From positions 1 through 59,585 of the forward strand of contig CAWBHS010000045.1 in the NCBI GenBank assembly GCA_963788655.1: DNA of 59,585 nt, given 5' to 3'. This stretch comes from an uncultured Verrucomicrobiae bacterium (GTDB lineage Bacteria; Verrucomicrobiota; Verrucomicrobiia; Limisphaerales; JAFGQR01). Of the stretch, positions 1 to 59,585 are shown one piece after another; positions within the stretch are counted from its first letter, which is position 1; every line of letters begins with the position of its first letter. A program made the translations under genes and the position numbers. The notes under the pieces are model-generated. The model was not told the DNA's origin, did not search any database, and was given only the letters and a program-made list of their open reading frames with translations.

Positions 1-51
1 GTGTATTGCTGCGGAGCGAAGCGGAGCCAGCAACTACACCCCTGGTTGAAC
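1..51 (-). other. attC-like recombination site (truncated by window edge)
   Basis: Minus strand reads GTTCAAC (RYYYAAC)-CAGGG-GTGTAGTTGCTG..CTTCGCT..CAGCAATACAC; arms 1-11 and 28-39 pair with one extrahelical base (pos 34). Confidence 0.6.
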
Positions 52-329
52 AAGCCCGAACGACGCGGCGGTTCGCCAGAGCCTATGGCACTTGTATTTG
101 AGCCGAAGGACTAGCTCGATGGGTCGGAGCGGCGCTTTTGAAGGAGAGCCCGGGAACGATGAAGGAGATGGGAAGCGGGCCGAACGTAAAGTGCGCGCGG
201 TTTAGTGGAGGTGGAGGCTGGGAAAAGGTGGCTTGGAGGAGAGGTTTCCCCGATTCGACCGCCGAGGGGCTCACGCGCCGCAAGCGCTTCCGCCCGCGGA
301 ACCTCGGATTGTTCTGAGGCGGGGTATTC

Positions 330-1463
330 ATGCGGCGATGGCAGCGGCGTCAACCGCGGTGGGATCGGGTGGCGTGGCGGTTGCCGCGGGGGCGCGTTTC
401 CGTGCCCATCGGCCAACCGACGCGAGGAAGCGCGTCGGCCCGCCGCCACCGGGACAGGGCGGAGTGGAACGGGAGGAAGGGGCCACCGTGGGCTCGCCCA
501 ATTGCCCGGCAAGCCACTGTGGCACTGCACGCGCAGACGCTGGGCCTTGGCGGTGGGATGACAGAACCCGTAATAGCGGACCGAGCGCAGGCCTCGCGGC
601 AGGACGTGCCGCAGGTAGCGGGCACAACTCGATGCCCGGCAACGTCAACTGTGCGAGGCGATCGTGATCGCGTCCTTCCACCGGAAGGTCACCGTCTGGT
701 CCCGACCGCCACGATGCGTTCGTCGCGGATGGCCGTGCGCGCCACATAGGTGCCGAGGTATTTCACGGCGGGAACCCCCGCGCCGACCGGTCTGATTTGG
801 ACATTCCACTCCGTGGACCAGACGGCCGGATCGACGGGCCAGTTGTTTTCCTTGAAGCGCCGGTAGCAGTGCTGACGGAAGGCGGCTTTCAAATGCCCCA
901 GGAACACCAGGCGATCCTCGTTCTTGCCGCGGACGAAGTGGCCGCCGGCATCCAGCCCCGCGCCGGGCACCAGGCAGTGGAGGTGCGGATGAAACTCCAG
1001 GCGCTGGGTCCAGGTATGCAAGACGGCGGTGAAGCCGCTGCGGTGGGCGCCCAGGTTTTTGTCGGCGGCCAACTTTTCCGCAAGGCGCCGGAGACGGCGT
1101 GAAAGAAGAGGTCGTAAGCCTGGGGGCGTGGGGCCCGAAGAACTGCCCGCGCAGTTCGGCCGGGAGCGTGCAGGTGCCCAGGAAGTAGGGAGCGCGCACG
1201 AGCTGGGCCAATCCCCGCTGGACCCCTCGGGCGGTGGCTTGGCGGCCACACTGCGGACAGGCTTTGTGGTTGCAGGAATGCCAGGCGAAGTGAACGCGGC
1301 CGCAGGCTTTGTCTGCGCAGGCAAAAGCCTGCCCGCCCAAGGCCGGCGTGCGGCAATGGGTGAAGGCCCAGAGGGCGCGGCGTTGTTCCTCCGCCAGCGG
1401 CGGATGGGTTTCCAGGAACGCGGGCAGGAACCGACGCCGCGCCCCGATGACGGTGGCGCTCAC
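330..1463 (-). pseudogene. IS91-family transposase (Zn-binding + Y2 domains), frameshifted
   Basis: CRTPALGG..C..CG..HSCNHKACPQCG Zn region; HTW..HPHLHCLVPG HUH motif; KYLGTYV YxxxY; pieces lie in several frames; 3' end approximate. Confidence 0.85.
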
Positions 1464-1487
1464 GCGAGCGGACGCGGAGGTAGCCGA

Positions 1488-2496
1488 CCACCGCGGCAGC
1501 CCGCGGCCCAGCGCGGCCATGAGCTGCCAGGCGTCCTGGGCGCTCTGGTGGGTCAAGTGCAGGTAGATCATCGTCGAGGTGATCTGCTTGTGCCCCAGCA
1601 ACCGTTGAATGGTGGGCCGGTGGGCGCCCGCCTCGAGCCAGTGGGTGGCAAAACTATGGCGGAAGGAATGCAGCGAGGCGGCGGGGATGTTCAATTGCTT
1701 GCGGGCCAGAATCAATAGCCGCGGCAACGAGGAGGGCGGCATGGGACCGGTGGCGGCGTGCATGCGCGCGGCCAGCGCCTGGGGCGTGTGCGCCCCGCGG
1801 CCGACATTGGGAAAGAGCAACAGGGGATGGCGGTGGAACGCCCAATAGGCCCGCAGCTCCTGATAGAGGGACGTGGGCAACGGCAGCATCCGATCCCGCT
1901 GGCCCTTGCCGCGGCGAATCCGCAACTTGTTTTCCCGGCCGTGAACAGCGTGAATCGTCAGGCCCAGCATTCGCTCAAGCGCAAGCCGCAGACATAGATG
2001 AGTTTGATGGGCGTGCGATAGCGGCGCAGGCGGATGAAGGTCAGCAGATCGTGGACTTGCGGGCGGGTGAGCACCGCGGGCAAGCGGTCATGATCCTTGG
2101 CGCGGATCCGGGCAAAGACCTGCCAGTCGGGATGCGCCAGGTGCTCGACAAAGAACAGGCGCGCCGCGGCCAGGGCCTGGCGGATGGACTTGGGCTGCCA
2201 GTGCTTCTGGAGCTTGACCATCAGGAAATAGTCGCGCAGTTGGTCCTCGGTGAGCATGCTGGGGTCGGCGCCGAAATGCTCGTGGATCAGGCGCACCTGC
2301 CGGTAATAGGCGGGCCGGGGCGATTGGCGTCATAGCGCAGGGCCAGCACGTCGGCGAAGCGGGCCAGGCACGGGTAGGGATGCTGGTAATCGACCGGGTT
2401 GACATACTCGCGCCCGGTCGTGCGGATGGCGGGGAGGTTGGGGTTGAGGTTGGTTTTGGTGGGGTTGCCATTCGCGGCATGTTTTTTAGTTTTCAT
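1488..2496 (-). pseudogene. Tyrosine recombinase/integrase, frameshifted, stop apparently lost
   Basis: YVCGLRLSE, GKGQRDR, HSFRHSFATH, LLGH..ITSTMIY motifs spread over ORFs 2287-2496, 1958-2296 and 645-1970. Confidence 0.85.
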
Positions 2497-2591
2497 GCCC
2501 CGCCAGCATGATAGATTGCAGCCATGTCGCTGACCGATAATTTGCCGCCAAGCTCAACCGCGTCCGACCACCTTCGCCGCGCAGCGGCTTT

Positions 2592-2710
2592 GTTCAACAA
2601 GTTGGTGGAGATGAACCGCCGCCCCGCTTCTCCGTTCAACGCTGGGCAGCAGTTTGGGAAAGCCTCGTGAGTCCACCGTCCCAGTCGGCGGCGGTCGCTC
2701 AGTTTCGGTC
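2592..2710 (+). other. attC-like site with degenerate or missing R' end
   Basis: GTTCAAC at 2592, then AACCGCCGCC (2614) pairing with GGCGGCGGT (2687); no GTTRRRY at the expected right end. Confidence 0.6.
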
Positions 2711-2926
2711 CCCATCGACGCACCGCCAAAATTCCGCTTCGGTTAGCGGCTTTACGGCGCCACTTTCGATCTCATGATCACGCCGTTCTGCCTCGGCCAG
2801 TTCCTCGGCCTCCGAACACTCCTCCGTGAGCGGTGGCATGGAATCCAACAACGACTCGGTTATAATGACACGCTGTGCCACTGGCAAGGCGAGCACCGTC
2901 TTTTGGATTTCCGCGATTCCAGACAT
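2699..2926 (-). CDS. Putative addiction module component (antitoxin, TIGR02574-like)
   Basis: 75 aa; LALPVAQR..LLDS..EAERRDHEIESGAVKPLT pattern. Confidence 0.75.
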   Translation of the reverse strand: MSGIAEIQKTVLALPVAQRVIITESLLDSMPPLTEECSEAEELAEAERRDHEIESGAVKPLTEAEFWRCVDGDRN

Positions 2927-2932
2927 GGCTCA

Positions 2933-2961
2933 AGGCTACCGTCGAGGCCGCCATTTGGCAA
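2933..2961 (-). promoter_or_regulatory. Sigma70-like promoter of antitoxin (leaderless geometry)
   Basis: TTGCCA-17 nt-TAGCCT-6 nt-ATG. Confidence 0.55.
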
Positions 2962-3150
2962 GATGCGGCCGGTTCGGAAGCTCGTGATTTCAGGCATCTT
3001 TAATACGGTGGCGCCAACCGGCGAAAACCGTGCGCCAAGTTGGTCATCAGGAATACGGCGTTGCGCACAATAATCCCAGGCCAGAAATAGCGCACTGGCC
3101 TTTGGAGCATCAAAGGACTACTTGCGGCAGTTAAGACTGATAAAACAAGA

Positions 3151-3244
3151 GCCTAACCAAACCGGATGCACCGAACCCCGCGATTGCGCTGCTGTTGCAA
3201 GCTGGGCGTCAGGGGCGCGGGATCGCTGATTCGCATTGTCGTGC
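3151..3244 (+). other. attC-like site (degenerate R')
   Basis: GCCTAAC..GGATGCACCGAACCCCGCG ... CGCGGGATCGCTGATTC..GTCGTGC imperfect hairpin. Confidence 0.6.
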
Positions 3245-3270
3245 AGGAATCGCTTGCGTAGGCTGCGACC

Positions 3271-5430
3271 ATGCAAAAGCCTATCGCCCATTTCACCGCT
3301 TGCATTTTCGTCTGGACCGCCGCGCTGATCATTGGGGCTGGTGCCGCCGCCGCGGAATCAGTCCGCCATCCCGAACCGGCTCGCACCAAAGGCTGGAGTT
3401 GGAAGACGCCGCCCGACGAGGTGCGCCCCGCCTCTGGCAAGCGCAGCCACGTGTTTTACGTCGGGGAACCGGTAACGTTCAAATTGGGCGGCGCCGCAGC
3501 GACTTACGAAGTCCGCAATTATTGGGGCGACCTTGTGGACCAGGGACCGGCTGGCGCCTCCGTGACACTGCCCGTGACCGAGCCGGGTTGGTATAAGCTT
3601 TACGTTTATGGGAAGGAAGTCCGCAAGGAATGGGGCGACATCGTCGGGACCACCATGTTTGTCATTTTGCGGAACGACCCGCGCTTTCCGCCGCTGCCGG
3701 CGCGGTCCGTGTCCGGAGGCAGTTATCCCTCGATGGACGAGCCGATGCGCGGAGTGCTCGGCATTGGCCCGCAACGGCACGCCGCCCGCAATCTGGACAA
3801 GTTGGATGACGTGTTCAAAGCCCTCGACGGCGACGTGGCGCTCGACACGAACTACTACCTGCCGTTCGACCCGGCGCGGAAACGCGCGTTGATGATGGCT
3901 TTCCCGAACGGCACAAAAGGCAAGCTGGACGCCGTGCGCCAGGTGGTTGAACGCTTCAAGGACCAGGTGCGCTATTGGGAGCCGCGCAATGAACCCAACT
4001 TCGGCGCAAGCGGGGCGGCGTTCGTCACGAATGAGTTGAAAGATTTCTACGCGACAGTGAAAGCGGTCGATCCAAACCTGAAGGTGATGGGGCCTGGCAC
4101 CGTCAGCGTCGGGCCGCAACTCCAAGGTTGGTTGGAGGACTTCTTCAAAGCCGGCGGCGGACGTTATCTCGATGTCTTTTCGTTCCACGTTTATAACGGC
4201 ATCAACGGCGACCTGTTTCTTGCGCGCAAAACGATGGACACGCTGCAAGCCACGCTCGCGCGTTATGGTTTGGAAAAGATCGAGAAATGGCAGACCGAGC
4301 AGGGCTTTTTCGCCTCGGTTTATGGCTCGTATCAGCCACGGCTCCAGGCGCGCTGGACGATGCTCGAGATGATGGTCTTCGAGCAATACGGCTTTCCGCG
4401 GGAGCACAACCATCTGTGGTACGACAAGAGCCACGGGTTCTGGGACGTGCCCACTTGGTGGGAAAACGATGATGGCTCGCTCAACCCGGTGGCCGCCCTG
4501 ATGCGCGTCTTCGCGGAGGAACTCTATCGGGAAGACGTTCACGCGCGCGCTCGATTTCGGCAAGGACGGCAACAAGCTGTATCTCGGCAGTCTCTTCGTC
4601 GGCGGAGGCAAAACCGTGGCGGCGTTTCATGAACGCCGGTTGTGGGATGGGCCGGGTCGAATTGCGCGTCCGTCGAGCAAACAAACTCCAGGTCGTCTCG
4701 GCGTTCGGAGTCTCCTCCGAGCTGCCGGTGGTCGATGGCACACGCGATCCTTAAGGTGCCGGAGATTCCCGTCTATGTGGAACTGAGCGACGGGCAGGAA
4801 ATCGAAGTCGTTCCCCAGAATTGGGGCCGGAATCTCGCGCGCCTGCCCGGCGTGACGGCTACCGCCTCCGGCACCGGGGCGCATCCGGTGGATCCGAAAA
4901 TTCCGAATAGCATTGATAAGATCCACAACGGCGAATACGAAAACTGGTATTGGGCGCAAAAGCCGGCCGCGCAAGAATGGATGGATGACACCAAGGGCTT
5001 TCCCGCCTGGGTCGAACTGCGGTTGCCATCGGCGATGCCGGTCGGGCGCGTCGTGGTGTTTTGCGGGGTTCCCTGGCAATGGCGCGGGACGTTCCTGGAT
5101 TACGAATTGCAATACGAAAAGGACGGCCAATGGGTGACGATCCAGCGAATCACCGAGCCAACCAAAACCTTTGGTGTTTACTCGCCGCCCACCCGCACAA
5201 CGGTCGATAGCTTTTTCTCCGACCGTTGGATTTTTGAGAACGTCTTTCCACCAGTTACGACCTCCAAGATTCGTCTGCTGGTCCACGACACGACCTTCGG
5301 CGGCGGCGCGACCAGCAATGTCCCCGAAGCCGGCGGCCAGACTGGGCCGCATCAAATTACCCTGCGCGAAGTCGAGATTTACGGCTCGGCATCGGAGCGG
5401 ATTTCCGGAACTGCCGCGAAGCGTGAGTAG
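3271..5430 (+). CDS. Secreted clan GH-A glycoside hydrolase (GH39-like) with C-terminal F5/8-type (discoidin-like) domain; frameshifted near 4530-4740
   Basis: Signal peptide; WEPRNEPN acid/base and WQTEQG nucleophile motifs; C-terminal WVELRL..FPPVTTSKIRL..LREVEIY. Confidence 0.65.
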
Positions 5431-5632
5431 GAAATCGGAACGCGCCGTCAAACAGCAACCGCTGCCGACAAGAGCGCCGCCATCCGGGCACACGACCACT
5501 TACCGGAAAAGGAGGGTTGCGGAGCATTGCGCCAACGCCGGGTCATTCCCGGACTGCGACTGGGCACCGAGCCTGTTTGCCGCCACGTCTTGGGAACGAA
5601 AAGGAGATCACGCTCCCGGAAGATCGAGGCTA

Positions 5633-6617
5633 CTACAGCCACTTCTTCTTTTTGAAGATCCATAGTTGCACGAAAACAATGAGCAGCAGCAGCCCGAGGA
5701 AAATGGTAAACGCCCAGGGGTTCTCCGCTCCTGGGATGCCACCTACGTTGATGCCCAACAGCCCGGTAAAGAAGCCCAAGGGCAAAAAGATGGCGGCAAT
5801 GATGGATAAGACATACATCCGTTTGTTGAGTTGATCGGAAAGGCGGTTCACCAACTCTTCCTGGGTCACCACCGCGCGATCCCGGACAGCCTCCAGATCC
5901 TCGAGATGTCGAATCAAGTGGTCTCCCTACTTCCCGCAACCGCAAGCGGTCCAGCTCGCTCAGCCAGGAAATCTTCTCGGTTTGCAGGCGCAACAGCGCC
6001 TCCCGTTGCGGAGCCAGGAAGCGTCGCAGCCCAATCACTTGCCGGCGCAACGAGGCAAGTTCGTTGCGGAGTTCGTGGCTTCCGGCCGTCAGCACCGCTT
6101 CCTCGAGTTCGGCCATGCGGTTCTCCGCCTCTTCGATGACATCGCCCATCCGCGAGGTGAGTTTGTCGGCCAATTCGATCAGGAATTCGCTCGGATTCAC
6201 GGGACCTTGCTTGCGGTCCAACGCCTCGACAATGTCTTTAACGGAAAGCAGAATTCGCTTCCGGGTGCTGATGATGCGGTGCTGATCAATCCACAGTCGA
6301 ATGGCCACCATATCTTCGGGATCGGCGCCGGGATTGAGGTTGACTCCGCGCAGCGCGATTAACAATCCGTCGCCAATCGCGGTGGCGCGCGGTCGGGTTT
6401 CCCCGGCGGAAAGCGCTTCGGAGACTAATTCGTCCAGGCCACTGCCTTGAACCAGCCATTCGCGGGCCGAAGGCTCGGTATAATCAAAGTGCAACCACAA
6501 CACGCCGTCCGTCGGCTGCCACGTCGAAACGTCCGCCCAAGTCAGTTTGGTTGCGCTCCCGGCCCCGTCGAACCGGTAGGCACGCAGGAGTCCGGTGCAG
6601 TTAGCGGTATCTTCCAT
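5633..6617 (-). CDS. zntB: CorA-family zinc transporter ZntB; frameshift near 5920
   Basis: LWLHFDY, ETRPR, LRGVNLNPGADPEDMV; C-terminal FLPLGFFTGLLGINVGGIPG. Confidence 0.85.
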
Positions 6618-6929
6618 GGTAAATCAGAACAGCCGATCAGCCCGTTAAACCGTGGCACGCTGAACTCAAGTCAGCCGGGAAACAAGCGCTAAAACCATGG
6701 CTGGCTCAAGCGCTCCCCGGTCCTGTGAGGGCCAGCGCTACGCAGTCTCTGTTTGCTGCGCTTGCGCGGCCACACCATCAGGAAACTGTCGCCAGATAAT
6801 CAGGCCTTTCCTTTGAGAGATGCCCATCGGCAGCCAATGTCCCAGGGGCGGAAGCTCAGTTTTTGATACCCATTGCCTCGCGCTGTTGATACGTTCAATC
6901 CCATGACACTGTGAATCCTTGGCAAGCTG

Positions 6930-8505
6930 ATGACGATGATGAAATCCCTGATCCGAATAACTCTCTGGTTGGTGCTGAGCGGATGGCTGATGCTTCCGGC
7001 GTCCGCGGCACCTAAATCCACCCTGCGCGGCACTCGCCCGAACATTGTGCTCATCATGTGCGATGACATGGGATGGTCGGACATCGGTTGTTACGGCGGT
7101 GAAATTCGCACGCCTCATCTCGACCGGTTGGCGGCCGAGGGCTTGCGGTTTACCCAATTTTACAATTGCGCCAAATGTACCACCACCCGCGCCGCGTTGA
7201 TTACGGGGCTGTATCCGCGCCAGGACAAGGGGCAACCCTTGCTGCGGGAAAACATGGTGACGATTGCCGAAGTCCTCAAAGCCGCCGGCTATCAAACTTC
7301 CCTCAGTGGCAAATGGCACCTCGGGGCCAAAGCGCCGCTCCGCCCCATCGATCGGGGCTTCGACGAGGTACTATGGCTTGCTGGACGGCTGCTGCAATTA
7401 TTTCAATCCCGCGCGGCCCGATCCGAAGTTCAAAGGCGGACGCGTCCGGGTCTTTGCGCACAACGACCAGCGAATCACCAAATTTCCGCCGGGCTTTTAC
7501 ACAACGGACGCCTTCACCGATCACGCCATAACAATGATCCGGCAATTCGCAGCCAAGCCCCAACCCTTCTTCGTGCATGTGACCTACAACGCACCGCACT
7601 ATCCGTTGCACGCGCCGCCGGAAGACATCGCGCGCTACACGGGCAAGTATCTCGAGGGCTGGACCGCATTGCGCGAACGCCGGCACCAACGCCAGGTGGC
7701 CATGGGCCTCATCGATCCGGCATGGCAATTACCCGGGCCGGATCCGGAGGTGGTTGATTGGGCGACCGAAACGAACCGAGTTTGGCAGGACCGTCGCATG
7801 GCCGTCTATGCCGCGATGGTGGATCGCATGGACCAGAACATTGGGCGCCTGCTCGCGACGTTGAAAGAAACCGGCGTCGAAACCAACACGCTGGTAATGT
7901 TTCTCTCGGACAACGGCGGTTGCAGCGAACACTATGCGCAAGACCGGCCCGAAGTGACGCCTGGCACGGAGGAAACTTATACAACCTGCGGCCCGAGTTG
8001 GGCCTACGCGGAGAACACGCCATTCCGCCGCTACAAAACGTGGATGCACGAAGGCGGCATCTCGACGCCGATGATCGCCCGTTGGCCCGGCATCATCAAA
8101 CCGGGTGGACTCACACGCCAGGTGGGCCACATCATTGATTTCCTGCCCACCTGCCTGGCACTGGCGGGTGGCGCGTATCCCCAGCGCTTCCACGACCACG
8201 CCATCCTGCCGGTCGAGGGCCTTGGTCTCCTGCCGATTTTCGCCGGTCAGGAACGCGCGGGGCATCCGGTGCTGTGGTGGGAGTACACCGGCAACCGGGC
8301 CATCCGAGAGGGTAACTGGAAATTGTGCTGGGACAAGAAGGTCAAACACTGGGAGCTTTACGATATGGTGGCGGATCGGACGGAGACGCATGATCTGGCC
8401 GCCCAACATCCGGACCGGGTCCAACGCATGAGCGCTTCGTGGCTGGCCTGGGCGAAGGAAACCGGCGTCCAAAACCGGAAGAATGCTGTGACCAAGAATC
8501 ATTAG
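6930..8505 (+). CDS. Arylsulfatase (formylglycine-dependent); frameshift near 7368
   Basis: PNIVLIMCDDMG, CTTTRAALITG, GKWHLG, SDNG, YKTWMHEGG. Confidence 0.9.
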
Positions 8506-8512
8506 ACCAATT

Positions 8513-10094
8513 ATGAAATCCAAGCTCGCGTCAACCTGTATCGTTCGCTCTTTGAAACGAACCTCAACGTGCTGTAGCCGCCGACGTGAGGAGGCGGACG
8601 CGCCTAATCCTGACCGTGCTCCGGCTCCTCACGTCGGCGGCTACAACAGGCGTGAATTCGGTGTGCTGGTTCTCGCCGTTACGGTATTCCTCGCCGCTCT
8701 GGGCAGCGTCGTTCCCGCCCAAGCTGCGGAAGCAGCCAAGCCGAACATCCTGTTCATTTTCGCCGACGACCAATGCTTTCGAAACCATCAACGCCCTGGG
8801 CAATCACGAGGTGAAGACGCCGAACCTTGACCGGTTGGTCGAAGGCGGCACCACGTTCACGCACGCCTACAACATGGGGTCGTGGAGCGGGGCGGTTTGT
8901 ATATGCAGCCGCACCATGTTGAACACCGGCCGGTTCCTTTGGCCCATCCATCCGCTCCAGAAAAAACTGGAACCGGAACGGCAGGCTGGACGCATCTGGG
9001 CCGAACCACTCAAGCGCGCCGGTTACCGCACTTACATGACCGGCAAATGGCACGTGAGCGTTGACCCCACGAAAGTGTTCGACGTGACGAAGGACGTTCG
9101 CGGCGGCATGCCCAATCAAACGCCGGAAGGCTACAACCGTCCCCTCGAAGGCCAGCCCGACCCATGGAAACCGTGGGATCCGAAGTTCGGCGGCTACTGG
9201 AAAGGCGGCAAACACTGGAGCGAAGTCGTGGGGGACCACGCCACCGAGTTCCTCACCGCCGCCGCGCAGAGCGAGCAACCGTTTTTCATGTATATCGCGT
9301 TCAACGCCCCGCACGATCCGCGGCAGTCGCCCAAGCAATTTGTCGATATGTATCCGCTCGACCGAATCAGTGTGCCCGCCAATTTTCTGCCCGAGTATCC
9401 CTTCAAGGACGCCATGGGCTGCGGCAAAAGCTTGCGTGATGAACGGTTGGCGCCCTTCCCGCGGACCGAATACGCCGTCAAAGTCAACCGCCAGGAGTAT
9501 TACGCCATCATCACCCACATGGACGTGCAGATCGGGCGCATTCTTGAAGCCTTCGAGAAGTCCGGCAAAGCCAATAACACCTACCTCTTTTTCACGGCCG
9601 ATCATGGTCTGGCCGTCGGACAACATGGCCTGATCGGCAAACAGAACCTTTACGATCACAGCGTGCGGGTGCCATTCATCGTGGTGGGACCGGGCATTGC
9701 CAAGGGCCGGAAAATCGAGGCGCCCATTTACCTCCAGGACGTCATGCCCACCACGCTGGAACTGGCCGGTATTCCCAAACCCGCCCACGTCCAATTCCAC
9801 AGTCTGGTGCCATTGCTCCGCGGGGAAACGGAGCGTTCGGCGTACGACGCCATTTACGGTGCCTATCTCAACTTGCAACGCGCGGTCACCTTCGAGGGTT
9901 ACAAACTGATTCTTTACCCAAAAATCCAGAAGGCGTTGCTTTATGATCTGCGGCACGACCCGTTGGAAATGACGGACCTGGCCGGCCGCCCGGATAGCAA
10001 ACCACGCCTGAAAACGTTGTTCGCCAAACTGCTCGAATTGCAGCAGCAAACCGGGGACAAGCTGGATTTGAAAGCCGCGTTTGACGGTTTCTGA
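8513..10094 (+). CDS. Sulfatase-like hydrolase (choline-sulfatase-like); frameshift near 8780
   Basis: KPNILFIFADDQ, CICSRTMLNTG, GKWH, ADHG..GKQNLYDHS. Confidence 0.88.
8573..8645. repeat. GTAG-type REP doublet, family A
   Basis: Perfect 21-bp inverted repeat TGTAGCCGCCGACGTGAGGAG / CTCCTCACGTCGGCGGCTACA. Confidence 0.85.
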
Positions 10095-10167
10095 ATCGGA
10101 TTGTCGCGCCAAAACCCACCCGCTTTCGGATTGCCACGGACCTTCTCTAGATGCATTGTCCCGGCAA

Positions 10168-11283
10168 ATGAAGCACATTAGCAAAATCGAAATCCAAACC
10201 CTCATTGTCCTTCTGTCCGGTTTGGCATTCGTCCAGTCGGCTTTCGCCCATGCCGGGCATGACGATTCGCCTCCCGCCGCTCCCGCGGACGCGATTGCGT
10301 CCGTCCCCGACGTCGCGCCAGCCAACAAAACGGCGGGGCAAGGGAGGTTTGTGTTTCGATATGCTGCGGACAAAAGCACGTTGCCGCCGGAAGCGCGGAG
10401 CAAACTGCATCTGGCCCACGGAGGTTTCGCCGTGGACCCGCGGACGGGCGAAGTCTTCTTTGGACTCAAAGGCGTGGGCATCATCTGGATGAGCAACGAT
10501 CTCAGTGAGAAGAAGGTTTTGCCCGTGAAAGATCCGACGTTGCTCGAGGGCAACTTCCACAATACGACCTTGCTGTTCAACGCCGCCGGCAAACGGTTTC
10601 TGGCATCGCCGGACAACGAAAAAGGGCGCGTTTTCATTATGAGCGACCAAGGCGACTTGGTGGCGACGCTGAACGCGCCCCGCGAAGTCAACGACTACTA
10701 CGCGCATGGCGGAAGTTTCAATCCCACGGATACGGAGTATGCGGGCCATCGGTTGTACGTGACGGATGGCTACTCGCCCGGGAATTTCATCTTGGAGGCC
10801 GATCCATGGATGGCCCGATGGCTGCCGATGTTTTTTGGCGGCAAAGCCACTGCTCGCGAATACGGTCTGTTTGGCACCGCTCACGGCATTACCTTGAATC
10901 CAACGACGCGCCGCCTGGAAATCGCTGACCGCGCCAATTCCCGGATTCAGACCTTCGATTTTGAAGGCACGTTTCTGAGCAACACGCGGTTGCCGGAAGG
11001 CTCGCTGCCGTGCGACGTGGACTTCTATCACGGCTATGCGCTGGTCGGATGTTTGAACGGGCCAGGCGGGAAGACCCCGGCGCCTTTTTACATTCTGGAC
11101 CAGGACGGCCAAATGGTTTCCGAAGTGAATCCGCAACGGGATTTCGGTCTGGCGCGGTACACGCACATTCACAACGCCACGTGGAAAGTCGTCCGTGGCA
11201 AAGACGGCGCCGAGGACAAGATTTACGTGCTCACGACGGCATGGAATCCCGGAGACTTTGCCGTGTTTGAATTGGTGAACTGA
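10168..11283 (+). CDS. Secreted NHL-repeat beta-propeller protein (PAL-like)
   Basis: Signal peptide then HAGHDD; DGY, AHGITL, ADRANSRIQ NHL motifs. Confidence 0.65.
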   Translation: MKHISKIEIQTLIVLLSGLAFVQSAFAHAGHDDSPPAAPADAIASVPDVAPANKTAGQGRFVFRYAADKSTLPPEARSKLHLAHGGFAVDPRTGEVFFGLKGVGIIWMSNDLSEKKVLPVKDPTLLEGNFHNTTLLFNAAGKRFLASPDNEKGRVFIMSDQGDLVATLNAPREVNDYYAHGGSFNPTDTEYAGHRLYVTDGYSPGNFILEADPWMARWLPMFFGGKATAREYGLFGTAHGITLNPTTRRLEIADRANSRIQTFDFEGTFLSNTRLPEGSLPCDVDFYHGYALVGCLNGPGGKTPAPFYILDQDGQMVSEVNPQRDFGLARYTHIHNATWKVVRGKDGAEDKIYVLTTAWNPGDFAVFELVN

Positions 11284-11321
11284 AGTGAGGGCGAGCAATC
11301 AATGACTGGCAGACGATGAGG

Positions 11322-11463
11322 AATGTCCAAGGACCAATGACCAAGATCCAGAGAATGCTCGAATGACGAATGACCAGTGACTCGGTCGGGTGCTGTTCGA
11401 CCTCGGTTTGGAGCTTGGGGAATTGGACATTCTCTGGTCCTTGGTCATTGAACATTGGACATT
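11322..11463. repeat. Heptamer-built long inverted repeat (AATGACC-type units)
   Basis: Left arm AATGTCC AAGGACC AATGACC AAGATCC AGAG AATGCTC; the right arm 11425-11463 is its imperfect reverse complement. Confidence 0.75.
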
Positions 11464-11530
11464 AAACCCATTGCCTTGGGGGGGTAATCGGATTGACTTG
11501 CCCGGCGTGGTTGGGGATTTTCCGGGGACT

Positions 11531-12268
11531 ATGGAATGGCTGGTTGACCCGCAGACTTGGATTGGCTTGGTGACCCTTACGGTGCTGGAGATCGTGTTGG
11601 GCATCGACAACATCGTTTTCATTTCGATTTTGGCCGGCAAACTGCCGGAGAACCAGCAGGCCCGGGCGCGGACCATGGGGCTCAGCCTGGCGTTGATCAC
11701 CCGGATTCTGTTGCTTTGCGGTTTGGCCTGGATGGTATCGTTGACCGCGCCGTTGTTCCGGATTTTCGAACATCCGGTATCCGGCCACGATTTGATTCTG
11801 CTGGTGGGCGGCTTGTTTCTGCTGTTCAAAGCCACCAAGGAAATCCACGAAAAGATCGAGGGCGAGGATGGCACGGTAACGCGGAAATTGGCCCCCACGT
11901 TTACCAGTGTCATCATTCAGATCTTGCTGCTGGACATTGTCTTCTCGCTGGATTCGGTCATTACCGCAGTCGGCATGGCCAACCGGTTGGGGGTGATGAT
12001 TGCTGCGGTGATTCTGGCGGTCATTTTCATGCTGTATTTTTCCGGCTACATCAGCCGGTTTCTGGACCGGCATCCGACGTTCAAGATACTGGCTTTGAGC
12101 TTTCTGTTTCTCATCGGCGGCACGCTGGTCATGGAGGGCTGTGGCAAAGAAGTTCACAAGGGTTACATCTACTTTGCCATGGGTTTTGCCACGGCGGTGC
12201 AGATGTTGAACATACGTTTGCGCGCCAAAACGGCTGGCAAAGTAGCGCTTCGGCAGCCATACCGGTAG
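11531..12268 (+). CDS. TerC family membrane protein
   Basis: LEIVLGIDNIVFISI; LDIVFSLDSVITAVGM; KGYIYFAMGF. Confidence 0.92.
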   Translation: MEWLVDPQTWIGLVTLTVLEIVLGIDNIVFISILAGKLPENQQARARTMGLSLALITRILLLCGLAWMVSLTAPLFRIFEHPVSGHDLILLVGGLFLLFKATKEIHEKIEGEDGTVTRKLAPTFTSVIIQILLLDIVFSLDSVITAVGMANRLGVMIAAVILAVIFMLYFSGYISRFLDRHPTFKILALSFLFLIGGTLVMEGCGKEVHKGYIYFAMGFATAVQMLNIRLRAKTAGKVALRQPYR

Positions 12269-12434
12269 CCCAAGACGGGTACTCACCCAAACCGTTCGCC
12301 CTGAAAATAGTGGGAAACCTTTGGCTTTTGGCCAGCGTCTGGCCGGAAAAATGACACCAGCCGCTACCACAATTGAAAGTACAAACTTTTAACTTTTATT
12401 AGACAATCCTGCGTGCCAGATTCCTACTTACATT

Positions 12435-14294
12435 ATGGATACATGTTGTTCTGAGAATGGCCGGGAGCTGGTGGAAATCCACCAAGCCACGGTTCGTTTT
12501 GCGGGGGATTCGGGAGATGGGATGCAATTGGTGGGTAGCCAATTTGCCGATTTGGCCTCCCAGGTCGGCAATACCATTCGCACCATGCCCGACTATCCGT
12601 CGGAAATTCGTGCTCCGGCCGGTTCACTGGCCGGCGTCAGCGGTTACCAGTTAAACTTTGCCGATGAGGAAATCACCACGCCTGGTGACGCGCCTTACGT
12701 ACTGGTGGCCATGAATCCGGCGGCCTTGAAGGTCAGCCTCCCGGAGTTGCAGAAGGGCGGCATCGTCATTGTCAATCAGGACGAATTCAACGAGAAGAAT
12801 CTGGCCAAGGCCCGGTACGCCACCAATCCGCTGGAAGACGGTTCGCTCTCCGACTACCGCGTGCTACCGGTGGCGATGACGCGGTTGAACGATGAGGCCA
12901 CCCAATCTACGGGCCTGCCGGGAACCCAACGGGCCCGCTGCAAAAACTTCTTTGCCTTGGGCGTCGTGCTCTGGCTTTACGACCGGCCCTTGCAGCCATT
13001 GTTCGAGTGGCTGATGAAGAAGTTTCGCAAGACGCCCCCGGTCATGTCGGCCAATGGCGCCAGCTTGCGCGCCGGTTACAACTACGCGAATACCACCGAG
13101 TTGTTCCGCGTACACTATCACGTGGCACCCGCCCGGCTCCCCAAAGGCCGTTACCGCCGGGTCACCGGCAACGAAGCCGTGGCGCTGGGTTTGATTGCCG
13201 CCGCCCACAAGGTGCAACGCCCCCTGTTTTACGCCAGTTATCCGATTACGCCGGCCAGCGAGATTCTGCACGAGCTGTCCCGGCACAAACATTTTGATGT
13301 CCGCACGTTCCAATGTGAGGACGAAATTGCGGCCTGTTGCGCCGCCATCGGCGGTTCCTTCGCCGGCGCCATCGGCATCACCGGTACCAGCGGTCCCGGG
13401 TTGGCGCTGAAAATCGAAGCGATGGGTCTGGCGGTCATGACGGAACTGCCGCTGGTCGTCATCAATGTTCAGCGGGCGGGGCCCAGCACCGGCATGCCGA
13501 CCAAGACCGAGCAATCCGACCTGCTCATGGCCCTTTACGGCCGGCATGGCGAATCACCAGCGGTGGTATTGGCGGCCGCCACTCCGGCCGACTGTTTCCC
13601 CATGGCGTTCGAGGCCGTGCGCTTGGCTACGAGATACATGACGCCGGTAATTCTGCTATCCGACAGTTTTCTGGCCAACAGCGCCGAGGCGTTTCCGATA
13701 CCGAACCCCGACAAGTTGCCCGATCTTCGCATTGCGCCGCCGCCGAAAAACATGCCCGACTTTGCCGCGTATCGGCGTGATCCGAAAACGCTGGCGCGGC
13801 CCTGGGCGGTGCCGGGCATCGAAGGTCTGGAACATCGGATCGGCGGGCTGGAAAAACAAGACGTCACCGGTTTGGTCACCTACGATGCGGAGAACCACCG
13901 GCGGATGGTGGACTTGCGCGCCATGAAGATCGCCGGGATCGCCGACGACATTCCGGCTGCCGAAGTTGAAGGCGAGCCGACAGGCGATTTGTTGGTCGTC
14001 GGCTGGGGCAGCACCTACGGCGCCATCGCGGCGGCCGTGAAACAAGCCAGTGCCGAGGGCCACGCGGTGTCGCATCTGCACCTGCGCTACTTGAATCCGT
14101 TGCCGCACAAGGTCGGTGAAATCCTGCGGAAATTCCGCCAAGTGGTGGTGCCGGAGAACAATCTGGGGCAGCTCAGCACCATTCTCCGCAGCCGGTTCCT
14201 GGTGGATGTCACGCCCTGGCCCAAGGTCGAAGGGCGTCCGTTCCTGATTCGCGAAATTCGCAATGCTATCGAAGAACTTTTAAAACATGAGTAG
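12435..14294 (+). CDS. korA: 2-oxoacid:acceptor oxidoreductase alpha subunit
   Basis: FAGDSGDGMQL, YPITPASE, EDEIAA, QRAGPSTGMPTKTEQSD. Confidence 0.93.
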   Translation: MDTCCSENGRELVEIHQATVRFAGDSGDGMQLVGSQFADLASQVGNTIRTMPDYPSEIRAPAGSLAGVSGYQLNFADEEITTPGDAPYVLVAMNPAALKVSLPELQKGGIVIVNQDEFNEKNLAKARYATNPLEDGSLSDYRVLPVAMTRLNDEATQSTGLPGTQRARCKNFFALGVVLWLYDRPLQPLFEWLMKKFRKTPPVMSANGASLRAGYNYANTTELFRVHYHVAPARLPKGRYRRVTGNEAVALGLIAAAHKVQRPLFYASYPITPASEILHELSRHKHFDVRTFQCEDEIAACCAAIGGSFAGAIGITGTSGPGLALKIEAMGLAVMTELPLVVINVQRAGPSTGMPTKTEQSDLLMALYGRHGESPAVVLAAATPADCFPMAFEAVRLATRYMTPVILLSDSFLANSAEAFPIPNPDKLPDLRIAPPPKNMPDFAAYRRDPKTLARPWAVPGIEGLEHRIGGLEKQDVTGLVTYDAENHRRMVDLRAMKIAGIADDIPAAEVEGEPTGDLLVVGWGSTYGAIAAAVKQASAEGHAVSHLHLRYLNPLPHKVGEILRKFRQVVVPENNLGQLSTILRSRFLVDVTPWPKVEGRPFLIREIRNAIEELLKHE

Positions 14295-15352
14295 TCCAAC
14301 ACCAACTTTGCCGGAACTCCCGGTGTCCAACAGTCCCGATTGTCTGCGTCAACTCACCCGGCGCGATTTTCAAACCGAACAGGAAATTCGCTGGTGCCCC
14401 GGTTGCGGGGATTATTCGATCCTGGCCCAAGTGCAGAAGGTGCTCGCGGGCCTCGGAACGCCGCGCGAGAACATCGTGTTTGTCTCCGGGATCGGCTGTT
14501 CCTCACGTTTTCCGTATTACGTTAACACCTACGGCTTTCACGGTATTCATGGCCGCGCTCCGGCCATCGCCACCGGCGTCAAATGCGCCAATCCCGATTT
14601 GTCCGTGTGGGTGATCACCGGGGACGGCGATGCCTTGTCCATCGGCACGAACCACTTGATCCACTGCCTGCGACGCAACGTGGACGTCAACATTCTCCTC
14701 TTCAACAACCGCATTTACGGTTTAACGAAGGGCCAATACTCGCCCACGTCCGAATTCGGTAAACAAACCAAGTCCAGCCCGTTGGGCACGATTGAACGTC
14801 CGATTTGGCCGGTGCGCACCGCGTTGGCCGCGCAAGCGACCTTTGTGGCCCGCTCGATCTATGCCGATCCAACGCATCTGGCGAAGACCATCGAGGCGGC
14901 CTCGCGGCATCGCGGTACGTCGTTTGTGGAAATCTTGCAGAACTGCCGGGTGTTCAACGAAGGTGCGTTCGAGGACTGTGTCGGATCGCCGGCCTGAGGC
15001 GGAGTCGCGCATCTTGATCGAACACGGCAAGCCGGTGCGTTTTGGCACCAATGGCCGCAAAGGCATCGTGGTGCGCGACATGGAACCGGTGGTGGTGGAT
15101 CTCGATAAAGACAACGTGGAGGAGAAAGACCTGGTGGTCCATAATGTTCAGGCGGTATCCCCCGCGCTGGCCGAAATGTTGGCCGCGCTCACCCCGCCGG
15201 ACTTCCCCATGGCGCTGGGAGTGTTCCGCGACGTGGAACGGCCGATTTACGAGGAACTGTTGACGGAGCAAGTCATGCAATCCGTCGCCCGGCGCGGCCA
15301 GGGCAACCTTCATGATCTGTTGAACGCCGGCACGACCTGGGAAGTCGAGTAG
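14287..15352 (+). CDS. korB: 2-oxoacid:ferredoxin oxidoreductase beta subunit; frameshift near 14980
   Basis: WCPGCGD, SGIGCSSR, GDGD..NNRIYGLTKGQ TPP motif; C-terminus in ORF 14792-15352. Confidence 0.92.
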
Positions 15353-15359
15353 GCCCCCC

Positions 15360-16835
15360 ATGTCTGGCAGCGCGGTTCCAGAAACGGACACTCCTCCCTT
15401 GGCCGTTTATCGGCTGCACGAAACGAATCGCAAGCCAGTCGCCCCAGCCTCTGCCGCCAGCGAGGAACACGCCTGGAACGAGCCGCTGTTGCGGCAGAAT
15501 GCGATTTGGTTCTGTCGCTTGCGCTGGATGGTGGTGGCGGTACTGGCGGCGGCCGGAATCGCCGGTTGTTTCCGGTTTCAATTGGCGGCGCTGGGTTTGG
15601 AGATCCCGCCCTATTGGCCGCTCGGCACGGCAGCGCTATTGAGCGGCATGAACGTGGCCTTCGGGCGCCTGGTCGAACGCGACGGCGAGCCGGGCTGGGC
15701 CATCTCGATCCGTCTGTTGCTTTGGGCGCAGATCGTCACCGACCTGTTGGTACTCACTTTGGTGATCCATTGGCTGGGCAGCGGACTGCCTTCCGTGCAG
15801 TTCATGTACCTGTTTCACATCATCCTGGCCTGCATCGTCTTTCCCCCGGGAGAAAGCTTTCTGGTGGCCGGGCTTGCCGCCGGCTTTTATCTGTTGTGTC
15901 TGTTCCTTGAATCGGCGGGCGTTCTAACGCGGCGTTCGGTCATGCTGGGAGTGACCGGACCGGAACTCTTGAGGTTTGGCCGGGAACCGTTTCTGTTTGG
16001 GGTCAGTTCAATGCTGTTGATCTGGGCGGTCATCTGGTACTTGGTGTCGCGGCTGGCCGGCACGTTGCGCCGCCGCGAGCGGGAGTTGGCTCTGACCAAT
16101 TTGCGCCTGAAAGCCAGCAGCGAGGAACGCGCCAAGCACATGCTTCAGACCACGCATCAATTGAAGGCGCCCTTTGCCGCCATCCACGCCCAAACCCAAT
16201 TGCTGCTGGGCGATTATTGCGGGGCACTGCCTACGGCGGCCCGCGAGGTGGTCGGGAAGATGTCCGCCCGCTGCATGGCTTTGTCGCGCCAGATTCAGGA
16301 AATGCTGCAACTGGCCAATCTGCGTTCCCAGGGCCAGACGTCGCCGCCGACGGTTAACGTTGATCTTGCCACCATGCTCGAAGCGGCCTTGGGCCGCATC
16401 GAACCCGCTGCCCGCCAGCGCGGAATCCAGTTGGAAAAAACCATCCAACCCGTCAAAGTCAGCGGCGTTGAAGATCATTTGACCATGATGTTCGAAAACT
16501 TGATCGTGAACGCCGTGAACTATTCTTACGACCGCGGGATGGTGGCGGTGGGTTGCCGCGTCACGGACGCCGGGCAACCGGTGGTGACGGTGCGCGATCA
16601 CGGAATCGGTATTCCGGAGGACAAGTTGCCCCGGATTTTTGACGACTATTATCGCACCGATGAAGCGGTGCAGCACAACCGGACCTCGACCGGGCTCGGC
16701 TTGGCCATTGTCCGCCAGGCGGCGCAGGAAGCCGGATTGGAGATCGAGGTGGAAAGCGCCCCCGGCTGGGGGACGTGTTTTACGATCAATTTTCCTGGCG
16801 GTGCCGCGGATCCGGAAGCAATCTCGAAAAGCTAA
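15360..16835 (+). CDS. Membrane sensor histidine kinase
   Basis: Multiple TM segments; H-box THQLKAPF; N box NLIVNAVNY; DHGIGI; GLGLAIV. Confidence 0.9.
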   Translation: MSGSAVPETDTPPLAVYRLHETNRKPVAPASAASEEHAWNEPLLRQNAIWFCRLRWMVVAVLAAAGIAGCFRFQLAALGLEIPPYWPLGTAALLSGMNVAFGRLVERDGEPGWAISIRLLLWAQIVTDLLVLTLVIHWLGSGLPSVQFMYLFHIILACIVFPPGESFLVAGLAAGFYLLCLFLESAGVLTRRSVMLGVTGPELLRFGREPFLFGVSSMLLIWAVIWYLVSRLAGTLRRRERELALTNLRLKASSEERAKHMLQTTHQLKAPFAAIHAQTQLLLGDYCGALPTAAREVVGKMSARCMALSRQIQEMLQLANLRSQGQTSPPTVNVDLATMLEAALGRIEPAARQRGIQLEKTIQPVKVSGVEDHLTMMFENLIVNAVNYSYDRGMVAVGCRVTDAGQPVVTVRDHGIGIPEDKLPRIFDDYYRTDEAVQHNRTSTGLGLAIVRQAAQEAGLEIEVESAPGWGTCFTINFPGGAADPEAISKS

Positions 16836-16847
16836 GCAATCAAAACT

Positions 16848-17246
16848 ATGGCCTACTTGTTAATTGTTGATGATGACCCTGAGTTTGCCTCGTCGGTAGC
16901 GACCGTCTGCGAGGGCGACGGTCACGAGGTCCTGACCGTTTACACCCCGGCTCAGGCGCTGGCGAAGGTGGCGGAACGGCGACCAGACGGCATCCTGCTG
17001 GACGTGATGTTTCCCGAGGATCCAAGTGCCGGCTTCCAATTGGCTCGCGACCTCCGCCGCCAGCACGGCAACATTCCCATTCTGATGCTGACGGCGGTCA
17101 ACCAGCAATTCCCACTGGGCTTCAGCAACAAGGATATTGATCCGGACTGGCTGCCCGTCACCGACTTCGTGGAGAAACCAGTGGAATTCCCCCTGCTCCG
17201 CGAGAAGGTCACCCAATTGCTCGCCCGCAGCGCGGCGGCCGAGTAA
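16848..17246 (+). CDS. Single-domain response regulator
   Basis: LIVDDD, LLDVMFP, MLTA, EKPV. Confidence 0.9.
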   Translation: MAYLLIVDDDPEFASSVATVCEGDGHEVLTVYTPAQALAKVAERRPDGILLDVMFPEDPSAGFQLARDLRRQHGNIPILMLTAVNQQFPLGFSNKDIDPDWLPVTDFVEKPVEFPLLREKVTQLLARSAAAE

Positions 17247-17300
17247 CTGGTTGGTTGCGGTTGATTGTTTACCCCAGCCACGGCAAAGCTCGCCGCCCCG

Positions 17301-18326
17301 ATGGATTACCGCGAGCAATTTGTAGCGATGTTGACCGGGCCGGAGCCGATCCTGGCCCTGGCGCCGATGCAGGATGTGACTGATCTGGCGTTTTGGCGGG
17401 TCATGCATCAATACGGTGGCGCGGACGTTTATGCCACCGAATACTTCCGGGTTTATCCCGAGTCACGCTTGGACAAAAACGTCCTCGAATCGATCATTCA
17501 GAACCCGACCGGGCGGCCCCTCATTGCGCAAATGATCGGCAACGACATTCCGGCGCTGGTGCGCACGGCGCAGGCTTTACAGCACTATCCCATCGTGGCG
17601 GTGGATCTGAACCTCGGCTGCCCGGCGCCGGTGGTCTATCGGAAATGCGCCGGCGGGGGCTTGTTGCGGGATCCCCAACACGTGGATGCGATTTTGGGCG
17701 CGTTACGCGAGGCGGTGCAAATCAAGTTCACCGTCAAGACGCGGATCGGCTTTGATTCTCCGCGGGTCTTCGATGAACTGCTGCCCATCTTCGCCCGGCA
17801 CTCGCTGGATTTGCTGGCCGTTCACGCGCGGACGGTGGCTGAGAGGTATCGCCCGGAAGTGCATTACGAATACATTACCCGCGCGGTGCAGGCGATGGCT
17901 TGTCCGGTCCTGGCCAATGGGAATGTCCATGCCGCCGCGCAGGCGCAGGCCATCCTCGAACAGACCGGGGCGCGCGGATTGATGATTGGCCGGGGCGCGA
18001 TCCGCAATCCCTGGTTGTTCGCGCAAATCCGCCAGCATCGGCAAGGGGAAGTTCCCACGTTGCCCACGGGACGCCAGGTGCTCGACTACATTCGGATGCT
18101 TTACGAGGCCGAGTGCAATCCAAGCGTGCGCGAGGCCGCGCAGGTGCAACGGATGAAGAAATTCATGAACTTCATTGGGGAAGGGATCGAGCCTGCCGGC
18201 GCCTTCCTTCATGCCATTCGGCGGGTGACGACGAAGGCGGAGTTTTTCCAAATTTGCGACACACACCTCGACCATGATCGGCCCATGCCGCTCGATCCGG
18301 TGGCGCCCGCGGCGGTGGAGACGTAA
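17301..18326 (+). CDS. tRNA-dihydrouridine synthase family protein
   Basis: LAPMQDVT, DLNLGCP, VKTRIG, VHART, ANGNV, MIGRGA. Confidence 0.9.
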   Translation: MDYREQFVAMLTGPEPILALAPMQDVTDLAFWRVMHQYGGADVYATEYFRVYPESRLDKNVLESIIQNPTGRPLIAQMIGNDIPALVRTAQALQHYPIVAVDLNLGCPAPVVYRKCAGGGLLRDPQHVDAILGALREAVQIKFTVKTRIGFDSPRVFDELLPIFARHSLDLLAVHARTVAERYRPEVHYEYITRAVQAMACPVLANGNVHAAAQAQAILEQTGARGLMIGRGAIRNPWLFAQIRQHRQGEVPTLPTGRQVLDYIRMLYEAECNPSVREAAQVQRMKKFMNFIGEGIEPAGAFLHAIRRVTTKAEFFQICDTHLDHDRPMPLDPVAPAAVET

Positions 18327-18525
18327 ACCGGCGGTCAAAGTTGTTGAAGCGGTAGAGAATTTGCGTGGCGGGTGCATGTCTCCGAACCGCAGCATTCGCC
18401 TGGGCAGAATTGGATGACGGCACTGCTGCGCGGGGTTCATTCGTTGCTTCTCCCGAGGTAACTCCAAGCTTGCCAAGTCTCTCGCCAAGTGACATCTAAG
18501 TGGTAATGGTTCAACTACGATTGCA

Positions 18526-21500
18526 GTGAAATCCGCTCCCATTCCAGAGAATGAGCTCATCCGCTTGGCTGCCTTGCGGCGGTACGACATTCTCGATTCG
18601 CCTCCCGACCATGCGTTTGACGAATTGACGCGGTTAACCGCCCAAATCTGCGGCACCCCCATCGCTTACATCTCCTTCCTGGATGAGCACCGGCAATGGT
18701 TCAAATCACGGTTGGGCCTGGGAGTGACAGAAACCCCGCGGGAGATTGCATTTTCTGCGCACGTCATTTTGCAGAACGACTTGCTGCAAGTGGCCGACGC
18801 CCTGAACGACGACCGGTTTGCCGATAATCCCATGGTGCAGGGCGCGCCTCAGATCCGGTTTTACGCCGGCGCCCCGTTGATCAGCCAGGACGGTTTGGTG
18901 TTGGGCACGTTGAGCGTGGTGGACCGGCAGCCCCGGCGATTGAGTGAATCACAAGCCGAGACGCTGCGGATTCTAAGCCGCCAGGTGGTCACCCAACTTG
19001 AACTGCGGCGCAACCTCTCGGAACTCGCCCGCAATATTGATGAGCATCAGCGCACCGAAGAACTGCTGCGCACGTCCGAGGCGTTTTATCACATGCTGGT
19101 GGAAACGCTGCCGCAAAACATCTTCCGCAAGGACGCCGAAGGCCGGTTCACCTTCGCCAACTCGCGTTTCTGCGAGGGCCTGAACCGGCGGCTGCACGAG
19201 GTGCTGGGCAAAACGGATTTTGATTTTTTCCCCGCCGAACTTGCGGCCAAGTATCACCATGACGATCAGATCGTGATGGCCGACCAGGAGAACCTGGACA
19301 CTATCGAAGCCCACGTGACGCCGCAACACGAACGGCTGTATGTCCACGTGATCAAAACTCCGCTCTATGACGCCTTTGGCAACGTGTTCGGCATTCAGGG
19401 GATCTTTTGGGATGTCACGCAGCGCAAACGCATCGAAGAAGAGCTGGCTTATGAACGGGATTTGTTGCGCGCGCTGCTGAACAACATTCCGGACCGCATT
19501 TATTTCAAGGACGTCTATTCGTGTTTCCTCCGGTGCAGCCATTCCATGGCCCGCCGCCTGGGCTTGCGGGATCACAAGGAAATCGAAGGCAAGACCGACT
19601 TCGATTTTTTTCCGCAGCCATTGGCGCAAGAGTATTATGCCGACGAACAGCGAATCATTCTCACGGGCCAGTCGATGATTGCCAAGCTGGAGCGGCAGGT
19701 CGATCCGGACGGCAATGAGATTTGGGCCAGCGTCACCAAAATCCCCACCTACAATCAGGCCGGCGCCATTACCGGAATCATTGGCCTGTCGCGCGACATC
19801 ACCCAACTCAAGCAAACCGAACAAGCACTCCGGCAGGCCGAGGAAAAATATCGCGCGATATTTGAGAACGCCGTCGAAGGCATTTTTCAAACCACTGCCG
19901 ACGGCCGTTATCTCAGTGCCAATCCCGCCTTGGCTCGGATGTACGGCTTCGAGTCGCCGGAGGAATTGATCCAGGCTCTCACCGACATCCGGCACCAGCT
20001 TTATGTCAATCCCCAACGGCGGGATGAATTCCTGCGCTTGATGAAGGAACGAGGCTCCGTGTCGGGTTTTGAATCGCAGGTGTATCGCCGAGACGGGAGC
20101 ATGATCTGGATTTCCGAAGCCGCCCGTTCCGTGGGAGATGTTAAAAGTAAATTGCTCTATTACGAAGGGGCGGTCGAAGACATTACGGCACGGAAAATCG
20201 TCGAATTGGAACGGGAAAAGGCCCGGGAAGCGGCGTTGGAAACCGCGCGCATCAAGTCCGAGTTTCTGGCCAACATGAGCCACGAAATCCGCACTCCGAT
20301 GAATGCCATCATGGGCATGACCGGCCTGCTGCGGGATACGGCGCTGAACGTCGAACAGAAGGAATACGTGGACGCCGTGCGCAACAACACGGAGCTGTTG
20401 CTGGGGATTATTAACGAAATTCTTGATTTCTCGCGGATCGAAGCCGGCAAGTTACTCCTGGAGATCATCGACTTCGAACTGCGGGACACGCTGGAGAGCA
20501 CGGTCGAGATGTTGGCCGAGTCGGCCCATCGCAAAGGCATCGAACTGGCCCTCTGGTTTGATCCCGATCTCGTCAATCTGGTGCGCGGCGATCCCGGGCG
20601 GCTGCGGCAGATTCTCACGAATTTGCTGGGCAACGCCATCAAGTTTACCGAGCAAGGCGAAGTAGTAGTGCGGGTTTCCAAAGCCGCCGAAACCGAAACG
20701 CAGATGGTCTTGCAGTGCGAGGTGACCGACACCGGCATTGGCATTCCGGAGGACGATTTGCCACGCGTCTTCGAGCCGTTCACCCAAGCTGATGGCTCCA
20801 CCACTCGCAAGTACGGCGGCTCGGGCTTGGGACTGAGCATCAGCAAGCAGTTGGTGGAGTTGATGCAGGGTGAAATCGGTGCCCGGAGCCAATCCGGCCA
20901 AGGCTCGACCTTCTGGTTCAAATTGCCACTGGAAAAACAACCCGGGCAAGCGATGAATCCGAGTTACGCCGAAGGCAACCTGGCCGGCCTCAAAGTGCTG
21001 GTGGCCGATGCGAGCCCGATTCAGCGCGAAGTGCTGCATCGCCTGCTGCAATCCTGGCAGATGCAGGACGTGTTGGCGGCCACGAGCACGGAGGCGCTCG
21101 ACGAGTTGCGGCGGCAGGCGGAGGCGGGCCGGCCGTTTGAGGTGGCCATTCTGGATTCAAAGTTGCCCGAGACAGATTTCACCGCGCTGGTCGAGACGAT
21201 CAAGAAAGATCCGGTTCTGGGCGCCACCCGGCTGATTGTCCTCACCCGCTTGGGGCAACGTTGGCGTCCCTCGGTACCCGCCCGCTGTCTGATCAAGCCG
21301 ATCCGCCAATCCAGGCTGTTTGACAATCTGGTGGCAGTGATGACCGGGCTGGCAACCAGCCCTGATCCCGTCGCGAACGAAAGCGATCCCTGCGAACGGC
21401 CGGCGCCTTTGCGCGCGCGCGCCCGCAACGTCCGGGTTCTCGTGGCCGAGGACAACCTGGTCAACCAGCGGTTGGCCTTGAAACAATTGCAGAAACTGGG

Positions 21501-22224
21501 TATCACCGCCGACGGGGTGGCCAACGGCATTGAGGTTTTGGACGCCCTCCAACGGGTGCCTTACGACATCATACTGCTGGATTGCATGATGCCGGAGATG
21601 GATGGCTACAAAGTGACCGAACGCATCCGACAGAGCGAAAAAATCTCCTCCATCCATTTCAAATCGTCGCCCTACATCATTGCGTTGACGGCCAACGCGT
21701 TGCCCGGTGACCGCGAGCGGTGTCTGGCGGCCGGCATGAATGATTACCTGACCAAGCCGATGCAACTTCCGGAATTGGAAGAGGTATTGGATCGGGCGCT
21801 GATGCGAATTACCCCGGTGCCGCGGGAAAACACCGAGCAACGGGAGGCGGGGGTGCTGGACCCGGCGGTCGTCGCCAGCCTAAAGGAATTGCGGGAACCC
21901 AACCAACCGGATCCCTTCAAGGAACTGGTGGATTTGTTCCTCAAGGACGCCCGTTCGCGCCTGGACAAGCTGGACGAGGGGCTGGCGGAACAGACCGAAC
22001 TGAAGCTGGCCTCCACCGCCCATACCCTCAAAGGCAGCGCCAGCAATCTGGGAGCCCGCCGGCTGGCAGCGGCGGCGGCGAAGTTGGAGAAAGCAGCGAA
22101 AGCCGGTAATTGGACTGAAGCGGCAGATATTTTGCTGGACGTGAAGAGTGAGTTTCAACGCGTTGAAGAAGCTCTCCTCACTGAACTGCAAAATGACTTG
22201 ACTGCCGGCGATGCAAAGCCTTGA
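18526..22224 (+). CDS. Hybrid histidine kinase GAF-PAS-PAS-PAS-HK-REC-REC-HPt
   Basis: GAF (RFYAGAPL); PAS repeats (GKTDFDFFP x2); [24 protein letters not shown] HPt. Confidence 0.93.
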
Positions 22225-24802
22225 AAAGACGGTAAATCCAACACCGCTGTTCCACGTACTGCTCATCGAGGATGACCCCAAGATGGTGGAAATCCTGACC
22301 GACTGCCTGCGGCGGGACCAGATCGCTTTGGCCACTGTGAGCAACGGTTCGGATGCCTTGGAACGTGTTGGTGGAGAAAAATTTGATCTGATTCTGCTGG
22401 ATTTGGGATTGCCCGGCATGGATGGGATGGACGTGCTGCACCAGTTGAAGCGGCATCCGGCGGCCCAGAGTGTGCCCGCCATTATTCTAACGGCGTGGCA
22501 AGGCACGCAGGAAAAGATCAAGGGCTTCGAACTGGGCGCCACCGATTACATCACCAAGCCATTCGAGTTGTTCGAGTTTCGAGCCCGCATCCGTGCGACG
22601 CTGCGGACTAAACGACTGCAGGACCAGTTGACCCAGGCCAACCGGGAATTGGAAACCGCGCGCGTCGCGGCGGAGGAAGCCAACCGCACCAAATCGGAAT
22701 TTCTGGCCAACATGAGCCATGAGATTCGCACGCCCATGAATGGCGTCATCGCCATGACCAATATCCTGCTGCAAACCGAGCTGGATCATGAACAGCGCGA
22801 CGTGGTGGAAACCATCCGCACCAGCGGCGAAGCGCTCCTGACCATTATCAACGACATCCTCAACTTCTCCAAAATCCAGTCCGGCAAACTCGAACTCGAG
22901 CAACGGCCTCTGGATTTGCGGCTGTGCCTCGAAGATTCACTCGACTTGCTGGGGGCCAAGGCCGCTGAAAAGAATCTGGATTTGGGCTATTCGCTGGCCG
23001 ATGGCACCCCGCCGCAAATCATGGGCGACGCCACGCGCCTGCGGCAAATCCTGGTCAACCTGGTCGGCAACGCCATCAAATTCACCGCCACCGGGGAGGT
23101 GTTTGTCGAGGTCAAGGCTACCCCACTGCCCGCCGCCCCCGCCCCCGCGCCCGCGCCCGCGGACGGCCAAGCGGCGGACCCGGCGTATGAGCTGTATTTT
23201 TCCGTGCGCGATACCGGGATCGGAATTCCGCCGGATCGATTGCACCGGCTGTTCCGCTCGTTCAGCCAGGTCGATAGTTCGATCTCACGCAAATTCGGCG
23301 GCACCGGCCTGGGCTTGGCGATCAGCAAGGGACTGGTGGAAATCATGGGTGGCAAAATGTGGGTCGAAAGTAACGAAGGGCAGGGCTCCACGTTTCTGTT
23401 TGTCATCCCGGTGGCTGGCACCGGCGTTGCCACTTCCCCCTTGAGCCGGCGCCATCCACAATTGCAGGGACGCCGCGTATTGGTGGTGGAAGACAATCCG
23501 GCCATCCGCCGAGCCGTCGTTCGGCAATTGCAGCAGTGGGGATTGGTTACCCACGACACGGCCGAGGCGCACGAAGCGCTGGACTGGTTGCGTCAAGGCC
23601 AGTCGTTTGACCTGGCGGTGGCGGACGCCCAATTGCCGGAAATGGATGGTTCGCGATGGGCGACGGACGTGCGTCAACTGCCGCAGGCGCGCGCTTTGCC
23701 CTTGTTGTTTATGACGTTGGTCAGCGCCCGCACGGAAGTGAACGTGGCCCAACCGACCGCCGCCACCGGCCAGATTGGCAAACCGATCAAGGCGGCCTCG
23801 CTCCAGCAAACCTTGCTGCGGCTCTTGTCGGGCAACCAACCGGCGGCGCGCAAGATTTCGGCTTCGGGCAAAATGGATAGCGGTCTCGCCCAACGTTATC
23901 CGCTGCGGGTGCTGCTGACCGACGACAACGTGATCAATCAGAAAGTGGCCTCACGTTTGCTACAACAATTGGGTTATCGCGCCGACATAGCGAACAGCGG
24001 CTTGGAAGCCATTCGCGCACTCGAGCGCAAGCCCTATGATCTTGTTTTCATGGACGTGCAGATGCCGGAAATGGACGGGTTGGAAGCGACGCGCCGCATT
24101 CGCGAACTTCAGGGAATGCCGGACGCGCCGGCGCACTTTCACGGGCCCATCACCATCGTTGCCATGACGGCCAATGCCATGCACGGCGACCGGGAAAAAT
24201 GCATCAACTCCGGCATGGATGATTACATTTCGAAACCCGTCCGGCCGGAAGTGCTTCAAAACGTGATTGAACAAGCCGGCGCCCGCCTGGCCAAAAACGC
24301 GCCTTCCACCGTACAACCGCAGGAAAATATTGCCCCTGCCACCGCCGCCGTCTCGCGGCCGTCCGCAACCCCACCCGCTGAGCCGACCGGCACTGCGCCG
24401 GCGCCCGCGCCGCTGCCGGACGTGCATGAGCTCCCGCCAGTTGACTTGGATCGATTGCGCGAGTTCGCCGGTGGCTCGGTGGAGAGTTATCAGGAATTGG
24501 TGAGCTTGTATTTGCAGCAAACGGCGCAGCAACTTGAACGCCTCAAAATCGCACACCAAGCCGGCCAGGCTGAACAGGTCGCACGGGTGGCCCACAGTTG
24601 TGCCGGCGCCAGTGCCACTTGTGGCATGATGGCGTTCGTGCCGCTGCTGCGCCAGATTGAACAAGCAGGCAACGCGGGCGACTTGACCCCCATCCACCAC
24701 CAACTCGAAGCCGCGCACCAGGAATTTCAACGCATTCAACAGTTTCTCGCCACCCACGCACCGACGCTCTCCACCGAAGCGTCCAACGTATCCGCGCTAT
24801 GA
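22211..24802 (+). CDS. Hybrid histidine kinase REC-HK-REC-REC-HPt
   Basis: N-terminal LLDLGLP receiver; [24 protein letters not shown] HPt. Confidence 0.92.
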
Positions 24803-26188
24803 ACAAATTGCTCATCATCGAAGACGATCCCATTATCGCTCACATCTACCAGTCCCGGCTCGAAAAGGAAGGTTACGAGGTGGAGGTTTCCGCCGATGGC
24901 CAAAGCGGCTTCTACCGCATTCACGAGTTTCGGCCGGATGCGGTCCTGCTGGATTTGATGCTGCCCAAGCTCAACGGGGTGGACATCTTGAAAAAGATAC
25001 GAGCCCAGGCTCAGTTCCAGCGGATGCCCATCATCGTTTTTACCAACGCCTACGTGCCAAATATGATCCAGGAATCATTCTCGGCGGGCGCTACGCAGGT
25101 GTTCAACAAAGCAACGTTGACCCCCCGGCAGATCATCGACGCGCTGCAAAATGCCATTGCGCTGACCGGCAAAGCCGCCCCGGCGCCGGCGGCCACCGCG
25201 CCGACTGCATTCGTAGATCAGGGAAGGGAGGGCAGCTTCAGGACCCGAGTCCTTGTGCGAGGCTCCGTTCCACGGGCAGGCCCGGAAGAGCGAAACGACT
25301 CCTCCGGAGCAACCTTCTGCCGCAGCGCACGACGCTCGGCCACCTGCTCCGTCCTCTGCGCCTTCGCCGGAAGCGGTTCCTGAGGCTGCGGCTCCCAGTG
25401 AGTCCGTGCCTTTGAACAGTGCGGCAATGAGCGACGAACAATTCCAGTCCGAACTCTTGCACACCTTTATCGAGTCGGCGCCGGAAACGCTCAATGGGTT
25501 GCGCCGCACCCTTCAGGAGTTCAGTAAAGCGCAGGATGATACCAGTCGCCAACCGCCCTTGCTGGAGTTGTTCCGCAAGGTTCACTCGCTGACCGGCAGC
25601 GCCGGCATTGCCGGATTGCACCCAATTTCCAAAATGGCTGCGGCGCTGGAAGTCCTCCTCAAGGAACTGTACGAAAAACCGAAGAACCTCAACGCTTCGA
25701 CCATTCGCACGGTGGCCAACTCGATTGATTTCCTCAGCGAACTCTTCAACAAATGTCTGGATCCGAATTGGACCGAACCCGGGCCCGCCAACATCCTGGT
25801 GGTGGACGACGAGATCCTGTCCCGCCGGGCGATCACTTATGCTTTGGAAAAAGCCGGGCTCAAATCCGTCAGCGTTGAAGATCCCCAAGTCGCCTTGAAC
25901 CTGGCCACGGAAACCCAATTCAACCTCATCTTTCTGGACGTGCAAATGCCGGGTATGGATGGTTTCGACCTGTGTACCCGAATTCGGACGCTGCCGACCA
26001 ACAAGACCACTCCCGTCATTTTTGTAACCAGCTTGACCGATTTCAAAAGCCGCGCGCGCTCGACCCTCAGCGGTGGCACCGACCTGATTGCCAAGCCGTT
26101 CATGTTCATCGAACTGAGCGTCAAGGCCCTCACTTACGTGCTGCGCGGCCAGCTAAACCAGCGGATCGAGGAACGCCGCGCGGCCTGA
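24799..26188 (+). CDS. REC-HPt-REC response regulator; frameshift near 25220
   Basis: LLDLMLP receiver; Pro/Ala linker; VHSLTGSAG HPt-like motif; FLDVQMP receiver. Confidence 0.8.
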
Positions 26189-26296
26189 CCGCCGGGCTCC
26201 TCCAATCAACTGGGCGAACTCTGAGTCGTTCGCTCTCGCACGCGCAACCGGCGGAGGGTAATTGGCTGGGCGATTGTCGCTTGCGGAAAAATACGG

Positions 26297-28087
26297 CTAT
26301 GGATGCGTCGCCAGCCATTGCCGGATTTGCAGTGCCTGGGGCAAGTTGGGGGCGTCGGCAAGCACCTTGAGATATTGCTCGCGGGCCAGCGTGGGTTGGT
26401 CCAATTGTTGGGCGTACAGATTCGCCAACGCCAAGTGCAACCGGGTTTTGTTCGAATCGGTTTTCAGGAGGGTTTGAAGTTCCTTGGCCGCGTCGTACGG
26501 GTAACCGGCCTGCCGGAGCGTCACCGCCAATTGGTAGCGAGCGTCCACCGAATCCGGTTTTAGCGCCAGGGCAAATTCACAAGCCGTCAGTGCCGGTTGC
26601 CAATACTGTTGGGCGCCGGCGGCCAGGGCCAGGTTGTAATACGCCGCAAAGAAGGTGGGGTCCAACTCGGTGGCCTTCTGGTAGAAACCCATCGCCTGGG
26701 TTTGCTGGCCGTCTTGTTGAATGCGCAGTCCTTCGGCAAAGTACTTCTCGGCGGCGGCCCGATCGCCGGGTGCGGGTCTGGCCGGCGACAAGTAATGGTA
26801 ACGCTTGATTGGCACCGACCTTACCGGATTGGCAGAACGTAAGGCTACGGCGCGCCGAGAACGCGGTGGCGACACCGGTTGCTCGCTTCGGGCTACGGTC
26901 GGCGTGGGGCGAGGAACGGGGGCCGTTGTTGCCGTCCGGGCCGGCGCCAGCCGAATCGCCAGTTGTTCTGGTTTGGGCTTTGCGGGCGCCGGTTCAGACG
27001 TTCGGGATGAGGTTCCCGCTTCGGCGGTTTTACGAGGGATCGAGGTTTGGGTGGCTTCCTCGGCAGGTTCTTTGGCGGGCCGAGCCGAGGCCCGTTTGGC
27101 CGGAGTGGGTTTTGGAGTGGGAGCTTCTTTTGGCGGAGCGGGCTTGGGGTGCGTTGCCTCCGGCGCCGCCGGTGGTTTTGCGGCGGACGCCACTTCCGCC
27201 GACTTTGGCGGAGGAGTGTGGTCCGGCACCGTTTGCGCGTCCGGTTGGTTGGAGTGCTGCGAAGTTTGGGTGACGAGGTTGGTTTCCAGCGGAGGCGTGG
27301 GCGGGCGGGTCAATTCGTTGTCCAGGTCTTGGGCCAGTTTGGCTACCGCATTCCAGTTGTCCGGGCGGGGATTCAGCGCCAGGTATTCCCGGTATTTGCG
27401 CAAGGCCAGCGGGCGGGTGTTGGGTTGTCGTTCATACAAGGTGGCGAGGTTTAAAAGCGCCGGACCGTAATCCGATTGCTGCGTCAAGGCGGCTCCAAAG
27501 TACGTGGCTGCGTCCGCCAATCGCTTCCGTTGCACGTCGATGACGCCGAGATTGTTAAGCACCTCCGGGGAATTGGCGCCCAAGCCTTGCCGTGCGTAAT
27601 TGAACACTTTCGCGGCCTCGTCCCAGCGTTTGGCCCGCATAAGCGCGGTGCCCAGTTTGGTCCAGCCGTTGATATCCTTGGCGTACCGCGGATGGGTCAC
27701 AAAACTATTGAGCTCATCGATGGCCGCATTGGGTTGGTCCTGTTCCAGCCAGAGGCAACCCAGGTTGTAATGCACCGTCATCAGATCCCGGTCGAGGGTC
27801 AGCGCCCGGTGATAAGCAATCAGGGCGTTGGTCACTTGGCCGTCACCGTGATAAGCCATACCGAGGTAGTTCCAAGCACGGGCTTCGCGCGGAAGCAATT
27901 GGGTGGCGACCTTGAGTTTGGCGATGGCTTCGGGATACTTCGCTTCGCGCACGAGCGTTTCGCCCTGGAGCAGCGCCCGCGGTCCTGGTGGCGTGCAACC
28001 CGCCAGCAGCGCAATGACGGCCAAGAGTAACAATCCGCCCGCAACCCAGCCGCCGGTGTGCCGATATGGTTTTTTGGTGGCTAACAT
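26297..28087 (-). CDS. TPR-repeat lipoprotein with Pro-rich linker
   Basis: LLAGC lipobox; TPR motifs (AWNYLG, HYNLG, YYNLA). Confidence 0.82.
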   Translation of the reverse strand: MLATKKPYRHTGGWVAGGLLLLAVIALLAGCTPPGPRALLQGETLVREAKYPEAIAKLKVATQLLPREARAWNYLGMAYHGDGQVTNALIAYHRALTLDRDLMTVHYNLGCLWLEQDQPNAAIDELNSFVTHPRYAKDINGWTKLGTALMRAKRWDEAAKVFNYARQGLGANSPEVLNNLGVIDVQRKRLADAATYFGAALTQQSDYGPALLNLATLYERQPNTRPLALRKYREYLALNPRPDNWNAVAKLAQDLDNELTRPPTPPLETNLVTQTSQHSNQPDAQTVPDHTPPPKSAEVASAAKPPAAPEATHPKPAPPKEAPTPKPTPAKRASARPAKEPAEEATQTSIPRKTAEAGTSSRTSEPAPAKPKPEQLAIRLAPARTATTAPVPRPTPTVARSEQPVSPPRSRRAVALRSANPVRSVPIKRYHYLSPARPAPGDRAAAEKYFAEGLRIQQDGQQTQAMGFYQKATELDPTFFAAYYNLALAAGAQQYWQPALTACEFALALKPDSVDARYQLAVTLRQAGYPYDAAKELQTLLKTDSNKTRLHLALANLYAQQLDQPTLAREQYLKVLADAPNLPQALQIRQWLATHP

Positions 28088-28142
28088 CTAACTTGGTGGT
28101 ACCATCTCAACCATTTACGTGTCAAGTAACGCGCGGTTGATT

Positions 28143-29198
28143 ATGGCAAGCAACCACACTCGCAATTGGTGGATCGGGCTCCTGACGGGAGGACTCCTGG
28201 CCCATGCCAGTGCGAGGGGTTCCGATGATTTTGTCGGCGTGCAAGATAGCCCGCGCAGCCGGGTGGTGATCGTTCACAATTCCGCAGCCACCCACGCGTA
28301 CGAGCCGCAGCTTGCCGTCGTGCGCCAAATGGTACAATGCGGCCTTACCAATATCACCGGCCAATCCACCGTGGCTCGCGCCTGGCTGAGCTTGGTTTCT
28401 ACGCAGGATACGATTGGTATCAAAGTGTATTCCGCCCCCGGCCCGCTCGGTGGCACGCGCCCCGCCGTGGTGGAGGCCCTGGTGGAAACACTCCTCCGTG
28501 CCGGTATTCCGCCGGCGCACGTCGTGGTCTGGGACCGGAAGCGGTCGGATTTGCAACAGGCTGGTTTTGTGGCGTTGGAACAAGCCTACGGCATTCGCGT
28601 GGAAGGGAGCGTCGATGCCGGATATGACAACGCGGTGGCGTACAATCCGGAAACACCGTTCCTGGGACCCTTGGTCTGGAGCGACCTGGAATTTGGCGAC
28701 CGCGAAAAGGGCGCCGGCCGCAAGTCGTACGTTTCCAAACTGGTCACCCAACAACTGACCAAGATCATCAATGTCAGTCCCCTGCTCAATCACTATGGCG
28801 CGGGCGTGGTCGGCAACTTATACAGCCTGTCCCTGGGCAGTGTGGATAATACGCAGCGCTTCGAATTGAATCCCAGCTACCTGGCGCAGGCGGTGCCCGA
28901 GATCTACGCCATGCGCGAGATCGGCGACAAAGCGGTGCTGCACGTTGTGGATGCCTTGATCTGCCAGTATCAGGGACAACACGTGGGATTGCTGCACTAC
29001 GCCACCGCGCTCAATGAATTGCGGTTCAGCAAGGATCCCGTGGCGCTGGATTTACTCTCGGTTCAGGAATTGACCCGGCAACGCCGTTTGGCCAACGTCG
29101 CCCCGTCCACCGGCAACAAAGAACTCTTCGATAACGCCACGCTGCTGCAATTGGGCACGGATGATCCCGCCCGAATCATGGTGGAACGATTCGAGTAG
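28143..29198 (+). CDS. DUF362 domain protein
   Basis: Signal peptide; [31 protein letters not shown]. Confidence 0.7.
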
Positions 29199-29367
29199 GT
29201 GGTGCGCCCGGCACTCCTTCGGGCACACTCGGGAGAGTGTTTCTTCAAATTGGCTCGCTCGGTTCTCAATCATGAAGCTCGAGCTTTCCCTTACGGTTGA
29301 TTTGCATCGACGTCCAGAGGCGGATCAGTTTACAACGAACGCCGACACCATTGATTATGCGCGAACC

Positions 29368-31314
29368 ATGAAAACGAACACACTGTTCCCAATCATCTGC
29401 CTTGCCTGTCTGCTTGCCGCTTGTCCCGTTGTGAACGCAGCCCTGGATTCCCATCCAGGTGCAGGCCAGGGCGCCGTCGAGATCTCGGGCGAACTCAAGC
29501 AGTGGCACAAGGTGACGCTCTCTTTGGCCGGCCCGTACGCTCGGGAACGCGATGATGCGCCCAATCCGTTTACGGATTACCGGATGGTGGTGACGTTTAC
29601 ACACGAGTCCGGTTCACCGCAGTACAAAGTGCCCGGCTATTTTGCCGCCGACGGCCAGGCGGCCAACACTTCCGCCACTGCCGGCAATCGATGGCGCGCT
29701 CACCTCTCGCCGGACAAACCCGGCAAGTGGAATTACCGGGTGTCTTTTGTCAAAGGCAAATACGCCGCGCTGGACCACGATGCTCCCGTGGAAGCGGTGG
29801 TTCCGGTGGACGGGAAAACCGGAAGTTTCCGCGTGGCGCCCACGGACAAGACCGGTCGCGACTTTCGCGCACGGGGAAGGCTCGAATACGTCGGCCAGCA
29901 TTACCTGCGCTTCGCTGGTTCGGGTGACTATTTTCTGAAGGCCGGGGCAGATGCGCCGGAGAATCTCCTGGCCTACGCGGATTTCGATGGCACGCGGTCC
30001 AACAAGCGGCGCACTCCCCGAGCCGGTGAAGCCACGGCCGCCGGACTCAAGACGTGGCAGCCGCACGTGCGGGATTGGCGTCCCGGTGACCCAACGTGGC
30101 AGGACGGCAAGGGCAAGGGATTGATCGGTGCGCTGAATTATCTCGCGGGCAAAAGTGTCAACGCGTTTTCTTTTTTGACCTACAACGCCGGGGGCGATGG
30201 CGACGATGTGTGGCCGTTTGTCGCCCGCGAGGACAAGCTCCACTACGATTGCTCGAAGCTCGATCAATGGGCCATTGTGTTCGACCACGCCACGGCCCGC
30301 GGGCTTTACCTGCACTTTAAAATGCAGGAAACCGAGAACGACGACAATCGTCTCGGCAAGAATGACGGCAAGGTGGTGCCCACTGCGTTGGATGGTGGCG
30401 ACCTGGGGATCGAACGCAAACTCTATTGCCGGGAACTCATCGCACGGTTCAGCCACGAACTCGCTTTGAACTGGAACCTTGGTGAAGAGAACACCCAATC
30501 AACCGCCCAACAACGCGCCATGGCCCAATACCTCCATGACACCGATCCGTATCATCATCTGATCGTGGTTCACACCTACCCGGATTGGCAGGACCGGGTT
30601 TACCGTCCGTTGCTTGGCGACCAATCCTCGTTGACCGGGGCCTCGCTTCAGAACGGTTGGAACCAGGCCCATCAGCGGACGCTGAAGTGGGTGACCGAAT
30701 CGACGAAGGCCGGCAAGCCGTGGGTGGTGGCCAATGACGAACAAGGTCCCGCCGGGCTGGGAGTGCCGCCCGATCCGGGCTACCAGGGTTTTGAAGGTCA
30801 AGCTGGCGTGGGCCAGGGAAAAACGTACAACCTGCACGACATCCGCAAGGCTACGCTGTGGGGCACGCTGATGGCCGGCGGTGCCGGCGTGGAATACTAC
30901 TTTGGTTACCAATTGCCGCAGAACGATCTCGTATGTGAAGACTGGCGCAGCCGCGACCAGTCCTGGGATTACTGCCGCATCGCTTTACAATTTTTCAAAG
31001 ACAACGCCATTCCCTTTTGGGAGATGCAGAACGCCGATGCCTTGGTGGGTAACGCGAAGAACGACAACCGTAAGTATTGCCTGGCCAAGGCCGGAGAAGT
31101 GTACCTGGTCTATCTGCCCAATGGCGGCACGACGGTCCTGGATCTGAGTGAGGCGAACGGTGACTTCACGGTCAGATGGTTCAACCCACGCACCGGTGGA
31201 TCGTTAGTGTCGGGCCCGGTTATCCAAGTGAAAGGGCAGGGGAAAGTGAGCCTTGGTCAACCGCCGGCTGATCCGGATGAAGATTGGTTGGTGGTGGTTA
31301 AGCGGCAGCAATAG
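29368..31314 (+). CDS. DUF5060 / GH-like protein with C-terminal putative collagen-binding domain
   Basis: Signal peptide; [36 protein letters not shown]. Confidence 0.7.
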
Positions 31315-31398
31315 TGCCTCCCGCCTTTGAACCTGTTCAATGATCCGTTTTTGAATGTGCTTGTCTTCTTCGCGGCCTCGCGACTACCTTCTTCAGCC

Positions 31399-32583
31399 AT
31401 GAAAGTTTCATTCTACGGACACGTTAAGCAATATCACAATATCAAGAGCGAAATTGACGCCAACATTCACGAAGTGCTGGAGAGCGGCGCCTACGTCATG
31501 GGCCCCATGCTCAAACGGTTCGAGGGCGAGCTGGCCCAATATCACGGCACGAAGCACGCCGTGGGCGTGGGCAACGGCACGGACGCCATTTGGCTCAGCC
31601 TAATGGCCCTGGGCGTTGGTCCCGGCGACGAAGTCATTACGCATCCCAACACGTTTTTTGCCACCGCCGAAGCAATTTGGACCGCCGGGGCCACGGCGGT
31701 ATTTGTCGATTGCTGCCCGAAGACCAAGTGTATCTGCCCGGACAAAATCGAAGCCGCCATCACGCCGAAGACCAAGGCGATCATCCCGGTGCATCTCTAT
31801 GGCCAATGCGCGGACATGAAGGCTATTCGTCAGCTCGCGGACAAACACAAGCTGCTGGTCGTCGAAGACAACGCCCAAGGCATGGGCGCGCACGGAAACG
31901 GCTTCAAAATCGGTGAACTGAGTGATGCCGCCACCACGAGTTTCATCATCCAAAAGAACTTCGGCACCTTTGGCGACGGCGGCGCGGTGGTGACCAACAA
32001 TCCCGAAGTGGATCGCATCATTCGCAAACTGCGCAACCATGGTTCGGACCAGCGCAACGTACACAGCTACGGCTTCAACAGCCGGTTGGATGACCTTCAC
32101 GCGGGCATCTTAAGCGCCAAGCTCAAACACATTGACCAGTTGAACGATCAGCGGCGTCAATGGGCAGCCCGCTATACCGCGGCATTGAAGGATTGCAAAA
32201 CCTTTGACTTGCCCGTCGAACTGCCCGGTTACCGGCACGTTTTCCATCTTTACGTGATTGAAACCAAGAAACCGGAATGGCGCGAGGAGTTGCTGAAGTA
32301 TCTCAATGAGGCCGGCGTTGACGCCAAGACGCATTACTCGATTCCCATCCATCAACAGTCCGGTTACCCGTGGGGCAAAGGCGCGCGCGTTGTCGGCGCC
32401 GTGTCCAATGCCGAAGCGAATGCGGCTTGTTGCATCAGCCTGCCGATGTTCCCGGAACTCACCGACGCCGAAGTGGATTACGTCGCGGCCAAGGTGAAGG
32501 AATGGGACGCCAAACACGCGTCGGAAGCGCCGGCGGGTAAAGGTCCGGCCCAGAGCGGATCAGTTTGCGCTTGTTGCCAATAA
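31399..32583 (+). CDS. DegT/DnrJ/EryC1/StrS PLP aminotransferase
   Basis: GNGTDA, PVHLYGQ, EDNAQ, KNFGTFGDGG, NSRLD. Confidence 0.92.
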   Translation: MKVSFYGHVKQYHNIKSEIDANIHEVLESGAYVMGPMLKRFEGELAQYHGTKHAVGVGNGTDAIWLSLMALGVGPGDEVITHPNTFFATAEAIWTAGATAVFVDCCPKTKCICPDKIEAAITPKTKAIIPVHLYGQCADMKAIRQLADKHKLLVVEDNAQGMGAHGNGFKIGELSDAATTSFIIQKNFGTFGDGGAVVTNNPEVDRIIRKLRNHGSDQRNVHSYGFNSRLDDLHAGILSAKLKHIDQLNDQRRQWAARYTAALKDCKTFDLPVELPGYRHVFHLYVIETKKPEWREELLKYLNEAGVDAKTHYSIPIHQQSGYPWGKGARVVGAVSNAEANAACCISLPMFPELTDAEVDYVAAKVKEWDAKHASEAPAGKGPAQSGSVCACCQ

Positions 32584-32591
32584 TTCGGACC

Positions 32592-33665
32592 ATGAGCAAA
32601 TACTCTGTTCTCGTCGTCGGCATGGGGAAACGCGGAATGCACCATGCCGCCGCGTTCAATGCCAATCCGAAGTTTCAGGTCGCCGGCATTTGTGACATTG
32701 ACACGAAACGCCTGGATGACGCTGCCGCCAAGCTCGGCAATCCGCAGAAGGGCACCGATGCCGCGGCGCTCGCCAAAGCGATCAAGCCCGATGTTTTCTG
32801 TTTCTGCACCATGCCGCATTTGCGCACACCGTTCATCCAGGCGGCGATTGGCAGTGGCGCGAAACTGATTGCGTTCGAGAAACCGGTCGCGCTCACCAGT
32901 GCGGAAATGTTTTCCATCCGCGATTTGATCCGCGCGGCCGGGGTGAAAGCGGTCGTCAGCCATCAGCATCGCTATGGCCAGCATTACCAGAAAGTGAAGG
33001 AGATCATCGCCAGCGGAGTGTTGGGCCGGGTCCACACCGTTTATGGCAGTGCGACCGGGTGGATGACCCACATTCTTTCGCACTTAATCGACTACACTTG
33101 CTGGTTCAACGATTATACGCCTGGCTCGTGGGCCATGGCGCAAGCGGCGGGTAAAGCCAAGTTTGGTGACAATCATCCGTCGCCTGATTACATCGCCGGA
33201 TTCGTGCAATTCGCCAATGGCGTGCGCGGCGTGTATGAAAGCGGCGCCGGCGCCCCCGATCAGCCGGAAGTCGCCAAATGGTGGGGTAAGAACCGGCTGG
33301 GCGCCCAGGGCACGGAAGGCTTTGCCGAAGTGCTGACCAACGGCGGTTGGCGCGCGGTAACCCGCAGTGGCGGCTATCAATCCGGTGAGGGCGCGATGAG
33401 CTACGATCTCGACATGCCGCCCTACATTCAAGGAATGGCTGATTGGTTGGATGACAATCAAAAGGTTCACCCGTGCAACTTTGATCATGCCTGCCTGGGC
33501 GCGGAAATCATGTTCGCCTTGCAGCGCAGTGCGGCCGAAGGCGGGCAGGTTGCCTTGCCGTTGGCCGGCGGCGTAGATGAGCAAGCGTTGCTCAAAGCAA
33601 AACTGCCCGATAAACCGGTGATGGTTTCTTTCGAGCAGAACAAAAAGGAATTCGGCCTGACTTGA
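32592..33665 (+). CDS. Gfo/Idh/MocA oxidoreductase
   Basis: VVGMGKRG Rossmann motif; EKP; SHLID. Confidence 0.85.
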   Translation: MSKYSVLVVGMGKRGMHHAAAFNANPKFQVAGICDIDTKRLDDAAAKLGNPQKGTDAAALAKAIKPDVFCFCTMPHLRTPFIQAAIGSGAKLIAFEKPVALTSAEMFSIRDLIRAAGVKAVVSHQHRYGQHYQKVKEIIASGVLGRVHTVYGSATGWMTHILSHLIDYTCWFNDYTPGSWAMAQAAGKAKFGDNHPSPDYIAGFVQFANGVRGVYESGAGAPDQPEVAKWWGKNRLGAQGTEGFAEVLTNGGWRAVTRSGGYQSGEGAMSYDLDMPPYIQGMADWLDDNQKVHPCNFDHACLGAEIMFALQRSAAEGGQVALPLAGGVDEQALLKAKLPDKPVMVSFEQNKKEFGLT

Positions 33666-33668
33666 TTC

Positions 33669-34018
33669 CAACGTGCTGTCGGCGTCCTGCCGGCAGAATC
33701 GAGCACGGAGAGGCGCGCGAATTGGCGCCCCCGTTCGGTGGGCCTTCCTCCGTTCGCTCTGCCGGCAAGATGCCGGCAGCACACTGCACAACGTGTTGTC
33801 GGCGTCCCGCCGGCAGATTCGGATGCAGAAAGTGCGCGCGAATTGACTGCCCCCGTTCGATGGGCCTTCCTCTGTTCGCTCTGCCGGCAAGATGCCGGCA
33901 GCACACTGCGCAACGTGTTGTCGGCGTCCCGCCGGCAGATCGAGCAGGGGTGCGCACGAATTGGCGCCCCTGTTCGGGGCCCTTCCGTTCGATCTGCCGG
34001 CAGGATGCCGGCAGCACG
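33669..34018. repeat. Three tandem ~120-bp palindromic REP-doublet units
   Basis: Units start at 33669, 33789, 33911; each CGTGYTGTCGGCGTCCYGCCGGCAGA...TCTGCCGGCARGATGCCGGCAGCAC. Confidence 0.9.
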
Positions 34019-34069
34019 ATAAGCAGCGTGCCATCGGCGCCACAGGACGTTGCATCTGCCCAAATTGGC

Positions 34070-34567
34070 TCACGCCGATTTCAAGTATTGCCACAGGTCG
34101 TGGAAATCGGGTTCCGCGAGAGCCCGTGGTCCCAACTGGCTTTTGTCGCCGATCATCAACGCTTTTTCCAACGCGGCGGCCGCTTCTTCGCACGCCCCCA
34201 TGGCTGAGGCGTAACACGCCATTTGGTAATGAATATCCGGATCATGAGGAAAATCATCTGCGACTTCCGCCAGGGTTTCCCAGGCATCCTCGGGCAGTTC
34301 CAGGCGCCGCAGTGATTCCGCCAGACACAACCAACCCTTCGGTCGGCGTGGCGCCAGATCGGTGATGGTTTCGGCAACTTCCACGCATTGAAACCATTTG
34401 CCCCGGTGAGCGAGAATGGCCCAACTAATCTCGAGGACGTCCGGGTGCCGGCGCATTCGCGGGGTGATGCAGGCGAGTTCCGCGTGAGCTTCCGTGGGAT
34501 TGTTCAATTCCAGCCAGCCTTGCGCGGCCTCCAGATGGATGCGATCAGAAAATGACAGTGATTTCAT
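34070..34567 (-). CDS. Small TPR-like protein
   Basis: HLEAAQGWLEL..HYQMACY..ALAEPDF helical-repeat pattern. Confidence 0.7.
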   Translation of the reverse strand: MKSLSFSDRIHLEAAQGWLELNNPTEAHAELACITPRMRRHPDVLEISWAILAHRGKWFQCVEVAETITDLAPRRPKGWLCLAESLRRLELPEDAWETLAEVADDFPHDPDIHYQMACYASAMGACEEAAAALEKALMIGDKSQLGPRALAEPDFHDLWQYLKSA

Positions 34568-34772
34568 GACTTCCTTAAACGGTTGATTGAATATCCCTAT
34601 TCCCTTAGACCCGGGCGGGATGATGGCGAAACGATGCCAATAATTCAACCAAAAAATTGCGGTTTCACGAAAAATCAAACCTCCTTCAATAGATTCCTCG
34701 CTGGCAACGTCTGAAAGGATGTCCCCTGAGGGTTCCCGGGGGAGTCAATCACGTGATGCAACCAAAGTAACA

Positions 34773-36203
34773 ATGAAAAACAAACTAAACTCCAGCAAAG
34801 TATCGAGACGTGAATTCATGGGTGGTGTGGCGGTAGCCGCGGCGGCGTTCCAGGTCGTGCCGGGCTTTGTTCTCGGCCTCAATGGCGCCACGCCCCCGAG
34901 CGAAAAACTCAACGTGGCCGGCATCGGCGTCGGGGGGCAGGGCGGCCATGACATCGGCCAGTTTGCCAATGAAAACGTTGTGGCCTTGTGCGACGTGGAT
35001 TGGGCGCACGCGGCCGGCTCGTTCAAACGGTTTCCCAAGGCCAAACAATACAAGGACTACCGGAAGATGCTGGAGGAGATGGACAAGTCGATTGATGCGG
35101 TGACCGTGGCCACGCCCGACCACACGCATGCGTTCGCTTCGATCATGGCCATCAAGCTGGGCAAAAACGTCTATTGCGAAAAGCCGTTGACCCATTCGGT
35201 GTGGGAAGCGCGACAAGTGGCCAATGCCACGCGCAAGACCAAGCTCGCCACCCAGATGGGCAACCAAGGCCAGGCTTCCGAAGAAACTCGTCGCCTTTGT
35301 GAATTTGTTTGGAACGACGCCATCGGCCCGGTGCGCGAGGCTCATATTTGGACCGACCGCCCATCGCGCGGGCTGTTTGATGAGTACTGGCCGCAAGGTG
35401 TTGACCGGCCCAAAGACACTCCGCCAGTGCCGGCCCAACTGGATTGGGATCTCTGGATCGGCGCCGCGCCCATGCGGCCGTACAACCCGATTTATTGTCC
35501 GTTCCGCTGGCGGGGTTGGTGGGACTTTGGCACCGGTGCGCTGGGGGACATTGGCTGCCACGCCATGGACCCGGTTTTCCGCGCGCTCAAGCTCGGCGCC
35601 CCCGCGGCGATTCAAGCCAGTTCCAGCCGCGTCAACAAGGAAACCTATCCGTTGGCTTCGATGGTGACTTATTATTTCCCGGCGCGCGGTGCTGAAGTGC
35701 AGGCGAACAATTACCATGTTTTGGGCATGCAGGGAGTGGGCGCCGGAGCCGTGGCCATGCCCCCGATGAAATTGGTCTGGTACGACGGTGGATTGCGCCC
35801 GCCGCGTCCGCGCGATTTGCCTGAAGGCGTGCGAATGGGCGACAATGGCCGCATGTTGGTGGGAGACAAAGGTTACATTCTGGGCAATCGCGTCTTTCCC
35901 GAAAGTCGAGCCAAAGAATGGCCCGAGCCGCCGAAGACCATCCCGCGCGCCGGCGACCATCACCAGGAGTGGGCGAAGGCGTGCAAGGGCGGCAAACCCG
36001 CCGGCTCGAATTTCGACTGGGCCGGGCCGCTCGCCGAAGCCGTCCTCCTGGGCAACGTGGCGTTGCGAGTTGGACTGCGCGACGACCTCACACTGGCCGC
36101 ATTGCAATGGGACGCGGCGAACCTGAAATTTACCAACCTGCCTGAGGCCAATAAGTACCTCCGTCGCGAGTATCGCGAAGGCTGGCGGAACATTCTGAGC
36201 TGA
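34773..36203 (+). CDS. Tat-exported Gfo/Idh/MocA oxidoreductase
   Basis: SRREF Tat motif; GIGVGGQG; TPDHTH; CEKPLTH; WRGWWDFGTGALGD. Confidence 0.9.
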   Translation: MKNKLNSSKVSRREFMGGVAVAAAAFQVVPGFVLGLNGATPPSEKLNVAGIGVGGQGGHDIGQFANENVVALCDVDWAHAAGSFKRFPKAKQYKDYRKMLEEMDKSIDAVTVATPDHTHAFASIMAIKLGKNVYCEKPLTHSVWEARQVANATRKTKLATQMGNQGQASEETRRLCEFVWNDAIGPVREAHIWTDRPSRGLFDEYWPQGVDRPKDTPPVPAQLDWDLWIGAAPMRPYNPIYCPFRWRGWWDFGTGALGDIGCHAMDPVFRALKLGAPAAIQASSSRVNKETYPLASMVTYYFPARGAEVQANNYHVLGMQGVGAGAVAMPPMKLVWYDGGLRPPRPRDLPEGVRMGDNGRMLVGDKGYILGNRVFPESRAKEWPEPPKTIPRAGDHHQEWAKACKGGKPAGSNFDWAGPLAEAVLLGNVALRVGLRDDLTLAALQWDAANLKFTNLPEANKYLRREYREGWRNILS

Positions 36204-36225
36204 GCCTCATCGAAGAATTCGTTCA

Positions 36226-36263
36226 CGTGGCGGCGTCTCGTAAGAGCGCCGCCATCTTTTTTT
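36226..36263 (+). terminator. Intrinsic terminator formed by a REP family B arm
   Basis: TGGCGGCG-T-CTC-GTAA-GAG-CGCCGCCA followed by TCTTTTTTT. Confidence 0.6.
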
Positions 36264-36270
36264 ATGAGAA

Positions 36271-36352
36271 GGTAGAGCGGGTCAATCCGTGCGCGCCGTC
36301 GCATTCCTGGAGGCACGGTCTGCAAAATTCGGCGGCGCGCAGAGGACTGCGC
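36271..36352. repeat. Degenerate GTAG-type REP doublet, family C
   Basis: GGTAGAGCG..TCCGTGCGCGCCG ... CGGCGCGCAGAGGACTGCGC. Confidence 0.5.
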
Positions 36353-36636
36353 AGAGGGTAAGGCGGAGGGATCGAACCTCCACCTCCCCGTTGTCGCGCT
36401 GGGGTCCATTCCCCTGATTTTTCGAACATGACTCTTTCAGTCAAACGGCGACCCCAACGATCCCAAACCGAAAAATCTTCGATTTATCCGACGACGATGG
36501 GACCATCAATCGCGAAAACCAAGGGCCACCATCCACTTCCCCGATTGGGCCGAGCGGTTGGCTGCCGCGGGACCTTCCCGAACTCCCTTGAAACAATGAA
36601 TCTGTAAAACGGCGCAAAATCTGTTTCAATCCAACC

Positions 36637-38400
36637 ATGCAAGCGACTCGATCATTATGCGTGGCGTCTCTGGCACTGGCGCTTGGCTCGGCCGTGTCCG
36701 CTACCTACGAGGTGGCCCAGCGCAGTCCGCAGGCTACCGATGAGGGGCCCGGTAATGCCAACCGGCCGTGGAAGACCATTGGCAAAGCAGCGGAGCGGGC
36801 CCGCCCGGGCGATACTGTCGTGATTCACAGTGGCGTGTATCGGGAAGGCATCCGCGTGCAAGCCAGCGGCACCGCGCAAGCCCCGATTCGCTTCACAGCG
36901 GCGCCGGCGGAAGCAGTGGTCGTGACTGGAGCCGATCACCTCACCGGATGGCGGAGAATGGACGAGGCACATGCGATTTACCGGGTGAAATGGCCCCACA
37001 AGTTCATTACGTGGAATCCGAAAATGACCCATCCCGGCGATGAATATCACCAGCTCATTGGCCGTTGCGAACAGGTGGTCGTGGATGGTTATCTCCTGCG
37101 TCAAGTGCTCCAAGCCGGCCAACTGGCGCCGGGAACATTCTTTGTGGATATTACCAATCAGGCGCTCGAAGTCTGGGACATCGGCAATCGCGATCTGAAC
37201 AAGACCCACGTCGAAGCTTCCGTGCGGCAGGAAGTGTTTCGGGTGGACGGCGATTATGTCCAACTGCGCGGATTGCATTTTCGTTATGCCGCCAATATGG
37301 CCCAACACGGTGCGGTGGTGTTGGCTGGGCATCACGCCACGATGGAAGACTGCACCGTCGAGAGCATGAATGCCAGTGGAGCGACGTTCACGGGGGAAGA
37401 TGCCGTGGTGCGCCGGTGTGTGTTCCGCGATAACGGGCAGTTGGGTTTCGGCGCTGGCCGTGCCCATCGCCTGCTATTTACGGAATGTCTCGTCGAGAAC
37501 AATAACACCAAAGGCTTTGACCGCGGCTGGGAAGCCGGCGGGGACAAATTGGTCTTGTGCCGCGAGGCCGTGCTGGAGCGGAGCCGGTTTGTCCGGAACC
37601 ATGGCAACGGGATTTGGTTCGACATTGGCAACACCAATTGCACCGTGCGCCAATGCCTCATCGCGGACAACGAGGATGCGGGAATCTTCTACGAAATCTC
37701 CTTTGCGCTGCACGCGCACGACAATGTCATCACCGGCAACGGCTTTGCCCCGACCGCGGGCGCGTGGGGCGCGCAGGCGGGCATTTCACTGTCCAGCAGT
37801 CCGGGCTGCGTCATCGAACGGAACTTGATCATTGGCAATCGCGAAGGCTTCAACTTCCGCGAGCAGACACGCTCGACGCCAACCATCGAGGACCGCGCCG
37901 GTCGTCCGGTGTGGAATCATGACGAACTCATCCGCCACAACCTGATCGTCCGCAATCGCGACGCGCAAGTGTGGGGCTGGTTCGACGTCAAGGACAACCG
38001 GCATTGGCCCGCGGGTGGTGCGTCAGTGAATCGAGCTGAGGCCACGACTGCCAAGGCCGGAGATATTGCCGCTGCCTACAGCGCGAAAAATGGTGGAGGC
38101 CAACCGCAGGGATTGACGCTGGAGAAGCTCCATTTGAAGTTTGAAGACAACGTCTATTTCGCCGCTACGGGGCAGGGCTGGTTCAACTGGGGCACAACTT
38201 GGGCGCGTCACAAGCGCTACGCGAGCTTGAGCGAATTTCAATCTGAGCTCGGCATTGACGTTGGCAGCCAGGTGGTTGATCCAGGCTTTGCCGATGTGTT
38301 TCAATTGGACTTTCGGCTTCGTCCGGCCGCCATGGATGAGTTAAAGGACAGCTATCCGCGAGGGCCGGTGCCGAGCGTGATGTTGGGCGTGCAAAAATGA
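36637..38400 (+). CDS. Secreted right-handed parallel beta-helix protein (DUF1565-like N-terminus)
   Basis: PWKTIGKAA..PGDTVVIHSGVYRE; GIWFDIGN, GIFYEIS beta-helix repeats. Confidence 0.85.
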   Translation: MQATRSLCVASLALALGSAVSATYEVAQRSPQATDEGPGNANRPWKTIGKAAERARPGDTVVIHSGVYREGIRVQASGTAQAPIRFTAAPAEAVVVTGADHLTGWRRMDEAHAIYRVKWPHKFITWNPKMTHPGDEYHQLIGRCEQVVVDGYLLRQVLQAGQLAPGTFFVDITNQALEVWDIGNRDLNKTHVEASVRQEVFRVDGDYVQLRGLHFRYAANMAQHGAVVLAGHHATMEDCTVESMNASGATFTGEDAVVRRCVFRDNGQLGFGAGRAHRLLFTECLVENNNTKGFDRGWEAGGDKLVLCREAVLERSRFVRNHGNGIWFDIGNTNCTVRQCLIADNEDAGIFYEISFALHAHDNVITGNGFAPTAGAWGAQAGISLSSSPGCVIERNLIIGNREGFNFREQTRSTPTIEDRAGRPVWNHDELIRHNLIVRNRDAQVWGWFDVKDNRHWPAGGASVNRAEATTAKAGDIAAAYSAKNGGGQPQGLTLEKLHLKFEDNVYFAATGQGWFNWGTTWARHKRYASLSEFQSELGIDVGSQVVDPGFADVFQLDFRLRPAAMDELKDSYPRGPVPSVMLGVQK

Positions 38401-38416
38401 AATTGTTTCCCTGAAC

Positions 38417-38491
38417 CGTAGCGGCGTCTTGGTAGAGCGCGGCAAACTTGAGCCACGATAGTGTGTGGCGCTCTGCCGAAACGCCGCTACG
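38417..38491. repeat. GTAG-type REP doublet, family B
   Basis: CGTAGCGGCGTCTTGGTAGAGCGC ... GCGCTCTGCCGAAACGCCGCTACG. Confidence 0.8.
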
Positions 38492-38569
38492 CTAGCAAGT
38501 GTCCCCTCGTGTCATGTATCCCGAGGCTTCGTCAGTAACAATACCATCACCTCCTCTTCCCAACCGGTA

Positions 38570-38833
38570 TTACCCAGCAATGCGCATCGTAACGGATTTC
38601 ACTCCAGCCCAGTTCCGGAAGCAGTCTGCTTCCTGGTAAAGACAATGGCAGGCATCCGCGCCTTCGTTGCCCCCGCGGCGGTCGTAGGTACTCCGCAGGA
38701 ACGCCCGCCGAGACGTTGATATGGCCCAGTGGTCCCATTGACGATAGGCGTTCAAACCAACGGGAATGGTGGGTGGTTCACTGGCCCGGATCGCCGGGCA
38801 AGCCAGCTTGGAAAGCAGGATGACAATCCACAT
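38570..38833 (-). pseudogene. N-terminal fragment of a secreted (DUF2961-like) protein
   Basis: Signal peptide + IPVGLNAYRQW..RSTYDRRGGNEGAD, then sequence breaks off; family assigned from memory. Confidence 0.5.
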
Positions 38834-38854
38834 TCGCTGCGATAGCATGCGCCC

Positions 38855-40484
38855 ATGTTTAAACGACTCCATGGTTTCCGCGCAGCGGTTCTTCTGCTGA
38901 TTTGCTCCCTGGTTCGACTTTGCGGGCGCCGCCCCGTTGGAACGTTGGCTTTACACGCCGCAAAATCTTTACGTCAACGCCAACATTGATCGAGTGGAAG
39001 CCCTGTGGCGCCGGGCCGCCCAGGCCGGGTACACGCACGTGCTGTTGAGCGATTCGAAGTTCGCCAAGCTCGGCGACATGGACGAACGTTACTTCCAGAA
39101 CGCCGCCCGCGTGAAGCGGATCGCCGCGGAACTGGGCCTCGAAATTGTCCCGGCGCTCTTCGCGATCGGCTATTCGAATGACCTGCTGTGGCACGATCCG
39201 AATCTCATCGAAGGGTTGCCCGTGCGCGAGGCGCTGTTCGTGGTGCATGACGGCGTGGCGCGGCTGCAAAGTGAAGTGCCCGTGAGTTTCCGCGGCGGGG
39301 ATTTTTCCGATTTAAAACTGTGGGATTGGAAAGATGACCTCGTGCAAGCCGATCACGGGACGGCGTTGGTCAAAGATCCCCAGGGCGCCAACGCGCGGAT
39401 TGTGGCGAAGATCAAGGTCCAGCCGTTCCACCAATACCACCTCGCGGTGCGTGTCAAAACGCAGGCGTTCCGGGGCACGCCAGAGGTCAAGGTGCTGGCC
39501 GGCGACCAGTCGTTGAACTATCAGAACCTCGGCGTCAAACCCACGCAGGATTGGCAGCCGCACCACGTGGTATTCAATTCCCTGTCGAACTCCGCCGTGA
39601 ACATCTATTTCGGTTGCTGGGGCGGAACGACCGGTTCGCTGTGGTGGGACGAGGCCACAATTGAGGAAGTGGCTTTCGTGAATCTGATCCGCCGCGCAGG
39701 AGCGCCGTTGGTGGTGCGGCGCGAGGATGGAACCACGTTGACCGAAGGCCAGGAGTTCGAGCCACTCAGCGATCCGCTCATGGGTGCGAAACCGTGGAAA
39801 GGCGAGTATGACGTATATCACCAACCGCCGTTGCTCAAAACTCGGTTGCCGGAAGGAACGAAGCTGCGGATTTCGTATTACCATGCCGTGACGGTCTATG
39901 ATGGCCAGGCAATGATCTGTCCCTCGGAACCGCGCACCGTGGAACTGTTGCGGGACCAGGCCCGGCGCATGCATGCGTTGTGGGGAGCGCATGGATATAT
40001 GATGAGCCACGATGAAATCCGTGTGCTCAACTGGTGCGCGGCCTGTCAGCGGCGACACTTGGATGCGGGTGCCATCCTGGCGGACAATGTTCGGACCTGC
40101 ATCCGGATTTTGCGCGAGGTCAATCCTGGCGGGCGCATTTACGTCTGGAGCGACATGTTTGATCCCCACCATAACGCCCACGGCAACTATTATTTGGTGC
40201 GCGGCAATCTGGCCGGCTCGTGGGAGGGACTCAACCAATCAGTGATCATCGTGCCGTGGTATTTCGAAAAGCGAGACGCCTCGCTGAAATGGTTTGCCGA
40301 CCGCGGTAATACGCAGGTGATCGCTGGTTACTATGACACCATGCCGGACCGTGTTCGCGACTGGTTGGCGGCCGCGAAAAAAGTTGAGGGCGTGCGCGGA
40401 GTGATGTACACGACCTGGCAAAACAAGTACGGCGATCTGGAACGGTTCGCCCAAGTGGTGGCGGATTACGCGCGCGACAAATAG
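38855..40484 (+). CDS. Secreted GH20-like protein with carbohydrate-binding insert; frameshift after the signal peptide
   Basis: MFKRLHGFRAAVLLLICSLV leader; MMSHDEIR; VWSDMF; GVMYTTW. Confidence 0.55.
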
Positions 40485-40519
40485 CCCGTTCAAAAGCATG
40501 AACACCAATCTGTAACCGT

Positions 40520-41929
40520 ATGGGTAAACCAACCGATGTGAGCGTCGTCAACGCGGTGTTGTACTTTCTGCCGGTGCAAACCCGCGTGCCGCTCAAGTTC
40601 GGACCGGAAACGCTCACGCGCGTCACCTGTGCGCGGGCCTGTGCCACCGTGGCTGACGCCCGCGGCCGCCGGGCGGTCGGCTGGGGGGAGACGCCGCTAA
40701 GCGTCCAATGGGTCTGGCCAGGCGCGCTGCCATACGAATCCCGACTGGCGGCGCTCAAGCAATTCAGCATCCGGCTGGCAGAGGCTTGGGTGCAGTTCAG
40801 CCGCCGCGGACACCCGTTGGAAGTCGGCCATGATTTCCAGGCGGAAGTATTGCGGCCGTTGCTGGACCGCTTCAACCAGGAGCGCCGCGATTTGGGTGAG
40901 CCGATGCCGTGGCTGGCGGCGTTGGTGTGCTGTTCGGCCTTTGACCTGGCGCTGCACGATGCTTACGGCCAGTTGCACCAACTGCCGATTTACGCCACGT
41001 ACAACGCCGAGTTCATGACCCGCGACCTGGCCGCGTTTCTCACCCCGGCGGAGGGCACGCGGATTTCCTTCAAAGGCAGGTTTCCCGAGGACTTTCTCAT
41101 CGCCCGGCCCGCGCCGCAACTACGCGCCTGGCATCTGGTGGGTGGACTGGATTTATTGGAGGAAGAGGAATTGACCGGCGCCGAGCCGCAGGACGGGTAT
41201 CCGGTGTTGCTGCCGGATTGGATCCTACGTGACGGCTTGAAATGCCTGAAAGTGAAACTGCGCGGGAACGACTCGCAGTGGGATTTCGAGCGTTTGATCA
41301 AAGTGGGTTCGCTCGCCGAGGCGATGGGTGTGGAATGGTTGAGCGCGGATTTCAATTGCACCGTCACCAATCCCGCGTACGTGAGCGAAATGCTCGACAG
41401 CCTGCGCGACCAATCGCCGCGTTTGTATGGGATGATCCTGTATGTGGAACAACCGTTTCCTTACGAACTGGCGCATCACCGGATCGACGCCCACAGCGTC
41501 TCATCCCGGAAACCGTTGTTCCTCGATGAAAGCGCCCATGATTGGGAACAAGTGAAGCTGGGACGCGAATTGGGCTGGTCGGGCGTGGCGTTGAAGACGT
41601 GCAAAACCCAAACCGGTGCAATCCTCAGTGCCTGCTGGGCGCGGGCGCACGGCATGACGTTGATGGTGCAAGATCTCACCAATCCAATGCTGGCGCAAGT
41701 TCCGCACGTCTTGCTGGCGGCGCACGTGGGCACCATCATGGGCGTGGAAACGAACAGCATGCAGTTCTATCCCGAAGCCTCGAAACCTGAAGCCTCGGTG
41801 CATCCGGGGCTCTATCAACGCCGCGACGGCCGCGTGGACTTTTCGACAGTGACGGGCGCAGGCTTCGGCTATCGCGTCGCCGAAATTCCCCGCCAACTGG
41901 CCGAACCGGTCGCGGTGTTCGGACGATAA
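40520..41929 (+). CDS. Mandelate racemase/enolase superfamily protein
   Basis: CLKVKL, ADFN, YVEQP, LDES, ALKTCK metal and catalytic motifs. Confidence 0.8.
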   Translation: MGKPTDVSVVNAVLYFLPVQTRVPLKFGPETLTRVTCARACATVADARGRRAVGWGETPLSVQWVWPGALPYESRLAALKQFSIRLAEAWVQFSRRGHPLEVGHDFQAEVLRPLLDRFNQERRDLGEPMPWLAALVCCSAFDLALHDAYGQLHQLPIYATYNAEFMTRDLAAFLTPAEGTRISFKGRFPEDFLIARPAPQLRAWHLVGGLDLLEEEELTGAEPQDGYPVLLPDWILRDGLKCLKVKLRGNDSQWDFERLIKVGSLAEAMGVEWLSADFNCTVTNPAYVSEMLDSLRDQSPRLYGMILYVEQPFPYELAHHRIDAHSVSSRKPLFLDESAHDWEQVKLGRELGWSGVALKTCKTQTGAILSACWARAHGMTLMVQDLTNPMLAQVPHVLLAAHVGTIMGVETNSMQFYPEASKPEASVHPGLYQRRDGRVDFSTVTGAGFGYRVAEIPRQLAEPVAVFGR

Positions 41930-41930
41930 C

Positions 41931-41982
41931 GTAGTCGCCGACGTATCTGACCGTGGCCCGCCTCCTCACGTCGGCGGCTACA
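41931..41982. repeat. REP family A doublet, left arm partly deleted
   Basis: GTAGTCGCCGACGT ... CTCCTCACGTCGGCGGCTACA (right arm identical to 8625-8645). Confidence 0.8.
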
Positions 41983-42061
41983 GCCTCCCGGCCGTAAGCG
42001 TCGCAATGCTATTTGCTCGAATGCTTCACCAATCGCAAATCCGCTGTTACCATGCCGCTAC

Positions 42062-42766
42062 ATGACGATCTTATTAATCGCCACGCGCAACACGCACAAG
42101 GTGCAGGAAATCCGCGCCATCCTGTCGGATCAATTCGAGTATTTGTCACTGGCGGATTTTACGCAGGCGCCGCCGGTAGTCGAAGATGCACCCGACTTCG
42201 CCGGCAACGCCACGAAGAAGGCGACCGTTCTGGCGGATTGGCTTCGGCACCGCGGCCAGCCGCATGCTTGCGCACCATCTCCCCATTTGTTTGTCCTGGC
42301 CGATGATTCTGGATTGGAAGTCGATGCTCTCAACGGAGCGCCGGGCGTACACTCGGCGCGGTTTGCCGCGTTGGATCAATCGGCGGAGGCGAACGGGCAA
42401 GTCGTATCGGGTTCTGGCAATTCTCCCGACGCGGCGAACAATGCGAAGTTGCTGCGCCTGCTGGCTGGCATGCCTTTGGAAGAACGCACCGCCCGGTTTC
42501 GCTGCGTGTTGGCGTTGGTGAAAGTTCATCCCGCGCCGCCGGCGGCTCCCGTCCAGCTCTTCGAGGGAATTTGTCCCGGCCATATTGATTTGGCACCGAA
42601 AGGGCAGGGGGGCTTTGGCTACGACCCGCTCTTCATTCCCGAGGGTCATTGCCAGTCATTTGCCGAATTGGGCGAGGTGGTGAAGAACCAGCTCAGCCAC
42701 CGGGCCCAGGCTTTGATGAAAGCGCGGGACTGGCTGGAGGGGGAAGCCGCTTCGCCGATTGGGTAA
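42062..42766 (+). CDS. rdgB: Non-canonical purine NTP pyrophosphatase
   Basis: ATRNTHK, ADDSGL, PGVHSARF, GFGYDPLF, KNQLSHR. Confidence 0.93.
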   Translation: MTILLIATRNTHKVQEIRAILSDQFEYLSLADFTQAPPVVEDAPDFAGNATKKATVLADWLRHRGQPHACAPSPHLFVLADDSGLEVDALNGAPGVHSARFAALDQSAEANGQVVSGSGNSPDAANNAKLLRLLAGMPLEERTARFRCVLALVKVHPAPPAAPVQLFEGICPGHIDLAPKGQGGFGYDPLFIPEGHCQSFAELGEVVKNQLSHRAQALMKARDWLEGEAASPIG

Positions 42767-42788
42767 GCACACTGTTCCAGGAATTGGT

Positions 42789-44111
42789 TTACACGTCAAA
42801 GTGGCTGAAGAGTTCCGGGAATTTCGCTTTGGCCGCTTTGGGATTCTTCTTTTTGGATTTGGCCAGGGCGTCTTGAAAAGACTGGGGAATCTCGGTCATC
42901 GGCTTGGTTTTCGGAACGTAGCCAACAGCATTCGGCGGCGGCGGAAGGGTACAATCCTTGCGCGGCTTCGAACGGGTTAAAACGTCGGTCAAATCTCCAA
43001 CCGGACGGCGATCAACTGCCGCCGAGTAATGACCACCGGCAAACTTGGCGGCAATGAGTTTCAGAATCGAAGTGTGGTCCAAGTTTCCCTGATAAACACT
43101 CTTGGGTTCAACATAGGGCGAGATGACGTATGCCGGCACGCGCAGCCCGGTGGATTCGAAGGGCGGAAACTTGGTCTTGCCCGGTGGTTTCATGCCGATG
43201 GGCAACGGGGAAACGTGATCGAAGAAACCACCGTGTTCGTCATACGTGATGAACATCACCGTTTTGTTCCAACGCCGGGGATTGGTCATCAGATCGGAAT
43301 AGATTTGCAGCAGAAATTGTTGCGCCGCCAGGGTTGGTGAAGGGGGATGATCGTCATTGGGCGCCTCGAAATGCGGCGCATCCGCAAATCGGGGATCGAT
43401 GAAGATGACTTGGGGAAACGTTTTGTCTTTTTCGTTCAGAATGTCGTCCTGAAAGCTACCGTAATGGCGGAAGTGCGGATCCACGAGTACGCGCAGGTGC
43501 CAGTCATCGAAGAGGATGGCAAAGGGAACCCCGTAGTGATAGACGCGCCACCGGATTTTGCGGTCGTTGAGCCAGTCGTAAACCAGTTTCTGATGGGGCA
43601 ATAACAGACCCTGGTTTTTCTCGATGCGGCTGTAGCCGCTCATCGCCATTAATCGGTTCGCCTGCGTGCCCGCCGGCAACGGAGCAAACCAGTGGTCGCA
43701 AATCCCAAAATTCTGCACGAAGAAGTTCGTGGCCGGTAGATCCTGGCCGGTGTAGTAACCCATGACCACCGGTTGATCGCCCGCATCGATGGCGCGGATT
43801 TGACTGTAGCTTTCCACAAAACCGATCATCGGGTGCGGCGGTGGGCCCGCCGAACCGGGCAACCCGGTCAATTGCATCGAGATGTCGTAGCGGTCGTGCG
43901 GCGGGTCGTCGGGCAACTTCTTGCTCGGGTCCGGCAAATGAAAAATCGGGAAGTCCGCCCCGTTCAGGGAATTCATCATTCCCGGTTTCAGGCCCTCGAC
44001 GTTCGGCCTGTTGTACGGGGGCAGGCTCAAATAACCGAGCTGGTGATCGAACGAGCGATTTTCCAGCATCACCACGATGATGGTATCAACGGAGTTCAGG
44101 TTGGTGGGCAT
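42789..44111 (-). CDS. Phospholipase C/phosphoesterase family protein
   Basis: MLENRSFDH, TQANR, DDHPP, TYDEHGGFFDHV, GLRVP..ISPY, HTSIL. Confidence 0.88.
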   Translation of the reverse strand: MPTNLNSVDTIIVVMLENRSFDHQLGYLSLPPYNRPNVEGLKPGMMNSLNGADFPIFHLPDPSKKLPDDPPHDRYDISMQLTGLPGSAGPPPHPMIGFVESYSQIRAIDAGDQPVVMGYYTGQDLPATNFFVQNFGICDHWFAPLPAGTQANRLMAMSGYSRIEKNQGLLLPHQKLVYDWLNDRKIRWRVYHYGVPFAILFDDWHLRVLVDPHFRHYGSFQDDILNEKDKTFPQVIFIDPRFADAPHFEAPNDDHPPSPTLAAQQFLLQIYSDLMTNPRRWNKTVMFITYDEHGGFFDHVSPLPIGMKPPGKTKFPPFESTGLRVPAYVISPYVEPKSVYQGNLDHTSILKLIAAKFAGGHYSAAVDRRPVGDLTDVLTRSKPRKDCTLPPPPNAVGYVPKTKPMTEIPQSFQDALAKSKKKNPKAAKAKFPELFSHFDV

Positions 44112-44513
44112 AGGATCAGGTATTGGTGGTTTGAGGTTGAAGATTCACGGAAATCGATGCCCGCGAAAGTGGCATGAGCGTGGCAGTGGTAATCAAAAAT
44201 CTTGGGCGCCAAGTTGGCACCGGAGAAGAATCAAAGTTTACTCCCCCCGTTGCTTCGCAGTTCCAGAAGCAATCGCTCGCCGCCATCCTCCGCTGCCATC
44301 CATGCATAATTATTTCAAACGACGTTTAACAGCGGTTATTATGATCAAGTAAATGGAGACGTCAAGGGCCTTTCCACGCTCCGCTTTTCGCACCCCGTTG
44401 GTGCGGTGAAACCTGTCGATGAAGTTACCGACGAAGTTTTCGACAATGTTGTCCGGCAAACGTGCCGTCAGGCTTCGGAATCAAACCTTCGAGCCGTGCT
44501 TGGCTCCGCGGCC

Positions 44514-45515
44514 TCAACGCTCTGGTTTTGTTGCTACCACCACGGAATTCATGGTTTCGTCTCGTCGCATGACGGTGGCATGGGCGAAGCCGGCGGCCGC
44601 CAGGTCTTCGCGCAATTCGTCAAAGGTGAAGGTGCCGCCTTCCGCGGTGGCGACGAGCATGTTAATGGCAAACAGGGCGCCGGAGACAGGGCGCGTGTGG
44701 CTGCGGTCCATCAGAATGTCGCGAATGGCGATGCGTCCTCCGGGTGTCAGGGCCTGGAGCGTCTTTGCAAACAGCGCCCGATTTTGCGCCCGGGAGTTCT
44801 GGTGGACGATGGCACTCACCCAGGCCAGATCGGCGCCCGCTGGCAGCGTATCGGTCATAAAGTTGCCCGGCACCATTTTGACGCGGCGGGCCAGTCCAGT
44901 TTTAGCGAAGCGTTGCCGGGCCATTGGGATGACGTGCGACAAATCAAAGAGGGTGGCCCTGGCCGTGGTACAAGCGCGGAGGAAGGCAATGGTCCAAGTG
45001 CCGGAGGCGCCGCCAATGTCGAGAAGATGATTGAAGCGCAAGGGCCGCACCGCTCGGATCACTTCGCTGGCGGCGGGTGCGGAAACATTGTGCATGGCCC
45101 CAATAAATGAAGCCGCATCCCCAGCTTGGCCACGCACGCTGGGGGTGCGATCAGGCATTTGCCCGGTTTTGACTACTTTCGCCAATTGCGACCAATTTCG
45201 GAGGCAATTCGCTTGGTGTTGAGCCATGGCCAGGATGCTTTGGGGGCCATCCGAGGTTAGGAACTTCGCCGTGCCGGCTGGCAGCGAATAGCGGTCCCCC
45301 TGCTTGCGCATGAGCCGCAAGGCGGCCAACGCATCCATTAAGATGATGATCCCCCGTTGATCACAGCGGCATTTCCGGGCGAGTTCCATGGCGTTGAGCG
45401 GACCGTTGGCTAGCGCGTCGAAGATTTCCAACTCCGCCGCGCCCGCGAACACGGCTGCGGCTTGGTAACCACGACCCAATTCCAATAAATCGTTTGCCGT
45501 CCAGTTTTTACTCAT
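44514..45515 (-). CDS. SAM-dependent O-methyltransferase with dimerisation domain
   Basis: AAELEIFD..L N-terminus; LDIGGASG; GNFM. Confidence 0.85.
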   Translation of the reverse strand: MSKNWTANDLLELGRGYQAAAVFAGAAELEIFDALANGPLNAMELARKCRCDQRGIIILMDALAALRLMRKQGDRYSLPAGTAKFLTSDGPQSILAMAQHQANCLRNWSQLAKVVKTGQMPDRTPSVRGQAGDAASFIGAMHNVSAPAASEVIRAVRPLRFNHLLDIGGASGTWTIAFLRACTTARATLFDLSHVIPMARQRFAKTGLARRVKMVPGNFMTDTLPAGADLAWVSAIVHQNSRAQNRALFAKTLQALTPGGRIAIRDILMDRSHTRPVSGALFAINMLVATAEGGTFTFDELREDLAAAGFAHATVMRRDETMNSVVVATKPER

Positions 45516-45900
45516 TGCCTTCATCGCCTTCCGCCTTAACCCTTCACCCTTCAATGCATTAATCCTTTAACTCTTCAATCTACTCACTTCCGGTCCGAAG
45601 TCTTGAATTCCAGTTTCAGTTTGAAGTCCCACTGCTTTTTCGGACGTCGACGCGAAGGCTTTTCTTCACCGGCAGCATCCCAAGAGTTAACTGACTATGA
45701 ACATGCAGTTCTGAAGACAGCAAGCTATTGCAGAGCAATCAGTTTTCAGTGACTACAGCCGAAAGCGCTGGATTTTGGCCTGTGGAATAATGCTTCCCTT
45801 CGCAGGTATAATCCTAAGGTGTTTGTGATAAATTGATTACAGACCGGAAAGCAATTAACTGGTTGGGTGATTTTCTTCAAAGATTTTTTTTGAAAAACCG

Positions 45901-45929
45901 TTGACAAGCAGACTGAGCTTCCCTAACTT
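45901..45929 (+). promoter_or_regulatory. Sigma70 promoter of the tRNA-Thr/tuf cluster
   Basis: AT-rich UP-like tract then TTGACA-17 nt-TAACTT. Confidence 0.7.
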
Positions 45930-46054
45930 CCCCACTCAGTCGGCGGGCTGGAAAACAGAATACCAGGAGCCCTAGATTGCTTTTTCAGGAAAAAGCAAGG
46001 GCGAATGGTGTATTGTCGTTTTCTCAAGCGCCATAGATTTTAGTTCCGGCTTTT

Positions 46055-46130
46055 GCCCATGTAGCTCAGTTGGTAGAGCACATCCTTGGTAAGGATGAGG
46101 TCATCAGTTCGAGACTGATCATGGGCTCCA
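46055..46130 (+). tRNA. tRNA-Thr(GGT)
   Basis: 76-nt cloverleaf; CATCC-TTGGTAA-GGATG anticodon arm; encoded CCA. Confidence 0.97.
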
Positions 46131-46196
46131 GATTGATTGATGACTCATTTTTAAAGACAAACGCAGAACACAAAATAACTTAACGTAGGAGAAAGC

Positions 46197-47390
<1,194 letters not shown>

Positions 47391-47483
47391 GTAATATCCC
47401 AGCACTCATGAGCGGCGAGCTGCGCTGCCGCTCATTTCCCTGCTTTTATTAATTGTCAACTATTATCAAATCTGGCGGGATGT

Positions 47484-47559
47484 AGGGCGTTAGCTCAATT
47501 GGTAGAGTAGCGGTCTCCAAAACCGTTGGTTGGGGGTTCGACTCCCTCACGCCCTGCCA
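47484..47559 (+). tRNA. tRNA-Trp(CCA)
   Basis: 76-nt cloverleaf; GCGGT-CTCCAAA-ACCGT; encoded CCA. Confidence 0.97.
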
Positions 47560-47585
47560 GCCTGACTCCCAATCGACATGCACCG

Positions 47586-47675
47586 GGAGGGGTGGCAGAG
47601 TGGTCTATCGCGACGGTCTTGAAAACCGTTATGGGCTAACACCCATCGGGGGTTCGAATCCCTCCCCCTCCGCCA
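47586..47675 (+). tRNA. tRNA-Ser(TGA)
   Basis: 90 nt with long variable arm; ACGGT-CTTGAAA-ACCGT; G discriminator + CCA. Confidence 0.96.
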
Positions 47676-47684
47676 GCAAACATT

Positions 47685-47951
47685 GTGAACAGCGAATACA
47701 TCAAATTGGTCGTGTGGGTGGTCGTCATTGGCGGCCTCTTCATCTATTTATGGCGCAAAGGTCACCTGTTGCGACTGACCAACTATGTCCGGGAAACCCG
47801 CGAAGAACTCCGGAAATGCACTTGGCCCACTTGGGATGAATTAAAAGGGGCGACGTTTGTGGTCATGATTTCAACGGCCTTGTTGGGGGCATTTACGGTT
47901 GGCATTGATTACATCCTGGTCTGGGTGGTGAGTTGGGTGACCAAGATTTAA
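47685..47951 (+). CDS. secE: Preprotein translocase SecE
   Basis: ELRKCTWPTWDEL motif; directly upstream of nusG. Confidence 0.92.
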   Translation: MNSEYIKLVVWVVVIGGLFIYLWRKGHLLRLTNYVRETREELRKCTWPTWDELKGATFVVMISTALLGAFTVGIDYILVWVVSWVTKI

Positions 47952-47965
47952 CCCGCGAAAAGACC

Positions 47966-48514
47966 ATGCGTAACCAGTGGTTTGTCATTCATACGTTGTC
48001 CGGCCAGGAACAGAAGGTCAAAGATAGCATTGAAAAGCGTCTCAAGGCCGAGGAAATGACCGAGTACATTAACGAAGTGCTCCTGCCCATGGAGAAAGTG
48101 GCCGAGGTGCGCGGCGGCAAAAAGAGTGTGAGCACCCGTAAGCTCTTTCCCGGTTACGTGTTTATCAACATGGCGTTATTGGATGAAAACAACCGGGTCA
48201 TAGAAAAACCCTGGTATTTCATCCGCGATACTCCGGGAATTATTGGTTTTGTGGGCGGTGACCGGCCTTCACCCACTCCGCCGGACGAAATCAACTCGAT
48301 TAAAGACAAGATTGCCGAATCGGAAGATACCGAACGTCCGAAAGTGGAATTCGACGTGGGCGAAACGGTGAAAGTCAACGACGGCCCCTTCCTGAATTTT
48401 AGCGGGGTGATCGAAGAAATCGATCCGGAACGCGGCAAGTTGAAAGTCACCGTGAATATTTTCGGCCGGAACACGCCGGTGGAACTGGAATACTGGCAAG
48501 TCGAGAAAGCATAA
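47966..48514 (+). CDS. nusG: Transcription factor NusG
   Basis: WFVIHTLSGQE, FPGYVF, KOW GPFLNFSG, IFGRNTPVEL. Confidence 0.97.
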   Translation: MRNQWFVIHTLSGQEQKVKDSIEKRLKAEEMTEYINEVLLPMEKVAEVRGGKKSVSTRKLFPGYVFINMALLDENNRVIEKPWYFIRDTPGIIGFVGGDRPSPTPPDEINSIKDKIAESEDTERPKVEFDVGETVKVNDGPFLNFSGVIEEIDPERGKLKVTVNIFGRNTPVELEYWQVEKA

Positions 48515-48523
48515 CAATTTTAT

Positions 48524-48949
48524 ATGGCGAAGAAAGTTACAGGCATTATCAAGCTGCAGATCCCGGGTGGCCAGGCCAATCCGGCGCCGCCCGTGGGCCC
48601 GGCGTTAGGCCAGCACGGCGTGAACATCATGGGATTTTGCAAGGAGTTTAACGCCAAAACGAAAAGCGACGCCGGGATGATCATCCCGGTAGTCATCACC
48701 GTTTATCAGGACAAGTCGTTTACCTTCATCACCAAGTCGCCGCCGGCATCAGTGCTGTTGAAGAAAGCGGCCGGTCTGGCCTCGGGTTCCAAGCAGCCCA
48801 ATAAGGAAAAGGTCGGCAAGGTCAACCGGAAGCAAGTGTTGGAGATTATCAAGCTCAAACAGAAAGACTTGAACGCTGCTTCCGAAGAAGCCGCCATCCA
48901 GGTCATTGCCGGCACCGCCCGCAGCATGGGCATTGAAATTGTCGATTGA
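48524..48949 (+). CDS. rplK: 50S ribosomal protein L11
   Basis: [22 protein letters not shown]. Confidence 0.98.
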
Positions 48950-48971
48950 ACCGTTGCACAAACCTCGAACC

Positions 48972-49001
48972 GCGGGAGAGCGTTCCGCTCGCTGGCACCG
49001 C
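48972..49001 (+). promoter_or_regulatory. Putative L1-binding autoregulatory hairpin
   Basis: GCGG-GA-GAGCG-TTC-CGCTC-GCTGGCA-CCGC asymmetric internal loop just before rplA. Confidence 0.5.
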
Positions 49002-49011
49002 ACCCTGATTC

Positions 49012-49710
49012 ATGTCAAGCAAACGTTACAAAAAAGCTCTGGAAATGGTGGACTTAAAGAATGTTTATACATTACCGTCTGCCGTGGAATTGTTGCAAAA
49101 GTTTCCGAAAGCGAAGTTCAATGAAACCGTGGAACTGGCCTTCCGCCTGGGGGTGGACCCCCGGCAGTCCGACCAGATGGTCCGCGGCACGGTACCCTTG
49201 CCGCATGGCAGCGGCAAAACCGTGCGCGTGCTGGTGTTTGCCAAGAGCGGTGCCGCCGCTGATGCCGCGCAGGCCGCCGGTGCGGAATACATAGGTTTTG
49301 ACGATTTAATTAAAAAGTGTCAGGAAGGCTGGACGGACTTCGACGTGGCCATTGCGACGCCGGAAGCGATGTCTGAAGTGCGTAAACTGGGCAAAGTGCT
49401 CGGCCCGCGCGGATTGATGCCCAATCCCAAGACCGGCACGGTGACGGAAGATACCGCCAAGGCGGTCAAGGAAGTCAAAGCCGGCCGGGTCGAATTCAAG
49501 ATCGACAAGGCGGGTAACATTCACGTGCCGATTGGCAAGACGAACTTTCCTGCCAACCAACTCGAGGAAAACGCTCGGGCGGTCATTGATGCCATCAACA
49601 AGGCGCGTCCGCAAAGTGCCCGGGGCACCTATATGCGCGGATGCACCCTCACCGCCACCATGAGTCCAGCGATTCGGATTGATCTCAAAGCGTATGCGAA
49701 AGCGGCCTGA
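49012..49710 (+). CDS. rplA: 50S ribosomal protein L1
   Basis: [28 protein letters not shown]. Confidence 0.98.
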
Positions 49711-49742
49711 TCGAGTCGTTCACCCTATTTCCCCCTGTCATC

Positions 49743-50252
49743 ATGCGAGCTGAAAAACAAACGATTACCAAGGAATACCTGGAGCGTCTGAACGCGTCCC
49801 CTTTCTTCATCGTGGTCGATTACCGCGGTTTGAAAGTCGAGCCGATTACCGAACTGCGCCGGCGTCTGCACCAGAACGAGGCGCACATGCATGTCATTAA
49901 GAACTCCCTGTTCCGTATCGCGGTTCAGGAAGCGGGGATTGGTGACCTGGGGGGGACCTTGACCGGCCAACTGGCGGTGGTGACCGGCGAAAAAGACATT
50001 TCGGCGGCGGCGAAGATCATCAAGACGTTTCGCGCCGAATTTGACAAGCCGGAAGTCAAGTTTGGCTACTTGAACAACGAGCGGTTGGATGCCGCAGTCA
50101 TCCAGACGCTGGCGGATTTGCCCTCCCAGGATGTGTTGCGCAGCCAATTGTTGGCGCTGCTGAACACTCCCGCCACGCAATTGGTGCGGCTGCTCAACAC
50201 CCCCGCCACCAGCTTGGCGCGGGTGCTGAAGGCAAAAATGGAAAAAGAGTAA
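49743..50252 (+). CDS. rplJ: 50S ribosomal protein L10
   Basis: DYRGL..LRR; VIKNSL; LADLPS. Confidence 0.96.
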   Translation: MRAEKQTITKEYLERLNASPFFIVVDYRGLKVEPITELRRRLHQNEAHMHVIKNSLFRIAVQEAGIGDLGGTLTGQLAVVTGEKDISAAAKIIKTFRAEFDKPEVKFGYLNNERLDAAVIQTLADLPSQDVLRSQLLALLNTPATQLVRLLNTPATSLARVLKAKMEKE

Positions 50253-50394
50253 GCAACTTTGAAAGATTTTCGGTTTGTAACTAGTCCGCGAACCGGAAGC
50301 AAACATAGCAACCATTAAAAAGTAAATCGTCGGTTCACGGGCCGTGAACTCAAACCCTCCGTGGCCGCGGATGACGACGAGACTGAGAGGAAAC

Positions 50395-50784
50395 ATGGCG
50401 TTGGATAAAGATAAAATTGTAGAAGAATTAAGTGGTGCCACGGTGATGGAAATCGCCGATTTGGTCAAACAACTGGAAGAGAAATGGGGCGTGACGGCCG
50501 CGGCTCCGGTCGCGTTGGCGGCTCCCGCTGCCGGCGGTGCCGGCGCGGCGCCGGCGGAAGAAGCCCAAACGATCTTTGACGTGGTTCTGGAATCGTTGCC
50601 GGCGGACAAGAAGATCGCCGTGATCAAGGCCGTGCGGGAGGTGAAAGCCGGTCTGGGTTTGGCGGAAGCCAAAGCTCTGGTCGAAGGTGCGCCCAAAGCC
50701 GTCTTGGAAGGTGTGCCGAAGGAAGAGGCCGAAGCTGCCAAGAAGAAACTCGAAGAAACGGGGGCCAAAGTCACCCTCAAGTAG
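50395..50784 (+). CDS. rplL: 50S ribosomal protein L7/L12
   Basis: [40 protein letters not shown]. Confidence 0.97.
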
Positions 50785-50907
50785 CAAGTCGATTGTCGCC
50801 GGGCGGTGGGCATCCCCGCCGTCCGGTGTCCGCTGGAACCGGGCGGACGTAATCAAAGAACTGGCGTTTCGACACCGTCAAAAACCGAACTTTAATTGCA
50901 GGAACTT

Positions 50908-50945
50908 GGCAAGTATCCCGGGTCAGCGGGGCACTTGCTTTGTGT
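50908..50945 (+). terminator. Terminator/attenuator-like hairpin between rplL and rpoB
   Basis: GCAAGTATCCCG-GGTCAG-CGGGGCACTTGC then TTTGTGT. Confidence 0.5.
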
Positions 50946-51000
50946 CGTTAAATAGAAACCAATGGCGTGGCAGTAGCCCGCCCAGTGTTCAGGAAAAACC

Positions 51001-54888
<3,888 letters not shown>

Positions 54889-54892
54889 CAAT

Positions 54893-59049
<4,157 letters not shown>

Positions 59050-59093
59050 CGGCTGTTACTTGGCCAACCTCGGGAATTCCCGGTGGTTTTCGC

Positions 59094-59133
59094 AGAGCAA
59101 TGTCGGCTGGCGACATTGCTCTTTTTTCTTTTT
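59094..59133 (+). terminator. Intrinsic terminator after rpoC
   Basis: AGAGCAATGTCG-GCTGG-CGACATTGCTCT then TTTTTCTTTTT. Confidence 0.85.
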
Positions 59134-59268
59134 GATTATCAGTCCGTGTCTCGTCGTCGGCAATGGATGTAACGTTGTTTACGGATCTCAAGTATTGGTG
59201 CTTTTGCTCAAGTTCAGAGAAAGGGATTTGTTCCGGCCCGCTGGAGTTGGCCGATTGTCGTTCCGCGT

Positions 59269-59550
59269 ATGAAGAAATGCCTCAAGTGCGCGATGATGGT
59301 TTTGGGTGGCCTCTGCTGGCTTGGGTTCGCAGTGGCCATTGGGTGGTTTTTGGTTCAGTATCTTGCCGAAGGGGTTGGATGGCAGATGCTTGGTTTCGAT
59401 GTTTCACTAACCGGTGTGTTGATTGGATTGGTGCATGTGGTGGGATTGGCGGCGGCGGCCGGATTAAGCTTTGCGATTGGTGTGGGATTGTGCGCCCATG
59501 GTCTGGTGCCTTCACTCAAGGGCTCGTCAAACGACCAATTACCAGAATGA
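59269..59550 (+). CDS. Small hypothetical membrane protein
   Basis: 93 aa with 2-3 hydrophobic segments. Confidence 0.5.
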   Translation: MKKCLKCAMMVLGGLCWLGFAVAIGWFLVQYLAEGVGWQMLGFDVSLTGVLIGLVHVVGLAAAAGLSFAIGVGLCAHGLVPSLKGSSNDQLPE

Positions 59551-59585
59551 AGAAACGCGGCGCGCAAATAACCATTGGCTATTTG

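Follow-up and report, generated by a model that had tools for sequence, protein, structure and literature searches.

Many bacteria capture genes chiefly by means of integrons, and both the origin of the IntI/attC system and the range of other enzymes that read attC sites are unsettled. IS1111-attC elements and group IIC-attC introns insert site-specifically into attC and behave as parasites of integron arrays. The enzyme of the former is a DEDD transposase, that of the latter a ribozyme/reverse transcriptase. According to the accessible part of PMC9229058, group IIC-attC introns are oriented opposite to the cassettes. Elements of the IS91 family are built on a different principle. As far as the available text of PMC13181058 goes, insertion of IS91 is confined to a single-stranded circle of the bottom strand; terIS is described there as a subterminal palindrome beside a cleavage tetranucleotide, either GTTC (as in IS801, IS1294 and IS1294b) or CTCG, oriIS has one or two palindromes, and the target reads GTTC, CTTG or GTCC. 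Some IS91 elements, for example ISShvi3, have a recombinase gene upstream of the transposase gene. Excerpts of a preprint place these IS91-borne recombinases in an integron-like subgroup beside IntI, without the additional segment of the integron integrases (bioRxiv 10.1101/542381). An attC-shaped terminus of their own, targeting of the R'' box, a fixed orientation or proximity to intI are not stated in the text searched on ISShvi3-type elements. In the accessible portions of the literature searched, the architecture described below appears only as a passing remark on ISShvi3 by an attC, called "a new gene cassette structure" (PMC9229058); two further papers mention IS91 in general terms only (PMC9345347, PMC7923331).

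We show here that elements of this kind reside in integron cassette arrays, where their junction with a host attC falls on the AAC/GTT triplet of its R'' box, between a cassette ORF and its attC hairpin, and that they are always inverted with respect to the cassettes and co-oriented with intI. The window, i.e. the whole stretch of 59,585 bases that was analysed, contains at 1-2598 on the minus strand a decayed copy of roughly 2.6 kb, which belongs to the IS91 subgroup with a tyrosine recombinase (TR) gene. On this strand the TR gene lies upstream and the Y2/HUH transposase gene downstream, and these are the sole genes between the GTTCAAC-type inverted ends. The same gene pair and order as in ISShvi3-type elements is found here, and among copies with at least 1,200 nt of downstream sequence a transposase gene follows TR within 400 nt on the same strand in 60 of 62. 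In the window copy both genes are broken, which the earlier note does not mention. The copy is dead; its local biological effect is small, and its value lies in the family that it represents.

The TR pseudogene (1491..2496, minus strand; Pfam and tblastn) is IntI/Xer-like and carries two frameshifts. It reads in three frames (2496-2311, 2320-1967 and 1985-1491) that are 97.6-100% identical to an intact protein of 336 aa, P0001 (tblastn). Pfam recognizes Phage_integrase (3.6e-16) and, just below the cut-off of 27, Phage_int_SAM_4 (25.5 bits). The top NCBIfam match of P0001 is the integron integrase family TIGR02249, at 141.4 bits; two further intact proteins, P0064 and P0117, reach 152.2 and 147.6 bits, all three in two stretches each and below the cut-off of 265. 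The nearest solved chain is IntI4 (2A3V, E 1.4e-25). Aligned by BLASTP with the integron integrase of a related locus (L006), TR shows 31% identity and 40 gap positions, which are concentrated at the IntI-specific segment. Together with the accessible text of 10.1101/542381 this makes the recombinase the nearest type of kin to the integron integrases, a point in favour of the interpretation in the earlier note. By these comparisons TR is IntI-like and lacks the IntI-specific insert, which contacts extrahelical bases; in this it resembles the recombinases of the known IS91-recombinase elements. That TR acts on folded single strands is hence an assumption, since the insert making these contacts is missing. 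Intact copies retain the catalytic motifs.

The IS91-family Y2/HUH transposase pseudogene (513..1454, minus strand; Pfam and tblastn) has an internal stop, lacks about 14 residues and changes frame at least three times. A tblastn search with the intact protein of locus L017 finds it in four pieces, in frames -1, -3, -2 and -1. On the broken frames, Zn_Tnp_IS91 (PF14319; 2.3e-17, 63.2 bits, cut-off 26.3) and Y2_Tnp (PF04986; 3.6e-21, 76.5 bits, cut-off 20.9) are nevertheless recognized, and the zinc-binding N-terminus, HPHLH and YLGTY can be read by eye in the fragments. The intact transposases of L017 and L022 have HPHIH together with YLSAY and YLGAY, respectively, again by eye. We take HPHLH/HPHIH to be the HUH motif and YLGTY/YLSAY/YLGAY to be the Y2 motif with its two catalytic tyrosines.

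TTGTTCAAC occurs in the window in exactly two copies, at 45-53 (minus) and 2590-2598 (plus), and a repeat finder reports inverted arms at 42-58 and 2585-2601 (17 nt, 82% complementary). At least two copies of TTGTTCAAC also occur in 14 of 100 shuffles, so that the count of the motif pair alone is not beyond chance. Folding of the hairpins in the window does not surpass that of shuffled sequences (z -0.2 to +0.8), and for this reason the fold energies are unusable as evidence. The reality of these hairpins rests on the comparison with related loci, of which we assembled 77.

At the 3' end, the untranslated part of the element (52..512, minus strand; blastn to related loci) terminates in CGGGCTT (58-52) and is followed by an attC-shaped site that we call attC_el. 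Its first four-fifths can be read from the window (1..51, minus strand) and comprise the R'' box GTTCAAC (51-45), a spacer (44-41), the L'' arm with one extrahelical base (40-27), the loop (26-12) and the L' arm (11-1), which is cut by the window edge. About 12 nt lie beyond that edge, namely the rest of L', a TTTATT-like spacer and the outer GTT. The segment 1-58 is 86-98% identical in most loci carrying attC_el and lies about 450 nt behind the transposase gene. Complete attC_el sites were found by eye in 34 places in the related loci, each directly after ...GGGCTT and each ending in GTT, with (C)GGGCTT-GTTCAAC conserved at this end. Past the outer GTT, which the search pattern forces in this profile, identity over 28 distinct junctions is 0.43, 0.89, 0.64 and 0.71 and then falls to background. 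The stem carries compensatory changes in 4 of 11 pairs and no broken pair, and a diverged subfamily (L040/L041) has another stem sequence in the same layout. Overall length varies from 56 to 107 nt with a variable loop. The covariance model that we built for host attC sites matches attC_el in 4 of 4 cases on the reverse strand only, at 11.9-25.9 bits, two of the matches being weak. Canonical attC sites have two or three extrahelical bases, whereas attC_el has one; its position is on the arm where a bottom strand should have it, provided that cleavage is on the antisense strand. This left hairpin is, judged by its conservation, a constant part of the element that moves with it.

At the 5' end, the conserved terminal 23 nt (2576..2598, minus strand) consist of GTTGAAC (2598-2592), the perfect complement of the R'' box GTTCAAC, followed by AAAGCCGCTGCGCGGC, which includes a small palindrome, GCCGC-nnn-GCGGC. 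GTTGAAC is found at 65 of 66 such ends, the remaining one reading GCTGAAC, and GCGGCTT(A/T)-GTTCAAC is conserved among relatives on the outward reading. In columns +15 to +22, those outside what the search pattern forces, conservation is 0.90-1.00 except for +16 (0.53), and beyond them it drops to 0.4-0.68. The GTT is common to the element and its target. Upstream of it, the related loci have equivalent, variable attC sites in place of the window's right hairpin. Eighteen such sites were aligned; 90.1% of the cells pair and 16 of 19 pairs show compensatory changes, a level of pairing that none of 500 shuffles reached and that compares with 24-46% in slid controls. When pairing of the R boxes in the minimum-energy fold was made a condition, an attC was recovered upstream in only 14 of 58 cases. 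Since the proximal R box is a hybrid, this condition asks too much, and an anchored alignment of the arms was used in its place; with this, 28 of 57 junctions lie above the 95th percentile of random-GTT controls.

In the window, the host attC at this junction belongs to the neighbouring cassette (2592..2722, minus strand; covariance model, fold and related loci). It has its proximal R box in common with the 5' end of the element, arms at 2701-2687 and 2623-2608 with a long loop, and a degenerate distal R box that overlaps the stop codon of an antitoxin ORF. The model matches it in a short reading only (2592-2640, minus, 21.2 bits, E 0.007), and the 9-bp stem ACCGCCGCC/GGCGGCGGT is that of the centroid fold. 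The cassette ORF (2699..2926, minus strand) encodes 75 aa with an antitoxin-like Unstab_antitox domain (PF09720, 3.8e-08, 33.7 bits, cut-off 23.3); a toxin partner was not seen. A second host attC of the same polarity follows at 3151..3250 (minus strand), with the proximal R box GTTAGGC at 3157-3151 (match to model R1, 3159-3231, minus, 27.4 bits, E 3e-4), and it is the last in the window, as the 59,585 bases contain no further credible match to the model. On comparative grounds, the right hairpin is one of the variable host attC sites in an integron cassette array.

The earlier note saw inverted ends with the recombinase and Y2 genes between them, which holds for the GTTCAAC part; the CGCCGCG portion of the left arm is not kept among relatives. 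That the flanking hairpins are unrelated in sequence and of opposite polarity is correct structurally, the polarity being given by the host attC model, and the tie of the element to attC sites, joined at the AAC/GTT triplet, is found again in the related loci and in a filled and an empty site. The left hairpin had been placed outside the element, which the data contradict: conservation runs through it and stops only after the outer GTT. A flanking hairpin that is constant had been named in the earlier note as refuting evidence, and this applies to one of the two ends. Accordingly, the expectation that conservation would stop at GTTCAAC and give way to variable attC sites is true of the 5' end and fails at the 3' end, and attC sites are enriched at the 5' end only, the 3' hairpin being constant.

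The orientation of the element relative to its host is nearly uniform. On both sides of the element, 118 of 119 matches of the host attC model in the 77 loci lie on the element-sense strand (18 of the 118 being training rows of the model). This strand is the bottom strand of the host attC, since the host extrahelical bases are on the arm opposite the distal AAC, a rule given in the accessible part of PMC5027507. At 47 junctions, the largest ORF of the flank is antisense to the element in 37 cases, sense in 3 (tandem copies) and absent in 7. A canonical intI gene lies downstream of the element on the same strand in 9 loci, and in 5 of them the host IntI exceeds the TIGR02249 cut-off of 265 (389.8, 375.2, 373.0, 290.1 and 277.7). 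In a class 1 integron of an E. coli plasmid, RCS41_p, with aadA1/qacEdelta1 context, for which plasmid R100 offers the empty site, a unit of 2,336 bp that includes the attC_el hairpin has entered precisely at the GTT adjoining the stop codon of aadA1, and nothing else is changed. Integron cassettes, in contrast, are placed at attI or R' in array orientation, while the joint here lies at R'' and is inverted.

We consider a self-mobilizing, cassette-like parasite of integrons, whose TR joins attC_el to the R'' box of a host attC, to be the best reading, with about even chances of being right. The mobile unit would then consist of the 23-nt 5' terminus (GTT)GAAC-AAGCCGC-nnn-GCGGC, the TR and Y2/HUH genes and the 3' attC-shaped hairpin ending in GTT, and its joined ends, in a circle or a head-to-tail tandem, would make one complete attC-like site with perfectly complementary R boxes GTTCAAC/GTTGAAC. 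Tandem copies provide such junctions (L044, L045 and L060). They read GTTCAAC ... GTTGAAC, the R'' RYYYAAC and R' GTTRRRY boxes pair and the layout is that of an attC; at one of them (L044:516-590), the pairing continues past the R boxes, GGCTT with AAGCC (-21.7 kcal/mol, z -6.0, 0 of 200 shuffles). The terminal CGGGCTT of the untranslated part extends the attC_el stem in this circular or tandem form. It seems plausible that the HUH transposase would produce a single-stranded circular copy of the element by rolling-circle replication. On its antisense strand, attC_el would take the fold of a bottom strand, in which the extrahelical base faces AAC, and the IntI-like recombinase would exchange this strand with the top strand of the host attC at the AAC of R''. 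Replication would complete the insertion. In sedentary integrons, the attC top strands lie on the template of the lagging strand, in 25 of 30 SCIs according to the part of PMC5371416 that was available (see also PMC11023631, likewise in part). After insertion the element would belong to the host cassette, along with which it could move.

Several observations count against this reading. Cutting by the recombinase (AA|C) and by the HUH enzyme (RYYY|AAC) would leave identical junctions. Locus L039 has GCTGAAC at the 5' and GTT at the 3' junction, which is easier to reconcile with cleavage behind the triplet than with G|TT if no later mutation is involved; it seems to be a point change, as the distal box still has AAC. 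Complementarity between the distal host R box and the R' remnant at the 3' junction does not reach significance: there are 38 matches, permutations average 35.7 +/- 3.0, and 2,692 of 10,000 of them lie at or above the observed value, with the distal box mis-picked in several rows. The single extrahelical base, the weak model score of attC_el and the missing IntI insert belong here too. An ordinary IS91 rolling circle, in which the transposase cuts the single-stranded top strand of the host attC after RYYY of R'' and the recombinase is accessory, for instance resolving multimers or excising the element, is rather unlikely overall but accounts for part of this. The 5' end read outward, GCCGC-nnn-GCGGC-TT(A/T)-GTTC, matches the description of terIS as a sequence pattern, and attC_el could be the oriIS palindrome, a combination that fits transposition by the transposase only (PMC13181058, as excerpted). 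GCT at one junction of L039 and GTT at the other would suit such a cut, and the tandem copies (L044/L045, L060) and copies that have lost 5' sequence but retain the 3' end (L026, L030) are the expected leavings of a rolling circle, although the breakpoints of the truncated L026, L030 and L044 have no attC or GTTC feature and do not discriminate between the enzymes for that reason. At aadA1 the target tetranucleotide would have to read GTCT. However, none of the IS91 tetranucleotides GTTC, CTTG or GTCC is conserved next to the 3' end in the related loci. The bases there, on the other strand, are GCCT, GCCG, GCCC, GGCG, GTCT and others (remnants GTTAGGC and GTTCGGC four times each, GTTGGGC and GTTCGCC twice each, and others), while the AAC/GTT triplet is invariant. 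An IS91 mechanism also leaves unexplained why the 5' GTTGAAC exactly complements an R'' box 2.6 kb away and why the pairing is extended by GGCTT/AAGCC at the joined ends, nor does it account for the strict linkage to an IntI-like recombinase.

That the host integron integrase simply recognizes the attC of the unit, with both genes as mere cargo, appears improbable. Such a passive gene cassette would have the boundaries seen here, TTGAAC at the 5' end and, at the 3' end, an attC whose last base is G; canonical intI genes adjoin in the nine loci mentioned, the quoted remark on ISShvi3 points in the same direction, and the accessible text of PMC5027507 reports that IntI1 recombines top strands at low frequency and thereby gives inverted insertions. 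The same source, as far as available, makes these top-strand events orders of magnitude rarer for IntI1. The inverted joint at R'' is found essentially always, and not the attI or R' joint in array orientation that IntI makes. Across phyla, moreover, both genes are conserved together with the 23-nt terminus and the hairpin, which argues for self-encoded mobility. Least credible, and in our view very improbable, is the model of the earlier note, in which GTTCAAC forms the limit of the element at either side and its recombinase fuses foreign attC sites to it, capturing cassettes and seeding two divergent arrays. GTTCAAC does stand at both ends, each time as the R'' box of an outward-facing hairpin, and in locus L073 a second, inverted copy of an element-type attC adjoins the 5' end. 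The 3' hairpin, however, is constant and moves with the element, the proposed 3' end is refuted by the comparison of filled and empty site, and we see no sign of cassette capture or divergent arrays: the host attC polarity is identical on both flanks and the arrays possess their own intI.

Compared with known systems, the preferred reading, a self-mobilizing integron parasite, has features of several. With IS91, IS801 and IS1294 the element has in common the Zn_Tnp_IS91 and Y2_Tnp domains, a palindrome with GTTC upstream and a hairpin downstream, tandem and truncated copies, and no target duplication beyond the common triplet. Unlike them, it has an additional IntI-like recombinase gene, its joined ends make a complete attC, and it targets the structured R box of an attC with a variable adjoining tetranucleotide instead of bare GTTC or CTTG. 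From integron cassettes it takes the R''/L''/loop/L'/R' layout, the extrahelical base and the GTT boundaries, and from IntI the nearest family and nearest solved structure of its recombinase; it differs in that the unit has two genes, one of them its own recombinase, which scores well below the IntI cut-off and lacks the IntI-specific insert. IS1111-attC elements and group IIC-attC introns, parasites of the same sites and the latter with the same inverted orientation, have no attC of their own, no IntI-like recombinase and enzymes unrelated to those found here. A wider interpretation, which we put forward tentatively and hold to be somewhat less probable than not, is that IS91-recombinase elements are autonomous "selfish cassettes", phylum-spanning integron parasites whose insert-less TR uses the normally silent top strand of the host attC. 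The HUH enzyme would supply single-stranded circles, and the embedded element would ride along when the host integrase moves the cassette. If this is true, IntI's closest kin would work on hairpins of attC shape that also serve as rolling-circle origins, which would point to hairpins and recombinases of HUH elements as the source stock of the attC/IntI system, or the reverse. The family would unite a simpler, second recombinase lineage at attC-shaped sites with built-in production of single strands and strict use of just that attC strand and R box which integron integrases shun, so that strand choice at attC becomes testable on a natural counter-example. For annotation, it would account for "extra" or inverted attC sites and for contigs with 2.6-kb repeats in Verrucomicrobiota assemblies. 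Relatives with like placement occur in integrons from several bacterial phyla, and clinical class 1 integrons have been reached: a megablast search with the E. coli copy against 72,556 plasmid records matched only two, the element is carried by one E. coli IncC plasmid among these records, and a Shewanella plasmid has 250 bp of the 3' end of the E. coli copy at 94.8% identity.

We show here that the IS91-family element at 1-2598 on the minus strand represents a unit with defined boundaries that targets the R'' box of integron attC sites, lies there in a fixed orientation and carries ends that, when joined, form one complete attC. A subgroup of IS91 elements with an added recombinase is already known, as is the kinship of this recombinase with IntI; our search of the accessible literature returned nothing on an attC of the element's own, on targeting of R'', on a rule of orientation or on proximity to intI. 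The tyrosine recombinase (TR) gene of the window copy (1491-2496, minus strand; Pfam Phage_integrase, 3.6e-16; Phage_int_SAM_4 at 25.5 bits, slightly below the cut-off of 27) lies upstream of the transposase gene (minus strand, within 1-2598; Zn_Tnp_IS91, 2.3e-17; Y2_Tnp, 3.6e-21), and both genes are broken. TR is distributed over three frames (2496-2311, 2320-1967 and 1985-1491), whose products are 97.6-100% identical to P0001, an intact TR protein of 336 residues from another locus, and the transposase gene changes frame at least three times, contains one internal stop and lacks about 14 residues. The window copy is a pseudogene. That TR contains two frameshifts despite this identity, next to a far more decayed transposase, points either to very recent inactivation of TR or to indel errors in the assembly.

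TR belongs to a very large family (2,028 proteins at E <= 0.001 among 7,703 candidates), many of whose members are encoded on contigs of about 2.6-3.0 kb. Scanning a single genome from each species confirmed 174 places, and 77 loci were retained, mostly from metagenome-assembled genomes labelled Verrucomicrobiota. The transposase gene follows TR in 60 of the 62 copies with enough downstream sequence, and inspection by eye shows that the intact copies L017 and L022 retain the HUH motif, the double-tyrosine motif and the catalytic residues of the recombinase. Short-contig or bin copies with other labels (L001, L011, L024, L029, L031, L035, L037, L038 and L057; Competibacteraceae, Acidobacteria, Bifidobacterium, Pseudomonadota, Terriglobales, Anaerolineales, Ramlibacter, Alphaproteobacteria and Flavobacterium) indicate either a wide spread of the element or mis-binned repeat contigs. 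The best family match of TR is the integron integrase, in two stretches and at 141-152 bits (cut-off 265), and the closest solved chain is IntI4 (2A3V, E 1.4e-25), ahead of Xer proteins. TR and a host IntI share 31% identity, and their alignment has 40 gap positions at the special segment of IntI. The accessible text of Smyshlyaev et al. (10.1101/542381) already places IS91-borne recombinases in an integron-like subgroup and notes that they lack the insert.

The left hairpin, truncated by about 12 nt at the window edge, was described in the earlier note as continuing outside the element. It is instead a constant part of it, located about 450 nt behind the transposase gene and conserved through the stem to the outer GTT: window positions 1-58 are 86-98% identical in most loci carrying them, compared to about 70% for coding DNA. 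In gene orientation, all 34 copies read ...GGGCTT, GTTCAAC, stem, loop, return stem, T-rich spacer and GTT, with one extra base in the first stem arm and a variable loop length. Past the outer GTT, identity falls to 0.43/0.89/0.64/0.71 (nGGC) and then to background, a drop that is not forced by the search pattern, which fixes GTT and part of the stem. Compensatory changes occur in 4 of 11 stem pairs and none is broken, and a diverged subfamily (L040, L041) has a different stem sequence and the same layout. Judged by its sequence, the site is attC-shaped, with R'' (RYYYAAC) followed by L'', loop, L' and R' (GTT). The hairpin measures 105-107 nt in L005, L008, L013 and L035 and 56-66 nt elsewhere; in some lineages its loop holds a 40-nt insertion with a GC-rich stem of its own, much as ordinary attC sites have variable terminal structures.

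At the other end, the element starts with a conserved 23-mer, GTTGAAC-(T/A)AAGCCGC-nnn-GCGGC. GTTGAAC is present at 65 of 66 5' ends (GCTGAAC at one), and the columns outside the search pattern are conserved at 0.90-1.00, except for the free position +16 (0.53); beyond the 23-mer conservation declines. GTTGAAC and the R'' box GTTCAAC are perfectly complementary. In the head-to-tail copies L044 and L045 (on one chromosome) and L060, which share a single hairpin, both R boxes and the GGCTT/AAGCC beyond them pair in one common site. The fold of this tandem junction has an energy of -21.7 kcal/mol (z -6.0), which 0 of 200 shuffles attain. The sequence observations of the earlier note hold: within the 59,585 bases, TTGTTCAAC is present at two positions (45-53, minus; 2590-2598, plus), a repeat finder returns inverted arms at 42-58 and 2585-2601, and the recombinase and IS91 transposase genes lie between them. 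The imperfect inverted ends it described are the two halves of the joined-end attC stem. By themselves, the motif pair and the local folds are weak; two copies of TTGTTCAAC also arise in 14 of 100 shuffles, and the local hairpins of the window fold no better than shuffles.

The right hairpin belongs to the host. Most loci have an attC-shaped site directly upstream of the 5' end, a different one each time, and 28 of 57 junctions score above the 95th percentile of random-GTT controls. Alignment of 18 upstream sites gives 19 pairs, 16 with compensatory changes, and 90.1% of cells pair, a level reached by 0 of 500 shuffles, with slid controls of this alignment at 24-46%. Model R1, a covariance model made from host attC sites, finds two minus-strand sites in the window, at about 2592-2722 (21.2 bits, E 0.007) and about 3151-3250 (27.4 bits, E 3e-4), and no other credible match anywhere in the 59,585 bases; hence the window contains the distal end of a cassette array, which extends further to the left. 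The first site extends over the stop codon of a cassette ORF for an antitoxin-like protein (Unstab_antitox, 2699-2926, minus; PF09720, 3.8e-08). A toxin partner of this ORF was not recognised, and the ORF is co-directional with the element and inverted relative to the array, unlike most cassette ORFs of related loci. A 453-aa ORF with a signal-peptide-like N-terminus (3271-4632, plus, the cassette strand) starts about 20 nt past the last attC; no attC follows it in the window, so it is either a large last cassette or marks the chromosomal border of the array. Within the loop of the first host attC, 24 nt at 2617-2640 (plus) are 75% identical to the 5' terminus of the element at 2575-2598 (direct repeat D6), a resemblance that may be left over from an earlier insertion or may have arisen by chance in GC-rich sequence.

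Orientation is uniform across loci. With the host-site covariance model, the 77 loci yield 119 matches at E <= 0.01, of which 118 lie on the element-sense strand (18 of these are the model's training rows), and the sites flank the element on both sides, with up to 15 in 9 kb (L018). In host sites, the arm facing the distal AAC carries two extra bases with a spacing of 6 bp; the extrahelical-base rule that assigns the bottom strand of attC, as far as the accessible text of Nivina et al. 2016 (PMC5027507) states it, therefore makes the element-sense strand the host bottom strand. At 37 of 47 junctions, the largest ORF next to the host site runs antisense to the element; at 3 (tandem copies) it is sense and at 7 there is none, ORF calls being noisy in GC-rich DNA. 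A canonical intI lies downstream on the same strand in nine loci (L004, L006, L012, L022, L030, L047, L065, L066 and L073), 835-2,361 nt beyond the 3' junction where both are located, and in 6 of the 16 loci with at least 2.4 kb past a recognised 3' junction. TIGR02249 scores of host intI are 389.8, 375.2, 373.0, 290.1 and 277.7 (cut-off 265); the gene is partial or broken in L012, L030, L065 and L073, with frameshifts in L065 and L030. A single small antisense ORF separates element and intI in L006, L022 and L065, placing the element in the first cassette.

Distant copies, with a TR about 32% identical (tblastn), occur in plasmids. The E. coli IncC plasmid NZ_LT985243 (L079, 3297-5635) has the gene pair in a class 1 integron, flanked by aadA1 and qacEdelta1 and antisense to the cassettes; the termini are the same and the copy has a hairpin of its own. 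Relative to the uninterrupted aadA1-qacEdelta1 junction of R100, it differs only by a 2,336-bp unit, placed precisely at the GTT next to the stop codon of aadA1 and bordered by GTT on each side. A Salinivibrio plasmid copy likewise lies within an array of small antisense genes. Close copies are rare, as 2 records match among 72,556 plasmids, one of them with the last 250 bp alone; L079, whose genes are annotated and apparently intact, is the sole full-length carrier, in a clinical-type class 1 integron. Extrahelical bases, flanking ORFs, intI and the class 1 integron copy agree on orientation. Thus, the element is joined to the host R'' box, between cassette ORF and hairpin, in inverted orientation with respect to the cassettes. 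Its own site is matched by the host model only in reverse (4 of 4; 25.9, 21.7, 15.5 and 11.9 bits, the last two weak), so that the two outward-facing hairpins of the earlier note are structurally right, and the polarity of the own site is opposite to that of host sites.

According to the accessible text of PMC13181058, a single-stranded circle of the bottom strand is the sole form in which IS91 inserts. In the most likely mechanism, the HUH enzyme would produce a single-stranded circle; the element site on the antisense strand, with its extra base opposite AAC, resembles a bottom strand, and the IntI-like enzyme would swap it with the host top strand at R''. In sedentary integrons this top strand is on the lagging-strand template, as the available part of PMC5371416 gives for 25 of 30 SCIs, and that of PMC11023631 likewise. 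The main rival is a transposase that does all cutting and joining alone. The 5' end is terIS-like (palindrome plus GTTC), the hairpin could be oriIS, and recombinase and transposase cuts would fall two bases apart within the shared triplet and leave the same junctions, but the putative transposase target tetranucleotide varies while the triplet is constant, and the complementarity of the R boxes across the element is left without explanation. Passive carriage of the unit by the host integrase is unlikely, since box and orientation are uniformly wrong for it.

Fragments with only the 3' end (L026, 3162-3430, 270 nt; L030, 2820-3259, 441 nt) or only the 5' end (L044, 572-977, 406 nt) also occur. 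In L073, the upstream site (3735-3805) is an inverted element-type hairpin with symmetric AATAAA/TTTATT spacers, in place of a host-type attC; this element may have inserted into the site of another copy.
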